A stretch of DNA of 58,544 bases, counting the filler, from Sphacelaria rigidula (Eukaryota), in NCBI GenBank assembly GCA_964200075.2. It is 7 parts of 7 records of this genome, joined end to end, with 100 filler letters (N's around TTAATTAATTAA, not from the genome) between each part and the next. Parts side by side here need not be neighbours in the genome. Positions count along the whole stretch, not along the records: positions 1 to 8,278 come from CAXNAA020011673.1; 6 more parts are not named here. One strand, written 5' to 3'. Below the pieces are notes generated by a model. The model searched no databases. It was not told where the DNA came from and saw only the letters and a list, made by a program, of their open reading frames with translations. Shown here piece after piece: positions 1 through 58,544 of the stretch; position 1 is the stretch's first letter, and the number at the start of each line of letters is the position of its first letter. The position numbers and the translations under genes are program-made.

Positions 1-143
1 GGGTGCGTCGGCCGCCTCCGAATACAAACAAAAGGAAAAACCAAAGACAAAAACAAGGAAAACAGGGAACCATGCAAGGTAGGAAGAAGGGGAAACAGGG
101 CAGAACAAAAAAAAATAGAGAACAAAGGAAAACAAGAAAAAAA

Positions 144-190
<47 letters not shown>

Positions 191-563
191 AAGTGCTAAG
201 AAAAAGGAAAAGATAACACAAAAGCTGCATACAGAAACAGGCATACGCGGCAACGGTTCACTACAGAACACCGACATACGCGGCTACTGGGTACTGCCGA
301 GGGAAACGTGGGCAACCCGGCTACACGTTGTTCAGGGAAACGAGACCACGAGAGGACAAGGGAAAGCAGAAAAAAGACAAGAAAAAAAACACGACGAGAC
401 CAGGGGGACTACGGTGGGCGGTAGGGACAAACGCAGACAACCGACTCGCAACGGTACTTGAGGAAACGACACCAACGACAAGACAAGGAAAGATGAAACA
501 AAATCAGGGGGGATTTCAAAGAACACGAATAAAATCAGAAGGAACGCAAATTCGCCATCAAGA

Positions 564-1225
564 TCATTCCGTGTCCCACGCCGTGTCAGGGTTGCGCAAG
601 ACAGCTGTGTCGATGTCCCCTTTGTCGTGTCGTTGTAGGCACCAAGATCCTCGGCGAACGGTCGGCATCTCGATGTAGTAATCGTCGTTGAGACGGGTCT
701 TGAGAGGACCCGGGTCATCGAGGAAGCGGATGTAGTACGAATCGTCCGCCTCAGGATCTATCAAATGAATCTTCCCCAGCCACCACCGCGAATCCATAGC
801 CCTGTAACAAAAATATTCATCTTTCGGCAAACGTTTCTTCGAAAAAGAGCGCAGGTATTGCGAACGAGAAATGAGACTATAGCCCGAAATGACAAAACGT
901 GCCGAGTGTTCTCGGGCCAGTTCACGAGCTGCTGCGCCTTTTCGTATAGACCTATATCGTTTGTTCAACGGGCGGTGTTGGACGACATCTCCGACCCAAT
1001 ATAAAAGTATCTCTCTTCGAAAATGACACAATCCTCTTCCCGTTCCCACGTAACACGCATGAGGCCTTTCCAGTGAGTCTGATACATGACCGCAATTTTA
1101 CCGCCTCGACCTCGAACCAATTGATGGCCCGAGATGCGATCTACCACTACACGTTCAAGAGGACCGTCAGCGTCTTCAACCGTCATGTGGTACGGCGGGG
1201 ATTTCGCCGCATACTTGGTTAGCAC
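564..1225 (-). mobile_element. 3' end of a Ty3/gypsy (chromovirus-like) Pol: chromodomain followed by a Tudor-like domain, with a frameshift near 1030
   Basis: ORF 965-1303 gives VLTKYAAKSPPYHMT...VVDRISGHQLVRGRGGKIAVMYQTHWKGLMRVTWEREED, a chromodomain pattern. ORF 564-1049 continues CHFRREILLYW...FCYRAMDSRWWLGKIHLIDPEADDSYYIRFLDDPGP...GSWCLQ. It is followed on the minus strand by a long T-rich non-coding tail (1-560). Confidence 0.75.
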
Positions 1226-1584
1226 TGTTTGAGTGTTTGTAGCTTCGTGACCCCGTAAGAGGATGGGGTACAGACTCGACTCAGATAGTCGACCAATGGA
1301 CACGACTGCGATAGTCGATCAATGGACACGGCTGACTGCCGATCAAGATGAGGTAGAAATGTATATAAAGCTTTTTTGATGAAGAGGGAAGGAAGGGGAG
1401 TGGGCCCTATGGGGGCCAAGGTACCAAGATGCGACAAGCACCACTCACGTATGTCCAGTCACTAACATCACAATATAAAGTCATTCCGCGTAGTACCCGG
1501 AACTCAAACAGGTATGTCACTAGACTGTTGTCCTTACCCTGACTTGGTGTATCTTACTGAACACCGCAGGCCATCCTACGAACA
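1226..1584 (-). mobile_element. 3' LTR of a second LTR retrotransposon inserted into the chromovirus Pol
   Basis: On the minus strand, a G7 polypurine tract (1585-1591) is directly followed by TGTTCG (1584) and the segment ends ...TCAAACA (1226). There is an internal TATA-like CTTTATATAC near 1361-1370. The Pol reading frame starts exactly at 1225. Confidence 0.55.
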
Positions 1585-1690
1585 CCCCCCCATAGACTGC
1601 GCGTGTCAAAAGTAAGGTTCATGGACCATACTTGGTGAACAGAACTACTCACCGGAAAAAGAACTCTTCCGCTCACGGCGCATTCAACAG

Positions 1691-2714
1691 CACACGTGGA
1701 CAGATAGCACCCTTTGGGGCGCACTGTGCAGGGTCCGTCCAGGGTCCTCCACAGTCTTTGTGAAAAAACCCTGACAGTGAAATGCAAAATCTGTACCCGT
1801 GGCAGCGTTTTGATAGGGTTTTCCCCAGGGTTGGACTTGCAGCCCTGTGTAGGCACGTCGGCAAAGCCCTGCACAGTCATGTGGTAGTGTTTTGGTGAAA
1901 AAACCTCAAGTGTTTTTTTTTCGAAAATTCCAAATGTTTTGGTACAAAATCTGTAAATATCTTCAATACCTTGTCCTCCAAAAAGCAAAGCCTTGTCCTC
2001 CTGTCCGAGGTAAATTCCTCTTCACCCGATTTGAGTCAAGCGAAAACGAATTTATTTTGGACAGGAGGTCAAGCTAGATCCGAAACAGATTCTTTTCTCG
2101 CCCGATTAATTTCGGCAAAGGAAAGGATATATTTAGAACAGCAGAAGAAGCTGTTCAAGATCGATCCTTTTTTCGCCCATTTTCGAGATGAGCGAAAAAA
2201 GATCTATTTCGAACAGCTCCATTTGCTGCGCAAATCCCGTGCACACTGGAAAATTCGGAATTTGACCGGCAGAAGAAGCTCGAAATGAATATTTACTTTT
2301 CCCTCCCATTCATCCAGAGATTGGGGGAAACGAAATTCATGGCGAGCAGCGTTAGCTGCTGGGCAAATCCCGCATACTGCATCGTCACGGGTGCATGGGA
2401 TTCGACACGCAGAAAAAGTTGCTGAAAGGTATTCATCCTTTTACCCCCGAGTCCATGTATACATGGATGAAAGATGAATAGCTCTCTACCGCTTTCGCTG
2501 AACAGAGATCCCACACGTTGGATACGTGTGTATGTCCACACCTGTGCTTCGTGTGAAGCCCCTGGGAAGGTGGGAAGATGCCAGATGATCGGATATACCT
2601 CGTCATCATATTTACATTTCCTCCAAAACCCCGTCTTCCGTTCTCTACCAACACGAACCATGTTTAGAAAATATCATTTCTAATAAATTGTATTGTTGTT
2701 GTTGTTGTTGTTGC

Positions 2715-2750
<36 letters not shown>

Positions 2751-4261
2751 CTTCACATTAAAAACCGTTCCGATATCTGCGCGCTACATTGGTACTGGGC
2801 ATCTTATTATGCGGACGCCTTCCGTGGTCACATAATCGTACATGAATAGTATATATCTGGACCATCACTCCGTGTATTTATCACAGCACACAATCAAACA
2901 TCACCAAAAGCACCCGCCCGCACAACGGTGCTATTATTCTGCCCAGCTATACGACCACAACCCGCAGCAAAGAGCACGGGTTGGGCACAGGGATATAGAC
3001 ACATACACGCACTGCCGTGCGGCGCGGGTGGATATGATGTATTTCTCGTTGGTGGAAACTTGAGCACCTACTTCTTTCATGGTCGCGACATCGCGCGGCG
3101 ACGACATATGTGCTGCAGCAGCTGTGCGCGCAAATATATCACGTGGAACGAGCGTGAAAAACTGGAGTTCGTGACGGTATATATAACACCCGCCCCATAT
3201 ATCAAAATAAGGTGCAGGGATCTCTACATTGTATTCATAGCCAGCCATCTGCAGTACATGGCGCCGCACGTATAAGCACGGCGGTAAAGCGCACTGTCCC
3301 GCATGCAACGGTATTGTACAGTCCAGTATAGTTTATTGTTGTGAATATACATCCTGATTACGCAGTATGCGAGAAGATCGATGTTTCATTATCCCCTGTA
3401 TATTGTCTTAGTTTCGTCGACGCGGGACTACGGGGTTTTCATCAGGTGTATCCGTGTATCCGCGAGGTCAATTACCAGATGTTACTATGGCATCAGCTGC
3501 AACAAAAGCTTGCGTGCAGTGTATAGGACTTGAGCAGCTGGAGCTGCTCGCGAGCAAGTCCTTTCTCCACCCAATTTCAGGTGTTCTTGGTGTACAAATT
3601 CCATCTGCGATATACGGTGTATACATAGAATTGTCTGTACAGCTGAAGATTTTCGAAATGAATCTTTTCTCAAATATATTTTCCAAGTTTGAAATTAGGA
3701 TATATTTGAAACAGCAGCGGCTGTCCAAATTTCAGATTTCCATTACACTTGTGCCTCTAAAAACAATTCGGGGGATTCTCGTGTTATTGACACGGACCTT
3801 CGAGGGCCGCCCCAAAATTCAGAAGTACAAAAAGCTCAACAAACCTTTAACGACTGCCACGCGTAGCTCCGTGTACAACCGGCAGGCGACGCTATTGTGA
3901 AGTCGAGGGTTCGACTCCGGCCCACTCTAATCGGGTTTTTTTTCCGCCAGTACCTTGCGCCCGCAGCTGCTTGTGAAGAGTAGTGTTTCTGCGTAAACAC
4001 ACTGCACAGCATTCCCACCAGCGATGAACTATTCACGGGGCGACGGAACCCTGTGATGCACACTATTCATGACCACTGCAGAGAAACCCTGTGGAGAGGA
4101 ACCCTATGATGCACACTATTCATGACCACTGTACGGAAACCCTGTGGAGCGTCCTGTGCTACGCTGGAAAACACTGTACAGTAAAATTCCCGCCAGAAAC
4201 ACTACGCAGGGTACGTAAACCCTGTAGACCCCCTCCACAGGGTGCTATCTGTCCATGTGTG
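1691..4261. mobile_element. Non-autonomous CMC/CACTA(EnSpm)-like DNA transposon, about 2.57 kb
   Basis: TIRs CACACGTGGACAGATAGCACCCT (1691) and AGGGTGCTATCTGTCCATGTGTG (ends 4261), with AG on both sides as a 2-bp TSD. Subterminal duplicated units of about 53 bp lie at 4047-4150. No transposase ORF. Confidence 0.7.
2693..2832 (-). mobile_element. 3' end of a non-LTR retroposon with a (CAA)n tail
   Basis: A (GTT)n run at 2693-2750 abuts CTTCACATTAAAAACCGTTCCGATATCTGCG...GCGGACGCCTTCCGTGGTCAC. The same unit with a short (GTT)n occurs on another scaffold at 24735-24826. Confidence 0.6.
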
Positions 4262-4562
4262 AGTGCCAAAATACACTTTCAATACTGCATCCGACTGTAG
4301 TTGGACATAGCTTTTGAAAAAATGCGACTTAGGCAAGTTTGACATGAGGTATGTTGGGTGAGGGCATGGGAGCACGTGATCATGTGCTTGCGATTGATAG
4401 CGACTGCGTTGCAGGCAAGAGCGCCAACAGGTGATTTCTTCTATTATAGTGTATTCTTTATCTTATCAAATTGGCAATACCCGCGGTCGGAGATTCATAG
4501 CATCCAAACGGGTTAGCCACGTCTGCTGCCAACTATCGGGTCGTTAAAACTATCACTTGCAC

Positions 4563-5395
4563 CGTGCGATGGCCTGAACTGTGTGAGTGTATTGCAGATG
4601 CTGTAGTGTCGATACAAGACACATGGGGCAAGCGCGGACAGGTTTTCCAATCGCTGATGGTGGACATAAGCTATGTCGAAGTCGCGACTTGTACGTTCAG
4701 CCTATATCCATCCCCAGTCGGGCGGTGGTATTTTTTGGCACTGTGCAGCAGGCGCATTTCTCGCTCGCTACGAGGCCGTTTGCTCCGTGCGATGGCTTGA
4801 ACTATGGCTACGGACTGTTTGAGTGTATTTCTGGTGCTGTAGTGTCGATGCAGGGGACGTGAGCGGGCAGGTATTCCAATCGCTGGTGGTGGACATGAGC
4901 TATGTCCGAGTCGCGACTTGTACATGGTAGCTCATGTCCACCACCAGCCGGGCGGCGGTGTTTTTTTGGCATTGTGCAGCAGGCGAGTTTCTCGTCCACT
5001 ACGCGGCCGTTTCGACCGTGCGATGGCTTGAACGATGGCTACGGACTGTGTGAGTGTATTGCAGGTGCTAGAGTGTCGATGCAAGGCACATGGGACGAGA
5101 GCAGACAGGTATTCCAATCGCTGGTGGTGGACATAAGCTATGTCCACCACCAGCCGGGTGGCGGTGTTTTTTACACTGTGCAGCAGGTGCGTTTCTCGCT
5201 CGCTACGAGGCCGTTTTGGCCCTGCAATGGCTGGAATTGTGGCTACGGACGGTGTGAGTATATTACAGGTGCTGTGGTGTCGATGCAAGACACATGGGAC
5301 GAACGCGGGCGGGCAGTCAAATCGCAGCTGGGGGTGGACATAACTTTTGCCATGTCGCGACTTGGACACAAGCTATGTCCAAGTCGCGACTTGGA
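4563..5395. repeat. Degenerate tandem repeat, about four units of 200-230 bp, with internal palindromes
   Basis: Units start near 4563, 4786, 5017 and 5221 (CGTGCGATGGC...GAGTGTATTGCAG..GCTGTAGTGTCGAT). An embedded hairpin GGTGGTGGACATGAGCTA...AGTCGCGACT...TAGCTCATGTCCACCACC lies at about 4885-4945. Confidence 0.8.
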
Positions 5396-5409
5396 AATAG
5401 CGTTACCCT

Positions 5410-6690
5410 ACAATATATGTATCACCCGCCGTTCACAGATTAGATTGCAAACCCGACAACACTTATTCCCAGGTATAATACCACCACAATAACCCTGCAG
5501 CAAAGAGCACGGGTTGGGCACAGGGATATAGATGCACACTGCAGTAGTTGGGCATGATGAATGTCTTGTTGGTGGAAGTTTCAACTTGAGCAGCAGGGTA
5601 TGGTGCGGGCAACAACCGGCGGTTTACCGCATACACACCCACGGACAGTGCAGGCAGACAAAGCTGCGCACACTGTTCGAGTCCTTTTCACGTCGCACAG
5701 TTAGCAGAAAACATACATAACGTCCTGCGCTGTCTGTACTGTACTTCGTCCGCTTCCCTTTCACGTCCTACTGACTGCAGCGGTAAGCATGCTGCAAGAT
5801 CGGGCATCGTGATGAATACACAGTAGCTGACGGTATATAACACCCCCATGATGCACCCAAAGGTACAGGCATCCACTTTTTTTAGCCATACGTGGCGTGT
5901 ATGCCGCGCTAATTCTGCAGTATATTACACCGCACGTATACAAGCACGATATGGTGCTGTCCTGCACGGTATTGTGCAGTGCAGTACAGCATCAAACCAT
6001 GCTTATTGTTGTGATGGTCGTATCGTCATCAACGTACAGAGTAACCGGCGATCATAATTTTTCGCGTGTTCACTCGAAAAAATGCTTCACTTTGATGTTC
6101 GGATGGTAAACACAGGACTACGGGGTTCCGAAAATCTGTGTGTTTAAATATTTGAGGTTCATACAGCAAAATTACCATAGCCACAAGCTAAAGCTGAATA
6201 GCATGGCCGTGTGTACATACACTTTCAATCAGTGTATGGGATTTGAAACCTTCCGAGGCTGCTGAAGACTTCGATCCTCCTGCCCAATTGATATACGAAG
6301 TGGGGGGCAAGAGGACAAGATTTCAACGACTTCTGCTGTCTCTCGATTCTCATCCACTGATACAGTGCAGTATGTGGGACTTGAACAGCAGAAGCTGCTC
6401 GCAAATAAATTTTTTTTCGCCCAATTAAAGGTATTGGCGGGCAAAATGAGGATTTATTTCGAACAGCTTCTTGTGTACAAATTCCATTTGCTAGCGTATA
6501 TGGGATTTGCACAGCCTCTGCTGTTCGGAGTAAATCGTTTTTGCCCGATTCCAATAATTCAGAATCAGGGTTTATTTCGAACAGCAGAGGCTGTGAAAAT
6601 TCCGGGTTTTTATAGCACTTGTGCCTCCAAAAACAATCCAGGGAATTCTAATATCGGCACAGACCTTCGAGGGCCCCGACATTGAAGATC
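5410..6690 (+). repeat. Dispersed non-coding repeat family of about 1.2 kb, probably a DNA transposon derivative
   Basis: Aligns by eye in reverse orientation to 26700-27825, more divergently to 2905-3830, and partly to 13455-13870 and 12660-12900. Shared motifs include GCAGCAAAGAGCACGGGTTGGGCACAGGGAT and GAACAGCAGAAGCTG. Confidence 0.75.
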
Positions 6691-7134
6691 CTCTAGAGGA
6701 TTACGAATACTCAAGATCCTCTAGGGGGGGGTTCAAACCGACGGAACCGAGGATGACGTTTGAAAACTCCTCCACGAGGTAGCCGAATGGCCGCGTGTGA
6801 ATACTTCCAAGTTTGAAGCTCCATCCGCAACGCGGGAACTCTGCAAAATGATCGTGATGGAGTATCTCCCGCTGTCGGTAAGTCGTACCGCCAATTTTCA
6901 ATTCTCAAAATTGTACGTTGTAAGCAAAATAAAACGTTGCAACTCAAGTACCACCACAATTTGAACTGTACTGTACTGACTCTTGTACTGCTGTGCTATT
7001 TACCGCATTACTGCCCTGTACTGACGTGCTGATTGTTCGCTGTTGGTGTGTTTATGCTGTGCTGTGTTTTTTCCAGCAGAGATGACAGTCAGACAGTGCA
7101 GTAGAAACTGAGTAGGGTAGGGTGCAGAACACCT

Positions 7135-7315
7135 ACAAACAGTGAATCCTAGAAAATGGGGCTGATACAAAATATTGGGTTGAAGTGGCATTTTCTTTTG
7201 CAGGGGAGACGCGAAACACTAGCGACCCAACGAAGCCATCTTCCCCCCCAAATGTCCNNNNNNNNNNGAAGCAACGATAGAGAGGAAGCTCGTCGCCCGC
7301 GTCCTTTGTGTGTCC
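7135..7315 (+). repeat. Dispersed repeat, with a second copy at about 54760-55010
   Basis: Both loci share AAACAGTG.ATCCTAGAAAATGGGG...TTTTGCAGGG..GACGCGAAA...CGAAGCCATCTTCCCCCCCAAA and the downstream ...GTCCTTTGTGTGT. Confidence 0.7.
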
Positions 7316-8278
7316 TCGCTCGGCGTTTACCGAACTCTCGCGAGACTGGCATCACCGATCTTAACCAGCATGTCCCAAATTTTCCATGTCCCGAAACACC
7401 AAGCTGCGTAGAGATTCCGCCGTCTCTTCTTGCCTGTCGCCAACCCGAAGATCGACTTCTCTCTGCCTCTCCTTTTGGACAGGACGCGCCTCTGTGCACT
7501 GAAAAACATGTCGTTGAAAAAATAGAGCAATGTTCCCGGCACCGCTACAACTGTTCTCTGCCACACACATGCCAGGAAGGGCGGTGCTACGGCAATAACA
7601 GATATATCCAATTCGAACTTAGGGGGTGTTATTCATCGTTGATTTTCGCCGACCTCTCCCAACGGGGTGCCCGACGAGAACAGCCTGCCACGCGCCAGTT
7701 GAGGGGGGTGTATGAGAGATCAAACACTCGTAGAGACCTTTTTCACATGCGGAGTGAAAAACGATACCTATGGTAGTGACCTAACTGTTGCTAGCGTGGC
7801 GCATAGGCAACGTGTAGCACGCTCGTCACGTGAACAGCTCGGTACAGTGCGAGTACCTTCCCAAAGGTAATAATTATTCCGATGTCAGGAGACCATGGGT
7901 CACGGAAACCAACTGCATCAAAGTCGCAAGACCTGTGAAAGCTAGAGAGTTTGATCTTTATGATTTGCATGCACAAAATTGAAATGCCTCTGAAAACCGG
8001 AGGGAGGACGGCTTCCCTGTCCCCCAGCCAGGCATCGATGAACGAGGAAAGACTTTTACAGGCGGGCACATTACACATGAGGGCCCGGAGAAGTTTCTTC
8101 CCATCAAAATCTGTGTATTCCAAGCTGAAAAGGCGTTCCATGCGCATTGTTTTCTAATACGAACGATAACTTGTCGATTTCTGTTCCGTTGTTCGAGCAA
8201 TGTCCGATGCCGATTCCGGAAACGTTTCGTATTACTGTTCGACAGTTTCTTCGGATGTTTGACTGGACCCGAAGCGGC

Positions 8279-8378
8279 NNNNNNNNNNNNNNNNNNNNNN
8301 NNNNNNNNNNNNNNNNNNNNNNTTAATTAATTAANNNNNNNNNNNNNNNNNNNNNNNNNNNNNNNNNNNNNNNNNNNN
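8279..8378. other. Artificial scaffold linker N44-TTAATTAATTAA-N44; also at 16657-16756, 25035-25134, 33413-33512, 41791-41890 and 50168-50267
   Basis: Identical 100-bp spacers containing a six-frame stop sequence, repeated every 8377-8378 bp. Confidence 0.98.
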
Positions 8379-8421
8379 CTGAGACACATTTTCGTCCATA
8401 GCGCCACCACTACGGCCTTAA

Positions 8422-8519
8422 CCCTTAGACCGCGAAGTTAGTCTTCTGTTGAATCGGCGTCAATTTCAAGTGAAAAAAAGTATGCATGATCCAGAAGGAT
8501 TAATTTCGCGGTCCAAGGG
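8422..8519. mobile_element. 98-bp piggyBac-like MITE
   Basis: TTAA|CCCTTAGACCGCGAAGTTA...TAATTTCGCGGTCCAAGGG|TTAA: a TTAA TSD and 19-bp TIRs (2 mismatches) starting with CCC. Confidence 0.85.
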
Positions 8520-9760
8520 TTAAAACAAAAATCCGCCTGTCACCCTCTTCGTCTCTTCATTGCGGTCAGTATGATACCAAATATATGCGACTATTGGGTG
8601 TGTATTGCGGAAGGAATTTGCTGATGACACAATTTTGGGAGATCACCATGAACCAGCCTGTATGTCTTCTCCGTTAGTTCCCCGAGCCAGTGGTGGTTGC
8701 TGCGACTTGAAGCATGTAGAGTTCGGGCTAGACAGGGGTTAGGAATTCATCATTCCAATTCCAGAACAATTTGAAGGCCGCTGATTGGTCGAGGTCGCCG
8801 ATGGCGCGACGCTATGGCTTGCGCGTAACATTATCGTGAACCCATGGAACAGCAACGAAGTCAACGCGTCATTAGAAGGGGAAAGAGGTCACCCTCGTCT
8901 CACTTCCTCCCCAACACTACGACGTATCGGTGTAGAACAGCAGTGACCAATCCTGAATACACGTCCACTGTACGGTTTACTCAAGAGATGAGGACGGTGA
9001 CTACACCACGTATTTTTGAGGCAACTCAACTGAGGTCGTCGCATTGCTTGCCAATAGAATACAAGCCGTTGAGGCTGTTGCGGCTCTATCAGACAGGGAC
9101 TTAAGTTACTCATGAAGCTCGTGTGATGTGCCTCGCGGCATTGTCACTCTCCTCCAAGTGACTGTAGCAGTGTTGTATGTTCTTCGACAAATATTGAGGA
9201 ACGCCACCATTACAAGTGGAGAATGGTTTTGACGACCATATTGAATAATGGCTTAAAGGCATTGTAAACATCCGGCACAGATTGGGCAGCTGGGCGTGGG
9301 TCCTTCACGCATCTTTGTGGGCCTCGCCAGGCAGGGGGAGCAAGAAGAACTACACCTACTCGATTATCCCGTTACATACAGGTGAAGAATCGCAGTATCT
9401 TGACACCAGCATAATCTCTCAAGTGGTGTCGAGGTCCCCCTCCATCTGCTCTCCAACAATCTGCGCTACTTATGTGAGAACAGAGCAACGACGCTGGGAC
9501 ATTTGCATACAAACTAGCCCCGACAGACGGTACAACAACATACATACGCCCCGCCCCTGTAGTACAGCAAAGCTCAGCACAGTCGGGCGGATCTGTGCGA
9601 ACACCAACATCAACACCAGTCTGCATGTCCAGCAACAGCGCATCACATCAGCCGCCGCGCCACCATCACCCAGCTCCCCCTCCTCTACCACTCCATCACC
9701 TAAAGAAAACGTCGAGAAAAGTGGAAGGCGTCTCTGTTGGCAAAACTACACTTTCACAAC

Positions 9761-10285
9761 ATGCAGGGAGCGGAAGTATTGGAGGCAGTGTCGCGCGGCA
9801 ACCTTGACATGCTACGGGATAACATCAACATGCTCGAGTCGGTGCGAGACGAAGCGGGCAACAATCCATTGCTGATTGCCGTGCGATGCGGTAGTATCAA
9901 GACGGTAGTGTCATTGGTGAAAGACATGGGTGCAGAATTAGCGTACTGTAACAACGCTGGTATGTCTTGTTTGCATATGGCGGCGGAGCGGAGCGACGCT
10001 AGGGCGACAGGAGGAGAGGGGGGACACGGCCGGGCGGGGGGGGCAGAGGAGGAGAGGGGGAGCGCCGCAGCTATGCTATCCGTGTTACTGGATGATCTTG
10101 ATGAGGCGGGAACGCTTCACGTGGATACTAGGGATAAGCAGAACTTTACGCCGCTGCATGTTGCGTGTATGTGCGGAGATGTGTCGGCAGCGCGGTGTTT
10201 ACTGAGGCACGGAGCGGACGTTGGGGCAGTGAGCGACAAGGGCTCAACCGCGGTGCACTGGGCGTGTTCACGGGGACACACCAAG
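9761..10285 (+). CDS. Ankyrin-repeat protein exon; the gene continues past the donor site but downstream exons were not identified
   Basis: Ankyrin motifs GNNPLLIAVRCG, GMSCLHMAAE, NFTPLHVACMCG and GSTAVHWACSRGH. Donor AAG|GTATGT at 10285/10286. The first in-frame ATG is at 9761; the true start may be upstream. Confidence 0.85.
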
Positions 10286-10717
10286 GTATGTATTAATAGT
10301 TGGCCATCATACGGTACTATCTGTGCTTTAGTTGCAGAGTGGACTCGTAACGAAGAACCGGCACACGGAAAGGCCCGGCCTGACAACCAATAATACCGAC
10401 GACTGAACCGAACCCAGCCGTTTCTGGATCACATGCAAGCGTGTCATGTTCGTTTGTACGAGAAACCGTCAGTCTCCAACTGAGGATTCTGAAGGTGGCA
10501 GCAGATCAGCAGCACAAGACGAAACTTGCGGACTGGCTCATTTTGAATTTTCAATTCTTATGACAGCATGGCTCGAGACGTGTCGACATGAGGGGCAAAG
10601 CTATTGCGAAATAACGGTTTCCACCATGTCTTGATTTCAATGCAAACAGAAAAGAAAAAAAAGTGCCCAGTTGTTTATTTTCACGTTCAATCCGTTCGCG
10701 CCGGAAAATTCTCGTCA

Positions 10718-10908
10718 AGGCGTATGATTGCACATTACTTTTCGATAGAAAAAGTGCGATAGAAAATAAAAATTCCGATCTCATAGGTCGTCACGTCAAC
10801 AGAATGGATCAACATAAACGACCTGGACTGAGTGATGGCGTGTCAGATCGGAATTTGTTTTTCTCGCCGCACCTTTTCGATCAAAAAGTGATTGGTGAGG
10901 ACACGCCC
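10718..10908. mobile_element. PIF/Harbinger (Tourist-like) hairpin MITE, about 190 bp, degenerate copy
   Basis: GGCGT...TTTTCGATAGAAAAAGTGCG...GATC arms mirrored by GATCGG...CGCACCTTTTCGATCAAAA...GACACGCCC. Same family as 14400-14581 and 15246-15629. Confidence 0.65.
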
Positions 10909-11378
10909 TCACGCACAGTTGTTCGTAACGATTGTGGAGAAACAGCCGAAGTAGTAATTACTTGTCAGCCTCTCAAACCGGATTCTATTTGCTTCTTTTG
11001 CGTCCGATCCCTCGATATCATGAGGTCCGACATGAAATTTTCACAACCGTCTGTCCATTCACGGAAGTTGTGACCATGGATCATTTTGAAATTTCGATTC
11101 TTGACTCTGAAATTTTCGACATGGAGCCCCGAAATCTTAACTTTTTGCTGTGCTTTGCATGTCCTCCCTGGATTATGGATTTTACTAAATATAGTAGTTC
11201 CAATATGAAATTTACACACGCCTTTGTATACGCAACACCAAATCGTGACTTAGGCTCATTTTGATTCTCCCAATCTCCGCCCGATATTATTCGACACTAA
11301 CAATTACTGTAAGGGACAAAACAACTGTTCTGAAAAATCGAATATCCTCAAAATCTTGATTTGAAGGGTGAGATCGTT

Positions 11379-12069
11379 TTGTATTGCAAACAATCCATTC
11401 TTGTACAAATATGAGGATTTCAGCCCGTATTCATCCGATTTTCTCCCGTGGATTGATTTTTTGGACCCAGTCCGTCGGGCAATATTTTTCGCCTAGCTCG
11501 GGGGAGATGAGGGAGTCTCCCGATCTGAGCAGAAAAGTGATGAACGAAAAGTCAGCGTCCGGAGGATCGGAGAATTGGTCTGGTTTCCTCGGAGCTAAGC
11601 GAAAAACATTGCCCAACAGACTGAGTTGTGTGTGTTGTCGTCCCATCGTTTCTGGGCGCCGGTCTACACCTTTCCGTATATGTGGGCGCACCAGCCGGGG
11701 TCACAGAAGGAAGGTCAAAACAGGAGCTTTTTATTTTATTTTATTTTTTAGTACCCGCCTTTCTCCTGCGGTGCTTGCCTCTTATTTTAATCGCGAGAGG
11801 GGTTTAGCAATCCCTTTCCCTCGTCGACAGTTGAGTCGAATTTTGTTTACCCACGACATAGTCGCTCTCCACTGTTGGGCATTGTGTGAGAAAAAATCCC
11901 AGATCGCTCCGAGATTTTAACCCACGACCCAACCGTGAGGAGGTTTCGAGGTTACCAACTAAGCCACCGGGGCGACTAGGGTCCGAAAAAATCAATCCAC
12001 GAGAGAAAATCGGATGAAGACGGGCTGAAATACTCATATTTGTACAAATACGGATTGGTTGCCATACAA
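11379..12069. mobile_element. MITE-like element with inverted repeats of about 90 bp (11379-11469 and 11978-12069), interrupted by a SINE
   Basis: TTGTACAAATATGAGGATTTCAGCCCGTATTCATCCGATTTTCTC..GTGGATTGATTTTTTGGACCC is mirrored by GGGTCCGAAAAAATCAATCCAC...GGCTGAAATACTCATATTTGTACAA. Confidence 0.75.
11626..11976 (-). mobile_element. tRNA-derived SINE, full length (about 350 bp), copy 1
   Basis: Minus-strand head GTCGCCCCGGTGGCTTAGTTGG (Pol III A box) ...GTGGGTTAAAATCTCG (B-box-like), and a 3' (CA)-rich tail. Homologous copies occur elsewhere in the window. Confidence 0.85.
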
Positions 12070-12501
12070 GACTGTCGTCTGATGAGAAACACAATGCAGG
12101 AGACTCCCAGGTGTTCATATTTACAAATCATGGGAGTCTGAAATAAAACATGGTTGCTTCACAAGATTCTTGAACACCGAGATACGGTCGAATCAGTACG
12201 ATGTGCTTGCCGTGAATATCCGATTTTTTTTTTTTTACTTCCCTTCCTCGATTTCACTACTTCCGATGTGCTTTTTCACACGCGCATGCACCGAGTCATT
12301 TACGTCGCGAGGGTGACTCACTATGGATTTCGAATAACAACTCGAGATGCGAGGCGTTCTTGAAAAAAAAACGAAAATATTGTAAAGCAGCTGAACCAGC
12401 CAAAAATATTTACGGTATTGGCGCTGAACGGTTACGCGCAGCTTCATTTTAGGATTAGTGAGCTGAAATTTTGAAACTAGATTGCGCAAATCGTCTCCTT
12501 A

Positions 12502-13333
12502 GGGCGTGTCATGCAGGTAGCACTTTTTTTCGATCAAAAAATGGGGTGGTGGAACCGATTTGAGCGAAATTGTCGCGTTTTGATGCAATTGTGTCTAGAT
12601 GGATTTTCAAGCTTTCGATCGAAAAAGACTGTGAAGTTCGTAAAACGATACATGGTCACTCGTCTGCAGTACTACAGTCTGTACTGTCTGCACTGCTTGC
12701 AAGCAATGTCTTGAGTGCGTGTGTGCGTGTTTCGTGCAGGAGGATATGAAAGAAAAAGCGGGCAACGTGCAGTGCAGACAGCCCAGGATTATCAGGTTTC
12801 TCTGCTTACAATGCGACGTGAATAGAACTCCAGCAACGTGCAGCTTTGTACTGCCTGCACCGTCCATGAGCGTGCACGTAAGTCGGTTGCCCACCGTGCC
12901 ACGCAGTTCCGTCGCTGATCCCTACCATGAGAGAAGATGCCCAAGGTTTCGCCAACGAAAAATACACAAAACACACGCCTTTACTGCAGTGTATTTCTCC
13001 CTGTGCTCAACTCGTGCTCTATGCTGCAGGGTTCGCGGTGGCAGCTGAGAATGAGTTGGATGAAGTTTGCATGGTCCTGTGAACAGATGTTATCTGGCGT
13101 GGTGGTCTGTCAGATAAGAGTCGAGTGCCGCTTCGTGCTTCTCGACCGCATGTTTTATGTTTTGGATCGAAAACGATTGTTTTTCACCTCGAGTATTTGT
13201 TCTCCGCGCGCCTTTAATTATAATTTTGAGTTGAAGCCTTCTAGGAACATAAATGTGGTCGACCTATCAAATCGACAAAAAAGAAAATCGACCGCACTTT
13301 TTCGACCGAAAGAAGAGTTGCTGAGACACGCCC
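12502..13333. mobile_element. PIF/Harbinger-like non-autonomous element (832 bp) containing a fragment of another repeat
   Basis: TTA|GGGCGTGTC...GACACGCCC|TTA, a 3-bp TTA TSD. The internal 12660-12900 segment is an inverted copy of 13640-13870. Confidence 0.75.
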
Positions 13334-13955
13334 TTAGTGGCGCGCGGAGAATAAGTAAAAAACACTAAAGCTGAGCTTCTTCTATCGAAAATATGCGGAG
13401 GAAAGGTACGAAGGGGCACTTGACTCCTATCTTAGCAGACCCCCACCCCTGATACCACCCGTTCACATAGCCATGCAAACCCAACACGAATCATTTTCAG
13501 CGACCACCGCAACCCTGCAGCATAGAGCAGGAGTTGAGCACATGGGCAATACACTGTACTTGAATAGTTGGGCATGCATTGTTCATTTCTGTTGGCGAAA
13601 ACTTGAGCATCTTGTTTCATTGTCAGGATTGGCGACGAAAGTGCGTGTAAGGGTGGACGACCGACTTGCGCATACGCTCATGGACAGCGCAGACAATGCA
13701 AAGCTGCACGTTGTTCAAGTCATTTTTACGTCGCATTGTACGCAGAGAGAACAGATATTCGTGCGCTGTCTGTACTGCACGTTGCCTGCTTCTCTTTCAC
13801 TTTCTACCGTACGAAACACGCGAACACACACTCGGACACACTGCGTCCAAACAGTATAGACAATACAGCACTGTGTTGTAGACAAACGACCAAAGACCGG
13901 TTCATAAATTTCGCTGTCTTTTTTCGACCGGCGGCTCGCAATTCGCTTGGACCTA

Positions 13956-14319
13956 TGTGTTGTGTGTTTGTGTTGTCGTCCCATTTATTCTGGACGCCGG
14001 TCTACCCCTTTTGGGATATGTGGGCGCACCAGCCGGGGTCACACAGGAGAAAGGTCAACACAGGAGCTTTTTCTTTTTTTGATTTGTTTTGAGTACCCCA
14101 CCTTCCTTCTGCGGTGCTTGCCTTTCTTTTTTATCGCGAGAGGGGTTTAGCAACCCCTCTCCCTCGTCGACCGTTAAGTCGAATTTTGTGTACATACGAC
14201 ATAGTCGCTCTCCCCTGTTGGGCATTGTGTTGGGAAAAATCCCAGATCGCTCCGAGATTTGAACCCACCATCCAACCGTCAGAAAGTTTCGAGGTTACCA
14301 ACTGAGCCACCGCGGCGAC
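13956..14319 (-). mobile_element. tRNA-derived SINE, copy 2
   Basis: A box TGGCTCAGTTGG and B box GGTTCAAATCT on the minus strand. The body is colinear with 11626-11976. Confidence 0.85.
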
Positions 14320-14399
14320 CGGTCATCCAGCGGGAAAGTAACGAATTTCTCTCAAATCAATTTCACCGCTCCTTTTTTCGATCGAAACAAATGTGCAAA

Positions 14400-14581
14400 G
14401 GGCGTATCAGTAGTTTCCGAACGAAAAAGTGCGGTGAGAAACAGAAATCCCGATCTGATAAAGAATAATTTCAACCATCGTCGCTTATTTCAAAGATGGT
14501 TGAAGCCACGACCTATGAGATCGGGATTTTTGTTCTCCACCGCACGTTTTCGATCGAAAAGTCAAGTGCTAAGACACGGCC
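14400..14581. mobile_element. PIF/Harbinger-like hairpin MITE
   Basis: GGGCGT...AAAAAGTGCGGTGAGAAAC..AAATCCCGATCT mirrored by AGATCGGGATTTTTGTTCTCCACCGCACGTTTTCGATCGAAAA...GACACGGCC|TAA. Confidence 0.7.
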
Positions 14582-14774
14582 TAAGGGCCCTCCTTAGCGA
14601 AAGGGATTTTCCCCTTTTTTAAAATCCCTTTTTTCGAAAAACGATCGCTGAGTGGTGGCTGCGATACCGCTCCTCCCCCCCCAAGAAAGAAATAATAAAA
14701 ACTCAACGTGCGCAGAAATCGCCTTTTTTGAGGGGATTGCAGGAACGTGGTGGCCCCGCAAACGAAAAACATAT

Positions 14775-16405
14775 AGCTCAAGTCGTAGCTGCTCATCAGC
14801 TGTGCACGTTGTGCGTGACCTTGCTCAAAGATGTTCAAATTTCATTGAGAAATGATTATATGTGTGAGACACGCACGCGGCCGCCATTCGTCCAATACAG
14901 AGCGGATTTCCGTCAAACAAAGGCTGCCGTGTGTAGGTTAGTAGTTTTGCAAGGGCTACTGTAGCGTTAAAACTAATGCGCGTGAGTGGTGGGTGTCTGT
15001 GCGTGTTTTTTTGGGGCTGGGTGTGTAGGTGTTGTGTTGCCTTGTCGCGTCTTGTCTGTAGTATTACATGGACCTTGGACTAACGACCACATTCAGACCC
15101 GCCGCATTTCTGAACCTGCGTGCAGATCTGGTACCCGATCTGTACAAAACTGCTTCTCGATAGGACTCAGGACTGGTCGTTATGGGACCAATCCCCTGTC
15201 AAAAGAGGATTGTGGGGGAAATCCCCTTCGATCATAAGGGCCTTAGGAGCGTGTCTCAGCCCTTTATTTTTCGATCAAAAATATGCGGTGGAAAAGGAAA
15301 ACTCCGAGATGATAGGTCATAATTTCAATCATCGTAGTGTATTTTGAAGATGATTGAAATCACGACCTGCCAGATCGGATATTTTGTTCTCCGCCGCACC
15401 TTTTCGATCGGAAAATGGAGTGCGAAGGCCGTGTCTTGGCACATCAGTCTTCGATCGAAAAAGTGCGGTGGAAAACAAAAAGCGCGATCTGATAGGTCGT
15501 GATGTCAACCATCTTCAAAATCAACGACGATGGTTGAAAATACGACCCATCAGATCGGGCTTTTTTTTGTTTTCGACCGCAAATTTCGATCGAAAACTAG
15601 TGTGCTAAGTCACGGCCTAAGACACGCCCTTAGCCTACTTTTTACAATATTGTCTACCACTTGGGCGGTTGCGATGGTTGGTTTTCAATTCGACTCGATT
15701 TAAGTTTAGACAACGGAATCCAAATCTTTCATGGGGTTGTGCTCCAAGCATGCTCCTAGCGTGCGCAGAACGCGTTTTCCTCGAAATCGTCAATCGTCGC
15801 CTGGGGCGCCATTTGAGTTCTGGCAACGCCACCTGTGCGTAGGGAACACTCTGCACCCCTTGCCCGAGGGTTCTCGGTGTGCCTTCGTTGGGGTGAGGCG
15901 GGGCCTTATCGGAAGTGAGTATCACTTTTCGAAATATCACTTTTGGAGAAGTGATTGTCCCCACCACGACCAGTGCTGCGTCATATCGACAAGCAGTTTT
16001 GTCCAGATCGAAGCCCAGATCTGCACATGGGTAAAAAATGTGGTGGTTCTGGAAGTGGCCGTTAGTCCAATATCCCTGTACTGCTGCGGACAAGACGCAA
16101 CGAGGTACCACAGCGCCGACACACCGAGCCACGAAAACCGACGCATAGACACCCACCACTCACGCGCATTAGCTCAAGCGATAACTCTTCATCATCTACA
16201 CACAACAGTCATTGTTCGACGGAAATCCGTCCAGTATTGGATGAAAGGCGACCGCGTGCGTGTCAAATAGCAACCGAAAACGTGCTGCTGCTGACTGTTT
16301 TCTGAGCGTGTGCTATGCGTGCGTCTCACAAATCATCATTTCTCACCGAATTCTGAACCGATTTTAGCAAGGTCACGCACAGCATGCTCAGCTGATGAGC
16401 AGCAT
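14775..16405. repeat. Long degenerate inverted repeat (arms about 14775-15230 and 15940-16405) enclosing nested MITEs
   Basis: GCTGCTCATCAGCTG.GCA.G.TGTGCGTGACCTTGCT (about 14788) is mirrored by AGCAAGGTCACGCACAGCATGCTCAGCTGATGAGCAGC (about 16367). TGCGCGTGAGTGGTGGGTGTCT is mirrored by AGACACCCACCACTCACGCGCA. Confidence 0.75.
15246..15629. mobile_element. Two nested PIF/Harbinger-like MITEs of one family (inner copy 15427-15617)
   Basis: Outer element: TTA|GGAGCGTGTC...GACACGCCC|TTA. Inner element: GGCCGTGTCTTGGCAC...GTGCTAAGTCACGGCC|TAA. Each half forms a long hairpin. Confidence 0.75.
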
Positions 16406-18678
16406 TGACTGGAGCGGTGTGTTTTGGGTTGGGAGGGCAATGCGATCCTCAGGTTCACGTTTGATTGTGTTGACTTGTCTGTCAAGACTTCGGCTATCCC
16501 CCTGTCAACGGGATATTTTATATCCCCGTTCGAGGTGTCACAAAATCATTTTTTGCAAAAGTGATTTTTTGGCACTTCTCGGGGGGAGGGGGAGGGGGGG
16601 GGGGGGGGGGGGGGGCCCCCCCCACACCACCCCGGGGTTTTTTTCACAAAGGGGTTNNNNNNNNNNNNNNNNNNNNNNNNNNNNNNNNNNNNNNNNNNNN
16701 TTAATTAATTAANNNNNNNNNNNNNNNNNNNNNNNNNNNNNNNNNNNNNNNNNNNNGGCCGTGGAGGATGTCATGTCTGATGTCGCCGGAGTCGAGAGTG
16801 CCCAGCTGCTCGGCATGATGAGTCCAGGTCTTTTCGATCGTGAGTACCCGCCTAGTGTTGAATGCGTCGGTATCGTCCTCGCGTGGTGCAAAGTAAATGG
16901 ATACGTTTGGAAGCATCATCCCCACACGGGAGAAAAGGACGTTCTGTTTGCGCCAGTTTCTAACTTGAAATTGTTGAAATTCGCCCAGCTGTACTGAAGG
17001 GCCCGATTTATCGACTGTAACCTGCCCCATTAACTCTTGCGATCACCCTAACCCTTCGCCGCTGCCCCCGATCAATCATTTTCGCAGGATCATGCAGAAG
17101 ACGTGCAAGACGCATCCCGTTCAAGTGTCGACGCTCGGCGTGACATCAAATTGCGCAAAGTCAGCGATTTGTGTAGGCCACGTACTGTCCTTCAAGGAGG
17201 AGAGCACGGATGGGGTAGAGGTGGAGCAGGAGCGGTGGTCTTGGAGTCTACCGAGACCCAGCGTCCGGTGTTCGTTGTACCGTTGGTTGCTGTTCAGCAC
17301 AGCACGACGTTTTGTTTTTGGTTAGCCAGTTCCAAGTGCTCCCGGTGTTTTGCAGCCAATTTGCTGATGCGGTAGTATTTGTTTTCCCGTGTTGATGGCT
17401 TATCAGTTGTTTTTGATGGGTCCGTCGGCACATGTTTGGAGTGCATTTTCGGAAATCCGATGCGGTTGGCGAGAGTCCCTGGCAAAATCGATTTGCTGCA
17501 GCTCATAGACGGGAGGCGCTCCATTGGCTTCGTGCAAGAGAATCTGTTATTATCCGCTGCCATCGAGGGTGAGATCATGGAACAGAATCTAGGGTCCCAA
17601 CACGTTTTGCGACTTTTCTCGGCACGAAAATGCGAGATATCAGCAGTCATATCACACGCGATGACTTGCGCTTTCAAAAACAACGACGGAAACTGCGGCG
17701 AAATTGTTGAACAGAAAAGTGATTTTAAGATATCCACGAGTCCCAAGTCCACACGACGAATGGTGGCATCAACTACATTTGCGAATGAATTCGGGCACAA
17801 CCTGGCTAAATGGTATCTTTTACTCGAACCGCACGACTCACACTACTTTGGAGACATCTTGAACGGTGCATTTTTCCACAAATGCGACCTGTGGGCCAGC
17901 ACGCAACATTTTAAAACATTATCCTGCCATTCCATTCAGGCAACGGGTGGCAGGAATATTCCAAGATGCTACACATGTAAACGTTCCGTCTCATTATCGG
18001 AACCGGCGTAGCGAGACATGTTATGAATAAAACCTCACTCTCAATCGTACTTTCAACGCTCGATTTCACGGAAACATTGTTAGGTTTGCCGGCAGGATTT
18101 TGCACCAATGTGCGAGGTAAGCGATTTGTCCATTGATGATGCGAGCACACCCGGCCGCTGAAAGCCATGAAAGGCCTGCTCTCAATCGTATCGTAGATTC
18201 TCAATCTCACGAAAACATTGTTGCTAGCGCGCATGCTGCTCGATAATAACGCGCTCCGCCCGTGTAATTTTATTCAGTGTGTTTATTGAATTTCAATGCA
18301 GAGGTTACCCTTTGGGTGTGGAGCCGATACTGTGTACCAACCGCGGCATGACGCCTGCGGCGGCACTACCTGCTCACTACACAGCGGCAGGGTTCAGGGT
18401 GATGAAGCACACCGCAGAATGTCGTATCCCTAGCCTATCCCTGCCCTGCATTGATTTCGCGTTGTCCTATGGCGTTCGCCACATCATGAGTGCAGCCGTT
18501 GTATCGCAGCCAAGGTGTAAGCAGGATAAAAACCTCGCCACGTGCTATATTGCTACGTCACATTTTGTAAAGCTGTCCGTATTGCAGCTACAGCGTACGT
18601 TTTCTCCAGATGACACGCAGGAGTGAAAGGCTGCCTCCGCCGCTGTAATGGCTGCCTGTATCTTGAGCGAACTATACG

Positions 18679-18769
18679 GTGACACAGCCGCGGCTGGTGC
18701 GCCCACATATACCGAGAGGTGGGAGACCGGCGTTTAGAATTCATGGGCCGACAACACACACAGCACACT
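18679..18769 (+). mobile_element. 3' fragment of the same SINE family
   Basis: GGCTGGTGCGCCCACATATACC...GACCGGCG...ATGGGCCGACAACACACACA is the sense version of the SINE tail. Confidence 0.7.
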
Positions 18770-20699
18770 CGACGTTGCGCAGTACACTTTCCACATCGTG
18801 TTCGTTCAGTCTGTAAAAATGTTTTGTCCACGGTTGGGTACCCATATATCATGCAGGGCAACATCTGGGCGAATTGCATGTGAGGCAATCGCCGAAATAT
18901 TCACCTGCAAGCTCTGCTCCGGTGCACTGTAAGTTGATGACGCTAGAAGGGCACTGCCATTACCATCTTGCCGGCTGCCAGACTGTCACAGACTATCACA
19001 GACTGTCAAGACGTAAAATCCGCTAGCATTACTACCGTCTGTACGGGGGTGTTGCCCGCTTGTAAGGTACGCTTTGGAGCATAATACTCGATGTAGATCA
19101 TCCTTGTCCATGGGCAGCAAACGCTGGGGGTTCTCACTCAAGACTTTGATTTGGAGCATAATACTAGGTGGGCAGCAGCAACTGCTGCTGGTCCAGGTCC
19201 CCCTTGGAGCAGGATGCGTTTGGTGTCCGTTTGACGAAGTCATCCCCCCCCAAAAGAAATCGACATGTGTTTTCAGAGTGGAAAAATCTAGCAAGAATCC
19301 GATGGCAAGAATCCTGACGCGAAAGCGGAGTCGCAAAAAAACAGTTTGTCGAATTTTTACCCGCAGCAGAAACCAACTTCACTTCGTGAAATTGGATGCT
19401 TACACCCATCACTCAAATTGATGAACTGTAACCGATCGAGTACAAATTAGGCCAAATAACCAGATTGCGATTTTAAAACACCGTAATTTGACAGTATTCA
19501 CTTGCATGGACTTTAGTTCTGCCAAGTAGGTTGAGTCATCAGATCAAGTAACAGCAGGGCTCACCCCGCTCACGAGAACGACACAAAGGTTGTGCCCTAC
19601 CCTCTGACTCTCCGTCATTCTCCATAATATTCTCTTCTACCCTTTTTCGACAAAAAGCCCATATAAGCGTCGCCTACAACACTTTGCTTTGGCCCCTTGC
19701 CGGGGAAAAGCAAACGAGCCTACCCTCCATTGGGCAGGCACCCTGTATATCAAGGCGCTGCACCACACACACGCTAATTTTCAAGGACATGACCATATAC
19801 TACTCGAGCATAAGATGTTATTGTGACACGATCAGTTCTGATTGCTAAGAAACCTAGATCAAGGGTCTTGGAAGGTTAAACACTTGAGTTGGTCCGTCTT
19901 CCCTACTCTATATTCGGCTATCTAGGAAGGTGCGGTACATCATCACAACTCAAATTGATCAAGCTGTGACCGTTGGGTACATGATGGTTTGTTAACAGGC
20001 TACACAGGTACAAACACCTTTCGTACAGTAATTGAGAAGTACTCTGAGACTAAAGCTCTACCGAATAGTTTCGGCTATCGGATCAACTGATTGCTCAGTC
20101 CAGTTCTGCCAAATGGATCGAGTTATCAGGTCAACTGATACCAAGTGTGCCCTGTACTCGAGAACGGTAGAGGTTACGCCCTGCCCTTTACTCTCTTTCA
20201 CTTTATATATAATTTCAACTACTACGTTTTACTCGACTTTTAGGCAACATGAGCGCTGGCTGCACTATTTGCCTTCCGTCGTTTCAATCAGATCAGCCAA
20301 AGCCCTCAAAAGTCACCGTGCCACTCTCCGTGAGTCTATCAAGAAATTGTACCACACGCGCGCCGCTTTCCGACACTGGTGACCTAATACCGGGCGAATT
20401 TCGCACGATTCTTTCTAGAAACCCGAACACGTCATCAGCCTTTGCGGCGCACAAACTCTGCAAGTAAACGACAAGCGACGTCGCTCTCGGTCTTCCGAAA
20501 AATCGCCATCAACCCTCCAGCTTTGAGATGACCGTGGCGAGGATTTTGACGGCCTTAGCCATGCTTGCCAAGCTGCAGTACTCGTCCTCCGCATGGTCTG
20601 TAACACATCACGAAACGATCATCGACGCAGAGAAGTCACGGCATGGTCGTTTCAAGAGGAGTCAGCCATGTGCTCGGAGAAAACTGCGTGTCCATACTT

Positions 20700-21000
20700 G
20701 ACAACATTTTCGTGAGATTAAGAGTAGAGCGCGGATTGAGAGGGGCTTTGACCATTCGCTTCAACTCAGCCAATTTTTCGTTCCGTGCGTGCTTTCTTTG
20801 CCTCTATCACTGCCGTGCGCGTACAGCTACACGTCGATACCCTACTCAGGGATATTAAGGGCCTCGGTGGCAAAGTTGCTACGGAAATAATATCGGGCCT
20901 CGTGGAGGGGCACTTCGGAACAGAAACGATCCATTCACTAATTGACCGCTTTTCACTCTCAATCGTATCCTCTACTCTCAGTCTCACGAACACATGGTTA
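20700..21000. mobile_element. MITE-like element with inverted repeats of about 45 bp
   Basis: AACATTTTCGTGAGATTAAGAGTAGAG...GATTGAGAG is mirrored by CTCTCAATCGTATCCTCTACTCTCAGTCTCACGAACACATGGTT. Related ends occur at about 18037-18080 and 18179-18222. Confidence 0.6.
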
Positions 21001-21290
21001 GTTGTGGAGTGCGGATATCCCAAAGGAGGCAAACAAGCACGCGAAGGCGTCTCTCCCGAGCCGAACTAACGCTCGTTGCGAACGAGTCGCCACAACCGTT
21101 GGACAGAGAGAGTTTATCATCTGTTGAGTCAGCACGAGAGAAAGACTCGGGGAGCCTAGTGACGGTTTCCCTTACATCTGTCGTGAAAAAACTCAGATCG
21201 GCCTTAAACTTGACAGTTTCGTAGGTATTGATGCTCCAAATGGAAAAATCATATTCTTGACAACATTTCAAAATTTCTCCGTTCTCTGCC

Positions 21291-21720
21291 GGCTTCCAGG
21301 GGTCCCAGGATGAAGAACCCCAGAAAGCGGTACGGAACGCCTCGTAAGAAGAACAAAATTATACATCCCGGGATAGTCCAAGGAAAGCATGTACCAAGTT
21401 TGGTCGAGAATCTCGAGAACCTCAAACAGTCTTTCTCGCCTTGACAAATAATTCACCCCAAAAAGACATTTTTATACTCCAACCAAGTAGTTGGGAGTTT
21501 GCACGTTTCAAGCTCACGTTCTCGCTCAAACGCGCAAACGTTCACGCCTTTATTGGGAGTAAGACCCCGCAACTTTGCACAAATGTACTGTGGGCCACTA
21601 CACAACTTTCGATGGACGTTGTGTTTTTCACTTTTCGACATATCTCACCATTTCTCGGGAGTCCGACAGGATCTAAGTATTTTTTTCGAAGTTGTCTCCA
21701 TTCTGGGACCCCGGGAAACC
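21291..21720. mobile_element. MITE-like element with imperfect inverted repeats of about 26 bp
   Basis: GGCTTCCAGGGGTCCCAGGATGAAGA versus TCTCCATTCTGGGACCCCGGGAAACC. No TSD identified. Confidence 0.45.
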
Positions 21721-23783
21721 AACACTGATTAATCAATTGAATGATTGTCGCACATTAACTGATCCCCGAGGGGTCTAGCCGTGGTCTCCTGATAGACGTG
21801 CCCAAGAAAAGCGAAACTGAACCACGCTCTGAGGAAAAGAAGGAACAGAGAAAGAAAAAGTCAAACAGAACGACTGCAACCTTTGCTTTTTTTTCGTGAA
21901 CGACCTGTCGCCGCATAACCCAAGAAAGGGCCCCACAAAGTTTCGTGGCCGACCTCGATTAACTGATACTTGACTATTCATGTTAACATCAAGGAAGGCC
22001 CACTAATGCCATTTTACACTAAAATCAAGTAGTTTGCGGTTTTACCGTGGCACAGAAAAGTTCATCTCACAGACACGCGAGACTTCCCGCAGTTTCCAGC
22101 AGTTAGACCCTCAAATTTTGCACAAACGTGCTGTGGGTCATTACGCAAGTTTGGATGAACAAGGTTTTTTCTTTTACCCGTTTTTCGGGGGTCCAACGGG
22201 TTTTTCGGTTCTCACCATGATTTTTGTTTGATCCCAAACTTTGATAATCGAGAGACACGAACACGTTCTCAGAAGGGAAAAAATGTATGACCAATTTTGT
22301 TGGACAATTGACGGGCTGATCGGTCGTGAAGTGCCAGCACCCCGTTTTCGGTCTTGATGCTTTCGCTGGACCGAACCGATTCAGATCATTATGATGATCT
22401 ATTTCATGATTCAGCTTTTTGTTTCTCGATGCACACTTTGCTTCAGCCTAAGATCTTGTTTTTGGATCATAAACGGTCAATAACACCCCCTCGATGAACA
22501 GCGTTTTACTCCGTATTGTCCCGACAACACATATTTCGGGAATGTATCCCAAGCACAACCTGTTTCATTTTTCCGCAGGCCGATCGAATCTCACACTCTC
22601 GAGAGAAGGTGACAATTCCGTCTGCGAAAAAATCCCGACTACGTGAGCCTTATGTTTGAACGATAATTGTATTGCCAGTTGCACCATTCAAATCGGGGCC
22701 ATCGTCAGGTGCAACGGCTCCAGCTCGTCATTACTGAACGTCGCAATGTGTTCTAAACCTCAGTACGGTCACGTCATGAACCATGACATGAAAATTGCAA
22801 AACTTCCTGCTGAACTGTACCATGCAAAATGCATGCAAACAGGATCACGTGAGCCTGCGCCAGCATTCCCATTTTTGACGGTTTATTATTATTTAATGTT
22901 CATTATATCCGTCACATTAGCTCGATCTCTCGAACCCGTGGTCACAGAGCAGTTGAGGTTTATGCAGCTCAGTTGTTCAACGTTTGCATCTGGAAGCGTG
23001 CAATCCAACCACAATACAAGTGGCGGGACAGTACGATCGGTAGTACACGAGTAATTGTATTCGAAAGCCCCATACCAAATCCTCCTCACTATGGCCCGCC
23101 AGGGCAACTGACAGATATGCTGTAGCCTGAGGCGTGACTGAAAAACTCTGATGATGGCCGTTGTGTCGGTGAAGTTAGCCTGTGCCTTATTCCTTCGTGG
23201 GCGTGAGCCATACAGACATCGCAGCAGTACACTACAGCACAGTGCAGTAGTGTAAATTAGTTCAGGGGAGCTCATCTCAAAAGTGCACAACGTGCGGGGG
23301 GAAAGGACATAGTGCGAGGAAAGCGTCATTCTTACAAGGATAGGAATAAACAACGACTAGATTCAGGCAGAGTTTGCATGCATCAGCATTACGCAACCAG
23401 GTGGCGTTCAGATCGCGGAAGAAAGTGCCCGTAACATCGTGTGAGGTGAGGGAAATGAATACACTTCATCTCTGGAGCATCGGAGCCGAGCTTTTCATTT
23501 TGAAAAGCATTTCTTGAAATCGTGATGGTTACAGACATGTGAGCTCACCCATGTCTGGGTTGGGAGTTTTGGGATGACCTATGAGCGCGCAACTTGCCTT
23601 GGATGAGGGGGAGTAAGGAACGATGGATACTCGGTTGAAAGCAAGCCTGGGCTTTACCATTGCATGATGTCGAAAGGTGGGGCTTTTCGGGAGTCCTTGG
23701 TTTACGGGGAAACGGTAATATTACTGATCTCATATGTTCACGTATTCAGAATTGGGAGATACACAAAAAGGTAGTCGAACGCA

Positions 23784-24137
23784 TGTGTGTACGTTGTCGT
23801 CCCATCTATTTTGGAGGCCAGTCTACACCTTCTCGGTATATGAGGGTTCACCAGCCGGGGTCACACAGGAGGAAGTTCAACACAGCAGCTTTTTTATTTT
23901 TCGTTTATTTTCGTTCTCCGCCTTCCTTTTGCGGTGCTTGCCTTTATGTCTCATCGCGAGAGGGGCTCAGCAGTCCCTTTTCCTCGTCGACCATCAAGTC
24001 GACCTTTGTGTGCCTACGACATAGTCGCTCTCCACTGTTGGGCATTGTGTGAGAAAAAATCCCAGGTCGCTCCGAGATCCGAACCCACGACCCAACCGTC
24101 AGAAGATTTCGAGGTTTCCAACTGAGCCACCGGGGCG
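23784..24137 (-). mobile_element. tRNA-derived SINE, copy 3
   Basis: A box TGGCTCAGTTGG and B box GGTTCGGATCT on the minus strand. The body is colinear with the other copies. A possible GCATG duplication flanks it. Confidence 0.85.
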
Positions 24138-25199
24138 GCATGGGCCGAACAAAATTGTTTATTATATACGTATCTCAAGCGATGGTGCATCATGTCTCTG
24201 AAGCGTCAGGTGCCATGCCGTCATTCAAGGCTTGGCCAAGCAGGAACCCGTACTGACGTCAAAGGGAGGTGACACGTGCAATTTATCACCAGAGGGTAGG
24301 TGAAGGTAAAAAAAATGTTTGCTGGAGTGCCGACTACGTACTGAGTTTCAAAAGGTCAGACTTGGTGGAAGAAAAAAAACACGCTCGTGTTCACAAGTTA
24401 GTTAAGCATGACGCTTGTGTGTTTGGGTTTGGCCGAGTGGAAGTACCGCTCGTCAGAGTGTGGACTGCGCTGTGTGTGAGTTGAAGAGATGCAAGGTTTG
24501 GCAAAGCAAAGCTTGGGTTCGACCTAGACTATGGTCCAGTGTGGAACTGCACTGCCATTTTTAGGGTTGATCAAATAAAAGCTTTTAGAAGGAGCGTAAG
24601 GTTTGTGGTCCATTTGTGTTTTCGGCCACGTCGTGTACCGATGAGGCGTTGTGATTTGCACTGATCATAGACGGATCTCATACAAATACAGGAATAAGGG
24701 TTTTTGGTTGACTGGGGTTGGTTCAGTGGATAACTGTTGTTGTTGTCTTCACATGAAAAACCGTTTCGATATCTGCGCTGTACATTTGTACTGGGCATCT
24801 GATGCGGACGCCTTCCATGGTCACAGGCTAGCTACTTACAATAAGGTACGAGTAAATCAAACAAAAAACAAAACAAAACAAACATAGACCCAGAAAGAAA
24901 CTCACAAACGCGATACAAGCAAAACAGGAATAAATAAGAGCAATGACCTAGAAAAGGTATACCTTATCGTTTTTTGCCCAAGAATGGTACGAAAAATGGC
25001 CAGGAACGCGAAAACAGCCAAACACGCCATTTTGNNNNNNNNNNNNNNNNNNNNNNNNNNNNNNNNNNNNNNNNNNNNTTAATTAATTAANNNNNNNNNN
25101 NNNNNNNNNNNNNNNNNNNNNNNNNNNNNNNNNNGAAAGCACCGTTTTAGGCTTGAACTTCATCTCGAAGTTAAACCTCAATTCGCACAATTTGTTGTT

Positions 25200-26337
25200 C
25201 GCTGCTGTTTCTTAGGAGCAGGCTGGAGAACTACACAGAAGGTATTACCTGAGGTGTTTGCTGATGTTGTGAGCGCCGAGTTGGGTACTGATGTTGAGGA
25301 GCAACTGCTGTGGTGATTGAGTGCTTGTTGAGAATGAGGAAACACATTATGACTGATATTCGCGAATCGTTTTGAGAATGGTTGCAACTTGTTATTGTGT
25401 AGTTTGTGGTCATGTTTGCACATAAAACATGGTTGTTGAGCGAGTATGATCGTATCGCGTGTGCAGGGCAACACTCTGGCGTACACGTGGATATTTGGCA
25501 TATGTGTGTGTTGTGCTGATCTGGTTGGCACGGACGATGCATGGTGTTTGCTGCGAGGAAGGTGGCATTGCATTTGCTGAGTGAAATGCTGGCATGCATG
25601 TGCGGATTTTCATATGCTGAGTGGAATTTTGGTAGACATGTGCGATTTTTTGCTCGAATGGTACTGATATGAATGGTATCTGGTGACGACCTAGGATGGG
25701 GCGGTTTCCAGTATACTGCTGTATGCTAAATGACGAGAAGCTCATATAATCTTCTTCGCGCAGGAACACAGTCGAATCATATTTGTGCGATTTGCACGTA
25801 CTGACTGCAAAATATATTGGGTGCTGCTGTTAGGTTGAACATGAGCAAAAAACTACGAAATTCGTAGGCTCGTACTGACTGTAGGAGACGGCGACACCTA
25901 CTGTTAGCGTGAAAATGAGCTGAAAGATACGAAATGCGTAGGCTCGTCGTATGTAAGCAGGTATGACACGCTTGCTTCCGGTGGTTGAAAATAAAGACAT
26001 AATGCGCGCATGCATCAATGATCTTTGACCGTGGCACGTTTTTGTATGGATTGTCACGTGTTTGAACGAGCACGTGGTTGGTTTTTCGTTCATGTCAGGA
26101 GGAGCATGTGGATGATGCGTCCATTTGTTCCAAGAACTGGTGCAGGTGGACTACAAGAGTGTCGAGGAACCCATTATTTCTACATTTTGGCTGATGCACG
26201 GATGAGACGTGACGGTCCTGATCTAAACGAGATATAGAAATATCTGGGATTTGCTCGAACACAAGAGTTCGAAAACGAGATCACGAGGGGTGATCAATGA
26301 TGGCGGAGGTCGAGATCCGTTCGCCGTCGTTGGATTA
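25200..26337 (-). pseudogene. Highly decayed retroelement coding remnant, possibly Penelope-like (RT thumb plus GIY-YIG); partial second copy at about 28470-28895
   Basis: The nucleotide similarity between 25875-26337 and 28478-28895 is visible directly. The minus-strand peptides IFNHRK..HTTSLRISYLSAHFH, IPFISVPF and MQCHL...TRSAQHTH...TIILA only loosely resemble Penelope motifs. Confidence 0.3.
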
Positions 26338-26344
26338 TTAGCAT

Positions 26345-26443
26345 GAGGGTTAATATATGAATAACTAAAGCTGCTGAAGTCCGTGTGCCCGTGACGGGAG
26401 GAGTCCACATGGTGATCTGGTCTTGAGTAACAGAAGTCTATAT
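26345..26443. repeat. High-identity repeat of about 100 bp with an inverted copy at about 29165-29263
   Basis: TGAGGGTTAATATATGAATAACTAAAGCTGCTGAAGTCC...CAGAAGTCTATAT versus ATATAGACTTCTG...GGACTTCAGCAGCTTTAGTTATTCATATATTAACCCTCA. Confidence 0.85.
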
Positions 26444-26699
26444 GTGTAATGATCCGACTGTCGTCATGAGGGCGGAGAGAACTGGGCTTCGATTTCCGAT
26501 GCGTTGGGTTTTTCTCCGTAATATACGATTTCTACCGTGGAAAGCGGAGAAAACAAAGTAGTTGACTGGGTTTGTTTGACGTGAGTTGAGGAGGTGCGGG
26601 AGTGCTGACCCAATCCGCGAGACTAAAATGAAAGGCGCATATCAGGGGAGAGATGGATTGATCTTTCGAGATCACGGACTCGTCCCGAGGAAGGGGAGA

Positions 26700-27825
26700 G
26701 GTGTAAAGTGTGAGGGAACAAAACAAATGGGACTTTTACACCAGAAGCTGTTCGAAATACACCCTCATTTGTCCGCCAATACCTGGGATTGAGCAGAAAA
26801 GAAACTACTTTCGAGCAGCTTCTGCTGTTCAAGTTCCACATACTGCACCGTATCAGTGGGTGAGAAACGAGAGGCAGCAAAAATTGTTGAAAGTTCCTCC
26901 TCTTGCCCCCGATCTCATATACCACTTGGGTAAAGGATCGAAGTTTTCAACAGCCTCGGCTCTCTATAAATCCCGTACACTGATTGCGAGTGTATGTCCA
27001 CATGGCCGCGTTGTACAGGTTTGGCTGGTGGTAATGGTGCAGAACCAGTATGAGCCTCTGACATGTATACATACAGATTCTGAAATACCATAGTCCCGAG
27101 TGTACCATACCAAAGCAGTTTTTTTATTGAAGACTCGAAAAAATTATGATCGCGGTATATCCTGTACCTTGATGACGACATGACCATCACCACAAAGTAC
27201 AGTTTGGTGCTGTATTGAACTGTACAATACCGTGCAGGACAGTACCATATCGTGCTCATATACGAACGGTGAAATACACTGCAAAGTTAGCGCGGCATAT
27301 GCGCCAAGTATGGCTAAACAAACTGAATGCCTGTAACTTTGGGTGCATGGGGTGTTATATATCGTCAGCTACTGAGTATACATCACGACGCCCGTTCTTG
27401 CGGCATGCTCACCACTACAGTCAGTAGGACGTGGAAGGGGAAGCGGGCAAAGTACAGTACAGACAGCGCAGGACTTCATGCATGTATTCTGCTTACATTG
27501 CGACGTGAAAGGGTCTTGAACAGTGTACGCAGCTTTGCCTGCCTGCACTGTCCGGGGGCGTGTATGCGATGAGGCGCTGGTTATTGCCCACACCGTACCC
27601 TGCACATTTTCGACACCGCGCGACTCCGCGACCATGAAAGAAGATTCTCAAGTTCAAACTTCCACCAACAAGACATGCATCGTACCCAACTGCGGCAGTG
27701 TGTGTCCAGATCCCTGTGCCGAACTCGTGCTCTTTGCTGCATGGTTATTGAGGTGGTATTATAGCTGGGGATAAGTGATGTCGAGTTTGCAACTCAATCT
27801 GTGAACGGCGGGTGATAAATATATA
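26700..27825 (-). repeat. Inverted copy of the 5410-6690 dispersed repeat
   Basis: The reverse complement of 27690-27825 matches 5410-5560 and similarity continues across the block. Confidence 0.75.
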
Positions 27826-29749
27826 TCTGGCATGACGGTCTATACCATAAGATTGCTGGGGTCCCAAAGGTGCCCTAGGAGCAGGTAGGACACAAGAGCA
27901 CAAGTGTACATGTACACGCTGGAGGATACGGTACGGCTATGTCCTCCGGAGTCGCAACAAGTGCCCTAGAGGCCATAGCCGGTCCCTCCTCCAGAGGAAT
28001 GATGCTCATATTTCCCTCCGCTGTTCATATTTCCCTCGAAGGGACGTTCAGACCCCAGAAGTCACTGGAGCATCAGATGCCCTCCAGAGGATTCGTTTTA
28101 TGACCGGAACCGACTATGAAATACCCCCTAGAGAATAATGTTTTTATCCTCTGGAGGGTCACTTTACCCTCGAGAGGATGGAAATCGCTGTAGAGGTTGG
28201 TTTCAAGGGGGTTGCCGAAGGGCCGGGTGTGTAGGCTGGCGACCGCACAAAACTCCCCGAAAATCTCGGGAACGCTAGACTGAATGCACGTAAAACCATA
28301 TGCCAAGCTGCGACCATCCTGAAGTTGGAAACCTAAGAAGGCTTATCTTGGTCAGGGATAGGGAGTCAGGGTGAGGCAGTTTTCAATATACTGGTGTATG
28401 CTGGATAAGGTGAACCTCGTATATTCCTGCTCACACAGACAGGCGGCGGAGTTCTCTTTGTGCGGTTTGTGGGCACTGACTGTAGGTGATGGTGATTGCT
28501 GCTGTTGGCATTATAATGAGCAGTAACTACGGAATGCGTAGGCTCATATGTGCGCAAGGGAAACGCAAGTGTTTCTTGTGGTTTAAGATGAGTGATCTTT
28601 GGCTGTGGAACGTCTTTAAAAGGAATGTATCATTTCCGTCTAGAAGGATCATGTGGATGGAGTGTCCGTTTGTCTAAGGAGGCGGTGCAGATGAGCTGCA
28701 ACTCTGTTGGGACATGAGCTGCATGTTACATCGCGGTTAATCGACAGATGGGATATCACGGTCCTGAATCCACGTTGGAATATTATACCTAGGTGCTTTC
28801 TGGGATGTACTCGATAGAAACGAGTTTGAGAACGATATCACTACGGGTGGAACAATGAAGGCGGAGGTCGAGGTCCGTTTGCCGTGGTTGGATTCGTATA
28901 CATGGCTTGAAAAGCGGTTTGAGTCATGGCTTTCTTTTCAGTATGCTCATGAGTTGAGTGACGCAATGAAGCTTCGAAGCTCTCACGAAGAAGAGGTGTG
29001 CGATGCATACGTTTTCACGGAGTTGAACAAGCAAGAGACCAGCTGCGTTCTAGACGTGTTGGGCACTTATTTGTTTCTAGTTTCACATATATTACTCGTC
29101 TGTTGCACTCCGTTGCGCAGGTGCTGAATGTACGAAAGAGCATTTTGTATGTTGAATGGAATCTATATAGACTTCTGTCACTCAAGACCAGATCGCCATG
29201 TGGACTCCTCCCATCACGGGCACATGGACTTCAGCAGCTTTAGTTATTCATATATTAACCCTCAGCATAGTACAGGAGAACAGGACCATAGCCTCTCCCC
29301 ACCAGAGTAGCAAAACCGGCTCCACACGTCATGGAGGCCACCCATCACTGAGTCCGGCAATCAGACCCGCAACTCCACCTACACTATGTCCCTAACCTTA
29401 GTTAACAATGGTGGCTAGAGTCTGCAGCACCCCCAAAGCTCTTTACTACCAACAAGTAGTTACATAACAGCTTGACAAACTCAGGCATCATGAGTGCCTG
29501 ATAGTACCGTCGTTTCCCGCAAAGAATAGCGATCTCTTCTGCTGCTTCCGACAACACCTCCATCCAAGCTTGCCCCACTTCCGAACGACTCGCAAGAGAT
29601 CCCAAGAAAATATCGTCCATCATGAACATGCAATCACGCTACTGGCACCATTTCGAGTTACAAAGCGATAGCTAGCGCCAAATTCTCAAATCATCGCCCG
29701 AAACAAGTCTCTTCACCTTTATCGGCACGAAACCGGAGATGTCAGCAAA

Positions 29750-30111
29750 TGTTACATAAAGAAAGTACAGTAGCATCTCTAGCATGAGGAGTACGGTAGC
29801 ATATGGAGATTAGTTTGGATCGTGTGATAACAGTTTGGGGGATGATTATTGGATGCGTAGCATATTGTGCTTGTTCCGGGAGCAAAGAAGGGTCGCTTCT
29901 GGTTAACGAAAGACTGCCGTTTGTATGACTGCTTGAGTCTTGAAGTCTTTGAAGCCCGTGACGATGAGGAAGCCTCTGGAGCAGCACTATAACTTTGTTC
30001 TGATTCCACGCGGGTTCACAATAAACGTTTATTCAGGAAACTTGTCGTTTCTGGATTGGGTTTTCGAAGTCGACCACCTGTAAAACGTGAGGATGCTCAC
30101 GTTGAATAACA
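29750..30111 (+). mobile_element. 5' LTR (362 bp) of the Ty3/gypsy element at 29750-33230
   Basis: TGTTA...TAACA termini, AATAAA near 30020, followed immediately by TGG (PBS position) and the gag ATG at 30192. Confidence 0.65.
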
Positions 30112-30191
30112 TGGGGGGGGGATGCGGCGGAGAGAGAGGCGCAGGCCAAACGAATCCAAGACGACTGCGGTGACAGGAGGCTGTTGGAAGG

Positions 30192-33100
30192 ATGGCAGCG
30201 CGAAGGGAAGGGGGAAACAGCGAGACGGTTGATGAGGTGAAGTTTGCAGTAACCGAATTGACCTTGGATGGATCCTTGAAAGTGCCCGAATATGGTCGAG
30301 TATTCAGTGAGCAAGCTTCCAGACGCTTTTACCAAAGGTATCGAGTATATGAGGAGGCAATGGGGAAAAGTAACAAAGGCCGGTCTGTTAAGTGCGCACT
30401 CTTGACCATGCGAGAGTTGGTGCCATAGCACATCCAGAACTGCGTGTCCGACACCATCTTTGACGGGTTGCCACTCGACGAAGACGAATTGCAGCAAGGG
30501 ATTGCACGCCAAGCGAAACGCTGGATCGATATTGAAATTGATCCTTCCGCAGCTGCAGCAGGCGTAAAAAAAGCCCTTGCCGCACGGTCTGCACCAACTG
30601 CAATGGGTCGAGTAAAAGGGCAATGGAGTTCATTACAGGAGTACTTTGCGGAAATGCAGGTGCGGAGTGCGTTTTCCTTGCATCTGACCGTACGTTCAAG
30701 GCTGGTCCAGCAAACGTCATTACCAGAGCGATTGTCGCCAGCCTGACCCCACTTGAGTTCAAGAGTAAAGTTCAAAATATACTTTTCATGAAAAGGCACT
30801 GGATATAGAGCCCGAGAGTGGTTTATGAGGTAGCTCATGACTTGACGGAAAAATGGAAGACTGTTGAGGAGGTTGACAAACACCGCCGCCAGCAACCGCC
30901 ACTTAGGCAAAAAAGCGGCTCACAAGGCTCGAAAAAACTGACATCAAATGCCGGCGCAGCAGCTGCGGCCGCCGCAGCGTGCAGGTAGTGCCGGTAAGAG
31001 CTCGAGAAAGCCCCACAAACCTGGTCCGAGCTATGCAGGTTGTTCCGAGTGTGGCGATAAGGGCCACTACAAGAAGGACTGTAACAAACAGAGCACACCT
31101 GAAGCCGCGGTGAGTGCGTCAGGTGGGCAAGCAAAGTCGTCGCCGCCGCCGTCGTAGCAGCAGCAGCAGCAGCAACAGGTCCATGGTCAGCGGGTGGGCA
31201 GTAAAGGTCCTGCTCCCACACGGGCTATTTTCCCAGGGGATGGAACGCAAGGGGGTGCTCGTAGTGCGGATAGTATGGTGCCGCCCCAGCCTTCCGCTCG
31301 GCCTCGTGCAGCTCAACCCCAACTGGCGGCCGGACCGGCTCAGGACTCTCAGACAGTGCCGGTATGGCGGGGTCTGCACACCACTGAGGTTGCAGATGTA
31401 CAGGCTGGGGGTGTGGTAGTTTACCGCAAGCAGCGATGCTGGCGGGCAGACTTGTCCGTTCCAGGTCCCGCAGCCAATAACGTTTGCCCTGTTACGGCGG
31501 TTTTGGACTCGGGAGCTGGCATTACTATCATGTCTGAAAAAGTGGAGGCCCAGTTGCAAGCAGTGGTCCCTGATGTGCCGGTTGTCACGAGCATGGCTCG
31601 TGCACACCCGGTAAAACTAGCTGATGGTAATGTACGGAGTATAGTGTCGAAGACGTGCCTAGTGCGCACCGCTCTGCACACCAGCTGGGGGCCGGTGGTG
31701 CTGGATCCGTGTCATTATGCGGTCATGCCAGGTGCCGATGAAGTGGTGATTCTCGGGAGCGGTACGCTGAAGGCTATGGGCATTGACGTGTACAGTGGTC
31801 TGGACGCATGCGAACGCTCAAGACACGCGTTGGTGAGAGGTGTAGATACGCCTGAGTTCCGAGAATGTAGGCGTGTGAGCATTGCGATTGAGGCGTTACA
31901 GGATCCAGGTGGACAAAAGGAGCCTGTGGATCCCTCCGTTGAGCGATTGATGTTGCGAGGTCCCGAGATGGACATGACTCCAGAGAAGGAGCTGGAAGAA
32001 CGTCGTGTTGCATTGGATCATGCGGTACAGGCGGCTGCAGATAAGAAGATGTCAGCTAGCGGCGTCGGTAAGCTTCGGGAGGTTGTTGGGCGCCGTGTCA
32101 ACGCTTTTCGGCGAGCACGGCGCAGTGTTCCTCCTGCTCGTGTAGAGCCATTGAAGGTGATATTCAAACCTGGGGCTTGGGCAGTCAAGGCGAGCCCGCG
32201 GATGTATTCCCCTGTAAAGGCAACGTGGTTAGCAAGGTGTATGGCGACGCCGGTGACGCTTGGGCTCATATTTCGCAGCTTATAGGCGGTGTGGGCGAGT
32301 GCGGCCATGGCGACGCCGAAGAAGGGCGGTTATTGACTGTTGAGTGATTATCGCGCGGTGAGCAAGCAGATTGAGAAGGTTCCCAATGTTATGCCTAACC
32401 ACGAGGCGGAGATGATCGACCTGCTAGGCGCTGCGTGATTTTGGCAAGATTGATATGCTGCAGGGGTACTGGCAGATGCCGTTGGCGGCTGATGCACAAG
32501 AAATGTTTACGATCGCGACTCCCGAAAGTCTGTTTACCCGCACACGGGTGCCGCAAGGGGTGTTGAATGCGACGGGGTATTTTCAAGGCATCATGACAGG
32601 ATTATTGACCGGACTTCAGTGCAAAGTATGGGTGGGTGATATCTTGTGATGGGGTAAAGATGAGGATGATCTGTTGTGTACACTGGGCGAGATTTTTGGC
32701 CGTTTGGAGGTTGCTGGTCTTTTTGCGGCTGCGCACGAGTGTATGTTCTATGACACACAAATCACGTGGTGCGGAAGACACTTTCTACGATAGCCCCCCC
32801 CGAAAAAGTGCATGGTTTTGGGAGGCAAAATCTTCATGTAAATCAAAGTGGGAAGAGCCGAGCACAACGAGAAGCTGNNNNNNNNNNAGCCGATGTCGCC
32901 AATATGAGGCGCTTTGTGCAGCCTGAACCCAAACATCAGGCGCTGTATGGCCATTTTTTTCGTCACACTTTCAGCTGGTTTTGGGGGGGGGCTATCGTAG
33001 AAAGTGCCGGAAAGGTCTTTTCAGGTGGTCAAGTGGCTCATGACCGCGAGAGACTGAGCGGGCTGGCCAATCTTGCGCACAGCAGGTGAGCTTATGCAGT

Positions 33101-33230
33101 TCCTGCAGGCGGTAAACTGGCTGAGGACGTCCTGCCGCGTCTGGCGGAGGTGGTGGAGCCGCTGCGGGCGTTACTGGAGGAACACATGCAGGGAAACATG
33201 CGCCGTACCAAGCGAGTGGCGTCAAACTAC
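30192..33230 (+). mobile_element. Decayed Ty3/gypsy gag-protease-RT polyprotein, truncated before RNase H and integrase
   Basis: CCHC knuckle CSECGDKGHYKKDC (about 31040), aspartic protease AVLDSGAGITI (about 31500), and RT motifs DYRAVSK, DMLQGYWQMPL, RVPQGVLNA and KVWVGDI (damaged catalytic loop). Several stops and frameshifts. Confidence 0.92.
32777..33008. mobile_element. MITE inserted in the gypsy RT with a 4-bp TSD (GGAA)
   Basis: GGAA|GACACTTTCTACGATAGCCCCCCC...GGGGGGGCTATCGTAGAAAGTGCC|GGAA. Removing the element and one GGAA restores ITWCGKVFSGG in frame. It contains a 10-N gap. Confidence 0.85.
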
Positions 33231-33412
33231 CACAGGCACCGTAGGTAAGATAGGTACCCGGTACCGGTATTTGCGACATCTCATACCCTACCGATACCGG
33301 TCCAATTCGGTATTTTGAGATCTCATACCTACGATACCTACGATACCACGGTATTTCGAGATTTCAATACCTACCGTACCGGCCCAATCCGGTATTTTGA
33401 GATCTCATACCT
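33231..33412. repeat. Short tandem and palindromic TACCG/CGGTA repeats, likely the end of a DNA element that truncates the gypsy copy
   Basis: Repeated CGGTATTTTGAGATCTCATACCT and TACCGATACC units run up to the scaffold end. Confidence 0.6.
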
Positions 33413-34294
33413 NNNNNNNNNNNNNNNNNNNNNNNNNNNNNNNNNNNNNNNNNNNNTTAATTAATTAANNNNNNNNNNNNNNNNNNNNNNNNNNNNNNNN
33501 NNNNNNNNNNNNCTCTCATAGAGGCGAAATTGTTGCAAACGAGCCCAATAGTGGGTTCACAGCCGTTTTGTCGCACCGTCTCACGTGCACTTTTTGTGGG
33601 GGGGCTATCTCGGCATGAGTCTAGGGAGATTTTATAACGGACGGAACCGAGGATGACGTTTGAAAATTCCTCTACGAGATAGTCGAATGGCCACGTGTGT
33701 CGTAAAAATAGGGAAAAAACATGTTACTCGCGAGATATGGCCAAACGCAGAAGGACGTCTTGCTTCGAGAAATCACTTCCCCTTCCTTGGTCAAATTTCG
33801 GCCAGGTATACCTGACCGAGGAACTCTTTTTCCATCGCACCTTATCTGGGACATTAGTCAACACGAAGAGTACCTGCCCTGAGCCATCGCTTCCCACACT
33901 GTACCTGATGCGGCACACTGCGAGCAAGGATATCCACGCGCCATCTCCAACTATGGCGCCCACACATTCGGCTCTGTTTCTTCCCATTTGCCGTTCGCGA
34001 ACGCCACCACGACCACACCCCTCCCTCCCCGGGAATTGTTTCCGAGTCTCTCCGTATCAGTACAAGAACTGGACTCGAAACTCGCAACGCGTCAGTCTAT
34101 CATGCTTGCGGAGTGTTATGTAGCATCGTGTCGTTGCGATCCGGGACTGGTGTCATGTTCCGTATGAACCATTTTGGGACCCTTTCCCCCCACAATCGTG
34201 TGTTAGTGGCGAGTGTCAATTTGTGTTGTTTGCATGTCAAAATGATGTCAATTTACCAAAACGTGTGAATTGGCATCATTTTAACTTGAAAAAA

Positions 34295-34707
34295 CACGGG
34301 ATCTACGAATTGGGGATGGACGTTTTATTAGGGATGAAAAACCCGGCGGATGAAAATCTTCCTATCCACACCAAATCTTCGAAATGCGGTTCCATTTCTT
34401 CACCTACTGATAGCTATTGACAACTTCTGCACCAAAAGGTTGGGGTCCTAGGTGAGAAACCAATTTTGGGGAATTCCGCGTGTCCGAACGGACGCCAAAA
34501 TGGTTCCCAAATTGGTTTTTCACCTAAGGCCCCGACATTTTGGTGATCAAAATAAAATTTTCTGTGGCATGTAGCAGTTGTCAATAGCTATGAGTAGGTT
34601 AAGAAATGGAACAATATTTCGAAGATTTGGTGTGGATAGGAAGATTTTAATCCGCCGGGTTTCTCATCCCCAATAAAAGATCCATCCCCAATTTGTAAGA
34701 TCGCGTG
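34295..34707. mobile_element. 413-bp foldback MITE with CACG...CGTG termini (CMC/Chapaev-like)
   Basis: 34295-34425 is mirrored by 34577-34707, and inner arms (GGTGAGAAACCAATTTTGGG versus CCCAAATTGGTTTTTCACC) extend the hairpin. It abuts the truncated gypsy pol. The flanks (AAAA and TTAA) do not give a clean TSD. Confidence 0.75.
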
Positions 34708-37700
34708 TTAAAAGAGTGGCTTGTATCGACGCGGTTGGGGTGGGGTGAGGAAACTCGCCGGCACCGGAACCGGGGAAGGCGGGGGAAGGTCAGGTCCAGA
34801 AACAGCGGCGTGCGCGGCGGCCTCCGCTGCTCTGCGACCTTGCGTTCTACTAGCAATGAGATCGCGTACTTGTGCAGAGAAAACAGATGGGGAGACGGTG
34901 AGTTCCGGGTCAGGGGCAGTATTGATGCGGCGGCCCGTCACTCTGAAAAGGTCATATCCGGATATGGTACTTGGGTTGGTGTTGGCACTTTTAAACACCG
35001 AAAGAAAAGATCTGGGGGGCAAGCCACGTAGCGCCGTCTTCGGGGCAGAAGGTGCCAGCCCACTCATGCTTAAACCCGTAGTCTCATCGGAGACGAGAGG
35101 CGTCCAGAGACCAAGGTGACCACGGCAATTGATCAAGTAGACGATATCCTCCGTAGGGTCTGTTATGCGTCCCGCGGGGGAGGAATCAATCGGTGTGGCA
35201 GGTGTCGGCAATCGCGAGAGGAAGTCAGCGTTGGCGTTCTGCGGACCGGTCCGATACTTCAACCGAAAGTCGTAAGAAGATAGAACTTAAAACCGACGCT
35301 GAACTCTCGCATTGTGCTCCGCCATTTTCGCGGGGATTTCCAACGATTTGTGGTCGGTCAAAATGACGAAAGGAATACCGTACAAATAGTTACGGAGACG
35401 CCGAACACCCCAAACAACGGCGCCCGCTCCTTGCTCCATAACGCTCCAATTTTGTTCGTTAGGGGACGTTGTGCGGCTCAGAAACACTATGGGGCGGATG
35501 GATTTATCCGATTGCTCCTGCTCAAGTGTACAGCCGAAACCGATCTTACAAGCGTCAGTCTGTAGGCGGAAAGGCCGTGAACCGGCCTCGGCGGCATCCC
35601 AATCAGGGTATACAAGGATCGGAGTGCTAGACAATTGGGCAAGGAGATCGCGGACTGTCTCTTCCATGGATTTGGTGAACTCGAACTTCACCTCTCGTTT
35701 GAGAAGAGTGGTAAGGGGTTTGAATGTGCGCGCGAGATTCGGTAGATATTGGCGGTAATAGCTGAGGCCGCCGAGCAGCGAGCGCAATTGAGGGACATCT
35801 TTGGGCATGGGCATCTTTGCAAGAGCTGAAACTTTGTCGAGGGTGGGGTTGCGACCCTCTGGGATAATGTAATGCCCCAGAAATGAGATAGTAGTGGCGC
35901 CAATCTGTGATTTCGATGGCGAAACTTTCAGATTATGCTGCTCGAATCGGCCAAAAAATATCGCTTATTGCTCTACGTGCCCCGCGGGGTTAATATCCTG
36001 AATCACGGCATCGTCCAGGTACATCTTGCAGTTGGGAAGCCCATTGGTGACGCGAAACATGACTCGTTGAAAAGCCCCGGGAGCACCAGAGGCACCTTGT
36101 GGTGTCACTAGCCACTCATAAAATCCAGACGGGTGCAACTCGCCATCATCTCAATGTAGTCGGGGTCCATTACCAGTTGATGATATCCCGACTGCATATC
36201 AAATGTAGAAAATATTTTACCTCGTCCAAGGGAGTCGATGATCTCAGCTATACGGGGGAGCGGAAGGCGGGGAACTGTCGTCACCGCATTCAAGCGTTGA
36301 TAATTGACATTGAGGCGGATCTTGCCATTTTTTTTTGAACAACAACCAAGGGGGAGGCCCAAGGAGAGGTCGAATGACGAATGATCCCCGCCGCTAAGTA
36401 GCTATCTATGATTACTTGTACTTTATTAGCAAGCAGCGGGTTCGTGCGATAAGGGTGTGTGGCCCGGTGGGGTGCGTACCTTTCGGCACATTGATTTTGA
36501 ACGGAGCCGTCGTGCAGCGACCCAAATCAAGAGGTGAGGTGGAGAATCGCGCGGCATAGCGAATCAGGACATCGCGTGGTTTGTCGATGACCGCTGGAGT
36601 CCAACCCTCACCGTCCAGATTGAAGGTGATGCGACGAAGGTATGGGGGAACGTCATCCCATAGTCGCACGAAACTCGCCCGCTGCTCAGGCTGTAAGCGA
36701 TCCAACAGTGTTTGGGGAATTTCTGGTTCCGCGTCTTCATCAGACGTGGTCACCACCATTGGGTCAATTGATCCCGGTCCATCACAGTCAGCATGTGGCG
36801 CGAAGTCAGGCGGAATAGCGGTACTGTTGCGGGGGCAAATATCCGACATGGGAGCACGTAGTAGGGGAGCGGAGGCATACCCCAACAACTGATTGGGTAC
36901 TAAATCAACGCACTCTGGAAACGCCAGTAAAATTTGCTGGCGTCCGTCCTTAACGAAAGCATCCTCCTGTCCAAACATTCCATTTGTCGAACCATCGCAG
37001 TGAAGGAAATCTACCAAGTACTGTCCTGTGAGTGCTGGCAGACCATTGCGCCGCACCAGATTCACCATCACTGATTGGGGTTCATGCGATAGTGACGCTA
37101 CTGTCTCCCCCACATAAAACAACTTGAAAGCGGTTTGTGAGGCAGAGGAGTCGCGCGTGAAAGCCTGGGCACCGGTTCGGCCGTCAAGATGGCCCAGCTG
37201 CAATTTGCCCTTCGTAGGTGAATGCGGTGGCGGAGGTTCGGTGGTGTATGTATGTGTCGAAAATCGCAACCAGATATCTCTGCCTAGCAGGACATCAAAC
37301 GCCATGGCAATTTGTGGGACAATCAAGGCCCAAACAAAACGTTGTGCCGTGGGCTTCGCATCATTGAAGAACTGAACACTTAAACGCACGGCCTGGGTGG
37401 CACTCAAAGTAGGACCGGACCCGAAGCCGCCGAAAGTGCGGGGTGGGACAGCGGACAGACATTTATCATCTGCCGCGCCGGTACGAATCATGTCTTGCCA
37501 GGAGCTGTCGGTGATAAAAGTGTGTGGGGAGCCTGAGTCCGGGAGTGCCAGGGTCATAAGTTGACGACTTGCACAAGACCCACTATGAAGTCCCACTCTG
37601 ATTGGAAAAGACGCATCGTCTAAGGTGACAACACCACTCTTGAGATCCGGACCAAACTCTGGCAACGAATCGATATGTGTGCTACGTACCTTATGGACTA

Positions 37701-40700
37701 TATTATTCAGATACACTTTGGGGTGGTCGTGTGGGGCCTGGGGATGGGGACACTGGTCTTGGCTGGTCTCCAACGTTGGGGCTTCAGGGCTACTTATCTC
37801 ATAGACCGCTATGGGCGAGCGACTATTAGGGGTGGCCGTCGCGGTGGAGGCGCGGCCGGCTGTGATGTCGGCAGGGGGGGCATGCACTACCGGCTTAGTG
37901 GATGTTACAAGTGTAGGGTCAGTAGATATGTCAACCCTGCACCGCGAGGTGCCTGCCGAATCATCTACAGTAGGGGGCAAAGGGGACGACGATTTATCGT
38001 CGTCGGACGCGGTTCCGGTGACCGCATCAGCGGAACTCACGTCGGATACATCAACACATGCATTGTTCACAGACATAATCTCCACGGATTTATCGGGAGA
38101 CACGTTGTCGGGGGCCAAAGTTGGCATTACAGGGGACGAATCGTCTGTGACCCGCCTGAGACTGTCGTGGTGTGGGGTCGCCAGTGGCGGACCCGCACGT
38201 GTACGCGGCAACGAACCGACAGCAGGTAGGGTGGACTCGTGGCTCAACACGTTCCGCCGCGACCTCTTTGTTGTTGCTGGCTCAGGGGGCAAAGGGGGGA
38301 CAGAGGGCGGTAGCGGCACATCCAATGCCTGAGGCGTACCGTCGTGGCCTGTCGCTGTTGGGAAGTTCGCGGGAGTGCTCCGTGACGGTGCGAGCTCTTG
38401 GCTTACCGACGGGGTCACTGCCGGGGGTCCTTCTTCAACCCGTGGAGCAACGGAAAGCGAGGGTTCCCTGTGGTCATTATCCACAGTGGAATAACTATGC
38501 TCAACTACATTGGGGCCCGACGCCACTTGGGTGTCTGGGCTAGCATGTACCCTACGATGGATGGTCGCAGGGGAAGCAACACGAGGACCGGGAGACAGCT
38601 TCTCTCTCGGCACGTGAATACCTGCAGGACGTGGCCTCCCCCTCTGGTTTAACTGAGAGGAAGGTAGCTGTTCACGGATTGAGTTATGAAGTGGTATACT
38701 AGAGTGATCATATCCAGTGGTCGTACGACACAATGCTTTACCGTGAGAGCTATAACCACGAGGGGTTTCGCGGGATCTTGCCTAAGTGGGACCCGTGACC
38801 CAGGACTGATCGAACCCATTGTACCCACACCACAAGCTTGAGCTAGCGCCGGACGATGATATCTCAGGTTCGGGGTGTGGGGGCAGTGACCGCGGAAAAT
38901 TCACGGGGACCGCACCGTCTCGGTGTTCGGTCAATATATTAACGGGGACCGCACCGTCTTGGTGTTCGGTCATTAGACGTGTAAGACGGGATTGCATTCG
39001 CGTGGAATGCTGTAGCACCGGAGACTGGGGGAAGATTTCGCCAGTCTTTGGTGTAGGCTCATGCCTCGAGACACTATACGAACTATCAAGTACAGGGACT
39101 GAAACCGAATTTTGCGGTGCAGTCATGGAAGGTGGCGTTCACCAAGCGGTACCCTTGCGAGCTTTACTCGATAGCGTCGAAGGGTACACGGCGTATCGAG
39201 GAACCAGTCAGGTGGTACGCGTGGCGGGGTGCGCTGTGTTATTTAGCTGAGTCTGTTGCGCTGGAGGGCCATGAGGGTCTGGGGGCGAGGCGCGTCTAGC
39301 GTCTTGCGAAGGTTGTGTCGACGTCTGACTGTTCAGAGGTTGGCTGGGTGGGAGTGCTAGTTGATTGGCGTTGGGGTTTTGGGTATGAGCCTGCGACGCT
39401 TGACCATGTGCTTGATTGGTCAATTGAGCAGCGTGTGGGCTGTAACCATACCCCTGAGTCTGGGGGCCGTATGAGGGGTGGTGACCTCGATAGTTGTTGT
39501 AACGGAGTTGGTTTGTGCGAGGGTAGTGGTTGTGCGGAATGTGCGTGTTCTGTGAGCGACTATCACGGTTGTCGCGGTACGAGCGCATGCGGGCCTGCCA
39601 TTTAGGCCAGCAGTGCGCGTACTCCGGTTCGAAAAACGCCCTGTTCAAGAGACCCGACGAATTTGTGAAAGGCGCTTGACACTGGCGCATTGAATGCGCA
39701 GCAACTCTACCATCCGAAGTGCAGCCCGTTTGGGGATTAAAAACCAACCCGCAGTTTAAATAACTATCCTTGAACCGGCGAATGAGATCCGACCGCGCGG
39801 CGGGATCTATGTCTGAGGCCCACAATGGCGGATCATGGTTGTGCATCGACATACTGATGTTGTATACATGTTGCCAGGTTTCATGAGACAAGGGCCAGCT
39901 AGGGAAACGGCTAGCGAAGGGGTCGCGGTAGTCGATTGAATTCACTGCCATTACTTGACCGGTAGGCAACATGGACTCCGGTATCCACGGGCTTCTCGCA
40001 GCTTTGGTGCGTGAATCGTCCGTACGGGGTGCACGAAGATCAGGGTATGTGTGGGTGTCGATATGTGGGCGGGATGCGACACTACTTGAAACACTAGGCG
40101 GTGCTGGGGCCTGCTCGTAAGTACCGGGGCTAGAGTCGTACGGCAAAGCGGGCGTGCGGTTTGCACGTAGACTATGAAGTTTTCTCCACATAATTTCAAT
40201 GTCAGCAAACGGAACCGAAGCGGTGGCCGCCTCGTTGGCGAAAACGATTGGCATGAGGGCGAGAAATTGTCGACTCATGCTGGATTGGAATACACTCATG
40301 AACATATCCTGGGTGGGCGCAAGCTCTCTCCCTCCATCAACAGTCACTGTGACTAGCTCACGGAAACCGCGTAGATATTTGTTGAGCGGGGTGCCTTCGG
40401 GTACGTGGTACATCAAAAGCTGTTCGAAAGATTGGCCGTCATAGCTGGAATCTAGGCTGGAACTCAGTAGCCGGAGGAGGAGAGAGAAAGCATCAAACCC
40501 AGTGGTACCCAGTGATAGAGCGCGAGAGACTTGTGCAAAATGGTCGCCGATCATACCAATCATGTCAGCCGCACGCGGGGAATCCTGTACGACGGCATTC
40601 CCCCGGGCCCGCTGTAGTGGTCTGGTCCAACCGTCGACCCAAACACTTGTCTTCCTGTCTACGAATTGTTCGCCGCAAACTTGCAGAATGTTTAGCAGCG

Positions 40701-41717
40701 TATCCGTAATGGACTTACGCAGCTGGCTACAGGATGTGCTTACGTTCGCATCCTCGTGGAAGGGCAGGCTTGGATGGATCGAGCCTACTTGTCTCCGATG
40801 AAGCTGGAGGTAAGCGCGTTTGACGTCGCTTATCTCTTTCGGGCTACGGTTTGTGGTCGTTGGTGCAGTGGCTGCAGGCAGTGACGGCTGGCCGCCGAGG
40901 GTGGCTTTGGTGGTCGGATAAGTCGGGTCAGTGGTTTCCAGAGTCGTCTGCCTTTGCTCAGTTTTCGCGGAGAGCGTGGTGTGACGTGCCCGGGCAATGG
41001 TTGAAGAGAGTGGGTGATCGGGAGAGGCCTCACCCGAGTCAGAGTCTACGTTAGCTGTCGATATCCAAGGCGTTTCTGTTTCGGTGCCATTATTGCGCTG
41101 GTGGGGTGAGGCTCGACCCGAACCTACTACTTGCCATGTACCTGGGGGATGGGCGTCTGTGCCAAGACGTCCATCCGAGAATCCACTGCCGGACTGCATG
41201 TTACCTGTACCTTGGTTGGCATCGGCCGGGGCACCCCGGGAGGACCCTAGTCCTTGGACTCTCTGTCTACCGTGTAAATTGTCAGTCTCTTGTCCTGTGG
41301 GCGGATTGAACCGAATGCGTCCAACTGCCCGAAAGTGCTCTGCGAGGGGTTCTACTAGACCCCACCGAAGCCGGGGGTATTGGGAATCATGGCGATTTTG
41401 CATGATCAGGTCAGATGCACCCTTCAAAGAAATTTCTTGGTGGTGGGGCATTTCTGACTGGAGTGATAACGCCTGATCCACAATATTCTCTGCGAGGCGT
41501 TCATGGCCGAAAACATATGTGACTCAGTCGGAGAATTCGGAACTGAACTTCGAGAGCGGCATGTTGGAGAGTTTCTTGATGTGGGCAAAGTTCGGTCCCG
41601 GATCATCCGACTGTGCGGTTGTCTGAGGCGCGAGGTCCGTTGGGCCCAACCCAAGTGGCCCTGCTGCCGCAACAGTCGATGACGACATGGACTGTCGACG
41701 GCGAGTAGCTTCCACAA
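34708..41717 (-). mobile_element. Decayed Ty3/gypsy retrotransposon: gag-like (41715-39208), protease (38733-36412), RT (about 36410-35820), RNase H (35814-35200); integrase missing
   Basis: Protease ALPDSGSPHTFI and DVLLGRD. RT KNGKIRLNVNYQRLN, FDMQSGYHQL and MYLDD (about 36010-36024). RNase H LQTDACKIGFG, ILTDHKSL and YRTGPQNANADFLSRLP. Degenerate knuckle YLNC...HSMRQC. Confidence 0.93.
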
Positions 41718-44202
41718 GGTGCGCCGGGGGGGGGGGGGGGGCTGGGGGGGGGGGGCGGCGGCAAAGGCGCCGGTTGGGAGAGGGGGGGGGNNNNNNNNNN
41801 NNNNNNNNNNNNNNNNNNNNNNNNNNNNNNNNNNTTAATTAATTAANNNNNNNNNNNNNNNNNNNNNNNNNNNNNNNNNNNNNNNNNNNNTAGGGATGCG
41901 AGGTCAATGGTCTGACGACTATGGCAGGCATGATCATGAGTACACCCCCCCCTGTATATGAACAGGCGACTAATGAACGCAGTGCTTTTGAACAGTAACT
42001 CGTGCAGTTATTCAACATAGCACCGAAGAAGGGAGAGGAGAGGGTGGAGATACATGTATAAAGTAAAGGTTTCATCGCACACACCATGCGGCCCTATACT
42101 GTAACTTTGTCGACCCCTTGCCCGACGAGACTGTGGTTGCGACCATGGGTCTTTGAACTACACGTTACCACCTGCCCCCCTATCCTGGAAGATGGCCTCG
42201 GGGATCAGACACGTTACTATGTATAAGCCGCAAAGAACGTATCAGACACGTTACAATTTATGTACAGGTTGGACAACAATAGGTACAGTTGACCGATCGA
42301 TAGTACCCGATTCATCCCTTCGATCTTCACGGCGGGTAGTCTATTAAATCGGCATCCGTTTTACGTGAAGGATGGGTCTAAGATTCAAATTGCCCCACCC
42401 TGGCGGTCGGAGGGTTTGAAGATGTTTTTTTCCTTGAGATCAAACTAGTTGGCGAAAGAGTTTGCTTCAGCAATTTGAAGAATTATCTTTCCGAACGTGT
42501 GGCGGCAGCTACACACATACGCCCGATGTATTCTGAATGCATGATGGGTGGGAGTGCTTCTTGTATACCATGAAGACCGGAACTTTTGAAAAATGGCTCT
42601 GACTTCCAACACGTCTCTAGCTTGCTGATATTATTGTTTTCGCATCTGAGGGATACGGTGCGTGGGCAGCACGAGAGTGCCCCAGTGTGGCAGCTCCGCT
42701 TACCCCGTAAGCTGCTACCCTGGCCTCGGGATAGTTTTGCCGGCAGATAGTCCAGAGACATTCAGGGGTTTCTAGCGGGCGAGGGAGTGGTTTTTGAAGG
42801 AGAGGGGTGGGTGATTGTTTCTAGATCAACCAAGGAGTTCACAAAGTCAACCGTGCGTATTGGGGAGTGTTCAGAGAAAAAAGTTGAGTCGGGCGCCACG
42901 CCCGAATAGAGAGATGTGATCATTTTGCCTGTTTTGATTGGTGAACTTGGTCATTGTGGTCATTATGTCCCCCGAGAGATAGCCTCGAGGTCACCACTCA
43001 AACCCCGTACAAGAGACGTTTTTGACCATCGAGGTACCAACCACGTAACCATTGAAGAATCTCGAGACGAGGGAGCTTTATTTCTCTTTTCGCTTTTTGA
43101 GCAGCCCTTGCTTTCTTGCCTGGTGTTGCGAACTATTGTAGCTGTACATCGAGACCCTCGCCGCATACACTGCTGTCTGCGGCGGATAGTGATGGCACAT
43201 ATACTGTTTGTGCTCTTGTTGTCTACAATTCAGTCGTTGATAAAGGGTGGACTTGTACTGTCTGTATTGCGTCATCACGCGTGCGGTACGGCTGTAGTGC
43301 AGTAGTAGCGCAGCACAGTAGGAGTACGGACAGACTGTACGATATAGTATAGATGACACAACGAGAATCTGAGTGCAACATGATACGGCTAGGCCGTGCT
43401 TCTCTACTGTGCAAAACCATGTCCCGTGTTCGGTGCTTTATCACCTTGTCTCTTGTCGATTTTCTTACATAATAACGAGTGATTCCGTTTTTTTAGCTTG
43501 GGTATGTCGATCTTGCTGCTTGTGCCCACGACTGTATATGTACCAGATCAGGTCATGTGCGACAACAATGGAATTCATCAATCAATCGTACCCAGCGTTA
43601 CCGTACATACGATCAGACCGAGCTCCCCAGCTCAGCAGAAAGCTCTCCCCACCTTCTGAGCTGACTGTCTCAATGTTGTGCCGGGTCACCTAGCGTGTAC
43701 CCAGCACACATGGCACCGTGTGGTCAGAGAGTTTTTACGTACCCCTTTTTGTCTGCTGTGCTACACGGACTGTTTATCTGAGTTATAGCTCCTGTTGCGC
43801 GTTTAGGGCGTGCTGACTGTCGCCACGGCATAATCGTCGTTTTTGGACTTCCGTTTAGTGCGGAAGAGCGGAACAAGCTGACACAACAACTCGTGATTTG
43901 CTTGCTGGTCGTGCCTGTCTGTTGTTGAGCTTGAGTGCTGACCTCCGTTCGTCGTTCGCGTGCTCTTCCTTCTCTCGACCCGTTCCGTGTACCATCGGTT
44001 TGTTGTGTCTCCGTTCCCGCGGGGGGGGGGGGGGGGGGAGCGGAGCCCGGGGGGGGAGGGTTTGTGGAAAAAAGGGGGAAACGTAGTTTTGTTTTTTTTT
44101 TTTTTGTGTTTTGTTNNNNNNNNNNTCGACCGTCCTTCCGCGTGTCTCGTTGGTGGTGCTGTTGGCTTCCGAATGGGGGGGGGGGGGGGGGGGGGGGTAC
44201 AG

Positions 44203-44234
44203 GCACAGTGGAGGAGAAGATGTATGAGAAACAG
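44203..44234 (+). CDS. ERCC6L: ERCC6L/PICH-like SNF2 translocase, short internal exon (5' boundary uncertain)
   Basis: Encodes (G)TVEEKMYEKQ, the segment after SNF2 helicase motif VI. Acceptor TACAG| and donor CAG|GTGAAA. Upstream sequence is low quality (poly-G, N gap). Confidence 0.7.
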
Positions 44235-44727
44235 GTGAAACTTGATTTATTCTTTATTTTTGTGTGTTATTTGTTTTGTCGCGACCGCTTCGTCTTCTTT
44301 TGTGCAGTGTGGCGTTTTCGTTTGTCTGATCCGAGAAATGAGGTATCATCACTCGTTTTTTTTTCGCCTGTTTTGTCGTAACCGTCACTAGCTTGTTGTT
44401 TTGTACTGATTTTTCGTTTTGCCGGTTGCGTGCCTGATGCGATTTGGTGATGCATACTTGAAGTGGTTTCTAATTCGCCAATCACGCGTATCAGCCGAAC
44501 AACACACTTTTCTTCCGGTCGCATGTTTGAAAGGAACCAGAGTTATTCTGATCGTGTTTTTTTTCATGAAAGTGTCTCCTGTCTCGCAAATCTAGTGATT
44601 ATCGCATAGAGGTCTCTGTTGTTGATCGCAGTTTCCCCATGCTGTATATAGAGTTGGGTCTATGCAATTCATATGTCTTTCTACTCTCAATTTTTGTTGT
44701 TTCCCCGTTTGTTCGTTCTCTCTCAAG

Positions 44728-44853
44728 GTTTTCAAAGACGGGCTGCGACGGACGATCATGGGCGGAAGCGGCAAGCGGAAAAAGAACGTCCGTTACTTCA
44801 CCAGGAGCGAGCTCCAGCAGCTCTTCACGCTCTTCCCTCCTGGAGAATGCCGG
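44728..44853 (+). CDS. ERCC6L: ERCC6L/PICH-like translocase, internal exon
   Basis: Pyrimidine tract then AAG|, encoding VFKDGLRRTIMGGSGKRKKNVRYFTRSELQQLFTL. This matches the VFK...RYFSxxELxELF motif of PICH/CHR24. Donor CGG|GTAAAA. 126 bp, phase 0. Confidence 0.85.
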
Positions 44854-45658
44854 GTAAAACAAGGGAAATCCCATTAGTAACAAGGAGATACGTAGATCTC
44901 CGTCTTCCCTTCCCCCCTCCCCCCTCCCCTCGTTGCTTGGGTCTGAGAAGTAATAACATGCACCAATACCGAATGATGACTGCAGCAGCAGTAGCAGCAG
45001 CAGAAGGAGCGGTAGTAGCAGTAGTAGCAGCAACAGCTGCCGTGAGTGGACCGTATGCAGATGGACACTCATTTGGCGGACTGATTTTTTTGCCTGCGCC
45101 TTTACTTTCATGAGTGATTTTCAGGCAAATTCGCATACCTCTCATGTTTCCCTCTAAAAAACAGTAGTAAGAACTACGTATCCCGACAGTCCTCAGCCAA
45201 GTACATGAAGACTAGTGTTATCTCGTTCGTGAACTCGAGTTTTCATGTCTGATTACGACTGACAATATTGAATACGTGGATGTGGAGTCCCCTCTCTTGT
45301 GAGGGTGTGGTACCTCTGCTGCGAGATACGTAAACCCCGTGCCGTAATTTCGATAGCAGTGTTCAAAGATGCAATCAACCAAGGTACCTATTTGGTGGCG
45401 TCTGGTGCGTAGCCCGTACTCTGTACACAAAATTGATGAAAGTCAGTAAAATGAACAGGACTCGCCCAACGTTGAAACAGAACCTGATCAATGTTGGTTT
45501 TGATCATTCCTCGGTGTAGCAATGGCACATATTTTTTCACGTGTGACACGACAGGCACCTTGAGGTGCCAGCAGTCTTGATGCACGTGAACATACTCGAA
45601 CATGCTGAACCACTTTGCTTTTCTTTTTGTTACGTGTCCTACTCTGTGAATTCCGCAG

Positions 45659-45798
45659 GTTTTGGACCAGCTGGACAAGATGCACGGTACCCTTAGAGGA
45701 AGGCTAAATGCGACTAATTCGCAGTACCAGCGCACACTTGCTGTCCGCGGCGGACATGTAGACTTCCTATGCGCTCTGTCGGGAGTGTACGGCGCTAG
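45659..45798 (+). CDS. ERCC6L: ERCC6L/PICH-like translocase, internal exon (absent from the ORF track)
   Basis: CGCAG| VLDQLDKMH...GGHVDFLCALSGVYGA |GTAAAT. Resembles the QLxxLH...HIxYL...GISDH segment of PICH. It ends in phase 2 and joins the next exon in frame. Confidence 0.8.
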
Positions 45799-46238
45799 GT
45801 AAATACGACGAGACTTTGCCACTACTTGGACGATCTATTTGTGGCTACATGTTTGACGTGATCGTGAAGCGAGCCTGCCCCCGTACTTGTACAGGTATAC
45901 TTATACGTATATATGTACAGCTTTCAACTACCTTATCACGGTGTTGCCCCGAAGTCCATCGTGCCAAGAAGACCCACTTCATTATACGTGCCAATGAAAT
46001 CCGTGAAGCCCCTGTTGCACGCGCCACTTCCTTTTTTCTCGTACTACAGAAACGTTCAATCTGCAATATAGTGCACTTGAAGGGAAATTTGCTGCCTTTT
46101 TTTTGTGCGGTGATGCATTTCGGTCCCAGCTGCAGTATCATACAGGAATCATTTTCCTTACGCTCGCACCCCCCCACCTTCCCCTCGTGCCTCTCTCGCG
46201 CCCCCTTCGCCCGTTCCATATGCGATCAAACAAAACAG

Positions 46239-49200
46239 TGCTCACGGAGACGGATTGCCGAAGATAGTCCAGCCGCCATCAATTCTCCTCAACTCTGCTG
46301 ATGCGGGTGCTACGAGTGTTGCCGGTGCGCCGGGCAACGGCAACGACGACCGTAACGCATACCGTGGGGCTACCGGCGTGGCTTCCGAAGAAGAATACGA
46401 GAGCGCAGTGGAAGATTACGGTGGCGATTGGATTGTGCCAGAAGCCATCGCCGGGGAGGGTGGTGGTGGTGGTGGTTGCGGCGGCGGCCGTCGGCGTCGT
46501 GCCGGTGGTCCTTATCGTCGTGGCGGCGGCGGCGGTAGTGCGGGGGCAAGAAACACCGGGCCTGCCAGAGACTCTTGGCTCGTTGATGACTCAGATGATG
46601 ACAATAAAGTTGCCGCTTCTCACGAAGAACAGGAGGTGATTGTGATGGCGTCGCCTGTCGAGCGACCGATGGGCGGAGCTGCTCGTGGTGGTGCGGCGAC
46701 AGTGAGAGTTGCTGAGATCTTCGGCGGCCGCAGACGAACGTCTGCTCGTGCACGAAGACCGTGGAGTGTAGTGTCATCTTCGCCTCGACATGGTTCAGAG
46801 GCGCAGGCGCCTTTATCTGTCGAAGATTCTGATGATGAGCAGGAGGAGAAAGAAGATAAGGAAAACGAGGTGTTGTTAGAGGTGTTTGAGCGGCTTTCTA
46901 TTGGAGACGATGGCAGCGTTTCAGAGGACGGGGTGCCGGTGAATGGAAGTGTTGGGGTCGGCTCGGGCAGGAAACTGAGAAGGTATTCGAGTAGCAGTGG
47001 TGATGGTGATGGTTGTGGTGGGGATGCTGCTGATGGTGGTAGTGATACTGATATGTTTGGAGCTGTTGATGAGGACGATCGCTGTGATGGCGGCGTAATT
47101 CGTGGGATGAAAAGAGGCGTCGGCTCGACTTCGAGGAGGAGGCTTAGGAGGTATGCGTCCTCGAGTGATGATTGCGATGGTGCCTATGGTGGTGGTGATA
47201 GTGATGAAGACGATGATGCATTTTGGGCTGGAGGTGACGCAGATGGAAGTCGCTGTACTTCTGACCGAAAAAAAGATGGAGTTGCCGCGCTGGAGATAGA
47301 CGAGGCTTCCGATGGTGCGGGGTACAACAGACAAGACGAAGAGGCCAAGTACCTAGGTACGGATAACGCGCGTCCCGTAAACACCGCTACTACTACCCCC
47401 ACCAAGGGTTGTAACCTCCGCTCGTTGTCTTTTTCATCGTCCTCATCGTCCGCCACAGATAGCGACCGATATCATTCCCTCCCCGGGCGCTACTCCGTCG
47501 GAGTTGAGAACTCAGAAGTAGACGATGATAGTGATGACGGTTGCGATGATGGTGGTGACCGTCCCATTGGTGACATATCGTGCGATACAGTCGATATGCC
47601 TTGCGACAGTGGTGGCATTTCTCGTGATGATTGCCGTGACCGGACGGGGTTGGGGCGAGAGCTATCCTCGACGGCAACAGAGCTGACGGAGCTTCCACCC
47701 CTTGATGCAGAAGAATACGACGCGGTGGGACAAGAAAAAGGAGGAGCGTCCGCCGATGGGTGTGAAGGGAATGAGTACAGGAGGAGGGTACCGGTAGGTG
47801 GGGATCATGACGAAGTTTCAGGTGAACATCCGGCGGAAGAAGGCGTGTCGATATCCGCCTCGATGACTGAAGAGTTCTGGTCACCGCCGTCGCCCCTGCA
47901 AAAGCAGGAAGAGAGTGATACTCTCACGAAGGAACAGGAGCAGGGTGGGCAGACGGAGCAAGAGGCCCCTGCGAAAAGGGTGTTTTCGGCTGTGGATGAC
48001 TGCGAAGTTGCCGAGGGGGAGCACGAAAAGTGGAAACGGGCTGGGGGTGGTGTTCGCGGTGGCGTTGAGGAGCCAGTCGTTGGCAAGAGGTCGGACTCGT
48101 TTTACTCTTGTTCGTCTGCAGGAGGTGAGGGCGGCATGGATGGGGCCAAGGGAGAACATAGGAGAGGAGATGGCAGCGGCGACAGTGACGAAGACGATGA
48201 GTGGGATGAGGAAGAGCCAGCGGAGACTCGTCGTATGACCGTGTTGTCCAAGCGCAACAACAACGAGCCTCTGACTTCAGAGTCTGCAACAAGGCGGGAC
48301 GGTTACGCTAGTTGTAGCAGCAGCAGGTTGGGTGGTGGTAGCAGCGGCGATGAAGATGTGAAATCGGGGAATCGACGCATGACCGTGTTGTCGAACCGCG
48401 ACAAGATACTCGTGCCTTCTGATAATGAGGTATGTCGGGATAGGAATGTTGGTAGCAGCAGCAGGAGCAGCGGTGGCAGTAGTGATGAAGAGGTCGAGCC
48501 AGGGAATCGGCGCATGACCGTGTTGTCGAAGGGCAACAGAATCAGACTCGAGTCGTCAGCCGAGAGGCAGGATGGTGGTGCCAACGGCAGCAAGAGCGGC
48601 GGTGGTGATGATCCTATCCTACCTCCCGTTTTTATTGGAACACAACGGAATGGTTCTGAGCGTAGCAGTAGCAGCAGGAGCAGCAGCAGCAGTGATGACG
48701 ATCTCGAGCCGAGAGATCGGCGCTTGACGGTCTTGTCAAAGCGCAAGCAAACGAGGCTCCCGTCTTTAGCACAGCGTGATGGTTCTTGCAAACCAAGCAG
48801 CAGCAGTAGTAGCAACAGTGGCAATGCCATTTCTGGTGGTGGCGATGACGGTTTCGGGTTTGCTCCCTCCGCTGGATCGAGCAAGATGACAATGATTAAC
48901 CATGCCGATAGAGAACAAGAGCAAGGAGGTGACTTGGAAGATGTCGATGCCGGTGATGCTCTTCACACGAAAGTTGATCATTGCAAGGCTAAAAGAGTTG
49001 CAGAGTCAAGAGAGAGAGCCAGAGTGTTTGCATCGGATGTGCTCGGTGTGGACGTCGTTGATGGTTATGACGATGGTGACGGGCGCAGTGAAAGTATGGG
49101 GTCGCCGGAGGGAGAGCGGGTCCAGCGCCTGTCGTTGCCGTTGTCATCGTGTGAGTTATCGCCGACACAACTCTTGGTTGCTGCTAACAGCGATACAGAT

Positions 49201-49689
49201 TCCAAAAGCAACACACCAATAGCAGCAGCTATTGAACAACTACGCGCGAACGAGAATTCATGCCCAGCACAACGCGGACAAGCACCAACTTCTCCTCCTA
49301 CCTCTCCTAATTTGTCGCCCGTTTCGAAGTCCTCAACAATTACAACGAACCCCAGTGCCTTCACCATAGCTGCCGGCACTTCCGCACTCCCTCACATCCC
49401 TACCGACGCCACTGCCAACATCACGACTGCCGCGTCATCGTGCCATGATCACGTTGAAAGATTGAAGCCGTTCAATTTTCAGAGCTTCCGATGTCGGTGC
49501 GTGGCAGGGGAGGAGGCGGCCGAGATATCCCGGGAGCTATTGTGCAGTGCGTTGGAGAAGGAAATTCACGGAAAGTTTCATGAGGCTATGGATGAATGCC
49601 TGACTGCGGTGGAGTTATGCGACGACGACAGAGAGCTACACGAGGCTGTCTGTCGTATTTCTGTCAAGATAGGAACCTGGTTGTCCTAG
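46239..49689 (+). CDS. ERCC6L: ERCC6L/PICH-like translocase, giant terminal exon: acidic, Ser/Gly-rich disordered region plus a C-terminal TPR-like motif
   Basis: Acceptor AACAG|T completes a Ser codon and runs SAHGDGLPK into the 1144-aa ORF. The C-terminus ELLCSALEKEIHGKFHEAMDECLTAVELCDDDRELHEAVCRI resembles the terminal TPR of PICH. Confidence 0.8.
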
Positions 49690-50033
49690 TGGTGTTACTT
49701 AAGGTCAGGTTGGACTTGTATCGTAGACATGGTGTCCTCAACAATGTGGGCTGCGGTGGTTGCGCAAACGCACATGCGTCGCTTCTCTCTTCGAGGGTCC
49801 CATGCCATTTTGATCAAACTGGTAACAGTTACTTTATCAAAATACATATACTGGATGTTGTGGCTTCGGTTCTTGACACTAATCTCTTAATACAGGATAT
49901 AGTTTCCGCCATTCGGAGACTGGTGTAATCGAATTGCCAAAAACATTTATTTTCGATGATAGTCGATAGGCTGAGGGAGTGCTGATCGAATCCTCGATAC
50001 TGGTGCATAAGCCAGGCGAGCATTGAGGGAGAA

Positions 50034-50167
50034 CACACGTGGACAGATAGCACCCTATGGAGGGGGTCAACAGGGTTTACGTACCCTGCGCAGTGTTTCT
50101 GGCGGGAATTTTACTGTACAGTGTTTTCCAGCGTAGCGTAGGACGCTCCACAGGGTTTCCCTACAGT
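50034..50167. mobile_element. Terminal fragment of the same CMC/CACTA-like family as 1691-4261
   Basis: CACACGTGGACAGATAGCACCCT...CAGGGTTTCC is nearly identical to the reverse complement of 4128-4261. Cut by the scaffold end. Confidence 0.85.
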
Positions 50168-50595
50168 NNNNNNNNNNNNNNNNNNNNNNNNNNNNNNNNN
50201 NNNNNNNNNNNTTAATTAATTAANNNNNNNNNNNNNNNNNNNNNNNNNNNNNNNNNNNNNNNNNNNNTGGTTTGAAGCTAAAGGAGTGATTGAAGCTCTA
50301 ATTGACATACTCATTTGTTGCTTGCCTTAGTCGTTTGACCATTGACCACGCATCCCTTTCGAGACGGAGCATATAGGGAGGAGGGGGGGTCTTTTGGGCC
50401 GTTTCCTTCCACGGAATTCCACTTCAATCGCCCTTGAAAGCAGCCGACGGTTGTTCGAACGCGCTTGCTCCCAAAAAATAACGTCTATTCATACTGTTTT
50501 ACACCACTTTTACCCAAATACAAGCGAACCGCGAGTGTTCTAGGTTGTAGGTCGTTTGACGCATCTATGACCACATTTGTTCGGGGAATCGAACA

Positions 50596-50676
50596 CCCCG
50601 GTGGCTCAGTCGGTAACCTCAAAATCTTCCGATGGTTGGGTCGTGGGTTCAATTCTCGGAGCGATCTGAGATTTTT
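50596..50676 (+). mobile_element. Head-only copy of the tRNA-derived SINE
   Basis: CCCCGGTGGCTCAGTCGGTAACCTC...GTCGTGGGTTCAATTCTCGGAGCGATCTGAGATTTTT. Confidence 0.75.
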
Positions 50677-50775
50677 ATACTCCTGGTTAGACACACATGA
50701 TGCAGTGTAAAAGCCGTGGCTGTCTCTGGAAGTGGCGATACCACAGAATAAAGCAACTCATTGTCGGCTGTCATC

Positions 50776-50865
50776 TGTGACGGTTTAAGAAATAACCAAC
50801 TAGACTACTGGTCAGTCAGCGCTGACTAGTCAGTAGTCTAGTTGGTTATCTCTTAAACCGTCACA
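50776..50865. repeat. 90-bp near-perfect palindrome (TGT...ACA)
   Basis: TGTGACGGTTTAAGAAATAACCAACTAGACTACTG pairs with CAGTAGTCTAGTTGGTTATCTCTTAAACCGTCACA, around the palindromic core AGTCAGCGCTGACT. Confidence 0.9.
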
Positions 50866-51056
50866 AAATTTAGTCGTGGGGGTTCGATCCCCGTCACGCT
50901 CACTCCAACGAGGGCGACTCCCCTTGCCAGCGCTCTATCGACTGCCACCAGAACCTCTAGTGTAATCGCTTTCACCGTATCCTAGACTTACTCGTCTCCC
51001 CCATTCATTCCAAGAATGTGTGCACTGTGGTCCTTAGCAGTACACTCCAAACATAG

Positions 51057-51345
51057 TCACCAGGCTATACCCCACCCTTTTATGTGAAGAATGCAACATG
51101 AGACAAGCTTCGTTTTGAATGGTATGTGTATGTATCTTCCGTCCTGCCATGTGGTGCTGATTTCTTGTATGCGCTTGTGTGAAAGGGGCAATTCATTCTC
51201 CCAACATAAAGTACCACGGATCATGTAAATTGCTCTGATTAAAATCGGCTGTGTCGTGTCTACGCTGTCGAGCGCACAAGCTAGGGCCTCAAGCGCGGCC
51301 TTCTCTATGTTCGATGCACTGCCTTTGATAGACCAAAGACAGCCA
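51057..51345 (-). pseudogene. Possible decayed RNase HI-like domain
   Basis: SNIEKAALEALACALD..TTQPILIRAIYMIRG...W...LHIKG has the spacing of RNase HI motifs (NxxAELxA, DSxYxxxG, HVKGH), but the catalytic residues are not retained. Confidence 0.25.
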
Positions 51346-53337
51346 TGATGTTTGCTATCACTGCTGCCTGTGTGCACTAACAACAAGATAACAGAAGGAA
51401 ACTCTGAGACTGGACTGGCGGGAAATTTGTGCATTGCCTCTGTACACCAACGACAATCGGAGAAACTGTGCTGTCACTACTGCCTGTGTACATTGATAAC
51501 AAGCTACGTGCTGGTCTCCTCTATATGGCTGTGCAAAGCAACTTCGCGTTACAACAGCGAGTACCCGTCACCTCTCGAATTGCAGTGGGCAAGATCACAC
51601 ATGAAATTCGCCTGAGCGTACGTCGGACGGATCAAGCACAGGAGCCCACATGTGAAGGGCGGTTTTGACCATCGTCTGTCTACCGCACTTCACGGACTAA
51701 TAGCAGCAGCCATGATGTGTGTTGCCCCTGCCGCCTGTGTACATTAACAACAATATGTGAACATCACGGCTAGCAAGTTGCAGTTTCGATCGAATGCTTG
51801 GTTCGGGACTAGATACTACAAAGCGAGAATGCGGAAGGGTATTTGCGCCAACATGCGCATTCCAGCACTTGTTCTGTGTCGATGTCATGTGAAATGGATA
51901 TGTGGATGCCTTGATTACGCAGCGCTCCTTTTGCGCTGCCGTCGTGGTTAGCATGACACAAAAGTCAACGTGACGGTTCAACGCTGATAGCTCCGAACGT
52001 CTTGTGTCTTGTGTCGCAGAGGTGAAGTTTGCCGTTGACGGTTTGCGTTCAGGAGTAGAGAACATTGAAGTGATTTCTTCCACTCGTGCCACGACCCTGA
52101 GCCCATGGGGCCCATGGAGTAAATGCTCTCCAAACAGCCATCACCGGAAGGTGCGGGGTATGCAATGAGCAGCCCAGCTGCACAGCGTGAATCGCTTTTT
52201 TTCGTCAAGGTCGTCAACGTCATTCTCACGTGTTCCACGATACTCGAGTGCTAATTGTCTTAATATTCCGTGCTGCTTCGTTTTTGCGGTATGTGACTCA
52301 AAGGGTCAAGTGGGGTTGGTGTTGTGGGTGACGCCCGCAACTGCTGCCACTTTTCGTGTTCTTGACTACTGATGTTGAGAAGGACGGTGAATGTGGGGTG
52401 TAATGTAGTGGGCGTGTGCTCCCCGAGTGCAACAGCTAAACGATACAAATACACAACGATATATCGGTGCAGTCGCTGGAGCAACTACATTTCTGCGACA
52501 CCGACCACTCGCAGGCTTGTAAATATGTACTGAAGTTAGAATACAGATCTTATGAGCGAGGTCGTTATTTGGAGATGACGTCTGCTTTTGTTATGGATAC
52601 GATTGGCTCGATTACGGGTTATTTTTTCTGCAGTGGATAGTGGTCGGTCCATTTTACCAATATATAGTGCCCAAAATCGGGCCCCATTCACCTCCATAAC
52701 TGTAGTGATGCTGTACTCTGGTGATGCTATATCTCAGCAAACTGCTGAGTGATGCTGCGTTTCGAAGATCGTTGGCGTCTGCCGCCGCATTGGATCGTTT
52801 CGCTGACGGCGGTCGTCGCCGGCGCGACAGTATGAAGTCTCTCTCGGATACTCAACAAGAGGCGCTCGAAAACTCGATGACTAGTCCAAAGAAGTATGTT
52901 TCAGAATGCTTTGTTACGTGTTCCGTAGCGCTTAGACGCAGGGGTTGCTCAAACGATGCCGCACAATGAATGACGGCGATTTTTGTGTTGGACTGCTCAT
53001 CATCATGCTTGCGCTGCCGTGCAGAAACTTCTGGGTTAGGGGCACACGGTCAAAACCGGTTGCGAATCCCGAGCCTTTTAAGCAAAATAAATGAAATTTC
53101 GATGATCCGTTGAACCTCACCCAAATGTCGAACATCAAAAACGAATCCAGGCTGTTAAACAAATGACTGCATCGGAAAAGCGGACAATAGCATGTACACG
53201 GTCCTGTCTGTTTCACATTGTTCAACATACACCAAATACATTACACTAAGTTCACACGACCTGCCATTGAAGCAGACAAATATATCTACACGACGGTGTC
53301 CCTTTCATATTGCTTGCGGAAGCCTGCGCTGTACACC

Positions 53338-53406
53338 TATGGCTATGGACCGTTGTCCACTATGGCTATGGACCGTTGTCCACTATGGCTATGGACCGTT
53401 GTCCAC
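53338..53406. repeat. Perfect 23-bp tandem repeat x3
   Basis: (TATGGCTATGGACCGTTGTCCAC)3. Confidence 0.95.
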
Positions 53407-56400
53407 AGAGTACAGCGCATGCACTACAGCAGTGGATACATGTTACTGGTGCTGATCACTGAAATGAACGGAGCGATAACTTTTCCTGTCGCACGCCATG
53501 TTGCTCAACAACTGTCATAATAAACAAAAGACTGCATCGGAAAAGCGGGGACTGACATGTACACGCAGTCTTGCGCGAAAATGATTAGAAAACAATCATC
53601 TCGGGACAGAACTGGCGCTCTTTTCATCCGCTGGCGCACTGCTGCATCACCCAACCCCAGATCTAGACGCATCAATTTGTTGATTTTGGTCTACGTGAGG
53701 TGTCAGCGAAGTTTCAGCGCATATAAGCGACGACAACGCGCGCACAACCGTGCCTCCTGCTCTGAGCATCTCTATAGTCAATACCAGAACGACTTTTCCA
53801 CATATTGTCATCATCCAGCGGCGGCGCCAGACTGAGCTATGTTTGTTTACGAGCACTGCAGCCTCCCAGGTGGTCATGATGCGAACGTGAGTGCGCTGCC
53901 ATGTCCACATATGCATACACTCACGGTGAACAGAATCTCGGCCGCGAGATGGCCCTTTTGAGGTCATGCAGACGGTATTGCCCGAAATCGGTATTCGCGT
54001 TGTTAAATTTGTTCGGAAAAGGAAGTGGGCTGTGCTCCGGTACATACATAGACTGTAGTATGCCCGACTGGTGCATCAAGTTTCACGTTGGTGCCTGCAG
54101 CAGCGGTCGAGAACTTGACTATCGAAATGGAGTGCAAAAGTCGAGCATAGCATCGGTCAACCGCCAAAGATACAGTAGCGGGTTTGCGTGCCGTACTACC
54201 GCCAGCATTGCTTGAAAGCCACAAGACCTTTGCGGTCGGCGGTTGATGGCGTGGGTGTCAAATGCAACGACAAGTGGTTGATCAGAGAGCACTCTTGTTC
54301 CCCGTTGGTCCATATCTCGCCTCAGCTTGTAATGATCATGGAAAGCTGCTGTACCGCGGGGTTCACGCAGCAGGGGTGTGCTCCAGATTGCAGCGTGGAA
54401 GCGCCCCTCTGCACCACGCTAGCCACAGTGAGGTCACAAACATAGGTATCGTTTCTTACTCCGCATGTCAAGAAGATCTCCACAAGTGTTCGATCTCTCA
54501 TACACCCCCCCAACTAGCGCGTGGCACGCTCTCGTCGTCGGGCACCGAGATAGTCACATGTCGGGTAAAATCAACGATGAATAACACCCCCCAACTGATT
54601 GGAGCTGCTGTTGCCGGAGCACCGCCCTTGCTGGCATGTGTGTGACAAAGAACAGTAGCGGTGACGAGAAGATTACCCTGTTTCAACGACATGTTCTGCA
54701 GCGCACAAAAGCGCGTGCTGTCCAAAAAGAGAGACAGAGATAAATCGACATTTTTGCATTAAACAGTGGATCCTAGAAAATGGGGTTCATCTACAAAATG
54801 AGGTTGAAGTGGTATTTCTCTTTTGCAGGGATGACGCGAAATACTTACGACCGAGCGAAGCCATCTTCCCCCCCCAAACGTCTGCGGCAGTTAAGCAGCT
54901 GTGGCAGGGTGCACCTTACGAATGCGGTGTACACGCGTGTCGATGACAGGATCACCAGAGGGAGAAGTAACGACAAAGAGAAAGCTCCTCGCACGTGTCC
55001 TTTGTGTGTTGTGATATGATGTGACTGCAGGACGTAGCCATGATCTTGGGCAAAAGTGACATTGAATGATGGGACATTTTCCTTCTCAATTGGCGGAGAA
55101 TTCGCTGCCCCTTGAGGTTGACGTTCTACGGAGAGCATGTATTTGAATTCGAACAAAGGTAGTGACCCAACCATGGCATGAAGTGACGAGCACGCATTTT
55201 GGGATTGTATGGTATGACCTTAGATATGTCGATTGAGGGGGCGGCGAAGCGCGTTCAAAATAGTAGCCCCTATGCTCACTATCTCTTCTCATCCCGGTTT
55301 TTGGCTGCGATTCACCAGTTTTCCCATTGGAGTATCTACAGACCGCGAGAAAGTGAGTCCCAGAGATAAGAGCAGTAGTCGGGCTGCTGTTTTGTCTGGC
55401 GTGTTTTATTGATCAAAGCTTAGGTCTGTTTCGGTTCATGTTGCCTTAATGTTCTGTAGATGAAGCTCGGATACAATCAATTGTGTGAAACAAAAACAGT
55501 GCTACTCTTGCTTGTAATTGCTTGTTGTCTCCTTGTGTGGAAGCAACACGAGAGCGACTGTGGTCAGCCCGCGCAACGTACGCAGAGGTCTGAACCTGGA
55601 ACAATCTTGGTGAACACCATTACAACCTCCACAAGGTGCTTTCACCTCTATCACATCGCAGTTGGAGCTCCCGCACTGCCTCTGCTGTACTTTGTTTTTT
55701 GTTGCGTTGTGTCCAGACTGCCGACCTGCCGTGTACACTAACCACCAGTGTGCCTTGCATGCGCGTCCCTTTTGTTTGTTCATCGTCTAGCCGTCTGTAG
55801 TTGTTGCTCTGTCCTCTATCCCTGGCAAGATGAGTTCAAGGGCCTCTGATACCCTAGACGCTCGCACCCTGCGCCGACTCCGACGCGAACGTACGCGACC
55901 AATAGCACTTGCCCCCCCACCATCCTCACCCTCTCGTCCCAGCTGCCTATCTATGACAACTGCCCCAGTAATGATACCCATCTACTCTGTAGCGGATGCG
56001 AGTCACCAGGTAGAGTCCAATTTATACCGTGACTCTCCTGCCACATTCCATTATTTTCCCACATGAGCTGCCCGTACATCATCAGACACCAACTCGTTTC
56101 TACCACCACCGGCACTGTATCAGCGTGCACCCTTTCGCTACCGCTACCCCACGCGAAGATCATATGTACTGTCGTGTGCCACCGTGCATTTTGCTGTCTG
56201 GTGCTTTGCACGCTGCTGTTGTACTGCACTACATATTTGTATTACGGTTGCGCTTGTACATTTATTGTCTGTTTACCTGCACGATGATACGCCATCAACT
56301 CCCGGCTCGGGGCGATTTTCAGCGAACTACGCGGTACTATAATCAGTATCACCAGCTGCGCTGGTATTGCCTCTAGACATGGCATCCGGTAGGTATTTTT

Positions 56401-57001
56401 TTCTCAGCCTCAACGTGTTCTCGAAATAGAACTGAGCGGTTTGACGTTGCTGTTCGCTGCATCCGACACGTCTCTTTCTTCGTGGCATGCAGGTTTGTTA
56501 ATGCGCTGTTGGGCTGGTGCCACTGTATATCTGTTGATGGTGACAACCGTTGTCTTCTTGCCTTTTGCTGTTACAATTTATTCCAACACACACACATACG
56601 GTTTGTTGTGTGCCTTCGACATATATATATATATATATTCCCCCTTCCGTCTGCACCTAATTAAAAAGGTGATAGACCACTACATGTGCGGAGTGCGCGG
56701 ACCTACATGTCGATCGAAAACTGTCGACAGTACCCTGCCACTATGTTTCTTTTATTTTTGTTCGCTCCGTCTCAATCCTTAGCAACTGTGCTGTCTCCCA
56801 CGACGGAGCGTCACACTTCTACTTCGAACCCCATTGTCGACCACAGGTCCACAGTCGGGCACCAACAACCTTCAACAACAAACCCGCGGCAATATATTTT
56901 CTTTCACTCAGCCAGTGCACCATCACCACTGAACAAAATCCTCGTCGGCCAGCGTGGGTTCTCGCTTGTGGTGTGTGTACGCTAGCGTTGACCGTTCTGT
57001 C

Positions 57002-58544
57002 ATGATGGGTTCCATGACAGCACAGTCCCGTGTAACATTGCACGACTCCCAAATGCGCAATGACCAACTCCAGTGTTTTCCTATTGGATTTGATCACCCA
57101 GTTGTATTTCCGAGTGGTAGTAATCAGTGCCAGTTGGATCCTATCGCCCCGCGGAATCGGCAGTCATGTCGCGTAGCGCCTACCGCCTCACAAGCAGGAA
57201 CATCTTCTGATACGGTAGCTGCTACCCCTACGACCGTTCATCGTAGGATGGAACGTTTACAGAGACTCCCCAGCCCCGAGAAGGACTCAGGAGTCCAGTC
57301 GAACGCGGTACCACACGCGTGCGAAATTCCGCGTGTGCCCGGTCCCCTTTTATTTGGTGAGCGTAAGTTTTCGTGCACTATGCGCGCCAGTGCCGAACCC
57401 TTGCTTTCCGTAGCTCAGCGGGTTGGGAAGGAGCCCCAAGCGACAGTGACTACAAAGCACCACGCGTGTAGCCAAGAACGGACTGACCTTGTCAACTTCC
57501 CAAAAGCCCCTGGAACAGCCGGCTCTAGAGTGCGCTATACGCGACACCAGGAGAGGGCTCTTCCGGATGAAACTGTAAATAAACCTGTAGTTGCCGCTGC
57601 ATCCGCCCACCAAGAAGGTGCCCGGGTGCCGGGCACAGCGGATGAAGGCCTTGTCGTAGAACAGGTCGGCGTTTCCCAGATCCCGACCAGATCAGCACCG
57701 TTTCCTGCCGACCTCTCGGAATCTATGTTGGAAAATAAAGTAGCGTTGACAACTGTTGGGACAGTAAAACCGCTACGCCCTGCATGTATGTCTCATGGTG
57801 CCGGACAACCCCCGGCTGTACCGTCCAAATTGCAGTCCGATCAGGACTGTTTCTCCCCTGTTTCTCACAGCTCCAAACAATTATCGCCAACATCCACGTT
57901 CACTTCCTTTCCCAGGCGTCGTCCATCCCTGACTGTGTACGAAATCCAACATTCGTCTACTGCCCCACTCGCCATGCAAAACCCCCCGTGCCACGACGGC
58001 CCTTCGGAAAACACATTCGCTCCGGAGGATCAATCTCGAATTTATTTTAGTACCATTGCCCAACAACACAAGAGCGATGTGGCTGCCGACCACTTGTCGG
58101 AATACGGACCCGACTTGGTCAGTGGAACCGCACTCATGGATGACGCCTCCTTCACCACCCGAATAGGTATACATAGTGGAGTGCATGCAACACGTCCTTT
58201 GCTGGCCGTTGCCCTGCCCGACACTGGCTCGCCACAAACTTTCATCACAGCGAGCTGCTGGCAGCACATGATGAACGCTGGAGCAGCAGATGAACATTGC
58301 CTTTCTACTGTTACGCCTCGTGTTTTTGGCGGTTTTGGTGCCTCCACTCCCCTTACGGTTGATCAATCAGTACGACTCAGTGTGCAATTCTTCGATGACA
58401 CGGGTCCCACTGCACGATTAGCTGTGTGGGCACTCATTGTGCCCGATGGTTCCATGTCGGTTGATGTTCTCTTGGGACGTGATAGCTGGCTACGTTTTTC
58501 CACACATACATACACGACAAACTCACCTGTTTCGAACCGACCAC
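57002..58544 (+). mobile_element. Ty3/gypsy pol 5' part (long low-complexity leader plus aspartic protease), open to the window end and related to 36412-38733
   Basis: My translation is stop-free from 56933 to the end, with the first ATG at 57002. It reads ...EYGPDLVSG...ALPDTGSPQTFIT...FGGFG...VRLSVQFF...DVLLGRDSWLRFSTHTYTT. The ORF track misses it because it has no stop codon. Confidence 0.9.

Follow-up and report, generated by a model that had tools for sequence, protein, structure and literature searches.

Nature's clearest examples of targeted integration come from retrotransposon integrases that carry a chromatin reader of their own; so far, these have been found with one reader, usually a chromodomain. 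A comparable arrangement in trans joins HIV integrase to LEDGF/p75, whose PWWP domain, a Royal-family reader, tethers the integrase to marked chromatin. In cis, the chromodomain of the Gypsy element MAGGY, likewise a Royal-family reader tethering integrase to marked chromatin, targets regions of H3K9 methylation, and the survey of fusions between transposable elements and readers in which this is described reports Chromo and PHD domains and, in the portions drawn on here, not Tudor domains (10.1101/2021.11.30.470311). Plant chromoviruses have what are termed group II chromodomains, defined by missing the aromatics at cage positions one and three while the central Trp is kept (PMC3605345). Closest to the locus described here are four Gypsy lineages of Ectocarpus, three of which end in a putative chromodomain; a NADAR domain is likewise present in one of the four, with Gypsy-12_Ec32 given as the example for both NADAR and chromodomain, and the chromodomain-bearing lineages are reported to be unrelated to chromoviruses (PMC12477816, Genome Biology 2025). 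For Ectocarpus, Gypsy lineages with a chromodomain and one lineage with a Tudor domain were thus already in print in 2025 (PMC12477816). As for the chromatin of the hosts, brown algae are reported to have no DNA methylation, no H3K27 methylation, and barely detected H3K9 methylation, to lack PRC2, and to associate H3K36me3 with active genes and H3K79me2 and H4K20me3 with repression (PMC13076208).

The locus considered here occupies positions 564-1225, on the minus strand, of a 58.5-kb window (the whole stretch of DNA analyzed, 58,544 nucleotides from Sphacelaria rigidula) and, by similarity to the intact S. rigidula relative P0003, is a 3' fragment of a Ty3/Gypsy pol gene, comprising the last ~220 codons in two frames. 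Both peptides quoted in an initial annotation of this DNA were found on the minus strand of the window, where two stop-free frames together span 564-1318: frame A (965-1318; peptide P0001), which reads ...ERVVVDRISGHQLVRGRGGKIAVMYQTHWKGLMRVTWEREED and contains ...KSPPYHMTVEDADGPLERVVVDRISGHQLVRGRGGKIAVMYQTHWKGLMRVTWEREED, and frame B (567-1097; peptide P0002), which includes ...FRREILLYW..., continues through ...FRREILLYWVGD... and a basic stretch to ...YFCYRAMDSRWWLGKI...YYIRFLDDPGP...GSWCLQRH, and is closed by a stop codon at 564-566. Residues 29-97 of P0001 align to residues 100-168 of P0003, and residues 23-176 of P0002 align to residues 168-321 (72% identity in frame B), with the frames abutting at P0003 residue 168; since the two align end to end on this relative, they are separated by a single frameshift, located at about 1029-1031 on the minus strand. 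The frameshift that had been suspected near 1030 is thereby confirmed and shown to be single, by this alignment as well as by a one-base length difference from related copies. A tblastn search of the 58.5-kb window with both frames returned the locus itself only and no further pieces of the element.

The related copies were described by aligning contigs of four public sequencing runs (X1, X2, X3, and X6) on window positions 300-1700; no RNA run is among those listed for the locus, no run contains even half of the sampled words, and the contigs therefore represent related copies, the comparison serving to describe copies rather than abundance. The one-base length difference behind 1029 occurs in all four runs (six contigs in X1, five in X2, and one each in X3 and X6) and accounts for about 59% of the depth in X1 and 38% in X2, whereas in X3 and X6 the whole depth shows it. 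At position 807, a letter other than that of the window is carried by essentially all depth in X1-X3 and by 397.6 of 399.8 in X6; it converts the Cys codon at 807-809 (minus strand) to Trp, the residue found in 66 of 75 family members at this place (P0003 W242), so that the Cys codon is private to the window copy. Loose contig ends lie at 1225 in all four runs, and their reverse complement continues as ...KQLP.GLSQY, which is the stretch of Pol located just before VLTKY in P0003 and in a second S. rigidula protein, P0004. As these ends read on into Pol, the other copies continue upstream, whereas the window copy stops at 1225/1226; the end of the feature as first annotated, 1225, coincides exactly with the truncation of the copy. 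The junction of the Gypsy tail with a foreign repeat falls at 1226-1230, with loose ends at 1225 and 1231, and the unrelated repeat at the truncation point (1231-1455, no strand assigned) is of much higher copy number, its contig depth being roughly 2-7 times that of the neighboring 1193-1239 bin in X1/X2 and more than 20 times in X6. At the other end, a single X6 contig covers 300-806, which implies that the non-coding 3' part of the element, common to related copies and located at 300-563 on the minus strand, extends at least to 300; contigs of X1-X3 break at 364-397, and this non-coding part comprises the 3' UTR and perhaps an LTR. The window copy is a dead 3' fragment, 5'-truncated at 1225/1226, with one frameshift at ~1030 and one conserved Trp replaced.

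Other features of the window lie outside the coding fragment. The repeat at 1231-1455 runs on to about 1690, and within it 2.4 copies of a 26-bp unit lie at 1273-1335. Downstream of the Pol stop, at 107-189, is a run of 83 bases rich in A (and hence in T when read along the sense strand of the element), and a (TTG)19 microsatellite is situated at 2693-2750. Two 87-nt direct copies at 3693-3779 and 6563-6649 (78% identity, 2.9 kb apart) are probably another dispersed repeat, and 4578-5348 is occupied by an array of roughly 204-231-bp units, in about three copies that are 71-89% identical, a short palindrome around GGACATA..TATGTCC being present in every unit. Fifteen N runs between 7258 and 50267 (12 of 44 bases, in six regularly spaced pairs, and 3 of 10 bases) suggest masking or gaps rather than biology.

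At a threshold of E<=0.001, a search with P0002 retrieved 32 longer proteins, the strongest match having an E-value of 1.2e-71; P0003, at 72% identity, and P0004 were the best of these. At the same threshold it retrieved representatives of 237 clusters formed at 50% identity, of which 71 reached E<=1e-10. Those relatives that carry an organism name are from brown algae, namely Sphacelaria, Nemacystus, and Ectocarpus sp. CCAP 1310/34. When eight long relatives (P0013, P0015, P0031, P0189, P0006, P0011, P0032, and P0030) were scanned with Pfam, RVT_1, RT_RNaseH, Integrase_H2C2, and rve were found upstream of the tail in all eight; together with the family matches, this bears out the identification of the fragment as a Gypsy Pol tail, and the order RT-RNaseH-integrase is that of the full-length relatives. 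Two of the eight, P0015 from Ectocarpus (E 1.9e-40) and P0189 (2184 aa; E 1.7e-47), begin with an N-terminal YbiA-type NADAR domain; the gene models of the other six start downstream of the NADAR position, and the window copy is without that part. The intact Pol is organized as (NADAR)-protease-RT-RNaseH-integrase followed by a conserved terminal module of ~200 residues, which is made up, in this order, of a chromodomain, a helix of basic character, and a Tudor-like barrel of the extended type. The fusion of the two domains to integrase, which the initial annotation had supposed, is thus found in intact relatives, where the pair sits behind integrase.

The barrel is present in 179 of the 267 proteins collected, 100 of which also contain the chromodomain; 67 of the remainder are too short for the chromodomain to be judged, and 12 are without it (having at least 130 residues before the barrel and no chromodomain match), which places the two domains together in 100 of 112 informative relatives. 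Among the 12, P0034 and P0102 have the chromodomain region translated out of frame, in P0015 and P0033 it is cleanly excised, perhaps as a gene-model intron, and P0059, P0190, and P0074 are a different kind of protein. These last three (828, 832, and 612 aa, respectively) have a terminal barrel, beginning in each at the same point (GY.LVS), and no RT, integrase, or chromodomain; their long N-terminal part contains coiled-coil-like and Arg/Ser-rich stretches. In P0082 (626 aa), a non-Pol N-terminus precedes the chromodomain and the barrel. All four could be gag-tail deletion derivatives, another open reading frame of the element, or host genes with a common domain; a homologue search with the N-terminal part of P0059 returned only P0059 itself (8000 scored candidates, length-limited), and BLAST yielded no matches to it within the collected family proteins. 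A further conserved stretch, RVSVxRCKPC...P.YLP, lies at residues 76-96 of P0003 and in its relatives, between a GPY/F-like motif (LNWTGPxxIL) and the chromodomain, and is poorly modeled (pLDDT <50).

The chromodomain spans 996-1156 on the minus strand, with its strands in frame A (1031-1156) and its C-terminal helix in frame B (996-1028). In the window frame, its match to Pfam Chromo (PF00385; E 0.0035, 17.7 bits) lies below the gathering cut-off of 25.1, as do those of the intact P0003 and P0004 (18.1 and 17.2 bits). An AlphaFold model of P0003, built on 75 of 182 proteins, predicts the chromodomain fold, a three-stranded antiparallel sheet packed on a C-terminal helix; over residues 120-310 the block pLDDT is 84-98, with one block at 72, and the N-terminal 120 residues are poorly modeled. 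An all-against-all structure search with this model placed chromodomains at the top, Foldseek aligned it to MPP8 (32% identity) and also to Swi6, and phmmer with a single chromodomain sequence found MPP8 among PDB sequences at E 0.046, while a chromodomain-only profile of 15 fragmentary sequences gave no PDB sequence matches at E<=10. At the equivalents of HP1 Y24, W45, and Y48, the window copy has Val, Trp (1070-1072), and Leu, and the family has F/W/Y in 3 of 47, 48 of 54, and 4 of 56 sequences, respectively, the second and third positions having been mapped via the MPP8 alignment and the first by our own reading of the V-E/D-K/R-I motif register. The earlier description of a chromodomain that retains only its central cage Trp accordingly holds family-wide: the three-aromatic cage of HP1 is absent, and the pattern is that of group II, with the first and third aromatics missing and the Trp kept.

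Behind the chromodomain, a basic linker helix with the conserved motif YRxMRxGAAxRELxR lies at 909-962 on the minus strand (helix 24-41 of the window model), whose Ala at P0003 position 201 is kept in 68 of 73 sequences. The in-frame peptide of the window from 567-1031 (155 residues), modeled with AlphaFold on 70 sequences, gave a pLDDT of 85 and a pTM of 0.74, with a predicted succession of helix, short strand, helix, and five strands. The latter (model residues 73-77, 83-91, 98-103, 109-113, and 130-135) are predicted to form a five-stranded antiparallel barrel of about 55-60 residues, as is characteristic of Tudor domains, at 627-815 on the minus strand; with the preceding strand and helix, the barrel module spans 627-881 on the same strand. 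When the window model was compared with the PDB by Foldseek (similar chains being left out past rank 10), every match listed at ranks 1-20 was a PHF19 or PHF1 Tudor domain (probability 0.99-1.00), and those listed at ranks 1-25 were all Tudor domains (PHF19, PHF1, PHF20L1, PHF20, and MTF2; probability 0.80-1.00). The PHF19 and PHF1 matches have an rmsd of 2.0-2.6 A over 47-52 columns at 23-26% identity and a TM (target) of 0.62-0.67, apart from 0.49 for one NMR entry and much lower values for multi-domain targets. Later matches include the Tudor domains of PHF20L1, PHF20, MTF2, TDRD3, SND1, and SGF29, interleaved from rank 26 with the TraI relaxosome and a few unrelated structures. In the all-against-all structure search with the P0003 model, extended-Tudor structures (listed at ranks 31 and 40-44) cover both the linker helix and the barrel. 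Foldseek aligned the PHF1 Tudor to the P0003 model with an rmsd of 1.8 A and 32% identity; no Foldseek match reached E 0.001 with either model.

Searches of other kinds point to the same fold. In an all-against-all search independent of Foldseek, about 39 of the 50 matches listed were, by their titles, Tudor, PWWP, Agenet, Spindlin, SAWADEE, or chromo-barrel domains. The family profile, run against all PDB sequences, placed the PHF19 Tudor first (E 0.0028-0.0042) and found PHF1 at E 0.5-0.75; nine of its 13 matches at E<=10 were PHF19 or PHF1 Tudor domains, the other four being an SH3 domain. Among Pfam models of the Tudor clan, none came near its cut-off (BRWD_AD, E 0.0089 and 16.2 bits vs. 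40; Agenet, E 0.23 in P0031), and the best ESM Atlas matches of P0003 residues 195-324 scored 0.75-0.81, a range often reached by shuffled proteins, such that Spin-Ssty, PTM_DIR17_Tudor, and SAWADEE are leads only. The retroviral integrase C-terminal domain appeared in a single weak match to the barrel (RSV integrase, probability 0.28). Judged from the models and sequence profiles, the second domain very probably has a Royal-family, Tudor-like fold, and the basic linker followed by such a barrel, as first proposed, has thus stood up to modeling.

The cage of the PHF1 Tudor is formed by W41, Y47, F65, and F71, aided by D67, and MTF2, with three of the four cage aromatics, binds weakly (PMC7492083). 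A HMMER profile alignment maps PHF1 W41, Y47, F65, F71, and D67 to P0003 residues 245, 251, 270, 276, and 272, respectively. Position 251 is Trp in 64 of 72 sequences, position 270 is Phe in 62 of 73, and position 272 is Asp in 62 of 73; position 245, in contrast to PHF1 W41, is Ala in 41 sequences and Ser in 13, with an aromatic in none of 74, and position 276 is Pro in 67 of 72, again with an aromatic in none of 72. A PHF1-type four-aromatic cage is therefore absent family-wide, two of its four positions being aromatic. Close by in sequence are further near-invariant aromatics, namely W242 (66 of 75), Y243 (Y/F in 65 of 75), W250 (66 of 72), and Y266 (Y/F in 65 of 73), and G253 (66 of 72) and P274 (66 of 73) are also conserved in the barrel. 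The initial annotation had proposed to check that the aromatics are conserved in the family; they are lacking at two of the three chromodomain positions and two of the four PHF1-type Tudor positions. With neither cage complete, any recognition that takes place must rely on a remodeled pocket or another surface; we conjecture that such a pocket might comprise W242, Y243, and W250 beside W251, F270, and D272.

On the precedent of the MAGGY chromodomain, we propose that the tail module probably tethers the integrase to chromatin and thereby biases insertion. The module would stay on the integrase and tether the pre-integration complex to nucleosomes or to a chromatin-bound partner, and this tethering would bias the landing sites of new copies; the working mode would be like that of the chromoviral integrase chromodomain, except that two reader folds follow one another. 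It is doubtful that the bipartite tail, with its remodeled cages, reads a chromatin state particular to brown algae across a widespread Gypsy lineage; were it to do so, its targets might, equally tentatively, be sought in H3K36me3 gene bodies or in H4K20me3/H3K79me2 chromatin. The different repressive mark that the initial annotation had envisaged for the second domain finds no support here; the nearest solved relatives of that domain read H3K36me3, an active mark in brown algae (PMC13076208). The folds might also be genuine but have lost, or never had, the reading of methyl-lysine. They would then contact DNA, a host protein, or histone surfaces that are unmodified, in the manner of an extra SH3-like integrase C-terminal domain, with a role in intasome assembly or nuclear steps and not in the choice of a histone mark. 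Such a function, which we consider possible if somewhat unlikely, would agree with cages that are aromatic at one of three and two of four canonical positions, with the basic linker, with the DNA binding reported for the PHF20L1 Tudor (PMC13285377), and with a host group that has barely any H3K9 methylation and no H3K27 methylation (PMC13076208). The same aromatic loss is, however, seen in the group II chromodomains of plants (PMC3605345). The best sequence matches of the barrel are, moreover, to the histone-reading PCL Tudor domains, whose Y47, F65, and D67 have equivalents that are kept here, and several more invariant aromatics lie beside the cage positions. Group II chromodomains are reportedly still thought to target chromatin, a view credited to Gao et al. 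in 2008.

Tethering by a tandem module would be less of a novelty if the barrel were simply the published Tudor of Gypsy-10_Ec32, in which case the finding would be one more broken copy and the architecture would not be new. A C-terminal Tudor is indeed reported for that element, with a homologue in Tribonema minus, on the basis of InterProScan or HHpred (PMC12477816). We nevertheless hold this identity to be unlikely, as relatives with the same tail (P0015 from Ectocarpus, and P0189) bear an N-terminal NADAR, which is assigned to another lineage (e.g., Gypsy-12_Ec32) described with a "putative C-terminal chromodomain" rather than a Tudor, and the main text of that study names no element with both domains (PMC12477816). 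As for a fortuitous resemblance in a decayed piece of non-coding DNA, the truncated and frameshifted state of the window copy and the sub-threshold Pfam matches might have suggested it, but the 237 representatives at E<=0.001 and 71 at E<=1e-10, the position-specific conservation among sequences only 37-50% identical, and the confident structure models leave it a negligible probability. Chance resemblance was accordingly ruled out by the family matches together with the structure models and their matches.

Compared with described systems, the family most closely resembles the NADAR Gypsy lineage of Ectocarpus (Gypsy-12_Ec32), with which it shares a Ty3/Gypsy Pol, a chromodomain fused to integrase, and, in P0015 and P0189, whose layout is just that of the lineage, an N-terminal NADAR; unlike that lineage as described in the text of PMC12477816, it has a barrel behind the chromodomain, in the great majority of informative relatives. 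Because P0015 and P0189 combine NADAR with the same tail, the window family is, from sequence comparison, most likely this NADAR lineage. With the Tudor-bearing Ectocarpus Gypsy it shares a brown-algal Gypsy Pol that ends in a Tudor domain behind integrase, for which an ancient acquisition was inferred, whereas that element, compared here by its description, is presented as a separate lineage with a Tudor only (PMC12477816). The chromoviruses with group II chromodomains (plant Tekay, Reina, and Galadriel) similarly have an integrase chromodomain without aromatics 1 and 3 and with the Trp kept, but they are described with no second reader domain and were said in 2013 to occur, as far as known, in plants only (PMC3605345), and they differ in belonging to another Gypsy clade, as reported for the Ectocarpus lineages; the "chromoviral" label of the initial annotation is at odds with that report, in which the chromodomain Gypsy lineages of Ectocarpus are unrelated to chromoviruses (PMC12477816). 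The barrel itself is akin to the Tudor domains of PHF1, PHF19, and MTF2 in its five strands, its best profile and Foldseek matches, and its conserved Y47, F65, and D67 equivalents, and unlike these Polycomb-like domains in having Ala/Ser and Pro for W41 and F71, in its extra flanking helix and strand elements, as in extended Tudor domains, and in being borne by a retrotransposon integrase rather than a PRC2 accessory protein. MAGGY and LEDGF/p75 each rely on a single reader with a complete cage, whereas here two folds stand in cis and both cages are incomplete.

The module had been called unusual, and in one respect it is, as searches of full texts turned up no published integrase that carries a chromodomain and a Tudor in tandem, with the proviso that the FASTA/PDF supplements of PMC12477816 may already show the tandem; its single parts are less so, since Gypsy elements of Ectocarpus with a Tudor or with a chromodomain were published in 2025 (PMC12477816). 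The practical value is limited in that the window copy is dead and single-reader Ectocarpus versions are already published. A conserved chromodomain-plus-Tudor tandem would nonetheless widen the repertoire of integrase readers, and, in a host group without DNA and H3K27 methylation and with barely any H3K9 methylation, it offers a testable handle on the features that mark "safe" insertion sites. If a chromatin state particular to brown algae were truly what the tail reads, its integrase would be the first with readers in tandem and could serve as a natural probe of the still undefined heterochromatin code of brown algae.
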